A stretch of DNA of 64,000 bases. It comes from Bdellovibrionota bacterium (GTDB taxonomy: Bacteria > Bdellovibrionota > UBA1018 > CAUJDS01). The notes beneath the pieces were generated by a model, which worked only from the letters and a program-made list of their open reading frames with translations, did no database searches and was not told where the DNA came from. How positions within the stretch are numbered: the stretch's first letter is position 1; each line of letters begins with the position of its first letter. The DNA lies in assembly GCA_963169695.1 (NCBI GenBank), contig CAUJDS010000026.1:2168-66167 (forward strand), in the 5' to 3' direction. This document shows positions 1-64,000 of the stretch, one piece after another. A program made the translations under genes and the position numbers.

Positions 1-300
1 AACAATGATGTCTCCTCTTTGAGGGGGCTCACGTCGAATGAGCTGCACGGGCTCATCCATGATCCACTCAGTAAAAGGCACCTTCAAGCCATAAGAGAAC
101 TTATTGACAAAGATATAGTCTCCAACCAAAAGCGTTGGAATCATGGAGCCAGAAGGAATCTTGAATGCCTCAATCACACTGGATCGAATAACAAGGACAA
201 GGAGGAGCGCCATTCCTAAGGATGTAAGGTTCTCAATGAGCCATTTTTTTCTTGATTGAGGCTTCGCTGTTTTCTCTTCTGTCTTTTTTGATTTGGCCAT
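1..300 (-). CDS. lepB: Signal peptidase I (N-terminal 100 codons; gene runs off the window edge)
   Basis: Reverse translation from ATG at 300 reads MAKSKKTEEKTAKPQSRKKWLIENLTSLGMALLLVLVIRSSVIEAFKIPSGSMIPTLLVGDYIFVNKF...PPQRGDIIV. It has a TM anchor plus SPase I box B (SGSMxPTL) and box C (RGDIxV). It is absent from the ORF track because it has no stop in the window. Confidence 0.85.
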   Translation of the reverse strand, partial: MAKSKKTEEKTAKPQSRKKWLIENLTSLGMALLLVLVIRSSVIEAFKIPSGSMIPTLLVGDYIFVNKFSYGLKVPFTEWIMDEPVQLIRREPPQRGDIIV

Positions 301-338
301 AAAGTGGAGCTTACAATGATCTCTTTGGGTTCTCTACT

Positions 339-1421
339 ATGAAGATATTGGCCCGCTACATCTCAATGCATTTTATCCAGTATTTCAGTTTCTGTGTATT
401 GGGTTTGATTGGGGTTTTTTTAATGCAGGCTGTTCTTGGGCAATTGGTGGAAGGCAATACCCCTGCCTACCAGGTTTTGACGTACCATTTGATGGGGCTG
501 CCGGCAATTTTTGTACAAATGACGCCTCCGGCAGTTCTGATGGCTACGGTCTTGACCTTGGCGGTATTGTCTCGTTCGAACGAACTTATTGCGTGCCACT
601 CCATAGGGGTGGGCTTGAACCAGGTGATGTTAGTCATTCTTTCACTCGTGTTTATGATTTCATGTTTCAGTTTGGTCCTTCAGGATCGAATCCTTCCACC
701 TTTTCATAACAAGCAAATGAAATACAAATGGACTGTTATGGACAAGAAGTCTGACTTTTATTTCGATTTTGGTAAGGAAAAGATTTGGTATCGATCTGGA
801 AATCTCATTTACAACCTCCGACATTTTGATGGCAAAACCAAGACCATTACTGGGATGTCCGTCTATAGTTTTGATGAAGATTTCAATCTTCTACAAGTGA
901 TTCAGGCTGCAAGGGCTGAGTATCGTCCCAATGGATGGGAGTTACTCGATGGGAAGATTACGGTTTTTGCTGGAAATGAACGTTACCCTGTAACGCAAAG
1001 CTTTGAGAAAAAGTTTCTTCCAGTGCCCGAAACGCCTACTGAGTTCATGGAAATTGAGCGAGAGGTTGAAGGATTCCGTTTGAAGGATCTCAAGCATTAC
1101 ATCGAGAAAATAGAGAAGGCCGGGGCCGATACTAAGGAGTATTGGGTCAAGTTTCATTATCGCATCAGCTTGAGCTTCATTCCTCTAGTTATGGCCCTTT
1201 TGGCCATCCCATTTTCTGTGGGACTGCGCAGACAAGGCGGGATTGTGCGGGATTTAGCAATAGGGCTAGGTGTCACGGTTTTTTATTGGCTTTTCTATTC
1301 AGTGGGACTATCCCTTGGAAAGAGTGGCGCTCTGCTTCCGTGGATATCTGCTTGGTTGCCAAGCTTTGTCTTTGCGGCGAGTGCTATCGTGCTTATTTGG
1401 CATCGATTTAGGAGAGTATAG
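339..1421 (+). CDS. LptF/LptG (YjgP/YjgQ) family LPS export permease
   Basis: 360 aa. Three N-terminal TM helices, a central beta-jellyroll-like periplasmic segment and three C-terminal TM helices, which is the typical LptF/G layout and length. Confidence 0.75.
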   Translation: MKILARYISMHFIQYFSFCVLGLIGVFLMQAVLGQLVEGNTPAYQVLTYHLMGLPAIFVQMTPPAVLMATVLTLAVLSRSNELIACHSIGVGLNQVMLVILSLVFMISCFSLVLQDRILPPFHNKQMKYKWTVMDKKSDFYFDFGKEKIWYRSGNLIYNLRHFDGKTKTITGMSVYSFDEDFNLLQVIQAARAEYRPNGWELLDGKITVFAGNERYPVTQSFEKKFLPVPETPTEFMEIEREVEGFRLKDLKHYIEKIEKAGADTKEYWVKFHYRISLSFIPLVMALLAIPFSVGLRRQGGIVRDLAIGLGVTVFYWLFYSVGLSLGKSGALLPWISAWLPSFVFAASAIVLIWHRFRRV

Positions 1422-1429
1422 CGGTTCAG

Positions 1430-1993
1430 ATGGCGAAGCTTAAGATTTACACTTTTCCAGACAGCGTCTTGGCCCAGAAAGCCAAGCCATTAGAGCGCGT
1501 GGACCGTTCTATTCATCGACTTGCCGATGACATGTTGGAAACTATGTATGACGCACCCGGAATTGGTCTGGCGGCAAATCAAGTAGGAGTGCTCGATCGC
1601 ATCATCGTAGTTGATGTGGACTACGAGCTTGAGGACTTGGAAGAAGAAACTGAAAAGGTCCTGGTTAAAAAAAATCCTACGATCTTGATCAATCCCAAGA
1701 TTATTTACAAAGAGGGGCATATCGCCATTTGTGAAGGGTGCCTTTCGGTTCCTGATTATTCAGAAGAAGTCGACCGATCGCAGAAAATTAAAGTCGAGTA
1801 TCGAGATGTAGATGGCCTGACTAAGGTTCTCGATGCAGAGGATCTTATGGCTGTTTGTATTCAACACGAAATTGACCATCTCAATGGAAAGCTTTTTATT
1901 GATCGATTGAGTCCGCTTAAAAAGGATTTAGTCAAAAAGAAACTGCGAGCTGGAACGCTGCCTCCTTCAAAAAAGAAAAAAGGTATCCTCTAA
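1430..1993 (+). CDS. def: Peptide deformylase
   Basis: All three PDF motifs are present: GIGLAANQVG, EGCLSVP, QHEIDHLNG. The gene is followed by fmt. Confidence 0.93.
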   Translation: MAKLKIYTFPDSVLAQKAKPLERVDRSIHRLADDMLETMYDAPGIGLAANQVGVLDRIIVVDVDYELEDLEEETEKVLVKKNPTILINPKIIYKEGHIAICEGCLSVPDYSEEVDRSQKIKVEYRDVDGLTKVLDAEDLMAVCIQHEIDHLNGKLFIDRLSPLKKDLVKKKLRAGTLPPSKKKKGIL

Positions 1994-1996
1994 TCC

Positions 1997-2947
1997 ATGT
2001 TGCGTGTTGTATTTATGGGCTCACCTGATTTTGCGGTTCCCACACTGGAAGCGGTGGCTCGTACTCAAACGGTTCTAGCCGTTTACTCTCAGCCTGATCA
2101 GCCGGTTGGGCGCGGTCAGCAAGTGCGCGAAACTCCCGTTAAGAAAAAAGCAAAGGAACTGGGGATAGAAGTAAGGACGCCTGCTAAGTTAAACACGGAA
2201 GAGAACCTCCTTTCCTTGCGTGAGTTAAAACCCGATGTGCTCGTGGTAGTAGCCTACGGAAAAATTTTGCGGCAGGCCTTTCTCAGCATTCCTACGTTGG
2301 GGTCCCTCAATGTTCACGCTTCCCTTTTGCCACGTTGGCGTGGGGCTGCGCCCATTCAACATGCCATCCTTGAGGGAGATAGTGAAACAGGTGCTACTAT
2401 CATGAAGATGGTCGAAGAGTTGGATGCTGGCCCACTACTGAGCCAAATTCGTATTCCCATCCTTGCTGAAGATACGGCCGGAACTCTTCACAATCGCCTA
2501 GCTATTGCTGGTGCGAAGGTGATGGAAGTTTACTTGCAAGAGCTGGATCAAACACGCCAGCTTCATCCTGAGGAGCAGTCCAAAGCAGGCGTGACCTACG
2601 CTACTAAATTGAGCAAAGCGATGGAGGGACTCGATAGCAAGTGTTCAGCCGACGTGCTGGAACGGCGAGTGCGCGCGCTCCATCCTTGGCCAGGAACTTC
2701 TTTGACGATCGAGAACTTAGGTCGCTTGAGGGTTCATTCCGCAAGAGTTCATCCGGGCGCTCGTGTCAAACAGGGACAGTTGGGAGTCGAAGGAGATGCT
2801 TTGGTATTTGGAGCGTCTGGAGATTCGGTCTTAGAGCTTTTGAGTATTCAATTAGAGGGTAAGAAAGTTCAATCCCCCATCGATTTCATCAATGGCTGTC
2901 GAGGCAAAGGCTGGACCTTTCCTCTCCAAGAGGAATCTCAGGCGTGA
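1997..2947 (+). CDS. fmt: Methionyl-tRNA formyltransferase
   Basis: SLLPRWRGAAPIQ motif, 316 aa, conserved def-fmt pairing. Confidence 0.93.
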   Translation: MLRVVFMGSPDFAVPTLEAVARTQTVLAVYSQPDQPVGRGQQVRETPVKKKAKELGIEVRTPAKLNTEENLLSLRELKPDVLVVVAYGKILRQAFLSIPTLGSLNVHASLLPRWRGAAPIQHAILEGDSETGATIMKMVEELDAGPLLSQIRIPILAEDTAGTLHNRLAIAGAKVMEVYLQELDQTRQLHPEEQSKAGVTYATKLSKAMEGLDSKCSADVLERRVRALHPWPGTSLTIENLGRLRVHSARVHPGARVKQGQLGVEGDALVFGASGDSVLELLSIQLEGKKVQSPIDFINGCRGKGWTFPLQEESQA

Positions 2948-3603
2948 AAAAAATAAAGCGGTTGTTGGCACCTTCTATTCTCTCAGCAGATTTTTCGCGG
3001 CTCGAAGTAGAAGTGAAGTCGGCGAAGCAATTAGGAGCTGATTGGATTCATGTGGATGTCATGGATGGGCACTTCGTTCCAAATCTTACCATGGGTCCCA
3101 TAGTGGTTTCGTGGCTTAGCAAAAGGACAAGGCTGCCGTTGGACTGTCACCTTATGGTTAGCGAGCCTGAACGTTGGATTGAACCCTTTGCCAAGGCCGG
3201 TGCAAAGAACATTACGATTCATGTCGAAACTTCTTTAGAAATCGAACGCGATCTCAAACGGATTCGTGCTTTAGGATGTCGCTCCGGAATTTCTTTAAAC
3301 CCTGATACGCCGGTGGAGAATATCAAACCCTATTTGAAGTACGTTGACCTCGTGCTTGTCATGAGCGTCTTCCCTGGATTTGGTGGACAGAAGTTCATCG
3401 AGGAATCGTATTCACGGATTCAAAGAATTAAGGAACTCAGAGGCGGTTTACCATTTCTGATTGAAGTCGATGGCGGAGTCAGCGAGGAAAACGCAGAGCG
3501 ATTGGGTGAATGCGGAGTCGATGTCTTTGTTGCCGGATCGGCCTTGTTTAGCGCAAAGAATCGTAAAAAAGCATTTAAGGACTTAAAGAAGGCAATTGCA
3601 TGA
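2944..3603 (+). CDS. rpe: Ribulose-phosphate 3-epimerase
   Basis: APSILSADF...HVDVMDGHFVPNLTMGP and a GFGGQKF-type barrel signature. 4-nt overlap with fmt. Confidence 0.92.
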   Translation: MKKIKRLLAPSILSADFSRLEVEVKSAKQLGADWIHVDVMDGHFVPNLTMGPIVVSWLSKRTRLPLDCHLMVSEPERWIEPFAKAGAKNITIHVETSLEIERDLKRIRALGCRSGISLNPDTPVENIKPYLKYVDLVLVMSVFPGFGGQKFIEESYSRIQRIKELRGGLPFLIEVDGGVSEENAERLGECGVDVFVAGSALFSAKNRKKAFKDLKKAIA

Positions 3604-5159
3604 ATGACAACGCTGATAGCCGTCCCTTGATCCTAGGCCAGGATTCCTTAAGTCTTCACGATGTTCGCTCCGTTGCGCAACAGTACCGAAAGGTGGAGCT
3701 GAGCGCGTCCGCCAAAACAGGCATCCAAAAGACCTATGAATACCTTCAGAAATTAGTCGCACAGGATCGACTCGTCTATGGACTCAATACTGGGTTTGGA
3801 CCATTGGCGTCTGTAAGAATTCCGGCAGCAGATATATTGCAGCTGCAAGTAAATTTCTTGCGCTCGCATGCTGCAGGAGTGGGTGATCCGTTGCCGGTGA
3901 ATGCGGTTCGAGCCATGATGTTGCTAAGAGCCAAGTCGTTAAGTCTTGGGTACTCAGGCGTGAGTTTGACTATCGTTCAACGACTTTTGGATTTTTTGAA
4001 TCATTCCATTCATCCCGTCGTCCCTTCGCAAGGGTCGGTGGGGGCTTCGGGGGACTTGGCACCCCTTGCTCATATTGCCCGCACATTGATTGGCGAAGGG
4101 AAGGTCCTCTATCAGAATAGAGTTCAGCCTTCCGCGGATGTTTTGAAAGCAACCGGACTTGCTCCCGTTGAGTTGCATGCCAAGTCAGGGCTCGCGTTGT
4201 GCAATGGAACTCAGCTGATGACGGGAGTCGGGACACTTGCTTATTTGGAAGCTGAGTTTCTTGCTGACCTTGCCGATGTGACGGGCCTACTTAGTCTGGA
4301 AGCGATGAAGGGGTCCTCCGCGGCTTTTGACAAAGACCTACACCAACAGAGGCCACATCCGGGTCAGCGTCAAGTTGCTGATAGAGGCCGATATTGGCTG
4401 ACAGAAATCGATGGCAAAGGATCCGAGATTGCCCGAAGTCACGAGAATTGCGATCGCGTGCAAGACGCCTATTCACTTCGCTGCATTCCTCAGGTGCATG
4501 GTGCGTGTCGAGATCAATTGGCTTCTATTCGTAATACCCTGGAGATCGAAGCAAATTCTGTAACCGACAACCCGCTTCTCTTTCCTGACCAAGACAAAGT
4601 GGTGAGTGGCGGACATTTTCACGGACAAGTCTTGGCCTTTGCGATGGATCAACTCTCTATGGCTACCTCGGAGCTTGGTAGTATATCTGAGCGCAGGATC
4701 AATAAGCTTACGCAACCCGAATTCTCCGGGTTACCCGCTTTACTTACGCCGCAGCCAGGCTTGAATAGTGGTGTGATGGTGCTTCAATACGCCGCAGCGG
4801 CGCTTGTTTCCGAAAACAAAACCCTCAGTCATCCAGCCAGTGTCGATTCCATTCCCACTTCTTTAGATAAGGAAGATCATGTCAGCATGGGAGCATGGGG
4901 TGCGAGAAAAGCTGCAATGATTGTTAAAAATGTGCGCAGGATTTTGACGATTGAATTGTTCTGCGCCGCTCAAGGTATCGATCTTTTGCGTCCCCTCCGT
5001 ACTACGGCTCGATTAGAAAAAGTACATGCGTGGGTCCGAACCAAGGTTCCGGCATTTGTGAATGATCGGTGCTTTTCGGAGGACCTTGAGAAGTTAGATC
5101 CATTGTTGGACGATGAGGCATTTCGGCGATTGATTTCTGAATCGGGGAAAACACCTTGA
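3600..5159 (+). CDS. hutH: Histidine ammonia-lyase
   Basis: MIO-forming triad in GSVGASGDLAPLAH. The selectivity pair in FLRSHAAG is Ser-His (HAL type, not the HL/FL of TAL/PAL). Confidence 0.9.
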   Translation: MNDNADSRPLILGQDSLSLHDVRSVAQQYRKVELSASAKTGIQKTYEYLQKLVAQDRLVYGLNTGFGPLASVRIPAADILQLQVNFLRSHAAGVGDPLPVNAVRAMMLLRAKSLSLGYSGVSLTIVQRLLDFLNHSIHPVVPSQGSVGASGDLAPLAHIARTLIGEGKVLYQNRVQPSADVLKATGLAPVELHAKSGLALCNGTQLMTGVGTLAYLEAEFLADLADVTGLLSLEAMKGSSAAFDKDLHQQRPHPGQRQVADRGRYWLTEIDGKGSEIARSHENCDRVQDAYSLRCIPQVHGACRDQLASIRNTLEIEANSVTDNPLLFPDQDKVVSGGHFHGQVLAFAMDQLSMATSELGSISERRINKLTQPEFSGLPALLTPQPGLNSGVMVLQYAAAALVSENKTLSHPASVDSIPTSLDKEDHVSMGAWGARKAAMIVKNVRRILTIELFCAAQGIDLLRPLRTTARLEKVHAWVRTKVPAFVNDRCFSEDLEKLDPLLDDEAFRRLISESGKTP

Positions 5160-6388
5160 GCCTTCGAGCGGTCATTCACGCAAGTGAGATCCTAACTGGA
5201 AAAGGTATCGAGGCTGAAGATGGAGTTTGTCCTATTGAAGGGCATCTGGATCCCATCGTTGATGGCGCCATTGTCTATTCGGAGCGAAAAATAGGTAAAA
5301 AGAAAGTTCCGGATTCCATAGTTTGGATGGGACCCACCTCGAAGATGCCTAAGAAATACCTTCGAGTTTCGTCCAAAAACCTTCGTCAACTTTCGTGTGT
5401 GACTGCGGGTTGGATTGATTGCCATACTCACTTGGTATTTGGAGGAGATCGATCTTCTGAATTTGCAAGAAGGTGTGCGGGAGCAACTTACCAAGAAATT
5501 GCGGATGCTGGAGGTGGCATAGCCTCAACGGTGCGTGCCACTCGTGAAGCGTCGATCGCTTCATTGGTCAATTCCGCAAAGAAACGTTTAGGGGTGATGG
5601 AGAAATATGGTGTCAAAACCATAGAGATTAAAACTGGCTATGGCTTGACCCTGGAATCAGAAAGAAAAATGCTGCTCGTGATCGAAGCATTACGAAAGGC
5701 ATTTCCACACCTCACTTTGTCAGCAACTTTTATGGCAGCACACGCTATTCCCAAGGAATTGACTGAAGGCCAGTACGTCCAAGAGATTCTCAGCAGCATT
5801 TTGCCTCAACTTGCCAAGGAATTTGTGATGCAAGGGTGCGACGCATTTCTCGAGAAGGGATACTTTCAAAAAGATTCCGTGGAAAAAATTATTCACCTCG
5901 CAAAGAAGCTTGGGTTGAATCCTCGCATTCACGCAGATGAACTGACTGACGGGGGCGGAGCTGAATTTGCCGTGAAACTTGGGGCCCGTTCTGTGGATCA
6001 TCTTATCAAGGTATCCGATGCCGGAATACAGGCGCTCGCGCGTTCCAGTACCGTAGCGGTACTTTTGCCTTGCACCTCTATGTATCTAAAGGAATCTTTT
6101 GCGCCTGGTCGAAAGATGCTCGATCAAGGAGTTCGGGTGGCGCTCGCTACCGATTGTAATCCTGGATCATCCATGTGTTTTTCTCTTCCGCTTGCTGCGA
6201 CTTTGGGTGCACTTTATTATGGAATGAGCCGTGCGGAAGTACTAGCCGGACTGACTTATAATCCCGCAAAAGTTTTGGGATTGGCAAAGAAGAAAGGCAG
6301 TCTCGCAGTTGGGAAAGACGCTGATTTTACAATTCTTCCATTTTCTCGCTTCGAAGAAGCCTACTATCAAGTAGGGTGGCTGCCTTAA
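5156..6388 (+). CDS. hutI: Imidazolonepropionase
   Basis: Amidohydrolase metal motif GWIDCHTHLVFGG, later HADE and ATDCNPG. 4-nt overlap with hutH. Confidence 0.88.
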   Translation: MSLRAVIHASEILTGKGIEAEDGVCPIEGHLDPIVDGAIVYSERKIGKKKVPDSIVWMGPTSKMPKKYLRVSSKNLRQLSCVTAGWIDCHTHLVFGGDRSSEFARRCAGATYQEIADAGGGIASTVRATREASIASLVNSAKKRLGVMEKYGVKTIEIKTGYGLTLESERKMLLVIEALRKAFPHLTLSATFMAAHAIPKELTEGQYVQEILSSILPQLAKEFVMQGCDAFLEKGYFQKDSVEKIIHLAKKLGLNPRIHADELTDGGGAEFAVKLGARSVDHLIKVSDAGIQALARSSTVAVLLPCTSMYLKESFAPGRKMLDQGVRVALATDCNPGSSMCFSLPLAATLGALYYGMSRAEVLAGLTYNPAKVLGLAKKKGSLAVGKDADFTILPFSRFEEAYYQVGWLP

Positions 6389-7107
6389 TTCGCTTCATAG
6401 AATCGAGTTGCGTGGGCGGGCAGTACTCGAAAAAAGATCCAATGAATGAGAATCGAGAGGCCTGCCCCGGCAACGACGTCCACAAAGTAGTGTTGCTTAG
6501 TCGTCATGGTGCTGATGGCGATAGCAGTTCCCCAAAGAAAAAAAGGAAGAAAATATTTTCTCTGCTCCTCAAGAAAAAGAAAGCAAGTGAGGTAAGTCGA
6601 AGCAACATGAAGGCTTGGAAGGCAATTTTGTGGTGTGTCTACAGTTCTGAGCCAAGCGAAGAGTCCATAGGTCCAGGGGTTGATGTCAGTCGGAAGTGGA
6701 AATTGCTCGCGTGGAAAGGCGACCGGCCATTGGTAGAAAATAAAGTTCGCCACGATGTACGTAGCAAAGAGAGCGTAGAGGTATCGATTCAGATTCTCAC
6801 GCTTTTTGGCAATGAAGTAAATGGCGAGATACAGGACGTTCTCGCTCATATAAATCCACACGCTTCCTGGGAGAAAAGGGACTAGTCGATCGATGAGCGT
6901 GAATTCTAGGATCGCAGGAACCTTATGGGTCATGTGGTTGGTGGCCAGGTATATGGGGTAAGTCGCAAGAAAAGTGACTGGTATTGCAGCAACCTTATTA
7001 CGAGCGTTCATAAAAAGAGGAAGAGAAAGTGGGACCATGGATGCTTGAACCTTACCTAGATCTTTAGCCATTGCTTGATTTGTGCCTGATCCGAAGCAGA
7101 ATTCCAA
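6385..7107 (-). CDS. PAP2 superfamily membrane protein, Aur1/IPC-synthase-like (PAP2_3-type)
   Basis: Multi-TM protein with PAP2 C2/C3 motifs LPSLHVAS and TKQHYFVDVVAGAG. The track start at 7107 overlaps the upstream gene by 52 nt, so the real start is probably an internal Met (about 7071 or 7038). Confidence 0.6.
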   Translation of the reverse strand: MEFCFGSGTNQAMAKDLGKVQASMVPLSLPLFMNARNKVAAIPVTFLATYPIYLATNHMTHKVPAILEFTLIDRLVPFLPGSVWIYMSENVLYLAIYFIAKKRENLNRYLYALFATYIVANFIFYQWPVAFPREQFPLPTDINPWTYGLFAWLRTVDTPQNCLPSLHVASTYLTCFLFLEEQRKYFLPFFLWGTAIAISTMTTKQHYFVDVVAGAGLSILIHWIFFRVLPAHATRFYEAN

Positions 7108-7649
7108 TTACGCTCTCCCAGATCCAGGCGGAGAATTTTTCTCTGCTGGTCCACAAGAAGGGTGTACGGAATTTCATGCAGATCAAGGGCATCCCCTAGT
7201 ATCTGATTATCGTCGAAGCCCATTAGAAAAGAAATGCCAAGCTTTTTGGTTACTCTAGGAATGGAGACTGAGGGATTCTCATCGAGGTTGATTCCCAGAA
7301 CCTCCAGTCCTTGAGAATGGTAGGTCTTCCAGAGTGCAATAATCGAAGGAAGCTCGATCATGCACCCGCTGCACCATTCGGCCCAAAAGTTGATGAAAAG
7401 AACTTTTGCAGGTATCGCTGAAATTCTTACACTCTTACCGTCAATTAAATGGACGTTCCAATCAGGAAGGGTATCTCCAACCTTCAAGTTCAAGCGAGGA
7501 CTGCCGTCCTTAGATTCTTCACGATGTCCCATCGTTCGTAGAAGTGACAAAACTCCGACGGTGATCAGCAATACCCCGATGAGAGGTAGAAAAAAGGACT
7601 TCAGGTGCGAAGAATAGTTATTGGAGTTCATAAAGACATTTCTTTCCAA
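7056..7649 (-). CDS. TlpA-like membrane-anchored thioredoxin-fold thiol:disulfide oxidoreductase
   Basis: N-terminal TM anchor, then FWAEWCSGC (CxxC) in a thioredoxin fold. Start is either TTG at 7649 or ATG at 7631. Confidence 0.7.
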   Translation of the reverse strand: MERNVFMNSNNYSSHLKSFFLPLIGVLLITVGVLSLLRTMGHREESKDGSPRLNLKVGDTLPDWNVHLIDGKSVRISAIPAKVLFINFWAEWCSGCMIELPSIIALWKTYHSQGLEVLGINLDENPSVSIPRVTKKLGISFLMGFDDNQILGDALDLHEIPYTLLVDQQRKILRLDLGERNWNSASDQAQIKQWLKI

Positions 7650-7669
7650 TCACTTTACAATAAAAGGGC

Positions 7670-7897
7670 GTGCGCTGTCGAAGGAATCAATCAGGCCAAG
7701 CTGTTTTAGAGTATGTTCTATTGGTCTCGATCACTTTGGTGATTTTGGGAGCCATCACGGCAGGATTTCGTCGAATTCAGAACCAAATTTGGATGCCGAT
7801 CCTCTGTGAAGTTACTGCGGCATGTCCTACCTGTCCACCGGACCCAGAGATTCGAGCCCGAATCAATCTGATCCTTCCTGGGGCTTGTAGGCGCTAG
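7670..7897 (+). CDS. Flp/TadE-like prepilin-type small protein with Cys-rich C-terminus
   Basis: GTG start. Short basic leader MRCRRNQSG, then QAVLEYVLLVSITLVILGAI, which fits the class III signal G/xxxxEY with Glu at +5 and a hydrophobic helix. Four Cys lie in the C-terminal 35 aa. Confidence 0.4.
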   Translation: MRCRRNQSGQAVLEYVLLVSITLVILGAITAGFRRIQNQIWMPILCEVTAACPTCPPDPEIRARINLILPGACRR

Positions 7898-8490
7898 GCC
7901 GTTTTTTTACCGAGTCCGATCAGAAAAATTTCCTTACTTTCCTTTCGCGTGCTCTTGGGTTTGAGGAGTTCTACGCGTTTAAAATTTGCCTTGAGGTCCT
8001 TGCGGAGGGCCTCGAACGAGTCACTATGAAAAAATTTGACGACAAAGCCCCCTCCAGGCTTCAAGTGCTTGCGCGCCACTTCCAACGCTGCATTGCATAG
8101 TTGAAACGACCTTTCTTGGTCCGCAAATCTTACCCCAGTTGTTTTTGGAGCCATGTCCGAAAGTACGACATCGAATTGGTTCCTGCCCTGCTCTTTAAGC
8201 CAGGCGTCGTAGTCGTACTCGACGAGATCAGACTGAACCCACTGCGCATTTGGCAGCGTCAGGAGCATTTCTTGAAGATCAATGCCTAGGATTCTTCCTG
8301 CAGGTCCGATGAGTTTGCTTGTGTATTGTGACCAAGATCCAGGTGCACAACCGAGATCTGCAACGTAATCGCCTTCACGCAAAACGCGGTACCGTTCCTG
8401 TATCTCTTCGAGCTTAAAGACTGAGCGGGCGACGAAATTCTCTTTCTTCGCCTTCTTGAAATAAAAGTCTTGTACGTTAAACTTCTTCAA
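7894..8490 (-). CDS. rlmE: 23S rRNA (U2552) 2'-O-methyltransferase RlmE/FtsJ
   Basis: RSVFKLEEI...DLGCAPGSWSQ SAM motif and DMAP motif; 198 aa. Confidence 0.9.
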   Translation of the reverse strand: MKKFNVQDFYFKKAKKENFVARSVFKLEEIQERYRVLREGDYVADLGCAPGSWSQYTSKLIGPAGRILGIDLQEMLLTLPNAQWVQSDLVEYDYDAWLKEQGRNQFDVVLSDMAPKTTGVRFADQERSFQLCNAALEVARKHLKPGGGFVVKFFHSDSFEALRKDLKANFKRVELLKPKSTRKESKEIFLIGLGKKTA

Positions 8491-8505
8491 CTCGTCGAAG
8501 CCAAT

Positions 8506-9552
<1,047 letters not shown>

Positions 9553-9568
9553 TTATTTTTTTGCACCG

Positions 9569-10438
9569 TCACCATTTGTAATGTCGAATGTGTTCGCCGC
9601 GAATCGCAATTTCACTCATCGCCTGAATTCCTGTTTCAATATGAATATCAGTAAATTCTCGAAATACGGAATTTGCCGAACTCTTCGTCTTGATTCCTCC
9701 ACGTTTCAGTGGAGTATCTGAGACCAACAAGAGTGCCCCAATGGGTACTTTGCTAACGAATCCCGTAATGAAGAGTGTGGCACATTCCATCTCAATGGCG
9801 AGGGCTCTTTCTTCGTACAAACCTGACTTGAATTTCTCATCAAATTCCCAAAAACGGTAGTCCGTCGTATGCACCACACCCGTGCGATAATCGAGGCCCC
9901 GTTCGACCACCATTTGGGAAACAAATTTCTGAATCTTGAAAGTTGGAAGTGCTGGAACCTGAGGAGGCATAAAGTGTTTCGATGCGCCTTCGTCACGAAT
10001 CGCTGCGGTTGGCAGAATAAAATCACCCACCTTTAACGACCGATGCAATCCGCCACAGAGACCTAAGAAGAGGACAGCCTTTGGCTCCACGGTTGCTAGC
10101 AACTCAATAATAAGTGCGGCGGTAGGAGATCCAATTGAAAAATTGACGATCGACACATCCGCCTTCTTGGAATGAACGACGCTCATGGCAGCGCCGCGAG
10201 TTTTTTCATCCCCGCAGATGGCTTCAAACCGCTGCATATAATATTCAAAGTTGGTCAGAATGATTTGCTTTCGAAACTGATTAGGATGGCTCCCCGTGTA
10301 GCGCTCCAACATGTCCAACGCGATCTTTTTCTTTTCCGCATTGTTGTAAATTCGGTTGGGCATATGAGGATAAATGGCCTCGTCGAATGGAGTCGGTCCC
10401 TGCTTCTTCTTGTTTTCTTTCGATTTTGATTCTGGCAC
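9569..10438 (-). CDS. PNP/UDP-1 family nucleosidase (short AMP nucleosidase-like)
   Basis: Phosphorylase-fold motifs (GSPTAA, LGLCGG, EMECATL) and a QIILTNFEYY segment like the catalytic domain of Amn. Confidence 0.6.
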   Translation of the reverse strand: MPESKSKENKKKQGPTPFDEAIYPHMPNRIYNNAEKKKIALDMLERYTGSHPNQFRKQIILTNFEYYMQRFEAICGDEKTRGAAMSVVHSKKADVSIVNFSIGSPTAALIIELLATVEPKAVLFLGLCGGLHRSLKVGDFILPTAAIRDEGASKHFMPPQVPALPTFKIQKFVSQMVVERGLDYRTGVVHTTDYRFWEFDEKFKSGLYEERALAIEMECATLFITGFVSKVPIGALLLVSDTPLKRGGIKTKSSANSVFREFTDIHIETGIQAMSEIAIRGEHIRHYKW

Positions 10439-10525
10439 GAGTTACAGATTACAGTTTGGCTAGGAGCGAAACAAGCGTTACGTCGTGATGCATTGTGGCA
10501 ATTCAGCGATTCTTATGGCATGTAG

Positions 10526-11461
10526 GTGAACATGCCTCGTCATGTTTCTATTTTGCTTGGAGAGTCTTGTGATCCGCTGATCGCCGGAGCGCAGTCCCTT
10601 TTGAAAAGAGGGATGGGGCCGGCTTGTTTGGTCGATGCTACCTTTGGTGGTGGCGGACATACCGCCTACCTACTTGAGAAGCTCAAGGAGCTTCAAAGTG
10701 CCTGGCCTGGACTAAAGCTCGTGGGAGTCGATCGGGACCTGCACGCGATTGAGGCAGGAAGGGAGCGGTTTGCTGAAGCACTAAACGAAAATCGGCTGGA
10801 GTTGGTTCACTCGCGATTTGCGTCGTTGTTAGGTCATTTGAGTGGAAGGCCACTGGTGGGGCTGCTTGCGGATTTCGGTATTTCCAGTGATCAACTCGAT
10901 GATGCTTCGCGCGGGTTGAGCTTTCTCGGCGAAGGCCCCCTGGACATGAGGATGTCACAAGAGTCGGGCGATCCTTCAGCCTTTGATTTGCTTGAAACAC
11001 TGACACAGAAACAGTTGGAAACTATTCTCTGGGAGTATGGTGAGGAGCGCTTTTCGCGTCGCATAGCGGCTTCTATTATCGAGGCCCGCCATCGCGGAGA
11101 GTTGGTCAATTCTACTCGAGACTTTGCACAACGTATCATTCGCGCGTTACCTGCGGCGCATCGTCATGGTCGGATTCATGGAGCCACTCGAAGTTTTCAG
11201 GCTTTGCGAATGGCCGTGAATCAAGAACTCCAGGAGATTGAAGCCTTTCTGGCCGGGCCTGTGATAAAATTGGAGCCAGGAGCTCGAGTGGCTGTTCTGA
11301 GTTTTCATTCGCTCGAAGATCGCTTGGTGAAACAGGCCTTCCGAGATCGAAAATTTTTCCTGTCCCTTACCAAAAAGCCAGCTCGGGCCTCGGATGAGGA
11401 AGTCGCACAAAACAGCCGAGCACGCAGTGCGCGTCTTCGGGTAGCGGAGCGACTTCTCTAA
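10526..11461 (+). CDS. rsmH: 16S rRNA (C1402-N4) methyltransferase RsmH/MraW
   Basis: TFGGGGHT, DFGISSDQLD, SFHSLEDR motifs. First gene of the dcw cluster. Confidence 0.92.
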   Translation: MNMPRHVSILLGESCDPLIAGAQSLLKRGMGPACLVDATFGGGGHTAYLLEKLKELQSAWPGLKLVGVDRDLHAIEAGRERFAEALNENRLELVHSRFASLLGHLSGRPLVGLLADFGISSDQLDDASRGLSFLGEGPLDMRMSQESGDPSAFDLLETLTQKQLETILWEYGEERFSRRIAASIIEARHRGELVNSTRDFAQRIIRALPAAHRHGRIHGATRSFQALRMAVNQELQEIEAFLAGPVIKLEPGARVAVLSFHSLEDRLVKQAFRDRKFFLSLTKKPARASDEEVAQNSRARSARLRVAERLL

Positions 11462-11476
11462 GGAAGAGGGGCGGCC

Positions 11477-11746
11477 GTGTCAAAAAAGCAATTCTCTCAA
11501 GGCGTCCTAGTCGCCATTTTTGGGCTGGCCATTGCAACGGTCTGGTTGCGACTGGCCATTATTCGAAGGACTTACGAAGTCAATCAGCTGGACCTTTCCG
11601 CTCGCAACGTTTCACGTGAGATCGTCGGACTCAAAGTGCAGCTGGCCAAAGCCAAAACGCCAAGCCACTTGGAGAGGCTTGCAAGGAAGTGGGGCTTTTC
11701 TCAGCCTTCCACTGAACAGCTAGTGCGACTTGAGGAGCAGCCTTGA
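11477..11746 (+). CDS. ftsL: FtsL-like cell division protein
   Basis: 89 aa with a single TM helix followed by a coiled-coil segment, at the conserved position between rsmH and ftsI. The assignment rests on position and architecture only. Confidence 0.55.
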   Translation: MSKKQFSQGVLVAIFGLAIATVWLRLAIIRRTYEVNQLDLSARNVSREIVGLKVQLAKAKTPSHLERLARKWGFSQPSTEQLVRLEEQP

Positions 11747-13728
11747 TCTCCAAAAACAGGCTTATTTTTGCTACGGTTTTGTGCTTTGCCGCTTTCTTAA
11801 CTTTAGCGTTACGTGCGGCTCAGTTTCAGTTAGCAACGGACCCGAGGCTTGCTCAACTTGCGCTCAGGCAGTATCGATCGCGGGTATTGGTGCTGCCTCA
11901 GCGAGGACCCATTCAAGATCGAAATGGGGAACCGCTCGCCGTTAATGTTGAGGTCCCAAGTCTCGCGGCAAATCCGAAGAAGTGGAAGCCCAAGACGAGT
12001 TACCTCAGGGCCCTTTCTCGTCGCCTTGGAGTTCCTTATGCGACGCTTAAGGAACGATTGGATTCAGATCGGAGTTTTGTGTGGCTGAAGCGGCATCTTT
12101 CGGATGCTCAGGTGGCTTTTCTTAAGGAACCCCCTGAGGGACTTTGGTTGGTCAAAGAAAGTCGTCGTGTCTATCCAAACGGAACACTCGCCTCTCAAGT
12201 CCTGGGACAAGCCAATATTGATCTAGAAGGCATTGAAGGAATGGAACTGAAGTTCGACAGCCGTCTTCGCGGAGAATCACGCGTTGTCGAATCCATTCGA
12301 GATGGCTTGATGCGCCCAGCCTTTCTTGAAAGTGCGATGCCTGAGTCTGGCGCCGCTTCATCTCAGACGAGAGCCTTGCAACTCACCCTCGACTCAGGAC
12401 TGCAGTTTGAAGTCGAAAAACTCCTGCATGCTGCACAAGACGCAACAGGCGCTGAGTCTGGCTCGGTCCTTGTGATGGATGCTTCGACTGGAGAAATTTT
12501 GGTGATGGCAGGGGTTCCAAGCTTTGACCCCAACCGCAAGCAGGCATCTCCCGCCCTTCGCCGCAATCGAATCGTTACGGATGGCTTTGAACCGGGCTCA
12601 ACCATGAAACCCTTTTTAGTTTTGAGTGCCTTGCAGGCGGGAAAATCGCTTCAATCTCGTGTTTGGGGAGGGATGGGAAAAATCCGTGTACAAGGACATT
12701 GGATCTCAGAGGCAAAAGAGGATGAACGCTTTGGGTGGCTGACCCTCGAGAAGCTTTTGCAAGTCTCAAGCAATGTGGGTTCGGCTGCTCTTGCGTTGGA
12801 CCTTGGAGCTCCACGGCTTATGAATTTCTTGGAACAGATGGGGTTTGGCTCGAAGTCGGGCATCGAATTTCCGGGTGAGATTTCTGGTTGGCTTCCTCAA
12901 AGGAAACAGCTTCCCCTTCACACGCTTGCAAGCATGGGATTTGGCCAAGGAATGTTGGCGACGCGTCTTCAGGTAGCGCGGGCCTATGCTGCTATCCTCA
13001 ATGGGGGGTGGCTGGTTCGTCCCACGCTCTTGAAGGATCCAGAATTTCAGAAGGCTTTTCCACCGGTGAGGGTGTTTCCGGCGGAACACGCGGTACTCCT
13101 TCAAAAAGCGCTGGCGAAGGTTACGCAAGAGGGTGGGACGGGACTATCCGCGCAAGTCGAAGGCTATCGGATAGCGGGCAAAACTGGGACGGCCCAAATG
13201 ATTGATCCACGGACCAGGACCTATTCTCAAAAAGACTATATTGCCTCTTTTGCTGGCTTCGCCTTGGACCTCGAGCCCAAGCTGGTGGTGCTAACTGTTT
13301 TGGATAAGCCAAAAGGAAGCTATTACTCTGCAAGCACAGCGGCGCCCCTATTCAAATCCGTGTTTCAGGCTATTGCCAGTCGATTGAATCCTCAAATGCG
13401 CACCCACGTTGCTAAAGTTCACAAAGACCATTTTAACTCATCCGTCGCAATGCGAAGCTTAAAGCGATTCCTTCAAGAAGAAGACAGCCTTACGGACCTT
13501 GGTCGTCGAGCATTTGATCCGATAGAATCCCAATCCAGCGACGACCGAGTCTGGGTTATGCCTTCTCTCAAGGGATTATCACCGCGAGAATTGGCTAGAT
13601 CACTCAAAGGACATTCCTTTGATTTAGAAGTTCGAGGGTTTGGAACCGTCGCCAGACAATTCCCCGAAGTGGGTAGGCACGTATCCGATGGGGACAAAAT
13701 CGTGGTACACCTTGTCCAAGAACCATGA
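11743..13728 (+). CDS. ftsI: Peptidoglycan D,D-transpeptidase FtsI (class B PBP) with C-terminal PASTA domain
   Basis: SxxK (GSTMKPF), SxN (VSSNVG) and KTG (GKTGTAQ) motifs. The C-terminal ~60 aa fit PASTA. The TTG start overlaps the ftsL stop. Confidence 0.9.
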   Translation: MISKNRLIFATVLCFAAFLTLALRAAQFQLATDPRLAQLALRQYRSRVLVLPQRGPIQDRNGEPLAVNVEVPSLAANPKKWKPKTSYLRALSRRLGVPYATLKERLDSDRSFVWLKRHLSDAQVAFLKEPPEGLWLVKESRRVYPNGTLASQVLGQANIDLEGIEGMELKFDSRLRGESRVVESIRDGLMRPAFLESAMPESGAASSQTRALQLTLDSGLQFEVEKLLHAAQDATGAESGSVLVMDASTGEILVMAGVPSFDPNRKQASPALRRNRIVTDGFEPGSTMKPFLVLSALQAGKSLQSRVWGGMGKIRVQGHWISEAKEDERFGWLTLEKLLQVSSNVGSAALALDLGAPRLMNFLEQMGFGSKSGIEFPGEISGWLPQRKQLPLHTLASMGFGQGMLATRLQVARAYAAILNGGWLVRPTLLKDPEFQKAFPPVRVFPAEHAVLLQKALAKVTQEGGTGLSAQVEGYRIAGKTGTAQMIDPRTRTYSQKDYIASFAGFALDLEPKLVVLTVLDKPKGSYYSASTAAPLFKSVFQAIASRLNPQMRTHVAKVHKDHFNSSVAMRSLKRFLQEEDSLTDLGRRAFDPIESQSSDDRVWVMPSLKGLSPRELARSLKGHSFDLEVRGFGTVARQFPEVGRHVSDGDKIVVHLVQEP

Positions 13729-15212
13729 TCTGGACATTAGGAAAACTCCTGAACCTACCTTGCGGATCTGCTGAAACCCTGCCTGTTCGTGGGCTTTCGG
13801 TTCATTCTGGATCAATCCAACCGGGAGATGTTTTTTTTGCCTTAAAAGGCACCCAAGTAGATGCCCATGATTTTGCGCTAGATGCCCAAAGCCGTGGAGC
13901 GAGTGTCATTGTCGGGGAGCGTCCGCGCCTCGATTTGGATCTCAAAGTACCCTACCTAAGCATCCCTCGCCTTGCGGAAGAACTTGGTAGCATTGCTTCC
14001 CGCTTTTATGGGGATCCTTCTCACTCCATGCAAATGATTGGCGTTACCGGAACAAGCGGGAAGACCACTACGACTCATATTTTGGAGAGCATCTTTCAGG
14101 CTGCTGGGAAGCAAGTTGGACTGATCGGTACCATTGAAAATCGATTTGCTGCTATTCGGAGCACACCCTCGCTTACGACGCCTGGACCCCTCGAATTGCA
14201 ACGATTGCTTGCCGAAATGAAGCAGGCGGGTGTGGAAGTGGTTTTGATGGAGGTTTCGTCGCATGCCCTTCATCAGCATCGTGTTTCGGGTATTGCTTGG
14301 GATGTAGGCGTGTTTTTGAACTTGTCACATGACCATTTGGACTACCATCGGACGCTCGACGCTTACTTTGAAGCCAAGCTCCTTCTCTTTTCTCGTGGGC
14401 TGCTTGCTGCTAGGCAAAATGGCAAATCACCTCTTGCGGTGCTTGAGACCAGGAGTGAGTGGGGCCCAAAAGCCTTGGATCGCATAAAAGACCTTACTCA
14501 CCTTGCTTCGGTGGTGACGACTTCTACGACAAAGCGAGACCTTCGGTTTTCTCTTGGGGGAGTGGACGGAACCTTACAGACTCATCGAGGGCTGCTGAAG
14601 GTACGATCTCCATTGTTAGGAAAATTCAATGCTCAGAATCTTGAAATGGCCATGACAGTGGCCCAGGAGCTTGGAATAGCGAGTGGCGCCATTGAGGCAG
14701 GGGTATCGCGTCTAGGCGGAATCCCCGGACGAATGGAGCCCGTTCCGATTCCAAAAGGACGAGTCTTTGTCGACTATGCTCACAAACCCGAGGCCCTTCG
14801 CAAAGCCCTTGAGGAATTGCGAGGATTGATGGATCGGGGTGGAAAATTGCTTACCGTCTTTGGATGTGGAGGTAATAGGGACCGTGCCAAGCGGCCGGTG
14901 ATGGGGCAGATTGCAGCTGCTCACTCAGATTTGCTTTGGATCACCTCGGACAATCCAAGAAAAGAAGATCCAGAGGCAATCATCGAAGAAATCCTTCAGG
15001 GGTTGCCTCAAAACTTCCCGGCGCAGGTCATTTCGGACCGCAAAGAGGCCATCGAGTCTGCCTTGGCGGCCTTGGGCGACAAAGATGTCTTATTTATTGC
15101 CGGAAAAGGTCACGAAAACTACCAGCTACTGGGAGAAACTCGACACCCGTTCAGTGATCGCAATACTGTGATTGAGTGGGTGGCTCACACGAGCCCTCTT
15201 CAAAATTCCTGA
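13725..15212 (+). CDS. murE: UDP-MurNAc-L-Ala-D-Glu:meso-DAP ligase
   Basis: Mur ligase P-loop GVTGTSGKTTT and a DNPR motif (SDNPRKEDP) typical of MurE. Confidence 0.92.
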   Translation: MIWTLGKLLNLPCGSAETLPVRGLSVHSGSIQPGDVFFALKGTQVDAHDFALDAQSRGASVIVGERPRLDLDLKVPYLSIPRLAEELGSIASRFYGDPSHSMQMIGVTGTSGKTTTTHILESIFQAAGKQVGLIGTIENRFAAIRSTPSLTTPGPLELQRLLAEMKQAGVEVVLMEVSSHALHQHRVSGIAWDVGVFLNLSHDHLDYHRTLDAYFEAKLLLFSRGLLAARQNGKSPLAVLETRSEWGPKALDRIKDLTHLASVVTTSTTKRDLRFSLGGVDGTLQTHRGLLKVRSPLLGKFNAQNLEMAMTVAQELGIASGAIEAGVSRLGGIPGRMEPVPIPKGRVFVDYAHKPEALRKALEELRGLMDRGGKLLTVFGCGGNRDRAKRPVMGQIAAAHSDLLWITSDNPRKEDPEAIIEEILQGLPQNFPAQVISDRKEAIESALAALGDKDVLFIAGKGHENYQLLGETRHPFSDRNTVIEWVAHTSPLQNS

Positions 15213-15238
15213 AATTTTGAGTGGTTATCAATGAGCCC

Positions 15239-15266
15239 TTGACTTAGTTTTTCCTTTTTCTATAGC
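15239..15266 (+). promoter_or_regulatory. Candidate sigma70-type promoter in the murE-mraY gap
   Basis: TTGACT (15239-15244), 16-nt spacer, TATAGC (15261-15266), ending 12 nt upstream of the mraY ATG. Sequence pattern only. Confidence 0.25.
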
Positions 15267-15277
15267 ATGGACATCGC

Positions 15278-16354
15278 ATGCTCTTGCAATTGCTCTACCC
15301 ATTTGCGGCCGATTATTCGTTTTTACACGTCTTCAAATACATAAGTTTCAGAACTTTCGGGGCTGCTATTACGGCGGTTCTTGTTTGCATGGTGCTAGGC
15401 CCTGGATACATTCGTTGGCTCCAGAAAAAGCAAATTGGCCAGCAAGTTCGGAATGATGGGCCTTCCAGTCACCTTACGAAACAGGGGACCCCGACCATGG
15501 GAGGTGGCCTGATTTTGATGGCGATTGCAGTATCGACCTTGCTTTGGGCCGATCTGAAGAATCATTACATATGGATCTGCCTCTTCTCCACGTTGACCTT
15601 TGGGGCCATTGGCTTGGTTGACGATCTTTCCAAAGTGCATCACGGCTCATCCAAGGGCCTAACGGCGCGACAAAAATTCCTCCTTCAAGTCCTGGTCGCG
15701 AGTGGAGTGGCTTTGATTTTGTATTTCTTCCGAGATTCACCTCCGCTGTTGAAATTTCCATTCTTTAAGAATTTGGCTGTCGACCTTGGGATTTTCTATG
15801 TTCCTTTTGCAATTCTGGTCATTGTGGGAGCTTCAAACGCTGTCAATTTGACGGATGGATTGGACGGACTGGCGGTGGGGCCTACGATTACGACGGCCTC
15901 GACTTTTCTGATCCTTTCTTATTGCGCCGGTCACGTTATGATTGCGGAATACTTGCAGATTCCCTATGTGGCAGGAGCAGGAGAGTTGGCGGTTTTCCTC
16001 GCTTCTGTTGCGGCGGGATGTTTAGGGTTTTTGTGGTACAACACCTACCCTGCGCAGGTTTTTATGGGAGATATTGGATCCCTGGCACTGGGTGCAGCAT
16101 TGGGTACGGCAGCTGTTATTTCAAAAAACGAAATCCTTTTGGCTATTTGCGGAGGAATTTTCGTTTTGGAAGCCTTTTCGGTCATGGCTCAAGTAGTCTC
16201 CTTTAAAATGACAGGAAAGCGAGTTTTCAGAATGGCTCCCATTCATCACCATTTTGAGCTAAAAGGTTGGGCCGAGCCCAAGGTTATTGTGCGGTTTTGG
16301 ATTATTTCGGTGTTGTTAGCGCTCATCACGCTTTCAACCCTCAAACTTCGTTAG
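15278..16354 (+). CDS. mraY: Phospho-N-acetylmuramoyl-pentapeptide transferase
   Basis: 10-TM protein with [13 protein letters not shown] and HHHFE motifs. Confidence 0.95.
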
Positions 16355-16364
16355 AAAGAAAATA

Positions 16365-17747
16365 ATGAGCAAATTTAAAGGCAAAAAAATCCTAATTGTT
16401 GGTTTGGGACGTTCGGGAGTGGCTGTTGCAAAATATATGGCAAAGCAAGGTGCCAAAATCATGGTCACCGACATCAAACAAAAAACAGAGTTGATGGAAT
16501 ACATCAAAGACATCGCTCATCTCAAAATTGAATATGATCTCGGCAGACATACCAATAAATATTTTCATGAAGCAGATTTGATTGTGCTGAGTCCGGGTGT
16601 TCCTAATTCTGTTAAGGCTCTCGAAGAAGCACGTGAGATGGGTGTTGCAGTCACAACCGAAGTGGACCTCGCTGCTCGGTCCATCGACAAGCCATTGATT
16701 GCGGTGACGGGGACCAATGGCAAGACTACGACTTCAATGTTGATCAATAAAATGTTTCAGTGTGATCAACAGAAGACTTTCTTGGGTGGAAACATTGGCA
16801 ATCCACTTCTCAATTATTTTACCGATGAAGCCACTGCAGACGTGGTGGTAGTGGAATTGTCCAGCTTTCAAATCGCTTTGTCCGAGAAGCTCGTTCCGGC
16901 TGTAGCGGTCTTTACCAATATCGGCGAAGACCATTTGGATCGTTACTCGGATATGGAATCCTATATTCAGGATAAGAAGAAACTATTGAAGGCTTGCGAT
17001 CGCAATACCTTTGTTGTCCTCAATTTTGACGATCCTGTTGTGGCAGGCTTTTCGGATGAAAATCATGGAAAGTTGCTATGGTTTACCAAACGCAATCCAA
17101 TGAAAATTGGTGGACAGTTTGCCGAAGAATTTAGCGGTGCTTACCTCAGTGAAGATGGCAAAACGATTCACTCCAAAATTGCCGGCCGAGAAGAAGTCTA
17201 TGACCTTTCTCATTTCTGTCTTTTCGGTGAACATAATAAAGAAAATCTCATGGCTGCTATATGCGCTGCCAGAGTCCAAGGAGTCAAAGCTAAGTCTATT
17301 CAAGATGCGATTGATACCTTTTCTGGCGTGCCGCATCGACTAGAGTTTGTGCGTAAGAAAAATGGCGTCTACATCTTTAATGACTCCAAAGCGACCAATG
17401 TCATGAGCGTACAAAAAAGCCTCATGGCTTTTAAGAAGAGCCCTATCATCTTGATTGGTGGCGGCCGCGACAAGGACATGGATTTCACTCTCTTGGCGGA
17501 TTACGTTAAAAATCGAGTCAAAATCCTGATCCTCATTGGAGAAGCGAAGGAAAAGATGAATCGCGCGATTGGCGATTATTGCGAAACCTACTTGCTAGGA
17601 ACTTTTGAAGAAGCTGTATTGCTGGCCTATCAAAAATCCAGAAGCGGCGATATCATACTCTTATCGCCGGGGTGCGCTAGCTATGACATGTTCCGAAATT
17701 TTGAAGAACGTGGGGATTACTTCAAAAAGCTGGTCAATCAGCTTTAA
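16365..17747 (+). CDS. murD: UDP-MurNAc-L-Ala:D-Glu ligase
   Basis: N-terminal Rossmann GLGRSG and Mur ligase P-loop VTGTNGKTTT. Confidence 0.93.
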   Translation: MSKFKGKKILIVGLGRSGVAVAKYMAKQGAKIMVTDIKQKTELMEYIKDIAHLKIEYDLGRHTNKYFHEADLIVLSPGVPNSVKALEEAREMGVAVTTEVDLAARSIDKPLIAVTGTNGKTTTSMLINKMFQCDQQKTFLGGNIGNPLLNYFTDEATADVVVVELSSFQIALSEKLVPAVAVFTNIGEDHLDRYSDMESYIQDKKKLLKACDRNTFVVLNFDDPVVAGFSDENHGKLLWFTKRNPMKIGGQFAEEFSGAYLSEDGKTIHSKIAGREEVYDLSHFCLFGEHNKENLMAAICAARVQGVKAKSIQDAIDTFSGVPHRLEFVRKKNGVYIFNDSKATNVMSVQKSLMAFKKSPIILIGGGRDKDMDFTLLADYVKNRVKILILIGEAKEKMNRAIGDYCETYLLGTFEEAVLLAYQKSRSGDIILLSPGCASYDMFRNFEERGDYFKKLVNQL

Positions 17748-18882
17748 ACAGTATTTTCGATCCTTCACGCCAAAGGGCGTTGATCCTTGGCTCTTGGCCT
17801 CTCTTTTGGCCCTGCTGAGCTTTGGGCTTCTCATGGTCTACAGTTCTTCCTTTATTTTCGCGCACGAAAGAACTGGCGATGGATACTACTTTATTAAGCG
17901 CCAAGTCTTGTACGCAGTTTTGGGTTTAGCTTTGTTGGGCGGTTTGACCCGAATCTCCTATGAAAAGATCGAGCGTCGGTCGCGAATATTTCTCTTGGGT
18001 ACCTTGCTATTGATCGCGTGCGTGTTCATTCCTGGAGTTGGAGTCAAAGTAGGGGGCGCGCAACGTTGGATTCGTTTGGGACTTTTCCAGGTTCAACCTG
18101 CAGAGTTGGTTAAGTTGACTTTCATCGCTTGGCTAGCGGCTCGACTTGCCCAGTCTCAGCGGAAGGTCCAACCTCACAATATTTGGGAATTGATTCTCTT
18201 TCCTGCGGCCACCGTAGGGCTCCTACTGCTACAACCCGACTTTGGTACGACCGTTCTTTTAGGGATGATGTCACTTGGGCTTTTATACCTCAGTGGTATT
18301 TCACTTAAGCGATTTGCAGCAATGGTTGGGTGTTTCGTTCTCGCGGGAGCGGGACTTCTTGTCGCCGCACCGTACCGATTGGAACGATGGATGAGTTACC
18401 TCAATCCGTGGAAAGATCCTACGGGCAAGGGGTTTCAGATCCTTCAGTCTTTCTTGGGATTTCATAACGGAAGGTTTATGGGGGTTGGCCTAGGGAACAG
18501 TCGGGAAAAATTGTTTTTTCTCCCTGAAGCTCACAATGACTTTATTTTCTCAGTGATTGGAGAAGAACTCGGATACTTGGGAGTCCTCTGCGTATTGGGC
18601 GCATACGCTTTTATTATCTATCGAGGATTCAAGGCCTCTTGGGTCCTCTATCAGCAAAAAAGAGATCCCTTTGGCTATTTTTTGGGATGTGGACTCAGCC
18701 TGTATCTGGGGTTGCAGGCATTTATCAACCTCTCGGTTTCCTTAGGCTTGCTTCCTACGAAAGGGATGACCCTACCCCTCATTAGCTATGGCGGGTCGAG
18801 CTTATTGATCAATCTGATCGCTGCGGGACTATTATTGAATCTTTCTCGTGAGGCGCGTTCAGAAGGAAGGCGAGTTGTGTGA
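17683..18882 (+). CDS. ftsW: Peptidoglycan glycosyltransferase FtsW (SEDS family)
   Basis: Polytopic SEDS protein (PEAHNDFIFS, LPLISYGGSS). The track start at 17605 lies deep in murD. Candidate starts are ATG 17683, TTG 17701 and GTG 17710, and the choice remains uncertain. Confidence 0.88.
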   Translation: MTCSEILKNVGITSKSWSISFKQYFRSFTPKGVDPWLLASLLALLSFGLLMVYSSSFIFAHERTGDGYYFIKRQVLYAVLGLALLGGLTRISYEKIERRSRIFLLGTLLLIACVFIPGVGVKVGGAQRWIRLGLFQVQPAELVKLTFIAWLAARLAQSQRKVQPHNIWELILFPAATVGLLLLQPDFGTTVLLGMMSLGLLYLSGISLKRFAAMVGCFVLAGAGLLVAAPYRLERWMSYLNPWKDPTGKGFQILQSFLGFHNGRFMGVGLGNSREKLFFLPEAHNDFIFSVIGEELGYLGVLCVLGAYAFIIYRGFKASWVLYQQKRDPFGYFLGCGLSLYLGLQAFINLSVSLGLLPTKGMTLPLISYGGSSLLINLIAAGLLLNLSREARSEGRRVV

Positions 18883-19967
18883 CCAAACAAAACGCTAAGC
18901 TTCTTATTGCTGGCGGAGGTACAGGAGGGCATGTCTGGGCGGGAGTCGCTGTGGCTGAAGCTTGGCGCTCTCGTTTTGGACAAGACGCTCCCATTTGCTA
19001 CGTTGGAGCAAAAGGTAAGATTGAAGAACAGATTATCCCCAAAACAGGTCTGAAACTCTATTTGCTCAATTTGGGCAGCCTCAATCGAGTGACCTGGGCA
19101 CGCAAAATCAGCACGGTTGCTCAGCTACCACTGGCATTATGCAAATCGCTCTTCATACTTCTTCGTGAGCGTCCTCAAGTAGTTTTGGGCGTAGGCGGAT
19201 ATTCTTCGGGGCCTGTTCTTCTGGTGGCAGGGCTCTTCTCTTGGCTGTTTCGCTGGAAAACAGGAATTGTTGAACAGAATACCATTGCCGGTCTCACTAA
19301 CCGCATTCTTGGCCGCTTTGTAGACAAAATATTTTGCGCCTACGGAATGCCAAAATCCGATCTCCCCCGTCACAAAGTCGAAATTACGGGTAATCCCATA
19401 CGTATGCAAATGGAACCACTGGCATCTGCCGCTCGTAGACCGTTCCATCTATTTGTTTTTGGTGGGAGTCAGGGAGCCAGAGGACTTAATTCACTTGTAT
19501 TAGATGCGTTAGAGCATTTGGATGATCTCAAGGAAGTGCTTACCTGGACTCATCAGACTGGTAGGGCAGACTTTGAACGAGTGAAAGCTTATCACGATCG
19601 ATACCGCTCTCGAGCCGAAATCCTTGAGTTTATTTACGATATGAAAACTGTTTATGCTCAATCGTCGCTATTGATATGTCGTGCAGGGTCTTCGACGCTT
19701 TCGGAAATCGCAGCAGTCAATCGCGCCTCCATCCTAGTCCCTTTGCCAACTGCATCGGACAACCATCAATATGAGAATGCCAAGGTCTATGTTCAGGCTG
19801 GCGCGTCCCTGATGTTAGAACAAGACAAGGCCACTGGAGCTGAGTTGGCCGGCTTAATTAGAGCCCTCGTTTTGGATCCTCAGCGTATCGACCGGATGGA
19901 GCGAATGGTGCATGGATTCTACCGCCCCCATGCAGCGCGAGATATCGTAAAACAATTTGAGTTTTGA
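18879..19967 (+). CDS. murG: UDP-GlcNAc:lipid I GlcNAc transferase
   Basis: GGTGGHV G-loop and C-terminal RAGSSTLSEI...NHQYENA motif. The GTG start overlaps the ftsW stop. Confidence 0.92.
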   Translation: MTKQNAKLLIAGGGTGGHVWAGVAVAEAWRSRFGQDAPICYVGAKGKIEEQIIPKTGLKLYLLNLGSLNRVTWARKISTVAQLPLALCKSLFILLRERPQVVLGVGGYSSGPVLLVAGLFSWLFRWKTGIVEQNTIAGLTNRILGRFVDKIFCAYGMPKSDLPRHKVEITGNPIRMQMEPLASAARRPFHLFVFGGSQGARGLNSLVLDALEHLDDLKEVLTWTHQTGRADFERVKAYHDRYRSRAEILEFIYDMKTVYAQSSLLICRAGSSTLSEIAAVNRASILVPLPTASDNHQYENAKVYVQAGASLMLEQDKATGAELAGLIRALVLDPQRIDRMERMVHGFYRPHAARDIVKQFEF

Positions 19968-19994
19968 AGAAAAGAAGGCGAAGGTTCCTCAATC

Positions 19995-21401
19995 TTGAAA
20001 AAGCGGATTCAACCTAGGCATATCCATTTCGTAGGTATTGGGGGTATCGGAATGAGCGGTATCGCCGAAGTCTTATTCAATCAAGGATACCGAGTGAGTG
20101 GCTCTGATTCTTCGGACAGTGATACGACAAGGCATTTGGCCTCGATCGGAATTGAGGTCTATAGAGAACATAAGACTAGCAATGTAAGTGAATGCAATGT
20201 GGTCGTGGTGTCTTCCGCCATAAAACCTTCCAATCCAGAATGGGCCGAGGCCAAGCGATTGCGAATCCCCGTCATTCCCCGAGCCGAAATGTTGGGAGAA
20301 CTCATGCGGGGTAAGACTGGAATTGCTGTTGCCGGCACTCACGGCAAAACTACCACCACTTCTTTACTGGCAGCCGTTTTTCACGAAGCGCAACTTGATC
20401 CAACAGTTATCGTTGGGGGCAAGGTCAATTCATTGAATTCTAACGCTCGCCTTGGCTTGGGAGAGTATGTATTGGCCGAGGCAGATGAGAGCGATGGATC
20501 GTTTCTCCAGCTTCCTGCCACGTACGAGATTATTACCAATATCGATAGTGACCATTTGGACTACTTTCAGTCTCAAGAAAACATGGATCGAGCCTTTGTG
20601 GATTTTGCTTCCCGTATTCCTTTCTATGGGTTGAGTGTCGTCTGCGGAGATGATTTAGGAATGAAGCGCTGCTTGCCAAAGTTTTCTAAGCCGTTTTTAA
20701 GTTATGGCAAGTCTGAAGACTTGGACTACTTTTTTCGATCACCTACGTATGAGGTAGGCCGCACTCAGTTCGAAGTTTGGAAGCGCAGTAAGCATCAAGT
20801 AGATCCTTTTCAATTGGGCATGGTGGAGATTCATATTCCTGGCGAACATAATGTCCTCAATGCTCTTGCCGTCACGGCACTGGCGGATCAGATCGGAATT
20901 TCTTTTGCCGTCGTCGCGCGCGCGTTAAAGGGATTTAAAGGAGTCAAGCGAAGGTTCGACATTCAATGGCAAGACGTCGACCGCAAGCGCATGATTGTGG
21001 ACGACTACGGTCATCATCCTACGGAAATAGCGGCTACACTTTCTGCAGCCAGAAGTCAGTGGAGTGGAAGAATTATTACCGTCTTTCAACCGCATCGCTA
21101 CTCCAGAACCCAACACTCCAAAGACGGCTTTCTCTCGGCTTTTCGAGAAAGCGATGTTGTTTTTATTACAGATATTTATTCTGCCGGGGAAGCACCCATC
21201 GAAGGGGTTACTGGCGAATCACTGGTAGCGTGTGTTCAGCAAGCCCAAAGAAAAGACCAAAAAATTGAGTATGTCGGTAGCCTTGAACAGGCTCGATCGC
21301 GAGTTCTGGAAGAGTTTCGGGATGGAGATTTACTGCTTTGTACGGGAGCGGGTTCCATTACCCACCTTGCCGGCCAATTGGTGGCAGAGATCCAAAAGTG
21401 A
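19995..21401 (+). CDS. murC: UDP-MurNAc:L-Ala ligase
   Basis: HFVGIGGIGMSGIA and VAGTHGKTTTT motifs. Confidence 0.93.
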   Translation: MKKRIQPRHIHFVGIGGIGMSGIAEVLFNQGYRVSGSDSSDSDTTRHLASIGIEVYREHKTSNVSECNVVVVSSAIKPSNPEWAEAKRLRIPVIPRAEMLGELMRGKTGIAVAGTHGKTTTTSLLAAVFHEAQLDPTVIVGGKVNSLNSNARLGLGEYVLAEADESDGSFLQLPATYEIITNIDSDHLDYFQSQENMDRAFVDFASRIPFYGLSVVCGDDLGMKRCLPKFSKPFLSYGKSEDLDYFFRSPTYEVGRTQFEVWKRSKHQVDPFQLGMVEIHIPGEHNVLNALAVTALADQIGISFAVVARALKGFKGVKRRFDIQWQDVDRKRMIVDDYGHHPTEIAATLSAARSQWSGRIITVFQPHRYSRTQHSKDGFLSAFRESDVVFITDIYSAGEAPIEGVTGESLVACVQQAQRKDQKIEYVGSLEQARSRVLEEFRDGDLLLCTGAGSITHLAGQLVAEIQK

Positions 21402-22351
21402 AGGCGAAATGGGAGTCCTACCAGAAAAGAGGATTTCAGGGTGAAACTCGGTGGAACGAAAAACTTTCGGCTCACACCTACTATCAAATTGGTGGACCCG
21501 TCGACTTATTTTTGATCCCTACAAGTCCAGAGGACCTTCGGATTATTTCAGATTTCCTCGTTGAAACAGACGCTGCATTTTTTCTTCTTGGGTTGGGCTC
21601 CAACCTCTTGGTTCATGACTGTGGATTTCGAGGGGTCGTCATTAAGACCTCGAGATTATCGAATGAGATTTCGAATGATCCAGTTGCTCACCGTTTGAAG
21701 TTAGGCGCCAGTCTGCCAATGAGCAGGATTTTGCGTGAAGCTGGTGCACAGGGCTGGGGGGGGTTCGAAGCTTTTGCAGGGATTCCGGGATCTGTGGGCG
21801 GAGCAATTGCAATGAATGCAGGGACCCACTTGGCTGAAACAAAAGACTTGCTTGAAGCAGTGACGAGTTATTCCTTAAAGCCGCATTTTGAAGAAAATAA
21901 TCGCTTAAAATCCGAATTGGATTTTGCCTACCGAAGAGGACCCTACTTGAGGTGGGATGAGATTATATACTCAGGTCAGTTCCACTATCGTCCAGAAGAC
22001 CCGGTCCTGGTCAAAAAGAAGATTCAAGAGATGTTGGAACGCAGAAAGAGTTCCCAACCGGTAGACCTTCCATCTTGTGGAAGCGTATTTAAGAATCCCC
22101 TATCCTCTGGGCTGAAATCTTGGCAGGTCATTGAGAAGCTTTCCTTGCGGGGATTCCGTATGGGCAATGCAATGTTTTCGGACAAACATGCCAACTTTAT
22201 TGTCAATCTGGGCGGTGCTTCGAGCCAAGATGTACAGGGGCTTATTGAATTAGCTAAAATGCGCGCGGAGAAAGAACTAGGCATTCAACTCGAAGAAGAA
22301 GTACGCCGATTAGGATTTCCTACGGTAGGTCCAGCTGATCAAAAGGAATAA
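21398..22351 (+). CDS. murB: UDP-N-acetylenolpyruvoylglucosamine reductase
   Basis: FAD-binding MurB signature (LLGLGSNLL, PSCGSVFKNP). The track start at 21338 overlaps murC by 64 nt. The in-frame GTG at 21398 forms a GTGA overlap with the murC stop and is the likely start. Confidence 0.88.
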   Translation: MKAKWESYQKRGFQGETRWNEKLSAHTYYQIGGPVDLFLIPTSPEDLRIISDFLVETDAAFFLLGLGSNLLVHDCGFRGVVIKTSRLSNEISNDPVAHRLKLGASLPMSRILREAGAQGWGGFEAFAGIPGSVGGAIAMNAGTHLAETKDLLEAVTSYSLKPHFEENNRLKSELDFAYRRGPYLRWDEIIYSGQFHYRPEDPVLVKKKIQEMLERRKSSQPVDLPSCGSVFKNPLSSGLKSWQVIEKLSLRGFRMGNAMFSDKHANFIVNLGGASSQDVQGLIELAKMRAEKELGIQLEEEVRRLGFPTVGPADQKE

Positions 22352-23669
22352 CTTCAATTTGATCTTCGGCAACTTGAGTGGCCTTAGCTAGGTCTTTTTT
22401 TACAATAGATGCCGTGCCAACTACGAGTATTAACAAGCCATCTCCAGGTATAGCCGCTCGTGCCGCTGCATTGACTTGTTTGAGTTTGAGCTTACTGATT
22501 TGAGAGGCGTAGCTACTCATAAACCCCTTAGATAGGCCCAATGCTTTTTCTAGGATAGCGTTCTCGGCACGCTTTCGTGGCGTATCGATCAGAAATCCTT
22601 CCTTTTGCGTGATTTGCTCTTTGCCAAACAGAAACTCCTCCTCCGTTATTCCAGAAGTCAAAAACTCCTGATGTACTTGAAGCAATTTTGAAAGAGACGG
22701 AAGGAGATCAGTATTTTTTGGAGAGATATGACTTGTCCAAGAGCGTGGCTGCTGTCCCAGCATCATTTGACTATAGGCAGAGTAGGTCCAACCATTTGCC
22801 TTGCGAAGTTGATTAAAGAGTCGAGTGGTAAATCCGCCCCCTCCATAGGCATTGTTTGCCAAATAAAAAGCAAAGTACCTTGGATCCGTCGGAAGAAGGC
22901 CTATCTGTGCCAAAACCACCTGCAATTGAGTTCGATCCGGTTTGTCTACAAGAACGACCTTCCGGCTAAGTAAAGGCTTGGGCGGTTGAACTTTGGCAAA
23001 TGCTTCCCCATTGGGGAGTCTTTTTTCAAGGGACTTGGCAAATTGGGAGATTCTTTTCTCTTTTGCATCCCCGCTGCCAATGACGGTGAGGGTGCCTTTT
23101 TGAAGAATTCTCTTTTTCTGGGCCAATACGTCTTCGAGTGAAATCGTTTTCAAACTCTTGAGTGTTCCATCGATGGGGCTTCCATAGGGGTGGGTGCCAA
23201 AGAGGGCTCTGTTGTAATGTAGCAAAGCAACTTGCCAATCTTGATCGAGCATGGATTGCACTTTGGCTTGCTGTTCTTCTTTTTGCTTCTTGAACTCTTG
23301 TGGAGTGAGAACAGAGTCCACCACCAATTCCTCAAGAAGATTCAAAAAGGGATCCAGATTGGACTGTAATGTTCTACCTCGAATCACTGTCATTTCGGCT
23401 CTCGTATCGATTTCGATTTCAGCTCCGTAGCTTTCAAGCAATGCCTGGATTTCCTGCTTGGTATGTTTCGTGGTCCCTCTGAGTAGGGACTCCGCTGCAA
23501 GTAGCGTCAGTCCTTCCTTGTGAGCGGGGTCTTGGACGGAGCCGAATTTTCCAAGGACATTGATATAGACCAAAGGCAAATTCGTATTACGTTCAAAAGT
23601 TACCTCTACCGCTCTACTTAGAGGAGCAACTGCTAATAAAAGTGTGATCGATATAAAGAAAGCTTTCAT
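22320..23669 (-). CDS. M16 family peptidase-like protein, non-catalytic subunit type (secreted)
   Basis: Signal peptide and M16 fold, but the zinc-site position reads LLAAES (no HxxEH). 4-nt overlap with the upstream catalytic paralog. Confidence 0.75.
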   Translation of the reverse strand: MKAFFISITLLLAVAPLSRAVEVTFERNTNLPLVYINVLGKFGSVQDPAHKEGLTLLAAESLLRGTTKHTKQEIQALLESYGAEIEIDTRAEMTVIRGRTLQSNLDPFLNLLEELVVDSVLTPQEFKKQKEEQQAKVQSMLDQDWQVALLHYNRALFGTHPYGSPIDGTLKSLKTISLEDVLAQKKRILQKGTLTVIGSGDAKEKRISQFAKSLEKRLPNGEAFAKVQPPKPLLSRKVVLVDKPDRTQLQVVLAQIGLLPTDPRYFAFYLANNAYGGGGFTTRLFNQLRKANGWTYSAYSQMMLGQQPRSWTSHISPKNTDLLPSLSKLLQVHQEFLTSGITEEEFLFGKEQITQKEGFLIDTPRKRAENAILEKALGLSKGFMSSYASQISKLKLKQVNAAARAAIPGDGLLILVVGTASIVKKDLAKATQVAEDQIEVIPFDQLDLP

Positions 23670-25018
23670 TTCACTTCACCCACTAGAGTTGATCGCTGCT
23701 CATCCTTGAAATAGGTCGTCAGGACCGATTTCATTTTTTCTGGCGTAAGTCTATCCAGCTGTTCTTGATAAGTCTGAAATCCCCTCTTTATATCACCAAA
23801 TTTCACTTCAGAAGATCCAATCTGGTAAGCCACGCCACTGAGTTTTTCCAAAGACGAGTAGAAGCGAAGACGAATGAGATTTTTGGCACTCTCCAGTTCC
23901 GCATCTGACAGGCTGACCTCCCGGAGTTCCTTGAGGGTACTTAGGATCAAAGGTTCTACATCATCTGGGCTCTTACCTTCTTGGAGTTTAGCGGTGATTA
24001 GGAAATAACTTGGATCTGAATTCTGAAAACTTCCCGCACCTACGTCCGAGGCTAATCCGGTGTCGACGAGTTTTTTTCGAAGTCTGGAATTCTGAGAGCT
24101 TGCCAGAATCGTCTCTAGGACTTCAAAAGCCACCGTGTCCTCGGATTGAACCGGGGGAATGTGATAGCCAATAAAGATTTTTGGCGTAGAGATTTGCACC
24201 TTCATGACGCGTCTTCTTGGTTTGTCTTGAGGCGGTTCGGGCGGGCTCGTGCGAAGCTTATGAGTCCCTCTTGGAATGGACCCATACGCATGGTCGACCA
24301 ACTCCGAGACCTTTTTGGCGTTGACGTCACCCACTACGACGACAATCGCATTCTCTGGTGTATAGTTCTCTTGGTAAAATTTCTTGGCGTGTTCTGGCTT
24401 CATGGCATCTAGGTCTTCAGGAAAGCCAATGATTGGCCAACCGTAGGGATGAACTTGATAGGCAAGGGCAAATAGTGCCTCTAAAAGTGTGCCATCCGGA
24501 TTGTTGTCTTGGCGCATGAGGCGTTCATTTTTGACGACCGCTAGTTCCGAATAGAATGCTTTGTCATCTATGACAAGGTTCTGCATGCGATCGGATTCAA
24601 GTTTGATGATGAGCGGCAGAGCCTTTTTGGGTAGGGATTGAATGTAGGCGGTCATGTCCTTTCCTGTAAAGGCATTCAGCCCATCACTGCCTGCTTTCTC
24701 TAGCCGTTTCATAAACTCACCATCCTGGGTATTTTTGGTGCGCTTAAAAAGTAGGTGTTCAAAAAAGTGAGCCAGACCTGTATGACCTTTTTCTTCGTTC
24801 TTGGATCCCACTCGAAACCAGGTTTGGTATGCAAAGGTTGGAGAGCTAGAGTCTTCTACGACCACGAGCCGTAAGCCATTCGTATAGTCAAATTGTTGGG
24901 CACGAGTCGTTCCGTAGAGCACCAAATTCCTTTGAGTTCGTTGAACCTTCCCGAAGCTAGAAGGACTCCACGCAAGGGACACCAATGTCAGGGCCAGGCC
25001 GATTGTACGTACTGTCAT
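23666..25018 (-). CDS. M16 (pitrilysin) family zinc peptidase, catalytic subunit type (secreted)
   Basis: Signal peptide and inverted zinc motif HFFEH in GLAHFFEHLLFKRT. Confidence 0.8.
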   Translation of the reverse strand: MTVRTIGLALTLVSLAWSPSSFGKVQRTQRNLVLYGTTRAQQFDYTNGLRLVVVEDSSSPTFAYQTWFRVGSKNEEKGHTGLAHFFEHLLFKRTKNTQDGEFMKRLEKAGSDGLNAFTGKDMTAYIQSLPKKALPLIIKLESDRMQNLVIDDKAFYSELAVVKNERLMRQDNNPDGTLLEALFALAYQVHPYGWPIIGFPEDLDAMKPEHAKKFYQENYTPENAIVVVVGDVNAKKVSELVDHAYGSIPRGTHKLRTSPPEPPQDKPRRRVMKVQISTPKIFIGYHIPPVQSEDTVAFEVLETILASSQNSRLRKKLVDTGLASDVGAGSFQNSDPSYFLITAKLQEGKSPDDVEPLILSTLKELREVSLSDAELESAKNLIRLRFYSSLEKLSGVAYQIGSSEVKFGDIKRGFQTYQEQLDRLTPEKMKSVLTTYFKDEQRSTLVGEVK

Positions 25019-25089
25019 GGTGGAAGGCTATCAGGCAGAAGTTCAGAATTCCAGTTCGCCTTCATGATAGGATTTCCTGAGAAAGTGGT

Positions 25090-25854
25090 ATGGGCTTGAG
25101 AGGAAGTATGAAAAATTGGCGCACCATCCTATCGCTCCTGGTCCTGCTTTTGTGTTTTGGTGGTGCCGTGTATGCAGTGCGTTCATCGCTTTTTATTGTG
25201 ACTCAGATCGAAGTAGATACGCCCAATGAGAAGCGCGTTAGCAGCCGGTCCATTCAAGTTCTTGCCGGGATACCCTTGGGGCAGGTGCGGCTTTGGGACC
25301 TAGATCTTGATGCTGTCCGCACGAATCTTTTGCGCAATGCCTGGATAGAATCCGTATCGCTACAGAAAATTTATCCCAGCACGCTACGCATAGGTGTTGA
25401 ATTGAAAAGACCAAAGGCATTGGTGGAAGTGGAAAAAGGGAAATTGAGTTATGTCACTCAAGACGGAATTCCTTCGATGAAGGCCGATTTTGATGAAGGG
25501 GCGGATCTACCTCTTTTGTTGGGAAGCTTTTGGACCAAGCATTCACGCATTAGCGATGGGCTTAGGATTTTAGAAGCCTGGGACGAATTGGGAGTTCAAG
25601 ATTTTTCAGAACTCTCTGCACTGAGTTTTGAAGATGGACGAGGTATCGTGGCGCTTGCTACTTATTACTTGGGAAAAGGCGAACCCGTTCGTACCTATGT
25701 TGAATTGGGTCAAGACTTTGACGGCATTGATGAAAATGCACTTCGTCATATAAAACGAGTCTTTCAATACCTGGTAGACCATTCTCAGACGGCAAAGCGT
25801 ATCTCTTTGTCGGATCAGCAGAAAATAGTTGTCACACCTGGTTCTGGCTCCTAA
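25090..25854 (+). CDS. ftsQ: Cell division protein FtsQ (POTRA domain)
   Basis: N-terminal TM, POTRA-like segment (IEVDTP...SVSLQKIYPSTLRIGVELKRPKALV), located immediately before ftsA. The start may be the ATG at 25108. Confidence 0.75.
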   Translation: MGLRGSMKNWRTILSLLVLLLCFGGAVYAVRSSLFIVTQIEVDTPNEKRVSSRSIQVLAGIPLGQVRLWDLDLDAVRTNLLRNAWIESVSLQKIYPSTLRIGVELKRPKALVEVEKGKLSYVTQDGIPSMKADFDEGADLPLLLGSFWTKHSRISDGLRILEAWDELGVQDFSELSALSFEDGRGIVALATYYLGKGEPVRTYVELGQDFDGIDENALRHIKRVFQYLVDHSQTAKRISLSDQQKIVVTPGSGS

Positions 25855-25899
25855 TATTAATACTAGGTCGAATTTGCCCACCACGGAAGGGGTTCAAGT

Positions 25900-27135
25900 A
25901 TGTCCAAAAAGGACGTCGTCGTCGGTCTTGATATAGGAACGACCAAAATTTGCTGCATTGTCGGCGAAATCGTTGATCACGAGCATCCTACTAACATTGA
26001 TATTGTCGGAATTGGAACTGCGCCATCCTCGGGACTTCGCAAAGGAGTCGTCGTTAATATTGATAGCACCGTAGAAAGTATTACCAAGGCTGTTCAAGAA
26101 GCAGAGTTGATGGCCGGTGTTGAGATTTCTAATGTCTATGTTGGAATTGCAGGCGGACATATCAAGTCCTTCAATTCGACGGGTATGGTTGCCGTCAAAG
26201 ACAAAGAAATTCGAGAGCAAGACCTTCAGCGTGTCATCGATGCAGCAAAGGCCATTGCCATACCGATGGATCGAGAAGTGATTCATATTATCCCGCAGGA
26301 ATACATCGTAGATGACCAGGATGGAATTCGGGATCCCATTGGAATGAGTGGAGTCCGTCTCGAAACGAAGGTTCATATTGTTACTGGTGCCGTATCTTCA
26401 GCGCAGAACCTTATCAAATGTGCCAACGGCGCTGGTCTCAATGTCGCCGAAATTTGCTTGGAGCCTATTGCGTCTGCTGAAGCTGTTTTGACCGAGGACG
26501 AAAAGGAAATTGGTATCGTGCTTGTGGATATCGGTGGCGGAACCACGGACATCGCAATCTACCGCGAGGGAGCCGTAGTTTACACCGGCGTTTTAGCCAT
26601 TGGTGGCAATCATGTGACCAATGATGTTTCAATGGGATTGCGCACTCCGTTCAATGAAGCCGAAGAAGTCAAAGTAAAGTACGGATGTGCACTAGCTTCC
26701 TTGGTAACCCAAGATGATTTGATTGAAGTTCCTGGAGTAGGTGGCCGCAAACCTCGTACGCTTTCTCGAAGACTTTTGGCAGAAATCATTGAGCCCAGGA
26801 TGGAAGAGATTTTCATGCTCGTTCAAAGAGAGGTCATGAAATCGGGGTTTCAGGAGCTTCTTTCTGGTGGTGTCGTGCTGACCGGCGGATGTTCACTTCT
26901 CGAAGGGACGCCAGAGATGGCTGAGTTTATTTTTGAAATGCCCGTCAAGCGCGGCTTGCCTCTCGGTGTTGGAGGATTGCGCGACGTGGTTCATTCACCA
27001 AAATTTGCAACGGGGGTTGGCTTACTTAAATTTGGAGCAAGGGACAATACTCGTGCAAAGTACCCGATTCGAGAAAAAAATATCTATGACAAGATTCGAG
27101 GATCGATGAGGTCATGGATTAAGGAACTATTCTAA
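25900..27135 (+). CDS. ftsA: Cell division protein FtsA
   Basis: [35 protein letters not shown] actin-like motifs. Confidence 0.93.
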
Positions 27136-27152
27136 GGAGGCTATGGAGAGCT

Positions 27153-28364
27153 ATGTTCGAACTTGATCAAAAAAAGTCTAATGGTGCAGTGATTAAAGTA
27201 ATTGGAGTGGGCGGCGGAGGATGCAATGCCGTAAACACTATGATTCGTATGGGGTTGGATGGAGTAGAGTTCATCACAGCCAATACCGATAAGCAGGCGC
27301 TCGAGGCGTCACTTGCGCATGTCAAATTGCCAATCGGTCACGAACTGACTAAAGGATTGGGCGCAGGTGCCAATCCGGATGTCGGCAAGAAAGCAGCGTT
27401 AGAGGACTATGCTAGGATTTCTGAGCTCCTCTCGGGTGCAGACATGGTATTCATCACCGCTGGAATGGGTGGTGGTACGGGTACGGGTGCAGCCCCTGTA
27501 TTTGCCAAGATAGCCAAGGAAGTTGGTGCCTTGAGCGTCGGAGTCGTGACAAAGCCATTCAACTTCGAAGGCAAGAAGCGGCTCAAGCATGCCAAGTCTG
27601 GTATCAGCGATCTTCGCGAAAATGTAGACTCTTTGATTACTATTCCCAATGAGCGGCTTCTGACCATCGCAGGCAATACGCTGTCTTTGGTAGACGCATT
27701 TAAGAAGGCGGATGAAGTCCTTCTTAATGCCGTGCAGGGTATATCTGATCTGATCAATCACACGGGTCTGATCAACAGTGACTTTGCGGACGTCAAAACC
27801 ATAATGCAAAGCAAGGGCTTAGCGTTGATGGGAATTGGATACGGCGAAGGTGACCACCGCGCAATTGAAGCAGCGACAAGCGCCATTTCTAGTCCTCTCC
27901 TTGAAGATATTTCGATTGATGGCGCTACGGGCATCATTATCAATATCACCGGTGGCTCATCGATGAAGATCCATGAAGTCAACGAGGCGACCACTTTGAT
28001 CATGGAAGCAGCACATGAAGATGCCGAAATCATTTTCGGAACGGTCATTGATGAATCTATGAAGGATCGCGTCAAGGTTACCGTCATTGCGACGGGACTT
28101 CAGAGCCAGTACGAGGATTTTGCTGAACCTCGGGCAAAGATCATCATCCCACCGCCTGCACCTACCAGTGAGTTAAGAGCTGCTGCAGTAGAGGCAGTCC
28201 GTGAAGAAAACCTGGTGCAACCTGTGGTAGAACGAGTTGAAGCTGCCGAAAATGACGTCGCACGCGCGCGATCGATAGCACAGCGGCTGGGAATTACGAA
28301 TCTAACCGATGATGACTACGACATCCCAACCTACCTCCGACGCCAGCAAGAGCGAGAAGTCTAA
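27153..28364 (+). CDS. ftsZ: Cell division GTPase FtsZ
   Basis: Tubulin signature [11 protein letters not shown] and NTDKQAL; conserved C-terminal peptide DIPTYLRRQ. Confidence 0.97.
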
Positions 28365-29244
28365 GATCCTATTTTGGAACCGGAGCCTGAGTCGCTACGA
28401 GACGGAAAAAGTCTTTGGCGACTCAGGTGTCCGCTTCCTCTATCAAAGCACATTCGGTCGATTGCTTAGCGACCATCTTTTTTCAAAAAAATTCTTCAGT
28501 CGCTTGATGGGCTGTTATTACGATTCAAGCCTTAGTCGACGCCACATCCTTCCTTTCATCCAATCCTACAACGTACCACTCGACGAATTTGAAGACGGCC
28601 CGTTTGATACCTTCAATGAGTTCTTTGTCCGGCGATTCAAGCCCGGTCGCAGAAAGTTTCCTACAGAACCTTCGAGCATGGGGGCTTTGGCAGAAGGAAG
28701 GTATTTCGGCTTTGAAAAAGTTGATGCGCATACCGCCATCCCAGTGAAAGGTGTTTATCTTCAACCCAAAGAGCTATTGGCAGACGATGGGTGGGGAGAG
28801 GTTTTCAGGGGCGGACCTTGCCTTATCGCGCGACTTTGTCCGGTGGACTACCATCGGTTTCATTTTCCGGATTTCGGACAGGTGGAACGATCCTATTCCA
28901 TCCCGGGCCAGCTTCATTCAGTTAATCCGTTAGCTCTATCCGTTCGGCCCAAAGTAATGATTCAAAATCTCCGACAAGTGACATTGGTTTCTACGGAATC
29001 CTTTGGAAAACTAGCAATCATTGAAGTCGGCGCACTTGGAGTTGGAAGCATTCTTCAAACCTATGGCAATCGTCGTGAGGTGCAACGAGGCGATGAAAAG
29101 GGGTACTTCAAATTTGGAGGATCAACTGTAATTCTGCTTGGTCAGGCGGGACGCTGGATTCCGGATTCTGATATTTTGGAACAAACACAAAAAGGCTATG
29201 AAACCTATCTTCAACTAGGCCAAAAGGTGGCAAACGCAACCTAA
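28309..29244 (+). CDS. psd: Phosphatidylserine decarboxylase proenzyme
   Basis: [13 protein letters not shown] and the self-cleavage site FKFGGSTV. The ATG start overlaps the ftsZ 3' end by ~56 nt, and I saw no in-frame alternative start after the ftsZ stop. Confidence 0.85.
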
Positions 29245-29256
29245 TGACTCACTAGT

Positions 29257-30024
29257 CTAAAGCAATCCGCCAATGCCTATACTGAGGCCCCCATCCACTC
29301 CAAGAACTTGTCCACTGATGTACGAGGCTTCTTGACTGGCTAAAAAAGCCACAGCGTTGCCAATATCTTCCGGCTGACCCATCCGTTGGCACGGAATCTT
29401 TTGCGTAAATTTTTGGATGACTGCCGAAGGTACACCTTGAGTCATTGGGGTATCAATAAATCCTGGAGCGACAGCGTTTACCGTAATTCCATATTTGGAC
29501 AACTCGAGAGCCCAGGTCTTGGTCATACCTACCAACCCCGCTTTGGTTGCACTGTAGTTGGTCTGTCCCACATTGCCGTTCCAAGCGATGGAGGCAATAT
29601 TGATGATTCGACCCCAATTCTTGGCCTTCATACCTGGTGCGCATGCCTGAGTGAGAATGAAGGGGGCTTTGAGATTGAGTTGAATCACGGCGTCCCAATT
29701 CTTTTCTTCAAGCTTCATCAGCATAGCATCACGAACTATTCCGGCATTGTTGACGAGCACGTCTAAAGATCCCCATTTTTTTTGAACGGCATCGACAAGA
29801 TGCTTGGCTTGATCGGTTTGAGACACATCTTGTGGGAAGAATGCTGCCTGTGCGCCATTGCTCTGAAGATGATCTACAAGTTTCTGACCTGTGGAGACGT
29901 CAATATCATTGACCGCAACATGGTAGCCGCGTTGGGAAAGGGATGTCGCAATCGCTGCGCCAAGTCCACGAGCCGATCCTGTAATGAGAGCGATCCTTTG
30001 CGGTGGCTTTGAGGGTTCATTCAC
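29257..30024 (-). CDS. Short-chain dehydrogenase, 3-oxoacyl-ACP reductase (FabG)-like
   Basis: TGSARGLG cofactor motif, NNAG, catalytic YSATKAG. The track start at 30162 adds a non-SDR 46-aa extension. The GTG at 30024 is preceded by GGAGG at 9-nt spacing. Confidence 0.8.
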   Translation of the reverse strand: MNEPSKPPQRIALITGSARGLGAAIATSLSQRGYHVAVNDIDVSTGQKLVDHLQSNGAQAAFFPQDVSQTDQAKHLVDAVQKKWGSLDVLVNNAGIVRDAMLMKLEEKNWDAVIQLNLKAPFILTQACAPGMKAKNWGRIINIASIAWNGNVGQTNYSATKAGLVGMTKTWALELSKYGITVNAVAPGFIDTPMTQGVPSAVIQKFTQKIPCQRMGQPEDIGNAVAFLASQEASYISGQVLGVDGGLSIGIGGLL

Positions 30025-30178
30025 AGTGGCTGTCCTCCGAGTCAGGTGTGGGTTGGGGTGTTGTTTACTGACTCGGAAGACTAGCACGCTGTGAATGGAA
30101 AGCAACCGATGCTCCCATCCCTGGGAGCGACAGCAATGCCGTCCGATTGCGGGCCGGTGCATCCGTGCGATTTTTTGA

Positions 30179-30559
30179 TTATGCTAATTGAGCAAAAGTA
30201 CTTTCCTTGCGCTCTTGCTCTTCCTTGCATTGAATACAAAGTGTCGTTACCGGTCTAGCTTGCAAGCGACGAACATCAATGGTGTCGCCACAGTCTGAGC
30301 AAAGCCCAAACTCTCCTTTGTTCATTCTGTCGAGTGCTTCGTGAATCTTCTTGAGGAGATTGCGTTCACGATCTCGAAGTCTTAGCTGGACTCGTTGCTC
30401 GGTCTCAGCAGCACAAAGATCCCCTTCGTCAAATAGCGCTTCCTTCGACAAGACAAGATTGGACCCTTCGTTCCACCCTAAGCGATCTTGATTCCCCAAA
30501 AGAACTTGTCGCTGTTCGATAAAGAGCTTTCTAAATTTTGCGAGATCTTGTGGCTGCAT
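30179..30559 (-). CDS. DksA/TraR family C4 zinc-finger protein (paralog 1)
   Basis: CSDCGDTIDVRRLQARPVTTLCIQC zinc finger; coiled-coil tip reads DEGDLC. The ATG at 30559 is preceded by GGAAGG. Confidence 0.75.
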   Translation of the reverse strand: MQPQDLAKFRKLFIEQRQVLLGNQDRLGWNEGSNLVLSKEALFDEGDLCAAETEQRVQLRLRDRERNLLKKIHEALDRMNKGEFGLCSDCGDTIDVRRLQARPVTTLCIQCKEEQERKESTFAQLA

Positions 30560-30827
30560 GATTCCTTCCTCTTCTCTTTGCCGGCAAATTTGCCAACAAA
30601 TTCGAAAGACAGTATTGCGAGCCATGTGCCACTTCAGTTTGATATGCCAATTGGAGACGAAAAAAACCGACTGTCATTTCAATAGGTTACGGTCGCCCTC
30701 ACGCTTTTATATTTCTGACAATATCGATCAGGGTAATTTTGTCCAGAGCCAGAAAGCACCGTGCGGCTTGTTAATACGAGCGTGCTCTATCATCCCGTGT
30801 TTTTTTTAAAAAAACCTAAGTAGGGAC

Positions 30828-31562
30828 TCAAAATCGCGAGTCAGAATCACTAACCATCAGCATGTCCTCCACAAATGCGCCGACTGGCAAGGTGGGGTGC
30901 TTGATGTGGATTTCAAAAACCCAAAGTTCAGCAGACGGAACCGAAGCAACGTTGCAGAGTCGCTCTTTGGAGTGCTTTTGATGTGGAAAATCACTTAAGC
31001 GATGGCCGTCTACATTCTCAGTGAGGAGATAGCCCCTCGCTTCCGCGAGGCTTAGGGCCCTTCGGTAGAGCTCTTGTCCCGATAGCCTCTCCTCTCGCCA
31101 CTGATTTTCGAGGGTATGAAAAATCTCTCGAGCTACATCCGCACAGGTCTGCGCATCTAGATTGGTACCTAAGTGGTAAGTATCTCCAACATCTCCTTCG
31201 TATTCTAATGAAGAGTCAGGATCTGGCCAAACTGGGCCTAGGTCCAAATAGACGGGGTCATTTTCTTGCAAGCGATAGTCCGTCTGCATCGGCTGATGAA
31301 ACGTCAAGGTGGTTCCAGGACCAAAGCGTACGTAAGGCCGATGCCAATGACGTTGCACCCCCCGCGCCCGAAAAATATCGAGCGAAAGCTTCCGTGCGTC
31401 CTCTTCCGTCATTCCGACTTTGAGAGCGGCTCGGATTTCATCGTAGACCTTCCAGGACTGGGTCCGTGCCCAAAGAAGTTTCTCTCGCACAAAGCTAGGA
31501 TCTACGCCCTCCAAAGCTCCAGGGCCTTGGGCGAGGGCATGAAGGTTGTGCAGATCGGACAT
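30828..31562 (-). CDS. M24 (creatinase/aminopeptidase fold) family protein
   Basis: Pita-bread-fold-like spacing of acidic/His residues (YLDLGP...EGDVGDT...DGHRLS...FEIH). Strong RBS AAGGGGAAG. The assignment is tentative. Confidence 0.5.
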   Translation of the reverse strand: MSDLHNLHALAQGPGALEGVDPSFVREKLLWARTQSWKVYDEIRAALKVGMTEEDARKLSLDIFRARGVQRHWHRPYVRFGPGTTLTFHQPMQTDYRLQENDPVYLDLGPVWPDPDSSLEYEGDVGDTYHLGTNLDAQTCADVAREIFHTLENQWREERLSGQELYRRALSLAEARGYLLTENVDGHRLSDFPHQKHSKERLCNVASVPSAELWVFEIHIKHPTLPVGAFVEDMLMVSDSDSRF

Positions 31563-31571
31563 TTCTTCCCC

Positions 31572-31982
31572 TTATGCTTGCTGACGCGAGAAGGCTTCTC
31601 CTAGGCTCTTGTGCTTGAGTCCGCTAGCAGTAAGGATTTCTCGCCGCTCTTCTTCTTCCTTACACGAAACGCAAAGAGTCGCCGTCGGTCGCGCTTCGAG
31701 TCTGCGCATCTCGATCGGCTCTTCGCAACATTCACAGAGACCAAAAATACCTTCTTCAATTCTTGCGAGGGCCTCGTCAATCTTCTTGAGATAAAGTCTC
31801 TCACGATTGCGTAGTCGCATTCGCATGGACTGTTCTGCATCAGATGTGGCTTGATCCACTTCATCATAGCGGTCGTCAGAATTGACATTGAAGTCATCCC
31901 TGATCACTCTGTCGTTATAGACATTCTTGTGCCTTTGATCTTCGAAGATCTTCTTGAACTTTTTTAACTGTGTCTTATTCAT
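31572..31982 (-). CDS. DksA/TraR family C4 zinc-finger protein (paralog 2)
   Basis: CECCEEPIEMRRLEARPTATLCVSC finger and an intact DksA tip motif DxxDxA (DEVDQA). ATGA overlap with the mglA stop. Confidence 0.8.
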   Translation of the reverse strand: MNKTQLKKFKKIFEDQRHKNVYNDRVIRDDFNVNSDDRYDEVDQATSDAEQSMRMRLRNRERLYLKKIDEALARIEEGIFGLCECCEEPIEMRRLEARPTATLCVSCKEEEERREILTASGLKHKSLGEAFSRQQA

Positions 31983-32572
31983 TCCCGCTTTTCCCCTCTT
32001 AACCCCTCTACGATCTGCTTACTCACCACTTGCAATGTCTCCATCACACCTTCGCCACGATTGGCGACAGCTTCCACAAACGGGCGCCCATCAGGATTGA
32101 AGGCTGCCTCCAATTCTGTGAGCGATATCGCATTTGCGATATCTCGCTTATTATACTGAAACACGATTGGCAACCGCGCTATGTCATATCCTTGGACTTC
32201 TAAATTCTTTTTAAACGATTCAAAACTTTCGAAATTGGATTCCATTCGCTCGGGAGCACTGTCGATGACGAAGACCACTCCATCGACACCCTTCAAAATA
32301 AATTGGCGTGAGATTTCGTAAAAGGTCTGACCCGGAACCGTGTAGATATGAAATCGCGTTTTGTATCCACTGACGGATCCAGCCGAAAGAGGAAGGAAGT
32401 CAAAAAACAAAGTGCGCTCGTTTTCGGTGCTGAGTGTGACGAGCTTTCCTCGGTCATTGGTTTGAGTGTTCTCGTAAATAAATTGTACGTTGGTGGTTTT
32501 GCCACTTAAGCCTGTACCGTAGTACACAATTTTGCAGATGAGATCTTTGGTGGCGTAATTAATGAAACTCAA
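31979..32572 (-). CDS. mglA: Ras-like polarity/motility GTPase MglA
   Basis: TTG start gives (M)SFINYATKDLICKIVYYGTGLSGKTTN...TVPGQ...YNKRD, near-colinear with Myxococcus MglA (MSFINY...KIVYYGPGLCGKTTN). Confidence 0.88.
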   Translation of the reverse strand: MSFINYATKDLICKIVYYGTGLSGKTTNVQFIYENTQTNDRGKLVTLSTENERTLFFDFLPLSAGSVSGYKTRFHIYTVPGQTFYEISRQFILKGVDGVVFVIDSAPERMESNFESFESFKKNLEVQGYDIARLPIVFQYNKRDIANAISLTELEAAFNPDGRPFVEAVANRGEGVMETLQVVSKQIVEGLRGEKRE

Positions 32573-33199
32573 CTAATGCATCTCCACGCGATTATCTAGA
32601 GCCACCGAGAGTGTTTGCTTATCACTGAATTCCAGTTGTCCCCCAATCGGAATACCATGCGCAAGCTTGCTCACCTTGATGCCCATGGGCCGAGTAAGCT
32701 TAGAAATATAAAGCGCCGTTGCGTCTCCTTCAATAGTTGGATTGAGCGCAAGTATGAATTCTCGAATAGCGGGAGTCGCTCGATTGAGGCGCTCAAGAAG
32801 TTCTGCAATGCGCAAATCCTGCGGACCTATGCCATCCAGAGGAGAGAGCGCGCCGTGTAAAACATGGAACACTCCTTTGAACCGAAGGGTGTTCTCAATG
32901 GGATAGATATCAGAAGGTTTTTCGACCACGCATACCAAAGAGTGATCACGGTCTGAGTTTTGGCAGATGCGACATACTTCACGATCGGTGAGTGTGAAGC
33001 ATTGATTGCAAAACCGAACCGTTGCTTGCGTTTGTTGCAAAGTCCTGACGAGTTGACCCGTGTAGTCTTTGCCACGTTTGACAATGGCGTAGGCAAGTCG
33101 CATCGCTGTTTTTTCTCCGATGCCTGGTAGCTTGGAGAGTTCAAAGGCGAGGCGAGACACGGGATCATCGGAGGGGTAGGGATTGGCCCAATCAGACAT
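32573..33199 (-). CDS. recR: Recombination protein RecR
   Basis: HhH (LPGIGEKTAMRLA), C4 finger CNQC...CRIC, Toprim domain. Confidence 0.93.
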   Translation of the reverse strand: MSDWANPYPSDDPVSRLAFELSKLPGIGEKTAMRLAYAIVKRGKDYTGQLVRTLQQTQATVRFCNQCFTLTDREVCRICQNSDRDHSLVCVVEKPSDIYPIENTLRFKGVFHVLHGALSPLDGIGPQDLRIAELLERLNRATPAIREFILALNPTIEGDATALYISKLTRPMGIKVSKLAHGIPIGGQLEFSDKQTLSVALDNRVEMH

Positions 33200-34856
33200 T
33201 CGCAGACTCCTGGTGAGAGCTTGAAGACCATTCTATGGGCCCGAGGTCTCCTCCGAAGAGGGACTGTGCTTCACGAATAATCGGATGGTTTTCTACTTCG
33301 GTCTGAGCCGCTCTTTGACGCGCTTCCTGAGCTTTAACCTTGCGCTCCGCCACGCTTACTTGATCGCTGTCTTTGACAACGAATTCAAGCCGACAAGTTT
33401 TCTCAAAAAAAGCATCCGCAAGCAACAGAACTTGCTGAAAATAGATTTTGGATTTGAGTTGATCCAGCTTGTACTGGTCTTGGGTCTTGAAGAAGATCCG
33501 AAGCTCCATCTGATGCAGAGGGAGTTCTTGTTCTACGGCATGTTCGAGAAGTGACGCAAGGAGTGGACGCTGCTTCTGCGTATAAGCAATAAATCCTTCC
33601 CATGTTTTTTCTCGTGGGATGTCCGCTTTGGGAGCTACCGCTGGAGGAGGTGGCGTTGCAGCTACCGCAACAACAGCGGGAGGATTGGGTCGTGTAGTTG
33701 GAAGAGGTTGAGGTGGCGCCGTTGCAGCAAGTGTTCCTACTTGAACAAAACCTTCAGCCATGGCGCACTTGATCGCCAGAATGTCCAAGGTGATCGAGGG
33801 TTGTGGAGAACGCGCAAGGTGTTCCATTCCATAGTGTAAGATCTGAAAAATCGTCTCGAGTTCTTCCAGTGGTCGTAAGGTAGCGCCGTTTTGAAGCACT
33901 TCTCGTTCGGAAGAAGAAAAATAGCTCTGTGCGGAACAGTGTCCCGTCGCTTTGTAGAGGATGACTTCATGAAGCGCTTCAATCAGTGAGCGAAGGAGAA
34001 GCTTGAGGTCATGTCCGGCTTCGAAGGCGGCCTGAATTCCTTGTGTCGCAGCGTGTGGCTGTCGAGACAAAATTCCGTTCAGAATTTGAAAAACCGTATC
34101 CGTACGTATCAATCCAACACCATCAATAACGGACTCTACGGTGAGCTGATCACCCGAATAGGCAATCACTTGATCGAGGAGAGAGAGGGCATCCCGCATG
34201 CTGCCTTCGGACGCACGTGCAATAAGATTGAGCGCCGCAGGATCTGCCTGAATGGATTCTGCTTCCGCAACTCGTGTAAGCCGCGAATGAATCTGCTTAT
34301 CCGAAACACGCCGGAAATCAAATCGCTGACACCGCGAAAGAATCGTAGCTGGGATTTTGTGGGACTCAGTCGTCGCAAAAATAAAAAGAACGTGTTCCGG
34401 GGGTTCTTCAAGTGTCTTTAGCAACGCATTGAAGGCCGCAGTCGTCAGCATGTGGACTTCATCGATAATATAAATTTTGCGTGTACCAGAGGAGGGTAGG
34501 AATTTTACGTTCTCTCGGATCTCACGAACAGCCTCGACACCATTGTTAGAAGCTCCATCAATTTCGATCACGTCGAAGCTCGTGCTGGTCCCAATCTCTT
34601 TGCAAGAGGAACAATCGTCACACGAGACCAATCCTTGTTCGGGGAGATCAAGGAGGTGTGGACACCGAATCGCCTTAGAAAAGATCCGTGCAATGGAGGT
34701 CTTGCCAATGCCTCGCGAACCCGCAAAGAGGTAAGCCTGATGAAGCCGCTGAAGCCGGATGGCGTTCATCAGCGTTCTCACGATAGGGTCCTGTCCCACG
34801 ATGTCGTGAAATTGCGCTGGGCGCCATTTTCTTGCAAGTGCCATGTAAGAAGCCAT
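33192..34856 (-). CDS. dnaX: DNA polymerase III subunit gamma/tau
   Basis: AAA+ clamp-loader motifs GSRGIGKTS, IIDEVHML and the zinc module CDDCSSC. Confidence 0.9.
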   Translation of the reverse strand: MASYMALARKWRPAQFHDIVGQDPIVRTLMNAIRLQRLHQAYLFAGSRGIGKTSIARIFSKAIRCPHLLDLPEQGLVSCDDCSSCKEIGTSTSFDVIEIDGASNNGVEAVREIRENVKFLPSSGTRKIYIIDEVHMLTTAAFNALLKTLEEPPEHVLFIFATTESHKIPATILSRCQRFDFRRVSDKQIHSRLTRVAEAESIQADPAALNLIARASEGSMRDALSLLDQVIAYSGDQLTVESVIDGVGLIRTDTVFQILNGILSRQPHAATQGIQAAFEAGHDLKLLLRSLIEALHEVILYKATGHCSAQSYFSSSEREVLQNGATLRPLEELETIFQILHYGMEHLARSPQPSITLDILAIKCAMAEGFVQVGTLAATAPPQPLPTTRPNPPAVVAVAATPPPPAVAPKADIPREKTWEGFIAYTQKQRPLLASLLEHAVEQELPLHQMELRIFFKTQDQYKLDQLKSKIYFQQVLLLADAFFEKTCRLEFVVKDSDQVSVAERKVKAQEARQRAAQTEVENHPIIREAQSLFGGDLGPIEWSSSSHQESANV

Positions 34857-34932
34857 GTCGGAACCGACTCTACCAGAGGTTCTTCAACTTGAGCTTGAAA
34901 ACGCACTTCAGCGGTGCAAGATTAAGTGAAGC

Positions 34933-35529
34933 GTGGGAAAAGCAGTCAACCAAATCGCATTGGATACGCGTCTTGGAAAAGTCTTCCTTCGGTGGACGGG
35001 GAAGGGTCTTATCACGCGTGTTCGTCTTGTTCCGGGAGACTTTTCTCCCAAGCGAACCAAAAAAAGAAAACACAAAGATGTGAGTTTTCCAATTGGGTTG
35101 GAGCCCTGGATGTTGGCTATACGGGCTTATTTTGACGCGGGTACGCCGCTCCCAACTCTTAACTGGAAGATCTTAGATACCAGCGGCTGGACTGTTTTTC
35201 AGAAAGAAGTCTACGAAGTGGCCAATCAGATTCCCCACGGGGAGACGCGGAGCTATGCCTGGATTGCCAAGAAAATGGGGAAACCTCAAGCTTCGCGTGC
35301 AGTAGGCCAGGCCCTTCGAAAAAATCCTATACCGATCCTCATTCCTTGCCATCGCGTGGTTTCGTCTCACGGTGGTCTAGGTGGTTTTATGGGACAACGT
35401 GATCCCTCTGACCCCAAGCTTGTGATGAAGCAAGCTTTGATCAAATTGGAGGAGCAGTATTTGAGTCCTCTCTTTCCCTTTTTGAATGCTCCCACTTTTC
35501 ATGATCACTCTCAGTTTGTTTTCGTGTAA
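34933..35529 (+). CDS. ogt: Methylated-DNA-protein-cysteine methyltransferase
   Basis: Active-site IPCHRVV plus a GETRSYAWIAKKMG helix-turn-helix segment. GTG start. Confidence 0.8.
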   Translation: MGKAVNQIALDTRLGKVFLRWTGKGLITRVRLVPGDFSPKRTKKRKHKDVSFPIGLEPWMLAIRAYFDAGTPLPTLNWKILDTSGWTVFQKEVYEVANQIPHGETRSYAWIAKKMGKPQASRAVGQALRKNPIPILIPCHRVVSSHGGLGGFMGQRDPSDPKLVMKQALIKLEEQYLSPLFPFLNAPTFHDHSQFVFV

Positions 35530-35540
35530 CTAAGCCACTC

Positions 35541-36941
35541 ATGAAAATTTGGAATTCTTACTCGCGCATTGCTCATTTCCACACGGGTGGAACCATCAGC
35601 ATGACTCCCTCCGACCAAGGCACTGGGCAACCTTCCGAGGAGATTCTTGAATCCTACTACCGGGGTCGCGTTCATCATCGCGTCTCACCCTTTGGGAAAG
35701 GCATCGATTCGTCTCAAATGCAGTTTGAGGATTTGGAGAAGTTGGCGCACGACTTGGCCAAAGAAATCGATGCTGGGTACTTTCCTGTTCTGACCCACGG
35801 AACCGATACCATAGGAACGACTGGTGTGATGCTGAGCCTTTTTTTTCCACAAGTGGCGATGGTACTCACTGGTGCCTTTCATCCGCCTGATGCTCCAGAG
35901 AGTGATGCTTCAAACTTTTCAGATTCGCTTCAGCTTGCGGAGATTCTTTTGAAGGACGTTAGCTTGCCGCGAGTTCCTTATGTCATGATGAACGGAAATA
36001 TTTACACCGGATCATCCCTCGTCAAATTAGACATCGACTTTAAGTTGGGTCGTTTGGGATTTAAGAGTCATGCAGGTAGGGTAGGAGAAATGGTCGATGG
36101 ACGAATCATCTGGAATCCAGATTTCATCGCGGATTTTGAAAACGAACGCAAAAATAATCTAAAGGAATGGGATTCGATTCTGCAGCAGGTTTCGCGAGAC
36201 CTCCGAACTCGGCAACACCGATTGGGGAAGGTCGAGCTTGCCTTTGTTAATTCATTTACGCCGGAGTCTTATCTCCAGTCCGTATTAGATAGACTGGAGG
36301 GAGGAGCAACCGATGCCGTGGTTTTTCATGGAAGGATAGCAAGCCACGCCCCCATTGTTTCACGAATGCAGGGTTACCAACAAAAACACCCCGTCTTTGC
36401 ACAGGATCTCCACTTTCCAAAGGGAGTAGGGGTTTATCGCTTAGTATGTAAGATCATGACTTTCTTGCACTATGTGCCTGTGCATCGCTTAGAAAACCTA
36501 ATTCATGCCAATTTAGCGGGAGAAATCGTTCTTCATCAGGAGGATGATCGGTACTTGGCACCTTTGGTTTCTGGCGATTTTTATTCTGACTCCGGAGTGC
36601 GGCGCAGCTTCTTAATGTATTATCAGAATCCCGAAGTATTCTTGCGTTCTCTCGACTCCGAGATTAGACGATTGGAGCAAGCTGTTCAGGAAGGGCATCG
36701 CGCGGAGTTAATTTTAGAAGGTTCTGGCAATGGTCACCTCTATGTTGGCAGTCACCCTCCGGTCTTGAATCACCTCCAACTTGCGCAAAAATTGGGTATC
36801 AAGATCTTGCTTACGACGCGTGTGAGAGATGCAATTCCCAACGAGAACTACGAAGTGGGCAGGATTTTGAGTCAGAGCCTACCAGGGTTGCGCCGCTCGG
36901 AGTTGCCTGGGCGCGAACTCCTTGAGTCGCTCTCACTTTGA
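35541..36941 (+). CDS. L-asparaginase/GatD family protein (atypically long, 466 aa)
   Basis: N-terminal catalytic motifs HTGGTISM and LTHGTDTIGTTG. Confidence 0.6.
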   Translation: MKIWNSYSRIAHFHTGGTISMTPSDQGTGQPSEEILESYYRGRVHHRVSPFGKGIDSSQMQFEDLEKLAHDLAKEIDAGYFPVLTHGTDTIGTTGVMLSLFFPQVAMVLTGAFHPPDAPESDASNFSDSLQLAEILLKDVSLPRVPYVMMNGNIYTGSSLVKLDIDFKLGRLGFKSHAGRVGEMVDGRIIWNPDFIADFENERKNNLKEWDSILQQVSRDLRTRQHRLGKVELAFVNSFTPESYLQSVLDRLEGGATDAVVFHGRIASHAPIVSRMQGYQQKHPVFAQDLHFPKGVGVYRLVCKIMTFLHYVPVHRLENLIHANLAGEIVLHQEDDRYLAPLVSGDFYSDSGVRRSFLMYYQNPEVFLRSLDSEIRRLEQAVQEGHRAELILEGSGNGHLYVGSHPPVLNHLQLAQKLGIKILLTTRVRDAIPNENYEVGRILSQSLPGLRRSELPGRELLESLSL

Positions 36942-38042
36942 GTTTGAACTTGTTGAACGCTTGAGTTGATCTCGCCAGCTCTTTCCTTCGCGTGCTTTGG
37001 AATTGAGCTGAAAGTTGCGAACAGCCTCGAGGTGTTCCTTATAAGTGGCTGTGAATCGATGAGTCCCGTTGTTTCGAGAGACAAAATAGAGGTAGTCACT
37101 TTTAGCAGGGTAGAGTGCAGCATCAATTGCTTGGATGCCTGGACTTGCAATGGGGCCGACGGGAAGTCCTTTTAGTGTATAGGTATTGTAGGGACTTGGT
37201 TGTCGAAGGTGAGCACGTGTCAGGTTGCCGTTGTAGTGCTCCCATATTCCATAGATCGTGGTGGGGTCACTTTCAAGGCGCTGGTGCTTTCGTAGGCGAT
37301 TATGAAAGACAGAACTGATCATGGCTCGCTCTTCCGGTGCGCCGGTTTCTTTTTCTACCATGGAAGCGAGGGTGAGCACTTGATGTCGCGTGAGTTGAAA
37401 CTGGCTGGCACGTTCAGCGCGATCGGGCGTCCACTGTGCCTGCATTCGCTTAAAGAGGGCTTGAGCGATTTCTTTAACCGGCGTCTTGCGAGTGAATTGG
37501 TAGGTGTCCGGAAAATAATAACCTTCAAGGCTTGGGGGGTAGGGCGCGTGCAGTCCGAGCGATTTCATAAAGGTGAGATCTTTGGAGAGGCGAAGGAATT
37601 CTTTTCCATAGCCGTCCTTTCTTGCCTCCATCTTCTTGGCAATCTGATAGAGGTTATCGCCTTCCACTACTTTCAATGGAATTCCAACACTGATGCCGGA
37701 TGAAAGTATTGAGAAAATTTCTACCGGAGTTTGATTTGCCGCTATTCGATATTCTCCGGCTTTGATTTTATTCCACCAACCAGTGAGGCGACCGAGCTTA
37801 AGGAAGTGGCTGCCGTCGAAGAGGACCCCTTCTCTTACCAACTCGGAAGTAATAGTCTTTGCCACGGCGCCCTTAGGCACCTCGATAATAATGGACTTAT
37901 TAGATCCGGAATCCATGGGCCGAAAGGCAAACCAAGCCAGTTCTCCGCCTTTGATGCAAACAAAGGAAAGGGCAACCACCAAGGAAAGCGCCAAATAGCG
38001 TCGAAATCTCTTCGGTGATGAACGCATGGGTGGTCCCTTCAT
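36933..38042 (-). CDS. mltG: Endolytic murein transglycosylase MltG (YceG family)
   Basis: N-terminal TM, YceG signature (LASMVEKETG, YNTYTLKGLPVGPIASPG). Confidence 0.85.
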   Translation of the reverse strand: MKGPPMRSSPKRFRRYLALSLVVALSFVCIKGGELAWFAFRPMDSGSNKSIIIEVPKGAVAKTITSELVREGVLFDGSHFLKLGRLTGWWNKIKAGEYRIAANQTPVEIFSILSSGISVGIPLKVVEGDNLYQIAKKMEARKDGYGKEFLRLSKDLTFMKSLGLHAPYPPSLEGYYFPDTYQFTRKTPVKEIAQALFKRMQAQWTPDRAERASQFQLTRHQVLTLASMVEKETGAPEERAMISSVFHNRLRKHQRLESDPTTIYGIWEHYNGNLTRAHLRQPSPYNTYTLKGLPVGPIASPGIQAIDAALYPAKSDYLYFVSRNNGTHRFTATYKEHLEAVRNFQLNSKAREGKSWRDQLKRSTSSNSK

Positions 38043-38252
38043 CTCCTATAATAGAGGCTTTGCTTTCTTCCAGCCAAGCTTGAATTAGAGATCGGCAAAA
38101 AATGCTTTCCCATGCCGCAGTGTAATGATACGACCTCCCGAGTCGGGGGAAAACCGACACAATCTAATCAGACAATGACTCTACCCAGAATACTATTGGA
38201 CCTTCGTTGGAAGCCCTGTGCTCGATAGCTATTCAAAACCTAAGGAAACACC

Positions 38253-39500
38253 ATGCATTTAAAAGAACTGAAACTGAAGAAGATCGCAGAACTCGTGGAT
38301 CTCGCTTCTACCCTGGGCATTGAAAATGCCGGAAACCTTCGCAAGCAAGATCTCATCTTCTCTGTTTTGCAAAAGAAAGCAGAAATCGACGAGCATATTT
38401 ATGCCGACGGAGTTTTAGAATGCTTGCCGGACGGTTTTGGATTTTTAAGAGCACCTGATTATAATTATTTGCCAGGCCCCGATGATGTCTATGTTTCTCC
38501 TTCTCAAATTCGAAGATTTGGTTTGAGAACGGGAGATACGGTGAGTGGCTCGGTACGTGCACCAAAAGAAGGTGAGCGTTACTTTGCATTGCTCAAAGTG
38601 AATGAAGTTAATTTTCAATCTCCTGAACTCAATGCGGAGAAAGTTCTTTTCGACAACCTCACTCCGCTCTACCCCAATGAGCGAATTGTATTGGAACATG
38701 AGCCAACCAATTTCAGCACACGAATTGTAGACTTGCTTGTTCCATTGGGTAAGGGCCAACGCTGTTTGATCGTTGCGCCTCCTCGTGCGGGTAAGACGGT
38801 CTTCTTGCAAGATGTCGCTAACGCAATTACTGCCAATAACCCTGATATCAAGTTGATCGTGCTTTTGATTGACGAACGACCAGAGGAAGTCACGGACATG
38901 CAACGTTCCGTCAAGGGTGAAGTGGTTAGTTCAACTTTTGACGAACAAGCATCTCGACACGTTCAAGTAGCAGAAATGGTAATTGAAAAAGCCAAGCGCC
39001 TTGTCGAGAATAAGTACGATGTCGTCATTCTGTTAGATTCTATTACGCGTTTGGCCCGAGCATATAATGCTGTGGTTCCTCCATCAGGAAAAATTTTATC
39101 TGGTGGTGTGGATTCCAATGCCCTTCACAAGCCGAAACGTTTCTTTGGAGCTGCTAGAAATGTCGAAGAAGGCGGTTCTCTTACTATCATCGCTACGGCG
39201 CTGATTGATACGGGATCCCGAATGGATGAAGTGATTTTTGAAGAATTCAAGGGAACGGGTAATTCTGAAATTCATCTCGATCGAAAATTAATGGAGAAAA
39301 GAATTTTTCCATGTTTGGACATCAATAAATCTGCAACACGAAAAGAAGAACTTCTCCTTCCAAAGGATGTCATCAATCGAATTTGGCTGCTTCGAAAGGT
39401 GCTGCATCCCATGAATACTGTGGATGCCATGGAGTTCCTCTTGGACAAAATCAAAGACACCAAGACCAACGCCAACTTCATTGAGAAAATGAGTGGCTAA
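38253..39500 (+). CDS. rho: Transcription termination factor Rho
   Basis: N-terminal insertion/CSD region, Walker A PPRAGKT, Q- and R-loops; 415 aa. Confidence 0.96.
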
Positions 39501-39503
39501 CGC

Positions 39504-40574
39504 TTGTTTGATAAACTCGAAGACGTTGAAAGACGATTTGTCGAAATAGAGACTCGGCTATCGGATCCAGGTTTGGGAGGGCGCTCGGACGAATTCAAGC
39601 GGCTTTCCCAAGAGCATGCGGAATTGATCGAGGTCATTCGGGAGTTTCGTCGTTACAAAGTTCTTCAGAACGATTTTCTCTCGAACAAGCAACTTCTCAA
39701 AGAGTCTGATGCCGAAATTGCAGAAATGGCTCAAGAAGAGTTGAAGGTGCTTGGGCCAGACTTGGAGGCATCGCAAAAGCGATTGCAACTGCTCCTTTTG
39801 CCGCGTGATCCGCGGGACGCAAAGAATATCCTTATGGAAATAAGGGCCGGAGCAGGTGGCGATGAGGCAGCACTTTTTGCTGGCGAGCTCTTTCGACTCT
39901 ATCAAAAGTATTCCGAGAAACGTGGTTGGAAGGTAGAGCTTCTTTCTACGAGCCCAACGGGTATTGGTGGGTACAAGGAAGTCATCGGTATGGTGACGGG
40001 AGATCGCGTTTTTAGCCAGCTCAAATGGGAAAGCGGCGTGCATCGCGTTCAGCGAGTACCGAAGACGGAAGCCCAAGGACGTATTCACACGTCGACTGTC
40101 ACTGTTGCCATTCTCCCAGAAGCCGAAGAAGTGGACATCGTAATCAATCCTGTTGATGTTCGGATTGATGTGTATCGGTCGGGTGGCCATGGCGGTCAAA
40201 GTGTCAACACAACAGATTCTGCAGTACGTCTCACGCACAAGCCATCGGGGATCGTTGTGGTATGTCAGGACGAACGCTCACAACTTAAGAATAAAGACAA
40301 AGCCTTCAAAATCTTGCGCTCTAGGCTTTATGAAGCGGAGAGTGAGCGTATCGCAAAAGAACATTCTGATGCACGAAAAGGCATGGTCGGTACTGGAGAT
40401 CGTAGTGAACGCATTCGAACCTACAATTTTCCGCAAGGCAGACTTACCGATCATCGTATCAACTATACCCTGTACCAGCTTCCCGACATTATGGAGGGTA
40501 AGATTGACGAATTGATTGATCGCCTCCAGGCCCACTATCAAATGGAAGCACTCAAAGAGCAGGGGATTCAGTGA
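39504..40574 (+). CDS. prfA: Peptide chain release factor 1
   Basis: GGQ motif (SGGHGGQSVN) and a PxT-type tripeptide (VPKTE). TTG start. Confidence 0.95.
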   Translation: MFDKLEDVERRFVEIETRLSDPGLGGRSDEFKRLSQEHAELIEVIREFRRYKVLQNDFLSNKQLLKESDAEIAEMAQEELKVLGPDLEASQKRLQLLLLPRDPRDAKNILMEIRAGAGGDEAALFAGELFRLYQKYSEKRGWKVELLSTSPTGIGGYKEVIGMVTGDRVFSQLKWESGVHRVQRVPKTEAQGRIHTSTVTVAILPEAEEVDIVINPVDVRIDVYRSGGHGGQSVNTTDSAVRLTHKPSGIVVVCQDERSQLKNKDKAFKILRSRLYEAESERIAKEHSDARKGMVGTGDRSERIRTYNFPQGRLTDHRINYTLYQLPDIMEGKIDELIDRLQAHYQMEALKEQGIQ

Positions 40575-41488
40575 ACCCCGAATCAGCAGTTGCACTTACA
40601 GAAGGCTTGAAGACGTTGCTAGCACCGTTGGATGGTGCGGGTCATTCTTTGACTTCCCTGAATGCATCAGAGTGGTTTAGCCGAAGCTACCTGCAGAAGG
40701 TCTACGGAGGCTCTTTGACTCGCTATGACCTCTATCGGGAAGACCTACCCGTATCAGAAAAAAATATTGTACAGGCAAAGTCAGAAGTTGCTGAAAAGCT
40801 TCCACTCCTCATGCAGGGCTATCCTATTCAATATTGCGTAGGAGAAGTTGCATTTGGCGACCATAGTTACGTAATTCAGCCCGGAGTATTGATCCCAAGG
40901 CCGGAGACCGAAACCTGGTTCGAGCAGATTTTAGAAATGCTTAGGAATACAAGTGCACCTGATTCTGTCTTGGAAATAGGAACGGGATCAGGAGTACTGA
41001 GCTGTGAGCTCCTTTATCGCTTTTCTATGTTGAAAGTCCATGCAACCGATTGTTCTCAGTCGGCCTTGGAGTGCGCAAGTCTCAATGCGCGACAACACGG
41101 CCTTGCATCGCGACTTCAGCTAATCCTGATTGAGAATGCTCAAACTATTTTCCCGGATGGGCTAGGTCAGTTTGATTGGATCATTAGCAATCCCCCTTAT
41201 TTGGCGGGCCCTGCTGAAGTGACGAAAGGCGTGTTGGCGTTTGAACCTCATGAAGCTCTCTTCGAAAAATCCCATTTAGAGTTCTATCGCGCGATAGCCG
41301 AACGCGGTGCAGGGTATCTGAAAAGCGGGGGAAGGATTTTTCTCGAAATTCCCCATGAGCGTTCGCAAGAAATCCTGTCATTGTTTCAGGCTTCATGGAA
41401 AAATGTCCGAGTCCTTCAAGACCTCAATCAAAGGGATCGTTGCCTCATGGCCGAAAGGAACTCAGATAGTGGATCGGTTTCGAATTAG
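40571..41488 (+). CDS. prmC: Release factor glutamine N5-methyltransferase
   Basis: SAM motif LEIGTGSG and NPPY (ISNPPYL). Follows prfA with a 4-nt overlap. Confidence 0.85.
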   Translation: MNPESAVALTEGLKTLLAPLDGAGHSLTSLNASEWFSRSYLQKVYGGSLTRYDLYREDLPVSEKNIVQAKSEVAEKLPLLMQGYPIQYCVGEVAFGDHSYVIQPGVLIPRPETETWFEQILEMLRNTSAPDSVLEIGTGSGVLSCELLYRFSMLKVHATDCSQSALECASLNARQHGLASRLQLILIENAQTIFPDGLGQFDWIISNPPYLAGPAEVTKGVLAFEPHEALFEKSHLEFYRAIAERGAGYLKSGGRIFLEIPHERSQEILSLFQASWKNVRVLQDLNQRDRCLMAERNSDSGSVSN

Positions 41489-42728
41489 GGGAGGTACTCC
41501 CCTCCGAGGAAGCGTTCAAATCGGCGGAGCCAAGAATGCCGCACTTCCTATTTTATTTTCCAGTCTCTTAACCGAAGGGCGTCTCAAATTAAAAAACGTT
41601 CCGAATCTCCAAGACATTGTCTTTACGATTAAAGTTTTGGAGCATTTGGGAGTAGCGGTGGATTCTTCTCCCAGCAGCCATGAAGTAGCTCTTCAGGCCA
41701 AAGACCTAAAGAGCTATGAAGCGCCGTATGATTTGGTCAGAAAGATGCGAGCATCGGTCTTGGTGCTAGGGCCGTTACTGGCAAGGTTTGGAGAAGCGCG
41801 TGTCAGTTTACCAGGTGGCTGCGCGATTGGGGCACGTCCAATCGATATTCATTTGAGTGGAATGGAAGCCATGGGTGCCACCATTGAACTTCATGAGGGC
41901 TATGTATTGGCCAAGGCAAAGCGCCTTGAAGGGTGCCGATATCGACTTCCTTTCCCGAGCGTTGGCGGCACCGAGAACCTCATGATGGCTGCAACGCTTG
42001 CTCGCGGTGAAACCGTTTTTGAAAATTGTGCACAAGAACCTGAAATCGCAAATTTGGCTGAAGTATTAGTGTCCATGGGAGCTGAGATCGAGGGAGCCGG
42101 GACATCGACCATCCGTATACAGGGCAAGGACCAGTTATCTGGAGGAGAAGGAACGATCATTGGCGATCGAATTGAGGCCGGGACTTTTCTGCTCGCTGCA
42201 TTGGCCACTCAAGGACAAGTAAAAGTAAATGGAATTAAACCCAATCAACTCGAAGCTGTTCTAAAGCAGATGGAAGTTTGTGGCGCTCGCGTGAAGCGGG
42301 AAGACAATGCTATTGCAATTGAATCTACGGGCAAGTTGAAAGCCATTTCATTTAAGACCGAACCGTTTCCGGGATTTCCTACTGATATGCAGGCACAGTT
42401 TATGGCGTTGCTGTGTTTGGTTCCAGGTGAGTCCCAGATTTCAGAAACTATTTTTGAAAATAGATTTATGCATGTTCCGGAGTTGGCTCGAATGGGGGCC
42501 GCCATTCGAATTGCCGGAAATGAGGCCATCATTACCGGACCGTCTGTCTTGAAGGGCGCTCCAGTGATGGCGACCGACCTTCGTGCAAGTGCTTCGCTGG
42601 TCATTGCTGCTCTGGCAGCGGAGGGAGAGACTAACATCCATCGAATTTATCACCTCGATCGCGGGTATGAAGTCATGGAGGTGAAGCTCAAGCAGCTAGG
42701 TGGTGATGTGGAGCGCTTGCGTGACTAA
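41469..42728 (+). CDS. murA: UDP-N-acetylglucosamine 1-carboxyvinyltransferase
   Basis: (V)DRFRIRGGTPLRGSVQIGGAKNAALP is a canonical MurA N-terminus, with the active-site Cys in PGGCAIGARPID. The track start at 41355 is over-extended. GTG 41469 or ATG 41403 is plausible. Confidence 0.92.
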   Translation: MDRFRIRGGTPLRGSVQIGGAKNAALPILFSSLLTEGRLKLKNVPNLQDIVFTIKVLEHLGVAVDSSPSSHEVALQAKDLKSYEAPYDLVRKMRASVLVLGPLLARFGEARVSLPGGCAIGARPIDIHLSGMEAMGATIELHEGYVLAKAKRLEGCRYRLPFPSVGGTENLMMAATLARGETVFENCAQEPEIANLAEVLVSMGAEIEGAGTSTIRIQGKDQLSGGEGTIIGDRIEAGTFLLAALATQGQVKVNGIKPNQLEAVLKQMEVCGARVKREDNAIAIESTGKLKAISFKTEPFPGFPTDMQAQFMALLCLVPGESQISETIFENRFMHVPELARMGAAIRIAGNEAIITGPSVLKGAPVMATDLRASASLVIAALAAEGETNIHRIYHLDRGYEVMEVKLKQLGGDVERLRD

Positions 42729-43899
42729 GCCAGACTATGACTTAATTATTGTTGGAGGTGGTCTTTCGGGAGGACTTCTCGCCCGTTACCTCGGCGCCTT
42801 TCGTTCCGATGTTCGTTGGCTCCTCCTTGTTGGAGACGCCACACTCGGGGGCAATCATACCTGGTCCTTTCATGAATCAGATTTGAGTCTCCAGTCGCTC
42901 AGTTGGATTCGGCCGTTGATTACCAAGGAATGGTTTGGATACGACGTTCATTTCTTAAAACATCGGCGGAGCTTTCAATCTCGATATTATTCAATTGCCT
43001 CAAGTGATTTTCATCGATTCCTTGTTCATAGCTATGGGGATCGGATTCGAACGGAGACTCGAGTACAGAAAATTTTTTCGAATAAAGTTGAACTATTCTC
43101 TGGCGAATCGCTTACTGCTGGTTGTGTCATTGATGCAAGGGGATTGTCAGATTCTCAGGTGCTAGTCCGATCAGGGTATCAGAAATTTATTGGATGGGAT
43201 GTAGAGCTGGAAGACCCACATGGCCTTTCTCGGCCACTGCTGATGGACGTGACCATTCCACAGAAGGATGGGTTCCGCTTTTTCTATCTCCTTCCGTGGA
43301 GCGATACGCGACTGCTGATTGAAGACACCTATTACTCTCGAACGGACTCTCTAGACAAAGAAGAGATCCGAAAAGAGATTAGAAATTCTCTCTGTGCTCG
43401 CGGTTGGAAGCTCAAAAAGGTAGAGCGTGAAGAAGTGGGTTGTCTGCCGATCCCTTGTGAGCCAAGCACGGCTGCTATTTCGCTCGAAGATGCAGACATA
43501 CCTAAGATTGGAATGGCTTTGGGTCTGGCTCATCCGACAACCGGATACTCCTTGCCTTATGCTTGTCGTACAGCTGAGGTATTGGGCGGTCTCATTTTGC
43601 TTCAGCCAAGGTCCGTTAAATTGGCATTGATGAAGTTGGTGGAAGAAGAGAAAAGCGCATTTGCCTATTTCCTCTTTCTCAATCGAATGATGTTTTGGGC
43701 AGCCACGGATAGCGAGCGTTACCGAATTTTTGAACGATTTTATCGGCTATCTGAAAATTTAATTCAAAATTTCTACCGAGGAAGACTAACTCCCTGGAAC
43801 CAGGCCCGAATCCTAATGGGCAAACCTCCTGTTTCTGTCAAGAGGGCCGTGAAGAGTCTCTGGCAGAATCGGGATTTGAATGAGAGAGTGCCGCTATGA
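42721..43899 (+). CDS. crtY: Lycopene beta-cyclase (CrtY type)
   Basis: YDLIIVGGGLSGGLLA FAD motif. GGNHTWSFH, TRLLIEDTYYS, HPTTGYSLP, FLNRMMF and GKPPVSV blocks are colinear with Pantoea CrtY. The GTG start overlaps the murA stop. Confidence 0.85.
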   Translation: MTKPDYDLIIVGGGLSGGLLARYLGAFRSDVRWLLLVGDATLGGNHTWSFHESDLSLQSLSWIRPLITKEWFGYDVHFLKHRRSFQSRYYSIASSDFHRFLVHSYGDRIRTETRVQKIFSNKVELFSGESLTAGCVIDARGLSDSQVLVRSGYQKFIGWDVELEDPHGLSRPLLMDVTIPQKDGFRFFYLLPWSDTRLLIEDTYYSRTDSLDKEEIRKEIRNSLCARGWKLKKVEREEVGCLPIPCEPSTAAISLEDADIPKIGMALGLAHPTTGYSLPYACRTAEVLGGLILLQPRSVKLALMKLVEEEKSAFAYFLFLNRMMFWAATDSERYRIFERFYRLSENLIQNFYRGRLTPWNQARILMGKPPVSVKRAVKSLWQNRDLNERVPL

Positions 43900-45437
43900 A
43901 TGCAGCGAAAAAGAAGCAGAGAGCAATCATTATTGGAAGTGGCTTTGGTGGATTGAGCGCAGCAATCCGGTTACAGTCGCAAGGTTTTGACACCGTACTG
44001 CTTGAACAACGGGACAAAGCTGGTGGACGGGCCTACGTCTACGAGCAAGACGGATTCAAGTTTGATGCAGGACCAACGGTCATCACGGCACCAGACGCTT
44101 TGGAAGAACTATTTTCTTTGAGCGGAAGAAAGATGAGTGACTATGTTGAACTTCAGTCACTCGATCCGTTCTATCGGCTTCTTTGGCATGATGGGACGAC
44201 CTTTGATTATTCCAATGATGAAGATTTTCTATTGTCCCAGATTCGGGATAGAAATCCCGGCGACGTCGATGGTTATTTGAGATTTCTGGAATACAGCAAA
44301 GAAGTTTTTCGCGAAGGCTACGAAAAACTCGGAACAGTGCCTTTTTTGAATTTCTGGTCGATGATCAAAGTCGCTCCCCAATTGATGAAGCTCAGTGCCC
44401 ATCGTTCGGTTTATTCGATTGTTTCAAAATACATCCAGGATCCTTATTTGAGAGAGGCGTTTAGTTTTCATTCGCTTTTGGTGGGTGGAAATCCATTTCG
44501 CGCCTCTGCTATCTATACACTCATTCATTACTTGGAGAGGAATTGGGGCGTCCATTTTCCTAAAGGTGGTACGGGCGCACTTGTCGGCGGAATGGTTAAG
44601 CTCTATCAAGATGTGGGAGGGCGTCTCCTGCTCTCAACTTCCGTTGAGCAAATCTTAGAAGAAAATGGAAGAATTGTTGGAGTCAAAACGCGTTCGGGAG
44701 AAACACTGAATGCCGACCTGGTGGTGTCCAATGCCGATGTCCACTACACGTATAATCACTTACTCAAAGACTCAAAGCTTGCCAAGCCTCGAGCCAAGCG
44801 CCTCAATAACATGCACTACTCGATGTCGTTGTTCTTGATCTATTTTGGAACCAAGAAGCAGTATCGAGGAAAGTTCTGCCATCACAATGTCATTTTTGGA
44901 CCCCGGTACCGAGGGCTTTTGAAGGACATTTTTATTCGTGGAAAGTTGGCGGACGATTTTTCGCTCTACCTTCATTCACCGACTCTCACGGATCCAAGCC
45001 TAGCTCCTCCAGGTTGCGATACTTTCTACGCACTTTCTCCAGTGCCCCATCTGGGTAAGAATCCAATGGATTGGAATAAAGCGGGAGAGGAATACGGCGA
45101 TCGCATTTTGAAATTTCTAGAAGATCAGTACATGCCAGATTTGAAGAATCAGATTGTGACGAAGCGCATTTTTACGCCTTTGGACTTTAAGGATCAGCTT
45201 AGCGCGCACTTAGGGAATGCTTTTTCGCTTGAGCCGCTCCTGACACAAAGTGCCTACTTCCGGCAACACAATCGTGATGACAAGATCGCCGGCCTTTATT
45301 TTGTCGGTGCAGGAACCCATCCGGGAGCAGGGATTCCGGGCGTGGTAGGTTCTGCCAAAGCGACAGTGAATACTATTATTGAAGACCAGCAAAGAAGTGG
45401 TGAAGCATTCTTGGAGGGAACTCTTGCGCCGACTTGA
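43896..45437 (+). CDS. crtI: Phytoene desaturase (CrtI type)
   Basis: IIIGSGFGGLSAA dinucleotide fold and C-terminal GLYFVGAGTHPGAGIPGV. ATGA overlap with crtY. Confidence 0.9.
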   Translation: MNAAKKKQRAIIIGSGFGGLSAAIRLQSQGFDTVLLEQRDKAGGRAYVYEQDGFKFDAGPTVITAPDALEELFSLSGRKMSDYVELQSLDPFYRLLWHDGTTFDYSNDEDFLLSQIRDRNPGDVDGYLRFLEYSKEVFREGYEKLGTVPFLNFWSMIKVAPQLMKLSAHRSVYSIVSKYIQDPYLREAFSFHSLLVGGNPFRASAIYTLIHYLERNWGVHFPKGGTGALVGGMVKLYQDVGGRLLLSTSVEQILEENGRIVGVKTRSGETLNADLVVSNADVHYTYNHLLKDSKLAKPRAKRLNNMHYSMSLFLIYFGTKKQYRGKFCHHNVIFGPRYRGLLKDIFIRGKLADDFSLYLHSPTLTDPSLAPPGCDTFYALSPVPHLGKNPMDWNKAGEEYGDRILKFLEDQYMPDLKNQIVTKRIFTPLDFKDQLSAHLGNAFSLEPLLTQSAYFRQHNRDDKIAGLYFVGAGTHPGAGIPGVVGSAKATVNTIIEDQQRSGEAFLEGTLAPT

Positions 45438-46437
45438 AGTATGGTCGCGAGAGGTCTTAGCCAAAGGATCGAAGAGCTTTTCTTTTGGTGCTTGGTTTTT
45501 TTCGAAAGACCGGCGAATTGGAGCTTCGCTTCTTTACGTTTGGTGTCGCACCAGCGACGATGCGGTTGATCAACTTGAGAGTTGGTCCAACACGGATGAA
45601 CGCAGGGCTCGACAGCTCGAGAACATTTTGAGCCTTCGAAGAAATACTTTATCCGCCTACCAACCTCCTGTGACGGGAGGCATGGAATTTGAAGCCTTTG
45701 CCTACCTAGTTGAAAACTACCGATTGCCCCAGCACTACCCCCTAGAATTGCTTGAAGGTCTTCGAATGGACACGGACCTGCAGACCTACGAAACCCTGGA
45801 GGACCTTCGCCTCTATTGTTACCGAGTTGCGGGAGTGGTGGGATTGATGATGAGTCACATTATGGGCGTCAGTGACGAACGTGCGTTGGCAAGTGCCTGT
45901 CGGATGGGCTGTGCGATGCAGTTGACCAATATTGCCCGGGACGTTTTGGATGATGCCAAAATGGGTCGATGCTACCTTCCGAAGGAATGGTTGCGAAAGC
46001 GTGGCGTGGATCCCGAAAAAGTGGGTGATAGTGAGAATCGCCGTGCCGTTTTTGAAGTGGTGAAGGAGCTATTGGACCACGCAGACCATTGGTATTCCGA
46101 AGGTCGCAAAGGAATGAAATACCTCCCGTTGCGGTCTTCTTGGGCTATCGCGATCGCTTCGCGTGTTTATCAACAGATTGGCAATGTCATTCGTTCGCGC
46201 GGAGAAAAAGCTTGGGACAGTCGAAGCTATGTACGCTTTCCAAGAAAAATAAGAGAAGCACTTCGCGGTACCTTGGATCTTTTGCCTCAGATGGCGACGC
46301 GGTTTCAAAAACCTTGGAAGGAAGTCCCTATTTCCGAGATTTGGCTTTTTTCTTCAGATCTCGAAAAGCATTCAGAAAATACTTTGGATGAACCACCAAC
46401 ATCCCAAAGTTCTTACCGCCATACTTCCCTGTATTGA
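45379..46437 (+). CDS. crtB: Phytoene synthase
   Basis: GSKSFSF, YVWCRTSDDAVD (DxxxD), YCYRVAGVVG and LTNIARDVLDD motifs. The start is uncertain (TTG 45379, GTG 45397/45400, TTG 45424), and every option overlaps the crtI 3' end. Confidence 0.88.
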   Translation: MKTSKEVVKHSWRELLRRLEVWSREVLAKGSKSFSFGAWFFSKDRRIGASLLYVWCRTSDDAVDQLESWSNTDERRARQLENILSLRRNTLSAYQPPVTGGMEFEAFAYLVENYRLPQHYPLELLEGLRMDTDLQTYETLEDLRLYCYRVAGVVGLMMSHIMGVSDERALASACRMGCAMQLTNIARDVLDDAKMGRCYLPKEWLRKRGVDPEKVGDSENRRAVFEVVKELLDHADHWYSEGRKGMKYLPLRSSWAIAIASRVYQQIGNVIRSRGEKAWDSRSYVRFPRKIREALRGTLDLLPQMATRFQKPWKEVPISEIWLFSSDLEKHSENTLDEPPTSQSSYRHTSLY

Positions 46438-46852
46438 AGTGATGGTCCATATGAGCCAATCTCAATCCTCGGGAGTACCAATTTTTTCCAGTGCCAAAAT
46501 AAACTAATCTACGATGAATGAAAATTTCATGCACCAGCGTATAAGCCACGCCGTACACCAAGATTCCTAGGCCGATATGAAATTTGAGGCTGTATCCCTC
46601 GAGTGATCCAAAGAGCATCAAGAGAAAACTTGGAATGGCAAACATCAAGGCGAATGCATCGTTTCGTTGAAACACAGTTCCCCTCGAAACGTGGTGGTCC
46701 TGGTGAAGTCCCCAGAGAAAGCCATGCATAACAAATTTGTGCATAAACCATGCAGCAAATTCCATGGCCAAAAAAGTAAGGAACCAGGTAACGAGCATTG
46801 CTGACGTGCTGATCATATTGATTAGAACGTTAGCACGGGCCAGGGAAATCAA
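46328..46852 (-). CDS. crtZ: Beta-carotene 3-hydroxylase (CrtZ, fatty acid hydroxylase superfamily)
   Basis: His boxes HKFVMH, HQDHH, HEIFIH, HMDHH in a 4-TM protein of ~174 aa. Confidence 0.85.
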   Translation of the reverse strand: MISLARANVLINMISTSAMLVTWFLTFLAMEFAAWFMHKFVMHGFLWGLHQDHHVSRGTVFQRNDAFALMFAIPSFLLMLFGSLEGYSLKFHIGLGILVYGVAYTLVHEIFIHRRLVYFGTGKNWYSRGLRLAHMDHHFNTGKYGGKNFGMLVVHPKYFLNAFRDLKKKAKSRK

Positions 46853-47223
46853 TCAATGCGTTGGTCGATAACCATACCTTTTCGGGTGAGTTTGGATCGC
46901 GCATTCTGCGACATGGCCTTGTGGTAGGTACCCTTGGCCAGCCATCGGACCACGGACTTGGAATGATGAAGGATTTGCAGGAGTTGTACAAAGGAGGATC
47001 CTGTTCCTTGAGGTAAAGATGCGGGTAGCTTAGATTTGTCCGTACTTTTAGGCTTTTCCTGCACTAAGGCTTCAGTCGGTGTTTCTTCCTTATCCTTTTG
47101 TTTCCTCTGGTCATCGGGCTTTTGGTTCTGTGCCTGAGCTGCAGTGCTCGTGCTCATACTCGTACGAGAATTTCCCAGGGAAGGAAGGAATTTACGAATC
47201 GCTTGCGAGAGATTGGGAAGCAC
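46849..47223 (-). CDS. Hypothetical protein (K/E/Q-rich, low complexity) translationally coupled to crtZ
   Basis: 124-aa ORF whose stop overlaps the crtZ start (ATGA). I recognise no motif, so coding status is uncertain. Confidence 0.4.
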   Translation of the reverse strand: MLPNLSQAIRKFLPSLGNSRTSMSTSTAAQAQNQKPDDQRKQKDKEETPTEALVQEKPKSTDKSKLPASLPQGTGSSFVQLLQILHHSKSVVRWLAKGTYHKAMSQNARSKLTRKGMVIDQRID

Positions 47224-47439
47224 GGGTTGCTCCTACTCCGAGATATTTTTTGAAGCTAACTTGCGCCTGAGAAAAGCCTTAACCCTAACATCTATTGTAA
47301 TCATAAAGACTCATGGTGTCATTCTTAATAATTGATGGTTATACTCCATTGATTCATAAAGGAAATTTGACCTAGGCCAGGCCGAATGCTAGTCCTATTA
47401 GGAAGGCTATTCAGTTAATTAGAGGGATTTCAACAACTT

Positions 47440-48687
47440 ATGGACGATAAGCGGGATCTTTTTACCAAGTGCTTTGAGTATGATGAACCAAAAAAGGTAA
47501 AGGCTGCAGGGGTTTATCCTTACTTCCGAGCCATTGGTGCCACCGAAGGACCCAGGGTCCTTTGCCAAGGCAAAATGAGAGTCATGATTGGTTCCAATAA
47601 CTACTTAGGACTTACTCATGACGCACGTGTTAAGCAGGCTGCAAAGGACGCCATAGACAAGTACGGAACCGGCTGTACTGGATCTCGTTTTTTGAATGGC
47701 AATCTAGAGCTCCACGAAGAGCTTGAGCGGCGGCTTTGCGCCTATTTAGGCAGAGAGTCCTGCCTTATTTTTGCGACGGGTTTTTTGACCAATCAGGGTG
47801 TTTTGTCCTCTCTGGTTGGACGCCGAGATGTGATCTATAGCGATCGAGAGAATCATGCTTCTATTTTTGAAGGTACCCGTGCTGCAATCGGCAAAACGAT
47901 TAAGTACCGCCACAGTGACTATGATGATCTCAAGCGAATCCTAGAAACCACTCGAGGGGACTTCGATGGCGCATTGATCGTCACAGATGGCGTTTTTTCA
48001 ATGTCTGGAGAAATTGCGGATTTGCCTGCCCTGGTAAAATTAGCTCGCGAGTATCAGTGTCGACTTTACGTCGATGACGCGCACGCACTAGGTGTTTTGG
48101 GACCGCAAGGACAAGGTACCGCCAATCATTTTGGGATTACAGAAGGTGTCGATATCGTGATGGGTACCTTCTCCAAGTCCTTTGCATCCCTTGGCGGATA
48201 CGTAGCAGGATCGCGGGACGTTATTGATTATATTCGGCACAAGGCTCGCCACTTTATCTTCAGTGCGGCGATGCCACCGGCGGCTGCAGGCACGGTGCTT
48301 GAGTGTTTGGAAATTATTCAAAAAGAACCAAACCATTTAGAGAACCTCTGGAAGAACACCAAGTTGATGCGCACACGGCTCAAGTCATTGGGATTCAATA
48401 CGCTTGGTAGTCAAACTCCCATTATTCCATTGGTGATAGGAGACGACCGGGCAGCGTTTGCGTTTACGCAGCAGCTTTTTGAAAATGGTGTGTTTGCTAC
48501 GCCGGTGATCAGTCCAGCCGTACCAGAAGGTTCAGCCTTGATTCGTACAAGCTATATGGCGACCCATACGACGGAAGATTTGACCTATGTACTCGAGACC
48601 CTCGAGCGGCTTGGCAAGGAGTTTGGCGTGCTGGGACCCAATCGAATTTATGGGGCAGTGCGAGCGTCCGCAGAAGCAGGAGCTTAG
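47440..48687 (+). CDS. Alpha-oxoamine synthase, serine palmitoyltransferase-like
   Basis: PLP-lysine box GTFSKSFASLGGY, DDAHALG, SNNYLGL. GSRFLNGN, RHFIFSAAMPP and LIRTSYMATHT resemble Sphingomonas SPT blocks (GSRMLNGT, RPYIFTASLPP, LLRCSICAEHT). No bio genes are nearby. Confidence 0.8.
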   Translation: MDDKRDLFTKCFEYDEPKKVKAAGVYPYFRAIGATEGPRVLCQGKMRVMIGSNNYLGLTHDARVKQAAKDAIDKYGTGCTGSRFLNGNLELHEELERRLCAYLGRESCLIFATGFLTNQGVLSSLVGRRDVIYSDRENHASIFEGTRAAIGKTIKYRHSDYDDLKRILETTRGDFDGALIVTDGVFSMSGEIADLPALVKLAREYQCRLYVDDAHALGVLGPQGQGTANHFGITEGVDIVMGTFSKSFASLGGYVAGSRDVIDYIRHKARHFIFSAAMPPAAAGTVLECLEIIQKEPNHLENLWKNTKLMRTRLKSLGFNTLGSQTPIIPLVIGDDRAAFAFTQQLFENGVFATPVISPAVPEGSALIRTSYMATHTTEDLTYVLETLERLGKEFGVLGPNRIYGAVRASAEAGA

Positions 48688-48692
48688 CAAAG

Positions 48693-49838
48693 ATGCAATT
48701 CGATATTCGCCGTGTGGATAGTGCCAACGGCTGGAAAGACTTTATTCAAGTCCCCTACGACCTCTATCGCAATGATCCTATTTGGGTTCCACCCTTGAGA
48801 ATGATGATGAAGGACCTTCTGAATCTCAAGAAGAATCCTTTTTTTAAGCACGCTACTATTCATGCGCTTGTGGCCTACGAAGGAGACAAGCCAATTGCGC
48901 GTATTGCAGGTGTGATTGACGAAAATCACAATAAGTTTCACAAAGATCGCGTGGGCTTCTTTGGCTTCTTTGAGTGTCCCAATAATCCCCAGCTCGCCGC
49001 AGAGTTGCTCAATCGGGTCAAAGTCTGGCTGAAGGAGTGGGGAATGGACGCCATGCGTGGACCCATGAATCCCACCGTCAACCATGAGTGCGGTTTGCTT
49101 ATCGAAGGTTTCGATGACTCGCCTTTTTTGATGATGACTTACAACCCGCCTTACTATCAGTCTCTGCTAGAGGGCTATGGGCTGAAAAAGACTCGTGACA
49201 TGTTTGCGATCAATATTCACGGCACAGAACAATTTGATGACCGGATGGTTGCCCAAGCTGAGCGGCTTCGGCAAAGAAGCGATGTGAGTTTCAGAACCAT
49301 TCGAATGAAGGAAGTTTACCAAGAGGTTCAAAAGATCATCACCATCTTCAATGATGCTTGGAGTGACAATTGGGGCTTCGTCCCAATGAATGATGAAGAA
49401 ATTAAAAAGTTTGCTGATGAATTGAAGCTGATCGTCGACCCAGAGCTGATCTTGTTTGCCATGGTAAAGGGCAAGGAGGTTGGATTTGGCGTGGGCCTTC
49501 CGGATGCGAATCAGGTTTTCAAAAAAATCCCTGATGGTAGGTTATTCCCCTTCGGAATTTTTAAGCTGCTTTGGTTCCTAAAAGGCCCAGGAAAACGAAG
49601 TGCAATCAATCGATGTCGAATTCCCATTTTGGGAGTCCTCAAAGAATACCAACCTCTCGGAATTGGACCTCTTCTCTATCTGGAATACTACAAAAGAGGT
49701 CCTGCCAATGGATATCCCATTGGAGAAGCATCTTGGATTCTGGAAGACAATGCAGCCATGTTGAAGGCCGCTGAAAAAATGAAGGGTCGAAAATCAAAGA
49801 CCTATCGTGTTTATGAACAACCATTGGGAAGTGCCTGA
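48693..49838 (+). CDS. GNAT-fold-like acyl/acetyltransferase family protein (uncharacterised ~380-aa family)
   Basis: Starts 5 nt after the SPT-like stop. Conserved blocks are DPIWVPPL, GFFGFFEC, MRGPMNP..NHECGLLIEGFD and MMTYNPPYY. Function is not established. Confidence 0.6.
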   Translation: MQFDIRRVDSANGWKDFIQVPYDLYRNDPIWVPPLRMMMKDLLNLKKNPFFKHATIHALVAYEGDKPIARIAGVIDENHNKFHKDRVGFFGFFECPNNPQLAAELLNRVKVWLKEWGMDAMRGPMNPTVNHECGLLIEGFDDSPFLMMTYNPPYYQSLLEGYGLKKTRDMFAINIHGTEQFDDRMVAQAERLRQRSDVSFRTIRMKEVYQEVQKIITIFNDAWSDNWGFVPMNDEEIKKFADELKLIVDPELILFAMVKGKEVGFGVGLPDANQVFKKIPDGRLFPFGIFKLLWFLKGPGKRSAINRCRIPILGVLKEYQPLGIGPLLYLEYYKRGPANGYPIGEASWILEDNAAMLKAAEKMKGRKSKTYRVYEQPLGSA

Positions 49839-49841
49839 CAC

Positions 49842-50384
49842 GTGGCTTTGCGGATCCTAGGAGTAGACCCTGGATCCCTGTTCACTGGATGGGGTTGCAT
49901 TGAAAGTAAAGATCGTCACCTGCATCCCATTGAATATGGTCATATTGCTTTGCAGGCCAAGGATCCCTTCGAGAAGCGTCTCCTAGACTTGCACCAAAAT
50001 CTTTCCAGCATTTTGGAACGCTGTCGTCCAAAAATTATTGCAGTCGAGCGGGCTTTTTTTGCCAAGAATGCATCCTCAGCCCTCAAACTTGGTCAGGTTC
50101 GAGGAGTAGTCCTACTAAGTGTGGCTCAATTCGGAGCTGAGTTGCGGGAGTACTCGGCAACTGAGGTTAAGCGAAGCATTGGAGGCTATGGCCATTCTGA
50201 GAAGGATCAAATAACCGCTCGTATTAAGCTCCTTTTAGGTTCACAACTGGAGTGTCGTAGGCATGATGAATCAGACGCCCTTGCCCTGGCAATTACGGCA
50301 GCTTATCAGGCGTCTTCCCCAATAGCTGCCAAACTTGCCAAGGGTCGCAGTCGGTCGATGGCTCGATCGCTAGGGTTTGATTGA
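49842..50384 (+). CDS. ruvC: Holliday junction resolvase RuvC
   Basis: ILGVDPGS...AVERAFF...DESDALALAI catalytic acidic residues. Confidence 0.9.
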   Translation: MALRILGVDPGSLFTGWGCIESKDRHLHPIEYGHIALQAKDPFEKRLLDLHQNLSSILERCRPKIIAVERAFFAKNASSALKLGQVRGVVLLSVAQFGAELREYSATEVKRSIGGYGHSEKDQITARIKLLLGSQLECRRHDESDALALAITAAYQASSPIAAKLAKGRSRSMARSLGFD

Positions 50385-50431
50385 AAGCTTCCGCCATTGA
50401 CGGATCACTTTAAGGTTGAGATTGTTTGGCG

Positions 50432-51031
50432 ATGATAGCCTTCCTCCAAGGAACCGTCCTTCAGTCCCATCCCGGAAAAATAGTGCTTGGTGTGGCTGGC
50501 GGCGCACCTGACTCATGGGTGGGCTATTTGATCCAAGTACCTTCGCATTACTCCCTAAAAGGCACGGCGGCATTCTATATCCACACGCATGTTCGGGAGG
50601 ACGCCCTTGACCTCTATGGATTTAAATCGGAATTAGAAAGGGAAGTTTTCTTACTTCTGCTTCAGGTCAATGGAATTGGACCTCGTCTCGCGCTCACCAT
50701 CCTTTCTCATTTGAGCGTAGAAGACCTTTTGGCCGCAATTGCGAATAAGGATCGCGATCGATTGATTGCTTTGCCAGGTGTTGGCAAGAAGACTGTCGAA
50801 AGAATATTTATTGATTTGGCTGATGCCGTAGAGAAGAAATTCTCGCAACAACAAATACCTTCAGATCGAGGTCAGCCTTCTGGTTATGCCGATGTGATGA
50901 CCGCCCTGAAGAGTTTGGGCTATCGCGAGAATGAATTGGATCGAGTCCTCAGAAAGGTTCTTTCAGAAGCGGCCGCGGGTGCTCCACTTGAGACGCTGGT
51001 TCGGCAAACCCTTAGGGAGCTGGGCACTTAG
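50432..51031 (+). CDS. ruvA: Holliday junction branch migration protein RuvA
   Basis: MIAFLQGTV, HhH motifs (VNGIGPRLAL, LPGVGKKTVERI). ATG 50432 is preferred over the upstream TTG at 50426. Confidence 0.9.
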   Translation: MIAFLQGTVLQSHPGKIVLGVAGGAPDSWVGYLIQVPSHYSLKGTAAFYIHTHVREDALDLYGFKSELEREVFLLLLQVNGIGPRLALTILSHLSVEDLLAAIANKDRDRLIALPGVGKKTVERIFIDLADAVEKKFSQQQIPSDRGQPSGYADVMTALKSLGYRENELDRVLRKVLSEAAAGAPLETLVRQTLRELGT

Positions 51032-52051
51032 ATGGAGGAGCGACTGGTTACCCCCATAGAGGTTCATAAGGAAGAAGGCCGTGCGCTCCGCCCAAGGAGT
51101 TTTGGCGAATACATCGGCCAAGATAAGTCGAAAGAGAAACTTCGCGTTTTTATTCAAGCCGCGCGAGAACGAGGCGATTCCCTGGATCATGTTCTTCTGG
51201 CAGGGCCTCCAGGGCTGGGTAAGACAACCCTTGCAACCATCATTGCTACGGAGTTGGGAACACAGCTTCATATTGTGGCGGGGCCTAATGTCGAAAGAAA
51301 GGGTGATTTGGCTTCCGTGCTAAGTGGCCTGCAGCAGGGAGATGTGCTTTTCATTGATGAAATTCATCGCCTGGCCAAACCGATTGAGGAAATCCTTTAC
51401 AGTGCCATGGAGGATTACAAACTCGATATTATTGTGGGACAGGGACCAGGGGCTCGGACACTGAGAATCGACCTTCCGCATTTTACGTTAGTGGGTGCCA
51501 CGACACGTAGTGGTTTGCTCTCGTCGCCCTTGCGGGATCGCTTCGGCATTCATCTACACCTTGAATTTTATCCTGTTGCTGATTTGGTGCGTATTCTCAA
51601 TCGATCCTCTCGCTTATTAGGTATTCCATTGGATGAGACAGGTGCTGAAGAATTAGCCCGACGCTCTCGGGGTACACCGCGGATTGCCAATCGCCTGCTG
51701 CGAAGGGTCCGCGACTTTGCCCAGATCAAAAAAGCAAAAGAGATCATTTCTTCCGTGGTTGCAGAAGCACTGCTTTTATTCGAAATCGATTTTCTCGGGT
51801 TGGATCCCATGGACCGAAAGCTGCTTCTCACCATCATCGAGAAGTTTGACGGGGGTCCAGTTGGTATCGAGACGCTAGCTTCCATTTTGGGAGAAGAAAG
51901 GTCCACCCTCGAAGATATCTACGAGCCCTACTTAGTGCAGGAAGCACTTATACAAAGGACACCCCGTGGCCGCCTCGCTACGCGTCAAGCGTATGAGCAC
52001 TTGGGATTGAAGTGGGAAAAAGGTCCGACCCAAGAGCCATTGGGTGTGTGA
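51032..52051 (+). CDS. ruvB: Holliday junction DNA helicase RuvB
   Basis: Walker [10 protein letters not shown], Walker B FIDEIH, sensor [11 protein letters not shown]. Confidence 0.96.
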
Positions 52052-52255
52052 TTTAAGCTGCGACTCGCAGCAAAAAACCGTGGGTAAAAGCACACGCCTC
52101 ATTACCACTTGGAACACTAACAGTGGAGTGATAGAAAACTCCCTGCATCAAGTCTATAGAATGAGAAAGTTTTAAAAATAAAATGATAAAGTCGGACAAA
52201 TCGGTATGAACCTTGCTTTACTCTCGCTGAAGCTAAAAATTCTGGGGGCCCTCGC

Positions 52256-53164
52256 ATGCTGCAGCGTACTTTAAAGAGATCGGTATCATTAGAAGGCATT
52301 GGCCTTCATTCGGGCGAAAAAGTTCGACTCACCCTGAAGCCAGCGGATCCGGATCAAGGAATTGTTTTTGTGAGAGAGGACCTTCCTGGTCGTCCAGAGA
52401 TTCCAGCAGTCTTTGAAAATGTTATCAACACCCGTCTTGCTACCACCTTGGGACAAGGCAAAGCCACCATTGGTACCATTGAGCATTTGGTATCTGCGCT
52501 CTATGGACTGGGTGTCGACAATCTTGTTTGTGAAGTGAATGGTCCCGAGTTGCCGATTTTGGATGGCAGTGCAATGGGATATTGCGAAGCGATTCAAAGT
52601 GCGGGTTTGCAAAGTCTCTTGCGGCCTCGCAAGGTGCTGAGAATCAAGAAGCGTATTGAAATGAAGCTGGATGAGAAGTGGGCTGTTGTAGAGCCTAGTC
52701 ATCAGCTAGAGATCGATGCCACGATCGATTGGGAACATCCCATGATCGGTTTTCAATATTACCAATATAAGGAAGTGGATACAGGCTACCTACCAATTGC
52801 CGGAGCACGGACCTTTGGCTTTCTGAAAGATGTTGAAGCACTTCGCCGCATGGGACTTGCGCAGGGTGGCTCACTCGACAATGCGGTTGTTTTGGATGAA
52901 TACCGAATTTTGAATTCAGGTGGATTGCGTTATCCAGATGAGTTTGTTCGTCACAAGGTTTTGGACGCCATTGGTGATATTCGGCTTTCAGGTTTTATGG
53001 TTTGGGGACGATTTCAGCTTCATCGCTCCGGCCATGAATTGCACTACCGGCTATTGAGAGAAATTTTCAGTGATCCAAGCCACTTTGAGATCGTCGAAGC
53101 GGGATCGGTTGCTGACCGACCTGCCGCCACTCAGAATCAAGAACAGATCATAGCTCAATCTTGA
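52256..53164 (+). CDS. lpxC: UDP-3-O-acyl-GlcNAc deacetylase
   Basis: GIGLHSG, TIEHL and HKVLDAIGD zinc/active-site motifs. Confidence 0.93.
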   Translation: MLQRTLKRSVSLEGIGLHSGEKVRLTLKPADPDQGIVFVREDLPGRPEIPAVFENVINTRLATTLGQGKATIGTIEHLVSALYGLGVDNLVCEVNGPELPILDGSAMGYCEAIQSAGLQSLLRPRKVLRIKKRIEMKLDEKWAVVEPSHQLEIDATIDWEHPMIGFQYYQYKEVDTGYLPIAGARTFGFLKDVEALRRMGLAQGGSLDNAVVLDEYRILNSGGLRYPDEFVRHKVLDAIGDIRLSGFMVWGRFQLHRSGHELHYRLLREIFSDPSHFEIVEAGSVADRPAATQNQEQIIAQS

Positions 53165-53217
53165 CTTGGCTACCTACCTTAGGTAGCTTGCCCCGGACCT
53201 CAAGTTTTTTCCTGCGT

Positions 53218-53295
53218 CGGGCCGTGGCGCAGCCTGGCTAGCGCACTTGCATGGGGTGCAAGGGGTCGCTGGTTCGAATCCAGTCGGCCCGACCA
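53218..53295 (+). tRNA. tRNA-Pro (anticodon GGG), CCA encoded
   Basis: Hand-folded cloverleaf. Acceptor CGGGCCG/CGGCCCG, D arm GCGC-AGCCTGGCTA-GCGC, anticodon arm CTTGC-AT GGG GT-GCAAG, variable loop GGGTC, T arm GCTGG-TTCGAAT-CCAGT, discriminator A plus CCA. Confidence 0.9.
53276..53295 (+). repeat. Direct repeat copy 1 (native tRNA-Pro 3' end, GAATCCAGTCGGCCCGACCA)
   Basis: 20-nt T-arm/acceptor/CCA segment, repeated downstream at 53495 (20/20) and as a 15-nt core at 53473 and 55509. Confidence 0.9.
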
Positions 53296-53305
53296 AACTA
53301 AAAAA

Positions 53306-53338
53306 GGCCGTCAGCCCAAAAGGCTGGCGGCCTTTTTT
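53306..53338 (+). terminator. Rho-independent terminator after tRNA-Pro (A-tract/T-tract flanked, potentially bidirectional)
   Basis: 11-bp stem GGCCGTCAGCC/GGCTGGCGGCC (one G:U), loop CAAAA, followed by TTTTTT and preceded by AAAAA. Confidence 0.8.
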
Positions 53339-53472
53339 AGTTTTGATGGGTTGGTTCTGGATTCGAAGGGAAATGTGCGGCCCGCGGTGCGGGCTGAAGT
53401 GAGCGTGAAGCGAACGAAAGCACATTGACCCGGCCCGAAGAGTCCAGTGCTGGAGGCACGGGACGATGAGGG

Positions 53473-53487
53473 GAATCCAGTCGGCCC
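53473..53487 (+). repeat. Direct repeat copy 2 (15-nt core GAATCCAGTCGGCCC)
   Basis: Exact 15-nt match to tRNA-Pro positions 53276-53290. Confidence 0.9.
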
Positions 53488-53494
53488 TCAAATA

Positions 53495-53514
53495 GAATCC
53501 AGTCGGCCCGACCA
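53495..53514 (+). repeat. Direct repeat copy 3 (20 nt, GAATCCAGTCGGCCCGACCA)
   Basis: Exact 20-nt match to the tRNA 3' end including CCA. Candidate att site at the left edge of the ars segment. Confidence 0.9.
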
Positions 53515-53587
53515 ATAATCTCGCTATCCGTACTTGCTTTCCTCCCGGCTCCGGTCGGCGGACAGGGAAGTGGTCCACTGTAACTAC

Positions 53588-54232
53588 CTAAAACAGTCGC
53601 ATCATCTTGTAAGCGACCAAAGCGCCCATGATTTGTGCGAGAATAAATCCCAAAGATCCTGTCCAGAGTATTCCCGAGAATGTGTCTGTTAGACACCGAG
53701 CCACGGTGACGGCTGGATTGGCGAAGGAAGTGGAAGAAGTAAACCAGTATGCAGCCATGACGTAAGCGGCGATGGCAAACGGGGTTGCGCCTACGTTCTT
53801 TTTTCCAGCAAGTGAAATAACAACAATAAGTCCGAACGTCGCGACTACTTCAGAAAAAATAAAACGGAAGCCGCCTCTATCGCGAGACGAAAATTGGAGG
53901 AGTCTTTGCCCAAACATGGCGTGGGTAACGAACACGCCCACGATAGCGCCAGAAAGCTGCATCATGACGTAACCTAAAAGTTCCTTTATCGTTAGCCTTT
54001 TCCAGAGCCACTCGACAAGACTAACAACCGGATTAAAATGTGCTCCAGATACACCCGAAAAGCATTGAATCAAAGCGTATAGAGCCGCTCCGGTTGCGAT
54101 GGAGTTTGCCAAAAGAGCAATCGCAAGATTGCCTTGTGCAAGAGCCTCCCCCATAATGCAGGAGCCGACTACGGCGATGAGCAATCCAGCCGTACCTATA
54201 AACTCAGCAAGCATTCGCTTTCGCAGGTTCAA
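53588..54232 (-). CDS. MIP-family aquaglyceroporin (AqpS-like arsenite channel)
   Basis: Two half-repeat signatures, HFNPVVS (NPV) and FANPAVTVARC (NPA). Six TM helices. Last gene of the ars operon, with a 4-nt overlap with arsC. Confidence 0.85.
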   Translation of the reverse strand: MNLRKRMLAEFIGTAGLLIAVVGSCIMGEALAQGNLAIALLANSIATGAALYALIQCFSGVSGAHFNPVVSLVEWLWKRLTIKELLGYVMMQLSGAIVGVFVTHAMFGQRLLQFSSRDRGGFRFIFSEVVATFGLIVVISLAGKKNVGATPFAIAAYVMAAYWFTSSTSFANPAVTVARCLTDTFSGILWTGSLGFILAQIMGALVAYKMMRLF

Positions 54233-54645
54233 ACATCGATCTCCGACTTGAATGCATTCAGTCGCTCCGAAATAGCATCCCGGGCAACTCGAAAGCGAGT
54301 GAGAGCTTCAGAATCAGAAGATGTCTCCTTCGTTGCGGGGTCCGTCTGAGGCCAATGGAGCTTCTTCGCTTTGGAAACTAATATGGGACAAACTTCTTCT
54401 GCGCAAAGAGTGATGACGTAGTCCAGGTCAGCAATAAATAGAGGTGAAAGGTCGTCGACGCTCTTCGAATAATGGTGCGAGATGTCTATACCAATCTCTC
54501 CCATAGCTGTGACCGCGTATGGATTCAGTTTTCCGGGATGAGATCCCGCACTTTCAATTTCCGCATTAGGAAATAATTTCTTAGCAAGACCTTCAGCGAG
54601 TTGGCTGCGAGCTGCGTTGGCAACGCAAATGAAGAGTATTTTCAT
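54229..54645 (-). CDS. arsC: Arsenate reductase, LMW-PTPase (thioredoxin-coupled) type
   Basis: P-loop ICVANAARS (Cys7...Arg13-Ser14), downstream Cys81/Cys86 and DYVITLC. Confidence 0.85.
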   Translation of the reverse strand: MKILFICVANAARSQLAEGLAKKLFPNAEIESAGSHPGKLNPYAVTAMGEIGIDISHHYSKSVDDLSPLFIADLDYVITLCAEEVCPILVSKAKKLHWPQTDPATKETSSDSEALTRFRVARDAISERLNAFKSEIDV

Positions 54646-54651
54646 GGCAAA

Positions 54652-55104
54652 CTACCCGCAACAGCTAGATTTGGAGTCATCAGGAGCGCAGCAATCGGAC
54701 TCGCTGTCATCAGTTTTGGATACATCTTTGTTACTGAAAACATCCGCATCAGCCATGCTTTGGTAAGCCTCCCATGGCACTCCCGCCGGGTCGGATACCC
54801 AAGCCTTATTGGAAGTAGCGTAACAGCAGGTCGTTTCACCCTCATCGTAAACCCCTAAATCCGCATTTTTTAGGCGTTCAGTTATTTCGCTCAATTCTGC
54901 GACAGAGTCTACCTGCATGCCAAGGTGGTTGACTCCTACATCATTGGTCCTTGTCGAAATAGCGAAGTTAATGCGCGGATCTTCAAGCATCCACTTGGCA
55001 TAGTCTTCCTTAAGCTTGCTTGGCTGTTGACCAAAGAGCGTAGAATAGAATTGAACAGATTTGTTGATGTCCTTTACGCCGACATGAATATGAAATCGCT
55101 TCAT
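54652..55104 (-). CDS. arsI: ArsI/CadI family VOC metalloenzyme (candidate C-As lyase)
   Basis: MKRFHIHVGV (His5), NHLG (His60), vicinal Cys pair in ETTCCYA (Cys93-94) and PWE (Glu112). These match the ArsI His-His-Glu/Cys-Cys layout (H5, H62, E115, C96-C97 in Bacillus ArsI). There is an extra tail ...SDCCAPDDSKSSCCG. The ATG at 55104 lies 2 nt after the arsR stop. Confidence 0.65.
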   Translation of the reverse strand: MKRFHIHVGVKDINKSVQFYSTLFGQQPSKLKEDYAKWMLEDPRINFAISTRTNDVGVNHLGMQVDSVAELSEITERLKNADLGVYDEGETTCCYATSNKAWVSDPAGVPWEAYQSMADADVFSNKDVSKTDDSESDCCAPDDSKSSCCG

Positions 55105-55106
55105 TA

Positions 55107-55439
55107 CTAACACTTCCTTTTTGGAGTTGAGGCCTTGCTGGACTTAGAGTCTTGTTCACGAACGCAGCAGTTTTCTTTCAGGTAGCCGATCAGCTGCTCG
55201 ATCAAATCGGTATTTGCAAAATAGGTTACTGAGCGGCCACTCTTCTCTGACGTAACAAGTCCTGCCTTGCTCATGTGCGAGAGATGAAAAGAAAGGGTGT
55301 TATCAGGGATCTTCAACTCTTCGGCGATCTTGCCAGGAATGATTCCGTCACTACCGTACTGGATCAGTAGTTTGAAAACCCTAAGTCGTGTTTCCTGCGA
55401 CAGTGAGGAGAAGGCCTCCGAGGCTTCATGCATTTCCAT
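55107..55439 (-). CDS. arsR: ArsR/SmtB family metalloregulator (C-terminal Cys type)
   Basis: wHTH (RLRVFKLL...LSFHLSHMSKAGLV). There is no CVC in helix 3. Cys91-Cys92 and Cys110 lie near the C-terminus, as in the Acidithiobacillus-type ArsR. Confidence 0.8.
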   Translation of the reverse strand: MEMHEASEAFSSLSQETRLRVFKLLIQYGSDGIIPGKIAEELKIPDNTLSFHLSHMSKAGLVTSEKSGRSVTYFANTDLIEQLIGYLKENCCVREQDSKSSKASTPKRKC

Positions 55440-55508
55440 GGTTCCAGAATAATGGAAACAAATTGGAATGTCAATGTTTCGATAAATGGCATTTGGAAAT
55501 CCCGTGGA

Positions 55509-55523
55509 GAATCCAGTCGGCCC
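55509..55523 (+). repeat. Direct repeat copy 4 (15-nt core GAATCCAGTCGGCCC)
   Basis: Exact 15-nt match. It lies between the arsR start region and the stop of the lipoprotein gene, and is a candidate att site at the right edge of the ars segment. Confidence 0.9.
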
Positions 55524-55531
55524 TTTCGAAA

Positions 55532-56293
55532 CTACTTAGATCCCTTCCATTCGAGTTCTACCGGAATGAGATCCTTTTCAAAGCGTGGATCTACATTGAC
55601 TTTAAATGGCTTGAGATAATCAATCGACATCTTACTGCAATACAAAGTCGGGCAAGTGTAAAGTCTATTGGTGGCCGAGTGGTAATCTGAATTGCCTGTA
55701 TTATTAGCATAGGACACACTTCCGGTCGAAATGATGCAGGTAAGGTTTTCGTCCGACTTTAATGGGCTCTTTGATTGGTTTTGCTCCAATTCCAAATGCC
55801 AGAATTTCAGTTTGGTGCCATTTGGAAAAACATCCTTTACTAAAATAAAATCAGGCGTCGTAATTGTTGCCTCAAAGCACTGCTGATTTTTCAGTTCCTT
55901 ACTTTTTCGATCTGCCAAACGTTTTTTAAACTCCGCATTCTTCTTCTCCTCACTCCAGCGCTGCTTATAGCCTTCATCTTCGACTGAATCCCGAGTACTC
56001 GCGATGAGGTAGGGAGGAGTCACTGGTACAAGTTGAATCGACGTTCCACTTGGAATGGTAGTTTTAGTTGAATTCGAAACGGTTCCGCTCGTTTTTTCGT
56101 TCTTCCCTAAATCCCTGGACCTAAGAATATGGACCCTCCGTGAAAGAGCATCACGAATATCAGTTGCTTTGGTTTTAGGATCGGGCTCGCCATCGAGGTA
56201 GGCCTTCGGAGTGGATGCGCTTTGACCACCCCCTAAAGTGGCGCAAGCACTAAGCATAAGTAATGATCCTACCAATACCAAAATTCGTTTCAT
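55532..56293 (-). CDS. Hypothetical lipoprotein
   Basis: The ATG at 56293 gives MKRILVLVGSLLMLSAC with a lipobox (LSAC). I recognise no other motif. Confidence 0.6.
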   Translation of the reverse strand: MKRILVLVGSLLMLSACATLGGGQSASTPKAYLDGEPDPKTKATDIRDALSRRVHILRSRDLGKNEKTSGTVSNSTKTTIPSGTSIQLVPVTPPYLIASTRDSVEDEGYKQRWSEEKKNAEFKKRLADRKSKELKNQQCFEATITTPDFILVKDVFPNGTKLKFWHLELEQNQSKSPLKSDENLTCIISTGSVSYANNTGNSDYHSATNRLYTCPTLYCSKMSIDYLKPFKVNVDPRFEKDLIPVELEWKGSK

Positions 56294-56364
56294 GGAAATG
56301 TCCCTCTTTAATTCAATGATCGAGACTGTGGTACCGTTTGCCCGTGTAAAAAGCAAGAATCAGT

Positions 56365-57816
56365 CTATCGCTTTGCAAATGCTGCCCTACAAGATTCCCT
56401 CGCCTTCAAAGCCGTAATAAAGGAGACGTAGCTCCAAGACAAATGAGAGGCGCCGCGAGACTCTCCTGTACTGCGATCTAGTTGCTCATACATATTGCCG
56501 TCTGATGGCAGGAGGTCCTTTAGCCGGAGTAGAATATGGTCGCCCATTTCAAACAGTGCTCGAGAAACGGCATCTACTGAAAGAATAGGGGTTCTGCCAC
56601 TACCTTGAGAATAACGAAGTGCCCGGCGAACTAGCTGATGACTGGTGATTTCTTGGTTGAAGGGAATGGAAGCAGACTGAAGGTGTCTCGCGAGTTCATA
56701 ATAGTATTCTGCAAGTCCTAGGGTTGTGAGGATCCATGCATGACCTGCACTGAATCCCACTCCATCATAGACATCTTCGGGATAACGTCCTAGGAGGATT
56801 CCTTTTTGTCCGCGGTTTATTTGATAGTGAGTTCGGTAATATTTCACTAGCGAGTTGGCCAAGGTCAGGATCGAAGGATGCGAGATCCTTTCCGAGAAGC
56901 GCGGAGAGCTTCGAGTATGAAGTGCCGCTAGCAGCGACGAGGCATCGAAATTGGACCGCTTATGATCCCATCCTCCTTTTTGGTCTAAGGTAGTGACAAC
57001 CCCTGGACGCTCAACTTTGAGATGCAGAAGAAGCTTTTCTCCTAGTGTGTTGCCCTGTTTTTCGTACCACTCGGCAGCGGCAGTGTCTCCAAGCTGTCTA
57101 GCAAGAGTGGCTCCTTGTTCGAGTGCCGCGCGCTGAACTAAGCGATGGTAGAAGTGATTCCCCATTACCTCTTCCCATGGATCAAAGCTTGGTTCTTCAA
57201 TATGATTGGCTACGTATTCGAGATCCCTCTTGATGGCTGACTCACTTGGTAGCTTCGAATCAAATAGAAATTTCCTAACATAGGTCTCGTCTCCTCGAAG
57301 CATGCAGATGGTGGCCCATCGAATGAGTGTCAATGCGCGAAGCGCTGGGCCATCGTTTTGGGGACGTCCCCAATCTTGATCGAAGGCTTTGCCGGTAGGA
57401 TGAAATTTGGGCTCCCCAAGGCCGCCACTCTTGTTCTGTACGGTCTGGATCACTAGGGTGCTGGTGACGTAGGATTCGAGAATAGCCTTGGCGGTACTTC
57501 GTTCCGTTTCGGTTCCGTCCAAAGACAAGCTTGCCATGACGTCCATGGCAAGAGCGCCATCTCTTACCCAATGGTAGAAATAATCGGGAGCTTCCTTCGA
57601 AGGCGAAGCAACGATAAGCCCGGACTGGGCCCCTTCAAGTTTGGTCGCATTTTCAATGAGGCGCGCCACTGCTATGGTGCGATGCGACTCGAGCCAGTCT
57701 TCTAGGGAGAGCACTTGAGCCTGACAAAATAGTGGCGCTCCCATGGCTGCCAGCGCTAGCAGAACCTCAGGGACGCGTCTTAGAACTTTCAGTGACTTCC
57801 AAGCAATGCTTTTCAA
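56365..57816 (-). CDS. Secreted glycoside hydrolase family 15 (glucoamylase/trehalase-like)
   Basis: Signal peptide and (alpha/alpha)6-barrel-like motifs including YFYHWVRDGAL and GRPQNDGPALRA, typical of GH15. TTG start preceded by GGGAG. Confidence 0.75.
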   Translation of the reverse strand: MKSIAWKSLKVLRRVPEVLLALAAMGAPLFCQAQVLSLEDWLESHRTIAVARLIENATKLEGAQSGLIVASPSKEAPDYFYHWVRDGALAMDVMASLSLDGTETERSTAKAILESYVTSTLVIQTVQNKSGGLGEPKFHPTGKAFDQDWGRPQNDGPALRALTLIRWATICMLRGDETYVRKFLFDSKLPSESAIKRDLEYVANHIEEPSFDPWEEVMGNHFYHRLVQRAALEQGATLARQLGDTAAAEWYEKQGNTLGEKLLLHLKVERPGVVTTLDQKGGWDHKRSNFDASSLLAALHTRSSPRFSERISHPSILTLANSLVKYYRTHYQINRGQKGILLGRYPEDVYDGVGFSAGHAWILTTLGLAEYYYELARHLQSASIPFNQEITSHQLVRRALRYSQGSGRTPILSVDAVSRALFEMGDHILLRLKDLLPSDGNMYEQLDRSTGESRGASHLSWSYVSFITALKARESCRAAFAKR

Positions 57817-57971
57817 GAACTCCCACCCCCTTAGTGCCTACCGAACCTATTTCAAGCCCAAAGGGATGACAAGCAATCCAGATAAATAATCAATGATCGC
57901 AATGCGTTATCACTCATGGCGATAAAGATTTCTTTCAGTAAAGTCGAAAGGTTGAGCACAGGAGACCTGTC

Positions 57972-59681
57972 ATGAGCGTAATGAGCAAGGCTATACGACC
58001 CAAGCGATTTCAACTAAGGAAGCAATCGGGAGTGCGATTCTTTGTCGAATCTCGTACAGGAACGCGGTTTGATCTGCGGCTCGACAATTGTTCCTTAACA
58101 GGACTCGGAGCGACATGTGATGACCCAAAATTAAACCAAACCATTGCCGAAGAACTCGCAGCCAGTGAATTGGTACCTGCCGGAAAAATTTCATGGACGG
58201 ATCACGAATACGCGCTCGGTCGCTTAGTAATTCGTAACATTAAGAAATTAGAATCTGGTGAGGTGTACGTAGCACTTTCTACTGTAGACTCCAAGGTTCC
58301 ACTTGATGGGCCTTTGAGTCAGTTCTTAGAAGTGACGGACTCCAAAGAAATCAATCCCTTTGAATTTGAATTGAGTCCCGAGCGATTCTCACTTGCTGAC
58401 TTTGCAGAAAACCAAGCCATGAATACGGACCTCTTTGCCAAGTGCAAGCAGTACTCCATTTTCTTCAGGGAATGGAAGGATAGTCCCAAATTTTTATACC
58501 ACTCAATACGAGAGCCATCGATGGGCACTCGCGTGCACTTAAAGAAATCTCGAAAAAGTGGCCGTCAAGACTACATCATTATGGGATCTAATGATTACCT
58601 TGGACTTGCTTCTCACCCTAAGGTCATGGAAGCAGCAAAAGCGGCCATCAATCTCTATGGATTTGGTGCAACGGGTTCGCCCTTGACCACGGGAATCTCT
58701 GAAGAGCACGAAAAGCTCTGCGATCAGCTTTCAAGAATCTTTAAGAAAGAGCAGACGATTCTTTTCAATTCTGGGTATGCAGCCAATATTGGAGCGATTC
58801 AAGGAATTACTAGCGGTCAAGACCTCGTAGTATCTGACATGCTCGCACATGCTTCGATTCAAGATGGCATGCAGATGTCGAGGGCAACGTCGCGATTCTT
58901 TAAGCACAATAATATGGCCCACCTTGATAAGGTACTGGCGGAGAATCGATCTCAGTATTCGGGATGTATCGCCATTACAGAGGGCGTATTCTCAATGGAT
59001 GGCGACGTACCTCCATTGCGTGACTTTGTCGACATTGCCAAGAAGCACAAAGCAAGAACCTTCGTGGATGAGGCGCATAGCTTTGGTGTGGTGGGTCCGA
59101 AAGGCTTGGGTGCCTGCGATCAGCATCGAGTCACGGACCGTGTGGATATGGTGATGGGGACCTTCTCGAAGATCGCAGGTGGAATCGGCGGATTTATATC
59201 CACCAGCAAGGATGTTGCCGATTGGCTCTTTATGTTTGCACGGGCACATATGTTTTCGGTTTCCATTCCGCCCTCCACCGCGGCTGCTGCCTATCAAGCG
59301 ATTCAGCTATTTCTGGACGATGCAAGCTTGGTACAGAATCTTCATCGCAATATACACCACTTCGTAAAAGGCCTGAGAGAGTTGGGCTATCCAGTCAAAG
59401 AAAATCACGAGAGTGCCGTAGTACCCGTAGTGATTGGGGATGAAGCCAAGCTCGGCGTGATGAACCAGTACCTTCAAGAAAAGGGAGTATTTGTTGTACC
59501 GATCGTCTATCCGGCCGTAAGTCGAAAAGCGTGTCGCTTTCGCTTTACGGTTACCTCGGGCCATCAGATTTCGGACTTGGACTATGTTCTCAATGTCTTT
59601 GGACAAGCACTAGAAAAAGCTGATGTGCAGTTCGAAGAATTAGACAAAACCAAACTGAAAAATGTGGATAACGCGGCTTAA
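57972..59681 (+). CDS. PilZ-domain / alpha-oxoamine synthase (PLP, BioF/KBL/SPT/CqsA superfamily) fusion protein
   Basis: aa 12-16 RFQLR (RxxxR) and aa 39-44 NCSLTG ((D/N)xSxxG) at canonical PilZ spacing. aa ~195-569 form a full AOS core (SNDYLGL, DEAHSFG, GTFSKIAGGIGGF). AGGAG RBS before the ATG. Confidence 0.8.
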   Translation: MSVMSKAIRPKRFQLRKQSGVRFFVESRTGTRFDLRLDNCSLTGLGATCDDPKLNQTIAEELAASELVPAGKISWTDHEYALGRLVIRNIKKLESGEVYVALSTVDSKVPLDGPLSQFLEVTDSKEINPFEFELSPERFSLADFAENQAMNTDLFAKCKQYSIFFREWKDSPKFLYHSIREPSMGTRVHLKKSRKSGRQDYIIMGSNDYLGLASHPKVMEAAKAAINLYGFGATGSPLTTGISEEHEKLCDQLSRIFKKEQTILFNSGYAANIGAIQGITSGQDLVVSDMLAHASIQDGMQMSRATSRFFKHNNMAHLDKVLAENRSQYSGCIAITEGVFSMDGDVPPLRDFVDIAKKHKARTFVDEAHSFGVVGPKGLGACDQHRVTDRVDMVMGTFSKIAGGIGGFISTSKDVADWLFMFARAHMFSVSIPPSTAAAAYQAIQLFLDDASLVQNLHRNIHHFVKGLRELGYPVKENHESAVVPVVIGDEAKLGVMNQYLQEKGVFVVPIVYPAVSRKACRFRFTVTSGHQISDLDYVLNVFGQALEKADVQFEELDKTKLKNVDNAA

Positions 59682-59698
59682 AGGAGATGTGAAGCTTT

Positions 59699-61558
59699 TT
59701 GGAAGCATTTGCGATTCGGTTTCTTATGGCTATTTCTAGCTTCCTTGGGGTGCAACCTCTTCCAACGGTTCTGTCCAATGGTTGGACTATTTCTCATTCC
59801 TGGCAGCCTTATGAATATGGGTATCAAGCAACGTTGAACTCAGACACGCTCTTGGCGGAGTGTGCTACTCAGCCAGACGCCCACTTTGTTTTTCCTTCCG
59901 TTGTTCACTCCGCGCATCGCCTTTTTGTAGACGGAAAGTTGGCTTTCTCGGAGGGCGATACAGCCTTTAAGAAGGTTCGTTCATTCTATGGAGTCCCTGA
60001 GCTAGCATGTAAGGACCTTCCCGCAGGAAAGATTCTGACCTGGCAAATTTATTCCTATTCGCGATATTTTGCCCGCCTACAGTTTCTTCCGTACCTACAG
60101 AAAGAGCCTTCCCGCGGGAACCTATTCTACGAATCGCTTAATGCCATTGCAGGCGGTACGCTTCTCGTATTGGGTCTGTTCTTCTTGATTATTTTCTACG
60201 GCAAGGTCCAGCGACCTCTGGCGCTTTCTTTCTCGCTTTCGAATTTTCTTTGGTCGGGCTATTTTTTAGGATCCGTCCCGGGCTTCTTCGGCTTTGATCT
60301 TACGATGCTTCAAATGCATCGAATTGCAGATTTTGGAGTTCATTTAGGCACGGTGCTTTTTGCCAATTCCCTTAGGCACGAAGGATTGATTGGATCACGA
60401 ATATTTTGGACCTATCTTACGAGCACCTTCATTGCTTTGGCCATTCTTGTTGTTGGTGCCAGTGGTGACGTCCTTCAGTTTGGAACCACGCTTCCGTTTG
60501 GATTTGCGTTAGCCTTCTTTCTAGTTGCGATTGCGCGCCTCACGCGCGACTCCATTAAAAAGCGATTGACTCGTTCTTCGCTCTTGCAACTTGCCAGTCT
60601 TGGAATTTTTGTAGCTGCCATCGTCAATGATATTCTTTCTATCACGGGTGTCACCAATCGAGTGATGATCTTGTCCTTAGGTGTGGTGGGAGGCTTGCTT
60701 TTCTTTGCTGTGTCTATCAATGAAAAAATCTCTGAGGCTTTCCGCGAGCGCGACTATTTGCGTACGAATCTTGAGACTGAAGTTCAACAGAAGACCAAAG
60801 CACTCACGACGACGCTTTCGGACCTGAAAGCGACCGAGGCTGAATTGATTCAAAGTGCTAAGCTCGCATCCTTGGGTACCTTGGCAGCGGGAATAGCGCA
60901 CGAGATCAATAACTCACTCAACTACGTCAACGGATCAATCAAACCCTTGGAGAAAGAGCTCCAAAAGATTGCCAAGCCAGAGGACATGGGCAAAGTCATC
61001 AAACTATTTACAACGATGAAAGAGGGCTTGAGCCTTACTTTCGACATTATTCGTAGCCTAAAAAATTACACTGGTCTCAACCAAGCCAAGTTCAATGATG
61101 TGGAAGTGCAGACCATTGTGACTTCTGTTATGGCCATTCTACGCAGCCGACTCAAAGAAGGATTTGATCTCCAGGTCAAAATTGAACCAGGACTTAAGCT
61201 CTTTGGAAGTATCGTAGGGCTGAATCAGATCTTTATGAACCTCATCAACAATGCCATCGATGCCATGCCTCAAGGTGGGCGACTCTTGATTGAAGCCTAT
61301 TCGGAGGCCAAGGGTGTGGTGGTCAAAATTTCTGATACCGGATCCGGCATGTCCCCAGAAACCTTAGCGCGCGTATTTGAGCCATTCTTTACGACCAAGG
61401 AAGTTGGAAAAGGTACGGGCCTTGGCCTTCATATCGTCAAGACTGAGTTGGAGCGCCATCACGCAACCATCGCAACTCAATCAGAACCCGGAAGAGGAAC
61501 AGAATTTCTTCTTAAGTTCCCAGGCGAGACCCCATTCTACGAGAAGGAGGCCGCATGA
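59699..61558 (+). CDS. Sensor histidine kinase with extracytoplasmic domain and 7 TM helices (7TMR-DISM-like)
   Basis: ~140-aa N-terminal non-membrane domain, 7 predicted TM helices, H-box AAGIAHEINNSLNYV, N-box NLINNAIDA, G-boxes DTGSGM and GTGLGL. No receiver domain. Start is TTG 59699 (AGGAG upstream) or ATG 59726. Confidence 0.85.
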   Translation: MEAFAIRFLMAISSFLGVQPLPTVLSNGWTISHSWQPYEYGYQATLNSDTLLAECATQPDAHFVFPSVVHSAHRLFVDGKLAFSEGDTAFKKVRSFYGVPELACKDLPAGKILTWQIYSYSRYFARLQFLPYLQKEPSRGNLFYESLNAIAGGTLLVLGLFFLIIFYGKVQRPLALSFSLSNFLWSGYFLGSVPGFFGFDLTMLQMHRIADFGVHLGTVLFANSLRHEGLIGSRIFWTYLTSTFIALAILVVGASGDVLQFGTTLPFGFALAFFLVAIARLTRDSIKKRLTRSSLLQLASLGIFVAAIVNDILSITGVTNRVMILSLGVVGGLLFFAVSINEKISEAFRERDYLRTNLETEVQQKTKALTTTLSDLKATEAELIQSAKLASLGTLAAGIAHEINNSLNYVNGSIKPLEKELQKIAKPEDMGKVIKLFTTMKEGLSLTFDIIRSLKNYTGLNQAKFNDVEVQTIVTSVMAILRSRLKEGFDLQVKIEPGLKLFGSIVGLNQIFMNLINNAIDAMPQGGRLLIEAYSEAKGVVVKISDTGSGMSPETLARVFEPFFTTKEVGKGTGLGLHIVKTELERHHATIATQSEPGRGTEFLLKFPGETPFYEKEAA

Positions 61559-62796
61559 AGCCTATTCTCTACTATGTAGATGACGATGCCCATAACCTCA
61601 CCGTATTTGAAGCTTCCTTGCCGGATGAATGGGAGATCAAAACCTTCTCCAATCCCTTGAAGGCGCTCGAAACTTTAGACAAGGATAAGCCATGGGTCAT
61701 TGTGGCTGACCAGCGCATGCCGGGGATCAAGGGCGTGGACTTTCTTGAGATTGCAAAGAAGCTGACACCTCACTCGGTACGAATCATTGTGACTGGATAT
61801 TCCGATGAGGACTTGGTGATTGAGACCGTTCGCAAGGCTCAGGTCTTTGATTACATTCGCAAGCCTTGGGATACCGATGATCTCGTAGCTCGTATGCAGA
61901 AGGCTGTTGAGTTTTATACGATGAGTCGCGAGAAGGAGAAGCTCTTCGAAACGCTTCTCCAACGTGAAAAGGAATTAAAAACAAAAAACGATGAATTGAC
62001 CACGCTCTCGAAGCAATTAGAGGACTCCAAAAAGCAAGAAGAAGGTATGCGCAAAGAACTTGAATGCTGGGTCCCGCCTTTTGTGCTCCTCGCACTTAAG
62101 GAAAATAAGATTCAGTTTCCGGCCAAGCGAGACTTGGTTTGTGTGACATTTGATATCATCAACAGCAACGAAATCCACGGCACAGAAGTGAATGGCAGGA
62201 CGCTAAGAAGCATAGTGATTCAAAGTTTTTCGGAGTCCATCATTCGCCATGGCGGTTGGCGCGAAAGTCACTCCGGCGACTCCGCCTATGGTCATTTTGG
62301 ACTGATTGATGGAGTAGGAAATCCCTACGAAGCCGCCCTTGCTGTGGCGCGCGAGTTTCGGGTATCGCTGCGAAGTCTTTCTATGGTTCATGATGTACAG
62401 ATCGAATGTGGTATCGCCCTCCATGTGGCCAGGGATTGTACCGTAGATGTACATCAAGTTCAGCTTGTCACTCCTTCTGGCGTCATGACTCAGAAATCCT
62501 TCGATACGACTTCGGTAGGAGTAGATCTCGTCCATCGAATGGAGAAGTTGGTCCACGAATTGAAAGGCACCAACATCATCCTTTCTACAGCGTTCTATGA
62601 TCAGTTAGAGAAGCCACCCAAACAAGCCAACCTGCTTGGTGCTCACCTCTTCAAAGGACAGACCGAAGCCGTGGGTCTGTACTTAATTGCCAGCGACCTC
62701 CTATCGGATGAGGACATCCATGCCTTCGCACAGAAGCTTACTGGCCCGGCAGAAAATGCCGAGGAGTCCGGCGTCGTCGAAAAAAAGGTAGCTTGA
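61555..62796 (+). CDS. Response regulator: REC - coiled coil - class III nucleotidyl cyclase-like domain
   Basis: REC motifs DDD(9-11), D52 (VIVADQRMPG), K103 (IRKPW). aa ~193-378 align by eye with the cyclase homology domain (VTFDI, HGGW..SGDSAYGHFG, CGIALH, VGVDLVHRMEKL, LFKGQTEAVGLYLI). ATGA overlap with the kinase stop. Confidence 0.8.
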   Translation: MKPILYYVDDDAHNLTVFEASLPDEWEIKTFSNPLKALETLDKDKPWVIVADQRMPGIKGVDFLEIAKKLTPHSVRIIVTGYSDEDLVIETVRKAQVFDYIRKPWDTDDLVARMQKAVEFYTMSREKEKLFETLLQREKELKTKNDELTTLSKQLEDSKKQEEGMRKELECWVPPFVLLALKENKIQFPAKRDLVCVTFDIINSNEIHGTEVNGRTLRSIVIQSFSESIIRHGGWRESHSGDSAYGHFGLIDGVGNPYEAALAVAREFRVSLRSLSMVHDVQIECGIALHVARDCTVDVHQVQLVTPSGVMTQKSFDTTSVGVDLVHRMEKLVHELKGTNIILSTAFYDQLEKPPKQANLLGAHLFKGQTEAVGLYLIASDLLSDEDIHAFAQKLTGPAENAEESGVVEKKVA

Positions 62797-62857
62797 TTTC
62801 GACTGAAGCAACTTCTTTGACCCAAGCCAAAAACTCTGTGAGAAACTCAAGGAAGCT

Positions 62858-64000
62858 ATGATTTTATTCAAAAGAAAAGCTTCGCTCAAGAGCTTGGTGA
62901 CTTTGGTGCTTTCTGTGGGCTTGATGGCCCAAGTGGAGGGCCAAAAATTCGAAATCTCAGATGGCGCGCAAATCAATGTGAGAGAAGAGCCCGCCTTCAA
63001 GAAAGCGAAGATACTTTTTGCCGCTCAATCAGGCGACACCGGGATTATCTTGAAAATTGAGGCAAGGGTAGATGGCCGGCAGGCTCTTTATGTAGACTTC
63101 GGCAATGGCAGAAAGGGCTGGATTCTCTATGCCAAACAAAACTGGCTTCTTCTGAAGGACCTTCCCAAAGCAGCGGCTCAACCTGTTGCTGAGGCCCCTT
63201 CCGCTGAAATTGAAAAGGCGACAGAGGCACTCTATGTAAGAGCAAAGAAAAATGGAGTTCCGGTCTATGTGAGTTTATCTAACTTGGAAAGTCCTTATGG
63301 TGGACTTAATGCCGAAGAGAACTATGAGATAGACCAACAAAAATGGGATCCTCAGTCAGATTGGATACCGCTTAAGGCAAAGGGATTGGATGGAAATCCT
63401 GTGACAGCCTATGTGCGAAAGGACGCTGAGATTCTTTCGGGAAAGCTCACTGAAATCCTCAAAGCCCTTTCGGCTAGCCCGGCAGAAACAGCTTGTAAGG
63501 AAGTACCATTGAGCGAAGTTCCAGCAAATCTCGTTTTCGAGGGCTGCCCCGCAGTTCAGGCAGCAGCTCAAGAAGCCCTCAATGAGCGGCTTCAAGCCAA
63601 AAGACCCAGTATGGCAGAAGTACTTAAATCTGACTTAGCTGCATGTGTCCTCGCATCGCAAAAGGACGAAGCCAGCCACTCCTTTCAATATTTGAACTGC
63701 CAAAAAACCAAAAATGGAAAGTGGACTTCATCAAAAAATAAGTCCAACCGACCCTGTGTTTCTCCCCAGGTCACAGCAATTGTGACTGCAGAACTTCAAG
63801 ATACTGCAGACTGTTTCGGAATTTCGGAGGGAGAACTTTTCAATGTTTTTAATCATGAGTCACGACTCATGCCTAACGCGATGAGTGGAACCGGTGCTGC
63901 TGGAGTTGCCCAATTAACGGACATTGCCATAAAGGACGTACTTAATTCGGAAGGAATTGCATCTCGGTCAGTCATTCCTACGAGTACTGGCTATCTAAAA
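62858..64000 (+). CDS. Secreted SH3b-like / SLT-domain lytic transglycosylase (N-terminal 381 codons; runs off the window)
   Basis: ATG 62858 after AAGGAAG. Signal peptide MILFKRKASLKSLVTLVLSVGLMAQV. Open frame to 64000. SLT catalytic motif NHESRLMPNAMSGTGAAGVAQLT near the end. Absent from the ORF track because it has no stop. Confidence 0.65.
   Translation, partial: MILFKRKASLKSLVTLVLSVGLMAQVEGQKFEISDGAQINVREEPAFKKAKILFAAQSGDTGIILKIEARVDGRQALYVDFGNGRKGWILYAKQNWLLLKDLPKAAAQPVAEAPSAEIEKATEALYVRAKKNGVPVYVSLSNLESPYGGLNAEENYEIDQQKWDPQSDWIPLKAKGLDGNPVTAYVRKDAEILSGKLTEILKALSASPAETACKEVPLSEVPANLVFEGCPAVQAAAQEALNERLQAKRPSMAEVLKSDLAACVLASQKDEASHSFQYLNCQKTKNGKWTSSKNKSNRPCVSPQVTAIVTAELQDTADCFGISEGELFNVFNHESRLMPNAMSGTGAAGVAQLTDIAIKDVLNSEGIASRSVIPTSTGYLK

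What the first reader, a model, noticed from the sequence alone, without database searches (positions are those of the whole stretch)
57972..62796. Three-gene module: PilZ-fused alpha-oxoamine synthase + 7TM sensor kinase + REC/cyclase-like regulator (candidate c-di-GMP-gated small-molecule signalling system)
ORF 57972-59681 carries a complete PLP-dependent alpha-oxoamine synthase (AOS) core behind an N-terminal ~190-aa extension that bears both PilZ c-di-GMP-binding signatures.

Its stop is followed by AGGAG and, 18 nt later, a histidine kinase with an extracytoplasmic domain and 7 TM helices. The kinase stop overlaps (ATGA) the start of a REC-coiled-coil-cyclase-like response regulator, so the three genes look like one operon.

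Established knowledge: AOS-family enzymes encoded next to a cognate membrane kinase define alpha-hydroxyketone quorum sensing (CqsA/CqsS in Vibrio, LqsA/LqsS/LqsR in Legionella).

Inference: this locus could make and sense an AOS-derived amino-ketone or lipid signal. Synthesis would be gated by c-di-GMP through PilZ, and the output would run through a second nucleotide-cyclase-like domain. I do not know of a characterised PilZ-AOS fusion.

Caveat: by eye the AOS core (GTFSK lysine box) looks more like BioF/KBL/SPT than CqsA, so the product class is open. It could instead be a regulated second SPT-like lipid enzyme.
Basis: partly seen in the sequence, partly recalled or inferred. Interest (0 to 1): 0.85.

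Follow-up and report, generated by a model that had tools for sequence, protein, structure and literature searches.

The report
PilZ-fused amino-ketone synthase signalling operon
A three-gene operon found across the predatory-bacteria phylum Bdellovibrionota joins a likely second-messenger (c-di-GMP) sensor domain to a PLP-dependent enzyme that makes amino-ketones, next to a membrane sensor kinase and a cyclase-like response regulator; no such c-di-GMP-controlled enzyme turned up in the literature I could search.

Summary
All three ORFs, the AGGAG after the first stop and the ATGA overlap are present.

**Enzyme (gene 1).** It has an intact alpha-oxoamine synthase (AOS) core. Its N-terminus, which Pfam does not recognise, models as a PilZ beta-barrel, and the top ~28 PDB fold hits are nearly all PilZ domains.
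- The [D/N]hSxxG motif is conserved across relatives.

**Kinase (gene 2).** It is a divergent 7TMR-DISM-type histidine kinase.

**Regulator (gene 3).** It is REC, then a coiled coil, then a class III cyclase fold. Both metal-binding Asp residues are kept. The transition-state Asn is invariantly Asp.

**Conservation.** The trio keeps the same order in all 12 related loci with enough sequence, including Oligoflexus tunisiensis, Bdellovibrio qaytius and a Pseudobdellovibrio genome. The flanking genes are not conserved.

**What it is not.** The AOS forms its own clade. It passes no BioF, KBL, SPT, ALAS or CqsA cut-off, and CqsA scores lowest. The locus is therefore not a Cqs/Lqs family member, though it could work like one.

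**Verdict.** This is probably a second-messenger-gated amino-ketone or lipid synthase coupled after translation to a two-component system. Ligand, product and direction of coupling are untested. I rate it a new variant of known kinds.

The parts
57960..57964 (+). Shine-Dalgarno AGGAG upstream of the PilZ-AOS start codon (ATG 57972)
   Evidence: Sequence read directly. The N-terminus aligns with the N-termini of 50 homologues.
57972..58286 (+). Divergent PilZ domain (aa 1-~105). Invariant R9 and R12 (RxxR-h-x-h). Motif [N/D]39-h-S41-x-x-G44.
   Evidence: AF2 pLDDT 89.1 with a beta-barrel at residues 8-104. Foldseek PDB top hits are MrkH, YcgR, PP4397, Alg44, BcsA, PlzA, PA0012 and MotI. Motif conservation across 51 sequences. 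Pfam PilZ matches 7 of 43 relatives weakly. The family profile reaches bona fide PilZ proteins at E about 3e-4 to 1e-3.
58287..58412 (+). Conserved linker (aa 106-147) between PilZ and the AOS, with the ELSPxKFSLAxF motif (F139 invariant)
   Evidence: Alignments A1 and A2. Short helices in the AF2 model. The stand-alone AOS paralogue aligns only from residue 153.
58413..59681 (+). Alpha-oxoamine synthase core (aa 148-569) of an unassigned subfamily. PLP-lysine K400 in GTFSK. H293, D366, H369, R522 and R524 are invariant.
   Evidence: Pfam Aminotran_1_2 4e-47. NCBIfam bioF, KBL, SPT, ALAS and CqsA models all score below their cut-offs. PDB matches to KBL, SPT, BioF and ALAS at about 1e-60 to 1e-65, CqsA at 3e-32. 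Invariant columns. The family is monophyletic and outside the BioF clade.
59682..59686 (+). Shine-Dalgarno AGGAG directly after the AOS stop codon, 12 nt before the kinase TTG start
   Evidence: Sequence read directly.
59699..60133 (+). Kinase N-terminal signal or anchor plus an extracytoplasmic sensor domain (aa 1-~145). Invariant C55 and C104 (probable disulfide), W29, W35, and YS+YFAR.
   Evidence: Orthologue alignment A5. Hydropathy profile. No Pfam match.
60134..60718 (+). Multi-pass membrane block (aa ~146-340), seven predicted helices. Invariant polar residues H207, D211, D257, Q260 and N341.
   Evidence: Hydropathy gives five strong and two weaker segments. PF07695 7TMR-DISM_7TM matches 2 of 10 orthologues, best E=2e-5. 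Conservation.
60719..61558 (+). Kinase core: coiled coil and DHp with H401 (AHEINN), then HATPase_c with N, G1 and G2 boxes
   Evidence: HATPase_c 9e-25 and a weak HisKA match. NCBIfam AtoS/ZraS-type kinase cores. Invariant H401, N514, N518, D546, G548, G550 and G570-G576.
61555..61908 (+). REC receiver domain (aa 1-118). The start overlaps the kinase stop (ATGA).
   Evidence: Response_reg 3.7e-17. Invariant D9, D10, D52, T80 and K103. The overlap was read directly and a 4-nt kinase/regulator overlap (12 nt in Oligoflexus) recurs in all related loci checked.
61909..62124 (+). Coiled-coil linker (aa ~119-190)
   Evidence: Only weak coiled-coil-type Pfam hits such as OmpH and ZapB. Heptad-rich sequence.
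62125..62796 (+). Divergent class III nucleotidyl-cyclase homology domain plus a short tail. D200 and D242 are invariant (metal Asps). D324 replaces the transition-state Asn. R328 is kept.
   Evidence: AF2 pLDDT 89.9. Foldseek: CyaB 3r5g 2.8e-11 (TM 0.78), Cya2, CyaC, bPAC, Rv1900c and sGC. HMMER and hhalign place VD..R on the cyclase VN..R motif. Invariant columns. Pfam Guanylate_cyc matches only 3 of 52 relatives.

Best explanation
This is a self-contained signalling and biosynthesis operon, conserved in every Bdellovibrionota relative examined.

**Gene 1** encodes an active PLP-dependent alpha-oxoamine synthase. Such enzymes condense an acyl-thioester with an amino acid to give an alpha-amino-ketone. 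Its N-terminus carries a divergent PilZ domain. The residues that contact the dinucleotide in canonical PilZ domains are invariant here (two Arg, and [D/N]hSxxG). The domain therefore most likely still binds c-di-GMP or a close relative. It sits directly on the AOS N-terminal helix, so binding probably switches the enzyme on or off. This would parallel PilZ gating in cellulose synthase BcsA.

**Genes 2 and 3** are a cognate two-component pair. The kinase is a 7TMR-DISM-type membrane protein with a disulfide-containing outer domain. The regulator's output is a cyclase-like domain rather than a DNA-binding domain.

The regulator cannot bind DNA, and the three genes are never separated. The link between the two-component pair and the enzyme must therefore be chemical or protein-level. 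My preferred version is that the AOS product, or a derivative of it, is the ligand or feedback signal of the kinase. This resembles the Cqs/Lqs logic. Synthesis would additionally be gated by the cell's c-di-GMP state.

**Shown:** the domain folds, the catalytic and phosphorelay residues, and the synteny.
**Inferred:** nucleotide binding, gating, the class of product, and the direction of coupling.
For: - ORFs and translational coupling are confirmed.
- The PilZ fold is confirmed. R9, R12, N/D39, S41 and G44 are invariant or nearly so across 51 homologues.
- The family profile reaches true PilZ proteins, and PilZ is the most frequent weak Pfam hit among relatives.
- The AOS catalytic set is invariant: K400, H293, D366, H369, R522, R524.
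- The kinase H, N, G1 and G2 boxes and the REC acid pocket are invariant.
- The regulator output has a class III cyclase fold, and no DNA-binding domain was detected.
- AOS, kinase and regulator are syntenic in L001-L007, L010, L011, Oligoflexus tunisiensis L081 and Bdellovibrio qaytius L082. There is no other conserved neighbour.
- Even the most divergent member (L083, 39% identity) keeps PilZ-AOS, a kinase and a REC protein.
- A separate SPT-like AOS in the same window shows this gene is an extra, specialised paralogue.
Against: - The first PilZ motif is RxxR, not the canonical RxxxR.
- Pfam PilZ does not match the window protein, and a profile search of PDB sequences found no PilZ.
- No binding data exist.
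- The AOS is not CqsA-like, and the kinase is not CqsS-like. The quorum-sensing analogy therefore rests on gene adjacency alone.
- The product is unknown.
- The promoter and terminator scan gave nothing above chance.
Confidence: 0.55

Rival explanations
1. Linear one-operon cascade. The kinase phosphorylates the regulator. The regulator's non-canonical cyclase domain makes a nucleotide messenger. The non-canonical PilZ on the AOS binds that messenger and switches the enzyme. The two-component system would then control the enzyme rather than sense its product.
For: - The regulator has no DNA-binding output. It has a cyclase fold with both metal-binding Asp residues invariant and many other invariant polar residues.
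- Both the producer-like and the receiver-like domains deviate from their canonical motifs (RxxR in PilZ, Asn to Asp in the cyclase domain). They are strictly co-inherited in 11 loci plus the window.
Against: - As far as I know, class III cyclases make cyclic mononucleotides, and PilZ domains bind c-di-GMP.
- By eye, three canonical cyclase residues appear changed: the base-specifying Lys to Ser, the phosphate-binding Arg to Glu, and the transition-state Asn to Asp. Only the last is supported by a tool alignment.
- The divergent locus L083 keeps the PilZ motifs but its regulator is REC-only, with no cyclase domain.
Confidence: 0.15
2. Regulated membrane-lipid enzyme. The PilZ-AOS would be a second SPT-like enzyme making a sphingoid or other amino-lipid precursor for the envelope. 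The 7TM kinase would monitor envelope or membrane state. No diffusible signal would be involved.
For: - In the neighbour-joining tree the family sits nearer the SPT-like and unassigned AOS sequences than the true BioF clade.
- SPT structures are among the best PDB matches, at 2e-62.
- The kinase has a large membrane block with invariant polar residues buried in it.
- The genome already shows investment in lipid-type AOS chemistry through its SPT-like paralogue.
Against: - The SPT models score only about 300 bits, against cut-offs of 500-670.
- No ceramide synthase, reductase or other lipid gene is conserved beside the trio.
- A canonical SPT-like gene already exists elsewhere in the window.
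Confidence: 0.25
3. The PilZ-like domain no longer binds any nucleotide. It acts as a protein-protein adaptor, for example docking the regulator or the kinase onto the enzyme, as the non-binding PilZ proteins of Xanthomonas and Pseudomonas do.
For: - The arginine motif is RxxR, not the canonical RxxxR.
- The domain escapes Pfam.
- In L083 the partner regulator is a bare REC domain, which could only act by protein contact.
Against: - Non-binding PilZ domains described in the literature have lost the motifs (10.1101/814665).
- Here both arginines and the whole [D/N]hSxxG motif are invariant or nearly so across homologues that are only 26-46% identical in this domain. That pattern is the signature of a retained ligand site.
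Confidence: 0.15

Closest known systems
CqsA/CqsS (Vibrio) and LqsA/LqsS/LqsR (Legionella) alpha-hydroxyketone quorum sensing
   Same: - An AOS-superfamily PLP enzyme is encoded next to a polytopic membrane histidine kinase.
- As in Lqs, there is also a response regulator with no DNA-binding output, and the clustering is conserved (PMC3376566; synteny here).
   Different: - The AOS is not of the CqsA/LqsA type. The CqsA model scores lowest (217 against a 428 cut-off), and CqsA structures match at 3e-32 against 4e-65 for KBL.
- The kinase has a large extracytoplasmic domain and a 7TMR-DISM-like block rather than the compact CqsS sensor.
- The regulator output is a class III cyclase fold, and LqsR is not among the top 50 fold hits.
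- The synthase carries a PilZ domain.
- The phylum is Bdellovibrionota. The 2012 review describes AHK signalling as restricted to aquatic gamma-proteobacteria (PMC3376566).
PilZ-gated synthases BcsA (cellulose) and Alg44 (alginate)
   Same: A PilZ beta-barrel is fused in the same polypeptide to a biosynthetic machine. BcsA and Alg44 PilZ domains are among the fold hits. The expected logic is the same: dinucleotide binding releases or imposes inhibition.
   Different: - The partner is a soluble PLP-dependent C-C bond-forming enzyme, not a membrane polysaccharide synthase or co-polymerase.
- The PilZ is N-terminal.
- The arginine motif is RxxR.
- No such fusion appears in the PilZ survey I could read (10.1101/814665) or in my other literature searches.
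Bacterial serine palmitoyltransferase, BioF and KBL (stand-alone AOS enzymes)
   Same: Same fold and the same catalytic residues. All match at about 1e-57 to 1e-65.
   Different: - No equivalog cut-off is passed.
- The family forms a separate clade.
- It has a 147-aa regulatory extension.
- It is dedicated to a two-component neighbourhood, while a normal SPT-like paralogue sits 10 kb upstream.
7TMR-DISM sensor kinases (the RetS/LadS type; from my own knowledge) and REC-cyclase response regulators (class III adenylyl or guanylyl cyclases with receiver domains)
   Same: - The kinase has an extracytoplasmic domain, seven TM helices and a kinase core. PF07695 matches 2 of 10 orthologues.
- The regulator is REC, coiled coil and cyclase homology domain, with the metal-binding Asp residues kept.
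   Different: - Both are too divergent for Pfam to recognise in the window proteins.
- The cyclase domain has Asp in place of the transition-state Asn in every member. By eye it also lacks the base-specifying Lys and the phosphate-binding Arg.

Membership tests
PilZ domain (c-di-GMP receptor, PF07238) | Six-stranded beta-barrel PilZ fold | tested here: met
   AF2 pLDDT 89.1. The Foldseek PDB top ~28 hits are nearly all PilZ domains, with probability 1.00 and TM up to 0.68 on the target.
PilZ domain (c-di-GMP receptor, PF07238) | RxxxR motif before strand 1 | tested here: not met
   The invariant residues are R9 and R12, which gives RxxR followed by h-x-h. Position 16 is Lys in 29 of 51 sequences and Arg in 2 of 51. 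Both arginines are present but one residue closer together than in the canonical motif.
PilZ domain (c-di-GMP receptor, PF07238) | [D/N]hSxxG motif | tested here: met
   N/D39 in 49 of 51, hydrophobic residue at position 40, S41 in 50 of 51, G44 in 51 of 51. The motif definition comes from 10.1101/814665.
PilZ domain (c-di-GMP receptor, PF07238) | Match to the Pfam profile above the gathering score | tested here: not met
   No hit for the window protein even at E<=1. Seven of 43 relatives hit weakly, best 9.4e-4. The family profile reaches true PilZ proteins only at 3e-4 to 1e-3.
PilZ domain (c-di-GMP receptor, PF07238) | Binds c-di-GMP | not testable with these tools
   Needs DRaCALA, ITC or MST on the purified protein.
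Alpha-oxoamine synthase superfamily (PLP fold type I) | Aminotran_1_2 profile match and the PLP-lysine, His and Asp catalytic set | tested here: met
   PF00155 at 4e-47. K400, H293, D366, H369, R522 and R524 are invariant in 51 sequences.
BioF, KBL, SPT or ALAS (specific AOS enzymes) | Score above the curated equivalog cut-off, or nesting inside the clade | tested here: not met
   Scores against cut-offs: bioF 347/426, KBL 320/460, SPT about 300/500-640, ALAS 273/339. In the neighbour-joining tree the family is monophyletic and outside the sequences that pass the bioF cut-off. No true KBL, ALAS or CqsA reference sequences were in that tree.
Cqs/Lqs alpha-hydroxyketone quorum sensing | Autoinducer synthase of the CqsA/LqsA type | tested here: not met
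   NF005526 scores 217 bits against a 428 cut-off, the lowest of the full-length AOS equivalog models. CqsA structures match at 3e-32, against 4e-65 for KBL.
Cqs/Lqs alpha-hydroxyketone quorum sensing | CqsS/LqsS-type sensor kinase (compact polytopic sensor without a large outer domain) | tested here: not met
   This kinase has an extracytoplasmic domain of about 125 aa with two invariant Cys, followed by seven predicted helices. Orthologues hit 7TMR-DISM_7TM. I made no direct sequence comparison with CqsS.
Cqs/Lqs alpha-hydroxyketone quorum sensing | Synthase gene clustered with its cognate kinase (and regulator) | tested here: met
   The same order is kept in 12 of 12 related loci with enough sequence.
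Cqs/Lqs alpha-hydroxyketone quorum sensing | The kinase detects the synthase product | not testable with these tools
   Needs genetics and chemistry.
7TMR-DISM receptors | 7TMR-DISM_7TM profile (PF07695) and a 7TMR-DISMED outer domain | tested here: inconclusive
   PF07695 matches 2 of 10 orthologues (best 2e-5) but not the window protein. No DISMED profile hit was found. Hydropathy and topology are consistent with seven helices.
Class III nucleotidyl cyclase (CHD) | Cyclase homology fold | tested here: met
   Foldseek: CyaB 2.8e-11 (TM 0.78), Cya2, CyaC, Rv1900c (TM 0.82) and sGC.
Class III nucleotidyl cyclase (CHD) | Full catalytic set: two metal Asp, base-specifying Lys/Asp, transition-state Asn/Arg, phosphate Arg | tested here: not met
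   D200, D242, D317 and R328 are kept. The Asn position is an invariant Asp (D324). By-eye alignment to the family consensus puts Ser at the Lys position and Glu at the phosphate-Arg position; this last part is inference.
Two-component system | Kinase H, N, G1 and G2 boxes, and the REC phospho-acceptor pocket | tested here: met
   H401, N514, N518, D546xGxG and G570xGxG are invariant. D9, D10, D52, T80 and K103 are invariant.

The most novel reading that the evidence does not exclude
Bdellovibrionota, including predators, may carry a private chemical-communication or feedback circuit. In it, a c-di-GMP-gated (or other dinucleotide-gated) AOS makes a new amino-ketone or lipid signal. A dedicated 7TM kinase senses that signal. 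The kinase's regulator then emits a non-canonical nucleotide from an altered class III cyclase domain. This would be a closed loop joining quorum-type signalling, c-di-GMP and a second nucleotide messenger in three genes.
Probability: 0.15. Interest if true: 0.9.

Novelty: new variant of a known kind. Interest (0 to 1): 0.7.

Why it matters
- **A new target class for c-di-GMP.** PilZ domains are known to gate polysaccharide synthases, flagellar motors and transcription factors. A PilZ fused to a PLP-dependent carbon-carbon bond-forming enzyme would extend c-di-GMP control to small-molecule or lipid biosynthesis.
- **Invisible to standard annotation.** Every relative is labelled only as an aminotransferase, BioF or KBL, so this class is currently missed.
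- **Relevance to predatory bacteria.** The strict linkage to a sensor kinase and a cyclase-like regulator, in both classes of Bdellovibrionota sampled here, points to a dedicated signalling chemistry. The papers retrieved here report an unusually large set of PilZ proteins in Bdellovibrio (15-18 predicted), most without assigned partners (PMC3271064, PMC9140294).
- **Directly testable.** There are cultured hosts (Oligoflexus tunisiensis, Bdellovibrio qaytius, Pseudobdellovibrio sp. HCB154) and clear point mutants to make (R9A, R12A, S41A, K400A, D52A).

Tried and rejected
**Searches that found little or nothing**
- A word-index homology search with the N-terminal 194 aa alone found one fragment. 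The family only appeared when I searched with the full-length protein.
- A profile of the N-terminal domain against PDB sequences found no PilZ. Only the fold search did.
- The search for related loci with the N-terminal alignment failed because it had no conserved stretch to search with.
B. bacteriovorus HD100 itself was therefore not checked.

**Leads that did not hold**
- I suspected the regulator output might resemble LqsR. LqsR is not among the top 50 fold hits, so I dropped the idea.
- hhalign against an Oligoflexus TPR-cyclase protein was weak (E=0.0016, probability 16%), and that reference is itself degenerate.
- The sigma-70 promoter and terminator scan gave no more than chance.

**Literature**
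- Rotem et al. 2016, the Bdellovibrio c-di-GMP interactome paper, is not held.
- A search for "BioF" matched "biofilm" and was useless.
- Searches pairing PilZ with AOS or SPT terms returned only papers by authors named Pilz.

**Limits of the tree**
- Two AOS ORFs (in L050 and L049) failed NCBIfam labelling because they carry in-frame stop codons.
- The AOS tree lacks labelled KBL, ALAS and CqsA references.

Full report
**1. The observation**

AGGAG lies 8 nt upstream of the first ATG. The first stop, TAA, is immediately followed by AGGAG and then by the TTG at 59699. The kinase stop and the regulator start overlap as ATGA. The TTG start is credible because the N-termini of nine orthologues align to it. 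Base composition is uniform across the window, so nothing suggests a recent insertion.

**2. Gene 1: the enzyme**

Pfam finds only Aminotran_1_2 (residues 200-542, 4e-47) and no PilZ, even at E<=1 on the isolated N-terminus. NCBIfam ranks bioF (347 bits), KBL (320), BioF/Kbl-related (320), SPT (about 300), ALAS (273) and the CqsA type (217). Every score is below its curated cut-off.

Against solved structures, KBL, SPT, BioF/KBL and ALAS all match at 1e-57 to 1e-65, whereas CqsA matches at 3e-32. The protein is thus roughly equidistant from the classical AOS enzymes and far from CqsA.

A full-length search found at least 120 sequence clusters of 550-590 aa. They are 46-59% identical with 97-100% coverage. 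The named ones come from Bdellovibrionota, Oligoflexales, Oligoflexus, Pseudobdellovibrio and Bdellovibrio qaytius. None carries a precomputed PilZ annotation. In a 51-sequence alignment the PLP-lysine (K400 in GTFSK) and H293, D366, H369, R522 and R524 are invariant, so the enzyme should be active.

**3. The N-terminal extension**

Across the family, R9 and R12 are invariant. N/D39 is present in 49 of 51 sequences, S41 in 50 of 51 and G44 in 51 of 51, with a hydrophobic residue at position 40. This reproduces the [D/N]hSxxG motif and the R-h-x-h context described for canonical PilZ domains (10.1101/814665). The arginine pair, however, is RxxR rather than RxxxR.

An AlphaFold2 model of residues 1-160, built from 43 sequences, has pLDDT 89 and shows a beta-barrel over residues 8-104. 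Foldseek against the PDB returns almost exclusively PilZ domains in the top ~28 hits: MrkH, YcgR, PP4397, Alg44, BcsA, PlzA, PA0012 and MotI.

Sequence-level links are weak but consistent:
- The family profile, searched against 1.84 billion representatives, finds only 46 proteins. Most are this fusion family or fragments of it; the two weakest hits I checked are true PilZ proteins.
- PF07238 is the most frequent weak Pfam hit among relatives, at 7 of 43.

A stand-alone AOS paralogue aligns from residue 153. The true extension is therefore about 147 aa: PilZ plus a conserved linker.

**4. Gene 2: the kinase**

HATPase_c is clear, and the core resembles AtoS/ZraS-type kinases. Ten orthologues share the following features:
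- an N-terminal hydrophobic segment;
- an outer domain of about 125 aa with two invariant cysteines;
- a membrane block with invariant polar residues;
- an intact H box (H401) and N, G1 and G2 boxes.

Hydropathy gives five strong and two weaker helices. Two of the ten orthologues match 7TMR-DISM_7TM, best E=2e-5. I read this as a divergent 7TMR-DISM kinase, not a CqsS-like sensor.

**5. Gene 3: the regulator**

REC is clear, and D9, D10, D52, T80 and K103 are invariant. At least 120 full-length homologue clusters exist. Many have the same longest-contig length as an AOS cluster, for example 772519, 573002, 341237, 286985, 117480, 101887 and 60977. That indirectly indicates the two genes lie on the same contigs.

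The C-terminal 228 aa model with pLDDT 90. They match class III cyclases: CyaB at 2.8e-11 with TM 0.78, then Cya2, CyaC, bPAC, Rv1900c and sGC. Pfam Guanylate_cyc is seen in only 3 of 52 relatives.

- D200 and D242, the metal-binding Asp residues, are invariant.
- The transition-state Asn is an invariant Asp (D324), and the Arg is kept (R328).
- By eye, against the family consensus as I remember it, the base-specifying Lys is Ser and the phosphate-binding Arg is Glu. That part is inference.

No DNA-binding domain was detected.

**6. Conservation of the trio**

tblastn and ORF clustering show AOS, kinase and regulator in the same order and on the same strand. The kinase/regulator overlap is 4 nt in every case but Oligoflexus (13 nt). 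This holds in L001-L007, L010 and L011, in Oligoflexus tunisiensis (L081) and in Bdellovibrio qaytius (L082). No flanking gene is conserved.

The most divergent family member (L083, 39% identity) still has RLKRY and NISPIG motifs, a downstream kinase and a regulator. That regulator is REC-only, without the cyclase domain.

A neighbour-joining tree, with clades labelled by NCBIfam, shows the family as monophyletic. It lies outside the sequences that pass the bioF cut-off, and nearer to SPT-like and unassigned AOS sequences. The same window also holds a stand-alone SPT-like AOS at 47440-48687, so the fusion is an additional, specialised paralogue.

**7. Mechanism**

Shown:
- a catalytically intact AOS bearing a PilZ-fold domain whose ligand-contact residues are conserved;
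- a cognate, intact kinase and receiver pair;
- a cyclase-fold output domain;
- strict three-gene linkage.

Inferred:
- The PilZ domain binds c-di-GMP, or a related dinucleotide, and gates the enzyme through the adjoining N-terminal helix.
- Because the regulator cannot bind DNA, its coupling to the enzyme must be chemical or protein-level.

I favour a Cqs/Lqs-like logic, in which the product feeds back on the kinase, with c-di-GMP gating on top. The rivals are:
- a linear kinase-to-cyclase-to-PilZ-to-enzyme cascade, weakened by L083 and by the mismatch between known class III cyclase products and known PilZ ligands;
- a regulated envelope-lipid enzyme;
- a PilZ domain that no longer binds a ligand and serves as an adaptor.

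**8. Comparison with known systems, and novelty**

The locus is not a member of the Cqs/Lqs family, because neither the synthase type nor the sensor type is met. It shares that family's genetic logic (PMC3376566). It resembles BcsA and Alg44 in having a PilZ domain fused to a synthase.

I rate this a new variant of known kinds, of considerable interest. Function remains wholly untested.

Noticed in passing
window 47440-48687 (+), with 48693-49838 downstream: A stand-alone 415-aa AOS paralogue. Its best NCBIfam match is the CFB-type serine palmitoyltransferase (512 bits, below the 640 cut-off). It is 32% identical to the PilZ-AOS core. An unannotated 381-aa ORF follows it, then ruvC, an unscanned 201-aa ORF (ruvA by position) and ruvB. 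This suggests the organism also makes sphingolipid-like lipids.
   Followed up: partly
window 44001-46437 (+): A phytoene desaturase family gene (crtI) and a phytoene synthase-like gene (crtB), which together suggest a carotenoid pathway, lie upstream of the SPT-like gene.
   Followed up: no
L085:6001-7848 (protein P0284): A 615-aa protein with PilZ-like domains fused to a FeeM-type N-acyl amino acid synthase/GNAT domain. It sits beside a branched-chain amino-acid ABC transporter and Lgt. It is one of the only two proteins outside the AOS family shown to carry a Pfam PilZ domain that the N-terminal profile reached (E=2.9e-4), and a second case of PilZ fused to an acyl-amino-acid enzyme.
   Followed up: partly
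L083:160-4068: The most divergent PilZ-AOS (39% identity, PilZ motifs kept). It is followed by a kinase and a 171-aa REC-only regulator with no cyclase domain, and lies next to resolvase and transposase genes.
   Followed up: partly
L049:6526-7800 (L050:9833-12193 failed the same way; L072, untested, is L049's near-identical neighbour in the tree): The L049 and L050 AOS ORFs each contain two in-frame stop codons under translation table 11. L049 comes from an unclassified bacterial MAG, which hints at an alternative genetic code, or else at my own ORF extension; L050 (786 aa, from a Bacteroidetes MAG) looks over-extended.
   Followed up: no
window 59699-60133 (kinase outer domain): Two invariant cysteines (C55, C104) and a YS+YFAR motif define an extracytoplasmic domain with no Pfam match. 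Invariant H207, D211, D257 and Q260 lie within the membrane block.
   Followed up: partly
protein P0249: A 2344-aa protein with 32 short matches to positions 63-93 of the PilZ-family profile. It is probably a beta-hairpin repeat protein unrelated to this system.
   Followed up: no
window 53588-55439 (-): A cluster that looks like arsenic resistance: an ArsR-like regulator, a glyoxalase-like protein, an ArsC-like phosphatase and an MIP-family channel. I judged this from the translations only. It is unrelated to the trio and is not conserved beside it.
   Followed up: no

What the first reader, a model, noticed from the sequence alone, without database searches (positions are those of the whole stretch)
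57972..58316. Canonical PilZ signature pair at the extreme N-terminus of a PLP enzyme
Directly readable in the translation: R12-F-Q-L-R16 (nt 58005-58019) and N39-C-S-L-T-G44 (nt 58086-58103). These are RxxxR and (D/N)xSxxG, separated by 22 residues, which is the spacing typical of c-di-GMP-binding PilZ domains.

The following ~70 aa alternate hydrophobic and polar residues, as expected for a beta-barrel. About 80 aa of linker precede the AOS core.

PilZ is usually fused to motility, exopolysaccharide or signalling modules, so fusion to an aminoketone-forming PLP enzyme is unusual.
Basis: seen in the sequence. Interest (0 to 1): 0.7.

Follow-up and report, generated by a model that had tools for sequence, protein, structure and literature searches.

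The report
PilZ-like domain on a PLP synthase

Summary
Both motif strings are at the stated coordinates in ORF 57972-59681 (569 aa). The N-terminal ~120 aa do form a PilZ-type beta-barrel. An AlphaFold2 model built on a 30-sequence alignment has pLDDT 88.9, and its 21 best Foldseek PDB matches are all PilZ domains. The family profile finds only the MrkH PilZ domain in the PDB.

The pair is not canonical, however. In 130 full-length relatives the invariant arginines are R9 and R12, which gives RxxR followed by F/Y-x-hydrophobic. R12 corresponds to the last Arg of the canonical RxxxR. [D/N]-h-S-x-x-G (N39, S41, G44) is conserved, as are the family-specific R84 and D106. Pfam's PilZ model misses the domain, and databases name the protein only as an aminotransferase or BioF.

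The fusion is specific to this family and widespread in Bdellovibrionota. The gene lies next to a sensor histidine kinase gene in 12 of 13 family members examined. A gene for a receiver-domain protein sits beside that kinase in every locus that extends far enough, and here its output is a divergent class III cyclase domain.

Best reading: a nucleotide-gated (probably c-di-GMP) aminoketone synthase in a Cqs/Lqs-like synthase-sensor module. Ligand and product are inferred, not shown.

The parts
57960..57964 (+). AGGAG ribosome-binding site, 7 nt upstream of the ATG
   Evidence: Read directly in the sequence.
57972..59681 (+). Whole gene, 569 aa: PilZ-type N-domain, conserved connector and alpha-oxoamine synthase (AOS) core
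   Evidence: ORF list. The same gene is called on three metagenome contigs. At least 120 full-length relatives of 540-588 aa were found.
57972..58331 (+). PilZ-type beta-barrel domain, aa 1-120 (strands 13-15, 22-26, 32-40, 44-49, 67-75, 78-92 and 98-104; helices 52-61 and 114-118)
   Evidence: AF2 model pLDDT 88.9. The top 21 Foldseek PDB hits are all PilZ domains. The profile hits only the MrkH PilZ domain, E 0.0045.
57996..58007 (+). R9-P-K-R12, the family-invariant RxxR in the N-terminal loop. R12 corresponds to the last Arg of the canonical RxxxR.
   Evidence: R9 and R12 are each present in 129 of 129 aligned members. The alignment to MrkH RRRDPRF puts R9 on R111 and R12 on R114. The Rhxh rule comes from the preprint 10.1101/814665.
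58005..58019 (+). R16 is not a conserved Arg.
   Evidence: Position 16 is K in 78, R in 9 and another residue in 43 of 130 members. It lies at or just after strand E13-15 of the model.
58086..58103 (+). N39-C-S-L-T-G44, a genuine [D/N]-h-S-x-x-G motif
   Evidence: Position 39 is N in 78, D in 46 and E in 6 members. Position 40 is C, V, A, L or I. S41 is kept in 128 of 130 and G44 in 128 of 130. The motif is in register with MrkH D-I-S-D-G-G.
58218..58223 (+). G83-R84, a family-specific invariant pair in the long strand 78-92
   Evidence: G83 is kept in 129 of 130 and R84 in 129 of 130 members. It is not part of the classical PilZ signature.
58287..58289 (+). D106, a family-specific invariant just after the last barrel strand
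   Evidence: Kept in 130 of 130 members.
58368..58403 (+). Conserved connector segment E133-L-S-P-E-R-F-S-L-A-D-F144 between the barrel and the AOS core
   Evidence: F139 is kept in 122 of 130 and F144 in 128 of 130 members. The model gives a short strand at 132-134 and a helix at 141-145.
58431..59630 (+). AOS (BioF/Kbl/SPT/ALAS-type) PLP enzyme core, aa ~154-553, with H293, D366, H369 and K400 (nt 59169-59171) in the family's HASxxDG, DEAH and T-F-S-K motifs
   Evidence: Pfam Aminotran_1_2, 4e-47. NCBIfam bioF 347, Kbl 320 and SPT ~300 bits, all below the equivalog cut-offs. PDB: KBL 2e-65, SPT 1e-62, CqsA 2e-32. The motifs were located.
59699..61558 (+). Co-encoded sensor histidine kinase, 619 aa. 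It has an N-terminal extracytoplasmic domain of ~135 aa with two invariant Cys, a multi-pass membrane region and a kinase core. It starts 17 nt after the synthase stop codon.
   Evidence: HATPase_c, 9e-25. Orthologues align over the full length at 28-34% identity. Sensor alignment A4. Adjacency was seen.
61555..62796 (+). Co-encoded response regulator, 413 aa: REC (aa 8-114), a ~70-aa charged connector, and a divergent class III nucleotidyl-cyclase homology domain (aa ~190-380). Its start overlaps the kinase stop by 4 nt.
   Evidence: Response_reg, 4e-17. For the C-terminal profile, 10 of 11 PDB hits are class III adenylate cyclases, with CyaB 3r5g at E 0.003. JGI names relatives 'class 3 adenylate cyclase'.

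Best explanation
Shown: residues 1-120 are a divergent PilZ-type beta-barrel fused to a complete alpha-oxoamine synthase. AOS enzymes are PLP enzymes that condense an amino acid with an acyl-thioester to give an alpha-aminoketone. The fusion defines a family found in Bdellovibrionota. That family strictly conserves the positions where PilZ domains contact c-di-GMP: the last loop Arg (R12), a second loop Arg one residue closer than usual (R9), and N/D39, S41 and G44. It also conserves its own R84 and D106. The gene is the first of a tightly packed set, synthase then membrane sensor kinase then response regulator (REC plus a class III cyclase-like domain here). Kinase adjacency survives changes of flanking genes and of gene order.

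Inferred: the barrel is a ligand-sensing regulatory module. Its most likely ligand is c-di-GMP, bound through an atypical RxxR loop. It would allosterically gate the synthase, in the way the PilZ domain of BcsA gates cellulose synthase. The synthase product, an acyl-derived aminoketone or hydroxyketone, would then be the signal read by the co-encoded membrane kinase. This is the logic of CqsA/CqsS and LqsA/LqsS/LqsR, built here from non-orthologous parts.
For: Fold. The AF2 model of aa 1-173 on alignment A3 has pLDDT 88.9 and pTM 0.76. Foldseek against the PDB gives ranks 1-21 all PilZ domains: MrkH, YcgR, Alg44, 4xrn, PP4397, BcsA and PlzA. Probability is 1.00, and the TM-score normalised to the target is 0.60-0.67 for isolated PilZ domains.

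Sequence. Profiles A3 and A6 hit only the MrkH PilZ domain in the PDB below E=0.01, with both motifs in register. PilZ is the only Pfam family touched by more than one of the 30 members scanned.

Conservation. R9, R12, S41, G44, R84 and D106 are essentially invariant in 130 members that share about 20-60% identity. This is the pattern expected for a retained ligand site. PilZ relatives that have lost c-di-GMP binding have lost these motifs (preprint 10.1101/814665). One member that has lost the catalytic Lys and the DEAH motif (P0009) still keeps the barrel motifs.

Enzyme. The catalytic H293, D366, H369 and K400 are present, and AOS-family scores are strong.

Module. An orthologous kinase is adjacent in the window, in B. 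qaytius, in Oligoflexus and in eight other family members. In one of these it is divergently transcribed. A further member has a 7TMR-DISM hybrid kinase 8 nt upstream. Gaps between synthase and kinase range from an 8-nt overlap to 41 nt in the co-directional full-length pairs. Fifteen synthase and regulator clusters share an identical longest-contig length.

Precedent. LqsA/CqsA are PLP-dependent autoinducer synthases that work with cognate membrane kinases, and Lqs signalling is linked to c-di-GMP (PMC10692735). c-di-GMP controls the Bdellovibrio lifestyle switches (PMC10211494).
Against: The canonical first Arg of RxxxR is missing: position 8 is hydrophobic in most members (I, M, L, V or A in 123 of 130). 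From general knowledge of PilZ mutants, which I did not test here, substitutions in this motif are widely used to abolish c-di-GMP binding.

Pfam's PilZ model does not reach significance for any member.

No ligand or docking computation was possible.

The AOS core is closer to KBL, SPT and BioF than to CqsA (225 against 116 bits; the NCBIfam autoinducer-synthase model scores 217 against a cut-off of 428). The kinase sensor region matches no known family, and a comparison with a 7TMR-DISM kinase was negative. A Cqs/Lqs-type relationship therefore rests on gene order alone.

One relative, in an Oligoflexales MAG, has a fatty-acyl-AMP ligase-ACP gene downstream and no kinase. That fits a lipid-building role as well as a signalling one.

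No GGDEF motif occurs in the 64-kb window.
Confidence: 0.5

Rival explanations
1. The barrel is a PilZ-derived domain that no longer binds c-di-GMP, like PilZN, xPilZ or type II PilZ domains. It would serve as a protein-protein or substrate-handling module, for example docking the synthase to its kinase, to an acyl carrier protein or to the membrane, or controlling dimerisation.
For: The canonical RxxxR is absent from the family, and none of 130 members has RxxxRhxh. Pfam PilZ is not significant. PilZ relatives without the motifs are known to act through protein contacts (preprint 10.1101/814665). The conserved connector 133-144 and the invariant R84 and D106 could form an interface rather than a ligand site.
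Against: Non-binding PilZ relatives have lost both motifs. Here the [D/N]hSxxG motif and two loop arginines are invariant across members that share only ~20-40% identity in this domain. That pattern is what selection for an anionic small-molecule site would give.
Confidence: 0.22
2. The barrel binds a nucleotide other than c-di-GMP, for instance the product of the co-encoded REC-class III cyclase-like regulator. That would close a feedback loop from sensor to synthase. The shortened RxxR loop and the extra R84 and D106 would reflect the different ligand.
For: The loop motif differs systematically from the c-di-GMP consensus, yet it is invariant. In the window's clade the regulator carries a cyclase homology domain that keeps both metal-binding Asp residues. 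Synthase and regulator co-occur on the same contigs.
Against: To my knowledge no PilZ domain is known to bind a ligand other than c-di-GMP. More distant family members keep the same barrel motifs although their regulator outputs differ: a kinase domain, an unknown domain, or none. The cyclase domain has Asp in place of the transition-state Asn and may be inactive.
Confidence: 0.1
3. The enzyme makes a structural lipid precursor, such as a sphingoid base or another aminolipid. The neighbouring two-component system would then regulate envelope composition rather than sense the product. This reading is compatible with any role for the barrel.
For: The AOS core scores as well against serine palmitoyltransferases as against KBL or BioF. 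The Oligoflexales relative is followed by a FAAL-ACP fusion and an AcrB-type exporter. From general knowledge, not tested here, acyl-ACP-supplying genes sit beside bacterial sphingolipid SPT genes.
Against: The kinase is tightly packed against the synthase in 12 of 13 family members examined, including on apparently mobile DNA. This is typical of synthase-receptor pairs, not of housekeeping lipid genes. No other lipid-pathway genes are conserved around it.
Confidence: 0.3
4. The two strings are chance matches in an unstructured N-terminal extension, and no PilZ-like domain is present.
For: The regex pair is expected about 0.5 times by chance across the window's ORFs. Pfam finds nothing in aa 1-193.
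Against: There is a confident barrel model with exclusively PilZ top hits, profile hits to PilZ only, and a conserved family of at least 130 members.
Confidence: 0.02

Closest known systems
Canonical PilZ domain c-di-GMP receptors (Pfam PF07238: YcgR, MrkH, Alg44, PP4397, PlzA)
   Same: The same beta-barrel fold. The [D/N]-h-S-x-x-G motif sits at the same place. An Arg followed by h-x-h opens the first strand, and an Arg-rich loop precedes it.
   Different: The loop motif is RxxR, with a hydrophobic residue where the first canonical Arg should be. There are family-specific invariants R84 and D106 and a helix inserted at 52-61. The domain scores below Pfam's threshold. It sits at the extreme N-terminus of a PLP enzyme rather than on motility, exopolysaccharide or signalling modules.
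BcsA cellulose synthase (PilZ domain fused to an enzyme and gating its activity)
   Same: A PilZ-type barrel is covalently attached to a biosynthetic enzyme. The BcsA PilZ domain is among the structural matches (4p00, 9fnn). This is the model for 'second messenger gates catalysis'.
   Different: In BcsA the PilZ domain is C-terminal and canonical and the enzyme is a membrane glycosyltransferase. Here the domain is N-terminal and non-canonical and the enzyme is a soluble PLP-dependent, dimer-type enzyme. Gating here is inferred only.
CqsA/CqsS (Vibrio) and LqsA/LqsS/LqsR (Legionella) alpha-hydroxyketone quorum-sensing systems
   Same: An AOS-family PLP enzyme is encoded with a membrane sensor kinase and a response regulator. 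In Legionella the circuit is linked to c-di-GMP (PMC10692735).
   Different: The synthase is not of the CqsA/LqsA clade (217 bits against a cut-off of 428; CqsA is only the 43rd-45th PDB hit). CqsA and LqsA have no PilZ-like domain. The kinase has a ~135-aa extracytoplasmic domain plus membrane helices of an unclassified family. The regulator output here is a class III cyclase-like domain. The product is unknown.
BioF, Kbl and bacterial serine palmitoyltransferase (stand-alone AOS enzymes)
   Same: The catalytic core and motifs are the same. The best sequence matches are KBL 7v58 at 2e-65, SPT 3a2b at 1e-62 and BioF at about 1e-58.
   Different: No equivalog cut-off is reached. There is a 150-aa N-terminal PilZ-type extension. 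The gene context is two-component signalling rather than biotin, threonine or sphingolipid genes.

Membership tests
PilZ domain (PF07238, canonical c-di-GMP receptor) | Six- to seven-stranded beta-barrel with the PilZ topology | tested here: met
   AF2 model pLDDT 88.9. Foldseek PDB ranks 1-21 are all PilZ domains, probability 1.00, TM-score to target 0.60-0.67 for isolated domains.
PilZ domain (PF07238, canonical c-di-GMP receptor) | RxxxR motif in the loop preceding strand 1 (RxxxRhxh) | tested here: not met
   The family has h-R9-x-[KR]-R12-[FY]-x-h. The canonical first-Arg position (8) is I, M, L, V or A in 123 of 130 members. RxxxRhxh is found in 0 of 130. The window's own R12xxxR16 is a minority coincidence, since R16 is Arg in only 9 of 130.
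PilZ domain (PF07238, canonical c-di-GMP receptor) | [D/N]-h-S-x-x-G motif | tested here: met
   N39-C-S41-L-T-G44. In 130 members position 39 is N, D or E in all, S41 is kept in 128 and G44 in 128. The motif is in register with MrkH.
PilZ domain (PF07238, canonical c-di-GMP receptor) | Significant match to the Pfam model (gathering score) | tested here: not met
   No hit at E<=10 for the window protein. Four of 30 relatives hit, best E 0.017. Precomputed Pfam lists no PilZ for any of the 120 relatives.
PilZ domain (PF07238, canonical c-di-GMP receptor) | Binds c-di-GMP | not testable with these tools
   Needs a binding assay or ligand co-folding. Only conservation of the contact positions argues for it.
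Alpha-oxoamine synthase family (BioF/Kbl/SPT/ALAS/CqsA; fold-type I PLP) | Aminotran_1_2 core with the PLP-binding Lys and the His/Asp/His triad | tested here: met
   PF00155, 4e-47. The motifs HAS (H293), DEAH (D366, H369) and T-F-S-K400 are present. There are 50 PDB AOS hits at E<1e-20.
BioF, Kbl or SPT (specific enzymes) | NCBIfam equivalog cut-off reached | tested here: not met
   bioF 347 against 426; Kbl 320 against 460; SPT 300 against 640 and 297 against 500.
CqsA/LqsA alpha-hydroxyketone autoinducer synthases | Membership of the CqsA/LqsA clade (NF005526) | tested here: not met
   217 bits against a cut-off of 428. CqsA structures score 116 bits against 225 for KBL.
CqsA/LqsA alpha-hydroxyketone autoinducer synthases | Synthase gene clustered with a cognate membrane sensor kinase (and regulator) | tested here: met
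   A kinase is adjacent in 12 of 13 family members examined.
CqsA/LqsA alpha-hydroxyketone autoinducer synthases | Produces a diffusible hydroxyketone or aminoketone sensed by that kinase | not testable with these tools
   Requires product chemistry and reporter assays.
Class III nucleotidyl cyclase (output domain of the co-encoded regulator) | Cyclase homology domain with two metal-binding Asp and the Asn/Arg transition-state pair | tested here: inconclusive
   For profile A8, 10 of 11 PDB hits are class III adenylate cyclases, best E 0.003, covering profile positions 26-212. Both Asp residues are invariant and the Arg is kept, but the Asn is replaced by an invariant Asp. Pfam Guanylate_cyc is touched by 1 of 27 members at E 0.14.

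The most novel reading that the evidence does not exclude
In predatory and related Bdellovibrionota, a second messenger directly gates a PLP-dependent synthase through an atypical RxxR PilZ barrel. The messenger would be c-di-GMP or the product of the co-encoded REC-cyclase. The synthase would make a so far unknown aminoketone- or hydroxyketone-type signal, which is read by a new family of membrane kinases. [quoted passage not shown]
Probability: 0.3. Interest if true: 0.8.

Novelty: new variant of a known kind. Interest (0 to 1): 0.62.

Why it matters
Three reasons.

1. Receptor catalogues. PilZ receptors are catalogued mainly with the Pfam model and the RxxxR/[D/N]xSxxG rule. This family passes the fold test and the second motif but fails both cataloguing criteria, so it is invisible to current c-di-GMP receptor censuses. 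If it binds c-di-GMP, it widens the accepted binding signature. As far as I could find, it would also be the first PilZ-type domain described on a PLP-dependent aminoketone synthase.

2. A testable circuit. The conserved synthase-kinase-regulator set is a concrete candidate for chemical signalling in Bdellovibrionota, where c-di-GMP is already known to drive lifestyle switches. The culturable Bdellovibrio qaytius (CP025734, locus CIK05_08470) carries the set.

3. Annotation. Databases call these genes BioF or glycine C-acetyltransferase, which is probably misleading.

Tried and rejected
- Single-sequence Pfam and PDB searches of aa 1-188 found nothing.
- The first word-indexed homologue search with the N-terminus alone returned one fragment. 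That wrongly suggested extreme rarity. The exhaustive profile search and the full-length search corrected this.
- A single-sequence AF2 run of the full protein was useless, with pLDDT 35. It also used one of the two structure jobs, so no full-length or dimer model on an alignment could be made.
The two-sequence alignment found one Oligoflexales MAG.
- I tested whether the kinase sensor region is 7TMR-DISM. Pfam gave only 2 of 8 members at E 0.36, and hhalign against a true 7TMR-DISM kinase was negative, so I rejected it as unproven.
- A two-sequence profile of the regulator's C-terminus found nothing meaningful in the PDB. Only the 13-sequence profile revealed the class III cyclase similarity.
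- No riboswitch or other Rfam family lies in 55000-64000. Promoter and terminator scans were at background.
- No GGDEF or HD-GYP motif was found in window ORFs.
- Literature searches for PilZ with AOS, CqsA or SPT, and for Bdellovibrio with AOS, found nothing relevant.
- The Bdellovibrio c-di-GMP capture-proteomics paper (Rotem et al. 2016, PMC4686195) is not held. I could not check whether an orthologue was pulled down.
Full report
**1. What is at the coordinates**

The ORF 57972-59681 (+) encodes 569 aa. An AGGAG lies 7 nt before the ATG.

As bare strings they are weak evidence. The regex pair appears in 0.5% of shuffles of the first 120 residues and in 1.5% of shuffles of the whole protein. 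That amounts to roughly half an occurrence expected over all ORFs of the window.

Pfam finds only Aminotran_1_2 (aa 200-542, 4e-47) and no PilZ at E<=10. NCBIfam places the C-terminal 400 aa in the alpha-oxoamine synthase (AOS) family: bioF 347 bits, Kbl 320, SPT about 300, ALAS 273 and the CqsA/LqsA type 217. No equivalog cut-off is reached. The catalytic motifs HAS (H293), DEAH (D366, H369) and T-F-S-K (K400) are intact.

**2. Is the N-terminus a PilZ domain?**

An exhaustive profile search of 1.84 billion cluster representatives with the N-terminal region found 37 clusters. The complete ones are all 544-570 aa, so they have the same architecture.

A 30-sequence alignment of the N-terminal region (A3) gave three independent results.
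- Against all PDB sequences, the only hits below E=0.01 are four entries of the Klebsiella MrkH PilZ domain (E 0.0045). Both motifs are in register: family R9 and R12 fall on the last two Arg of MrkH RRRDPRF, and N39, S41 and G44 fall on D-I-S-D-G-G (repeated with a barrel-only 38-sequence profile).
- PilZ is the only Pfam family touched by more than one member, though weakly (4 of 30, best E 0.017).
- AlphaFold2 on this alignment gives a confident model (pLDDT 88.9, pTM 0.76). It has seven strands between residues 13 and 104.

Foldseek against the PDB returns PilZ domains at ranks 1-21: MrkH, YcgR, Alg44, 4xrn, PP4397, BcsA and PlzA. Probability is 1.00 and E runs from 1.6e-4 to 3e-3. The TM-score normalised to the target is 0.60-0.67 for isolated PilZ domains. 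The fold assignment is therefore solid.

**3. Are the motifs canonical?**

They are not. In 130 full-length family members:
- R9 and R12 are invariant (129 of 129 aligned).
- Position 8 is I, M, L, V or A in 123 of 130, and position 11 is K or R in 109.
- Position 13 is F or Y in 127, and position 15 is hydrophobic.

Galperin and Chou describe the canonical pattern as RxxxRhxh and [D/N]hSxxG (preprint 10.1101/814665). R12-F-Q-L is the 'Rhxh' element, so R12 is the last Arg of the canonical motif. The canonical first Arg would be residue 8, which is Ile here. The family motif is therefore h-R-x-[KR]-R-[FY]-x-h, that is RxxR.

RxxxR occurs anywhere in the first 22 residues in only 20 of 130 members, and RxxxRhxh in none. 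The second motif is genuine: position 39 is N in 78, D in 46 and E in 6; position 40 is C, V, A, L or I; S41 is kept in 128 and G44 in 128.

G83-R84 (129 of 130) and D106 (130 of 130) are additional family-specific invariants. Residues 133-144 (ELSPERFSLADF), between the barrel and the AOS core, are also conserved. The AOS fold begins near residue 155, so the 'linker' is about 35 aa and is not free.

**4. Spread and annotation**

The full-length search lists at least 120 clusters at 90% identity. They are 540-588 aa (two partial sequences of ~473 aa apart), share 46-61% identity with the window protein and, apart from those two partials, cover at least 93% of it.

Source names place them in Bdellovibrionota: Bdellovibrio sp. 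qaytius, Pseudobdellovibrionaceae, Bdellovibrionales, Oligoflexus and Oligoflexales. They are annotated as 'aminotransferase class I/II-fold', '8-amino-7-oxononanoate synthase' or 'glycine C-acetyltransferase', and none has a precomputed PilZ assignment.

The only match among the GTDB species-representative genomes scanned with two peptide patterns taken from the window and P0001 was an Oligoflexales MAG at 40% identity. The window's own species was not found by that scan. I found no paper on this architecture.

**5. Gene neighbourhood**

In the window the synthase is followed after 17 nt by a 619-aa membrane histidine kinase. After a 4-nt overlap comes a 413-aa response regulator.

The same synthase-kinase order, with different flanking genes, occurs around these relatives:
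- P0006
- P0021
- P0014
- P0033
- P0029
- Bdellovibrio qaytius
- an Oligoflexus MAG

Truncated contigs of P0003 and P0023 show the kinase start downstream. Around P0016 the kinase and regulator genes are transcribed divergently from the synthase. P0010 has a bona fide 7TMR-DISM hybrid kinase 8 nt upstream. Only the Oligoflexales MAG lacks a kinase. It has a fatty-acyl-AMP ligase-ACP fusion downstream instead.

The kinases are orthologous over their full length at 28-34% identity. They share an extracytoplasmic domain of about 135 aa with invariant W29, W35, C55, P66, C104 and P131, followed by membrane helices. This sensor region matches no Pfam or NCBIfam model, and hhalign against the 7TMR-DISM kinase was negative.

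The regulator's receiver domain is of the RpfG/HupR type. Its C-terminal 230 aa are a divergent class III nucleotidyl-cyclase homology domain. A 13-sequence profile finds almost only class III adenylate cyclases in the PDB: CyaB 3r5g at E 0.003, then bPAC and CyaC, 10 of 11 hits in all. The two metal-binding Asp residues are invariant, but the catalytic Asn is replaced by Asp. JGI names relatives 'class 3 adenylate cyclase'.

Fifteen synthase clusters and regulator clusters share the same longest-contig length, which is independent support for co-location. In more distant members the regulator output differs: a kinase domain, an unknown domain, or none. The conserved core of the module is therefore synthase, kinase and receiver.

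**6. How it most likely works**

Shown:
- a PilZ-fold barrel with a conserved, arginine-rich, PilZ-like site;
- an intact AOS enzyme;
- a conserved, tightly packed synthase-kinase-regulator set.

Inferred:
- The barrel binds an anionic small molecule. c-di-GMP is the most likely candidate, given the fold, the in-register motifs and the importance of c-di-GMP in Bdellovibrio (PMC10211494).
- The barrel gates the synthase, by analogy with BcsA.
- The aminoketone product, or a hydroxyketone derived from it, is the cue for the adjacent kinase. This is the logic of CqsA/CqsS and LqsA/LqsS/LqsR (PMC10692735).

The missing canonical first Arg is the main reason for caution about c-di-GMP. The absence of orthology to Cqs/Lqs parts is the main reason for caution about the signalling reading.

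The rivals are set out in the rival-explanations section:
- a non-binding interaction domain;
- a different nucleotide ligand, possibly the product of the regulator's cyclase domain;
- a structural-lipid role for the enzyme;
- chance, which is refuted.

**7. Verdict**

This is a non-canonical, Pfam-invisible PilZ-type domain with an RxxR loop. It defines a Bdellovibrionota-specific family of N-terminally extended AOS enzymes embedded in a two-component module.

It is a new variant of known kinds (PilZ receptor, AOS enzyme, synthase-sensor pair) rather than a new category. It is directly testable, because a cultured organism carries it.

Noticed in passing
window 61555-62796 (aa ~190-380 of the regulator): The response regulator downstream has an output domain that no Pfam model detects. 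A family profile matches it almost only to class III adenylate cyclases (CyaB, bPAC, CyaC). Both metal-binding Asp residues are invariant, but the transition-state Asn is replaced by an invariant Asp, so its activity and product are open.
   Followed up: partly
window 59699-60808 (aa 1-370 of the kinase): The kinase sensor region is an unclassified family. It has an extracytoplasmic domain of ~135 aa with invariant W29, W35, C55, P66, C104 and P131 (possibly a disulfide), followed by several membrane helices. It resembles 7TMR-DISM in layout, but no homology could be shown.
   Followed up: partly
L004 5062-8988 (Oligoflexales MAG JBGSUI010000075.1): This relative of the fused synthase (40% identity in the N-domain) is followed by a FAAL-ACP fusion (AMP-binding plus PP-binding, 726 aa) and an AcrB-type exporter on the opposite strand, not by a kinase. 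This hints that the acyl donor is a long-chain acyl-ACP.
   Followed up: partly
P0009 (557 aa, family member): This member has lost the catalytic Lys (T-F-S-K becomes S-L-N-L) and the DEAH motif (now CEGY). It still keeps R9, R12 and N-A-S-L-F-G in the barrel. It is a possible pseudoenzyme that retains the sensing domain.
   Followed up: no
L014 4987-7794 and L016 1-5553 and 12642-13604: In two distant relatives the synthase-kinase-regulator set lies next to mobile-element genes. One has a resolvase and a DDE transposase. The other has T2SSE, TraG/TrwB-type coupling protein, ArdA and an integrase. The module may move horizontally.
   Followed up: no
window 53588-55439, minus strand: This looks like an arsenic-resistance operon: ArsR-type HTH regulator (55107-55439), glyoxalase-fold protein with a Cys-rich C-terminal tail (54652-55113), low-molecular-weight phosphatase/ArsC-type protein (54229-54645) and a MIP aquaglyceroporin (53588-54232). 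The Pfam labels come from the identical metagenome contig L001.
   Followed up: no
window 56365-57816, minus strand, and 55532-56356, minus strand: Divergently transcribed from the synthase gene are a secreted GH15 glucoamylase-type enzyme (483 aa) and, downstream of it, a 274-aa (253 aa as called on L001) putative lipoprotein with no family match. Neither is conserved next to the synthase in other loci.
   Followed up: no
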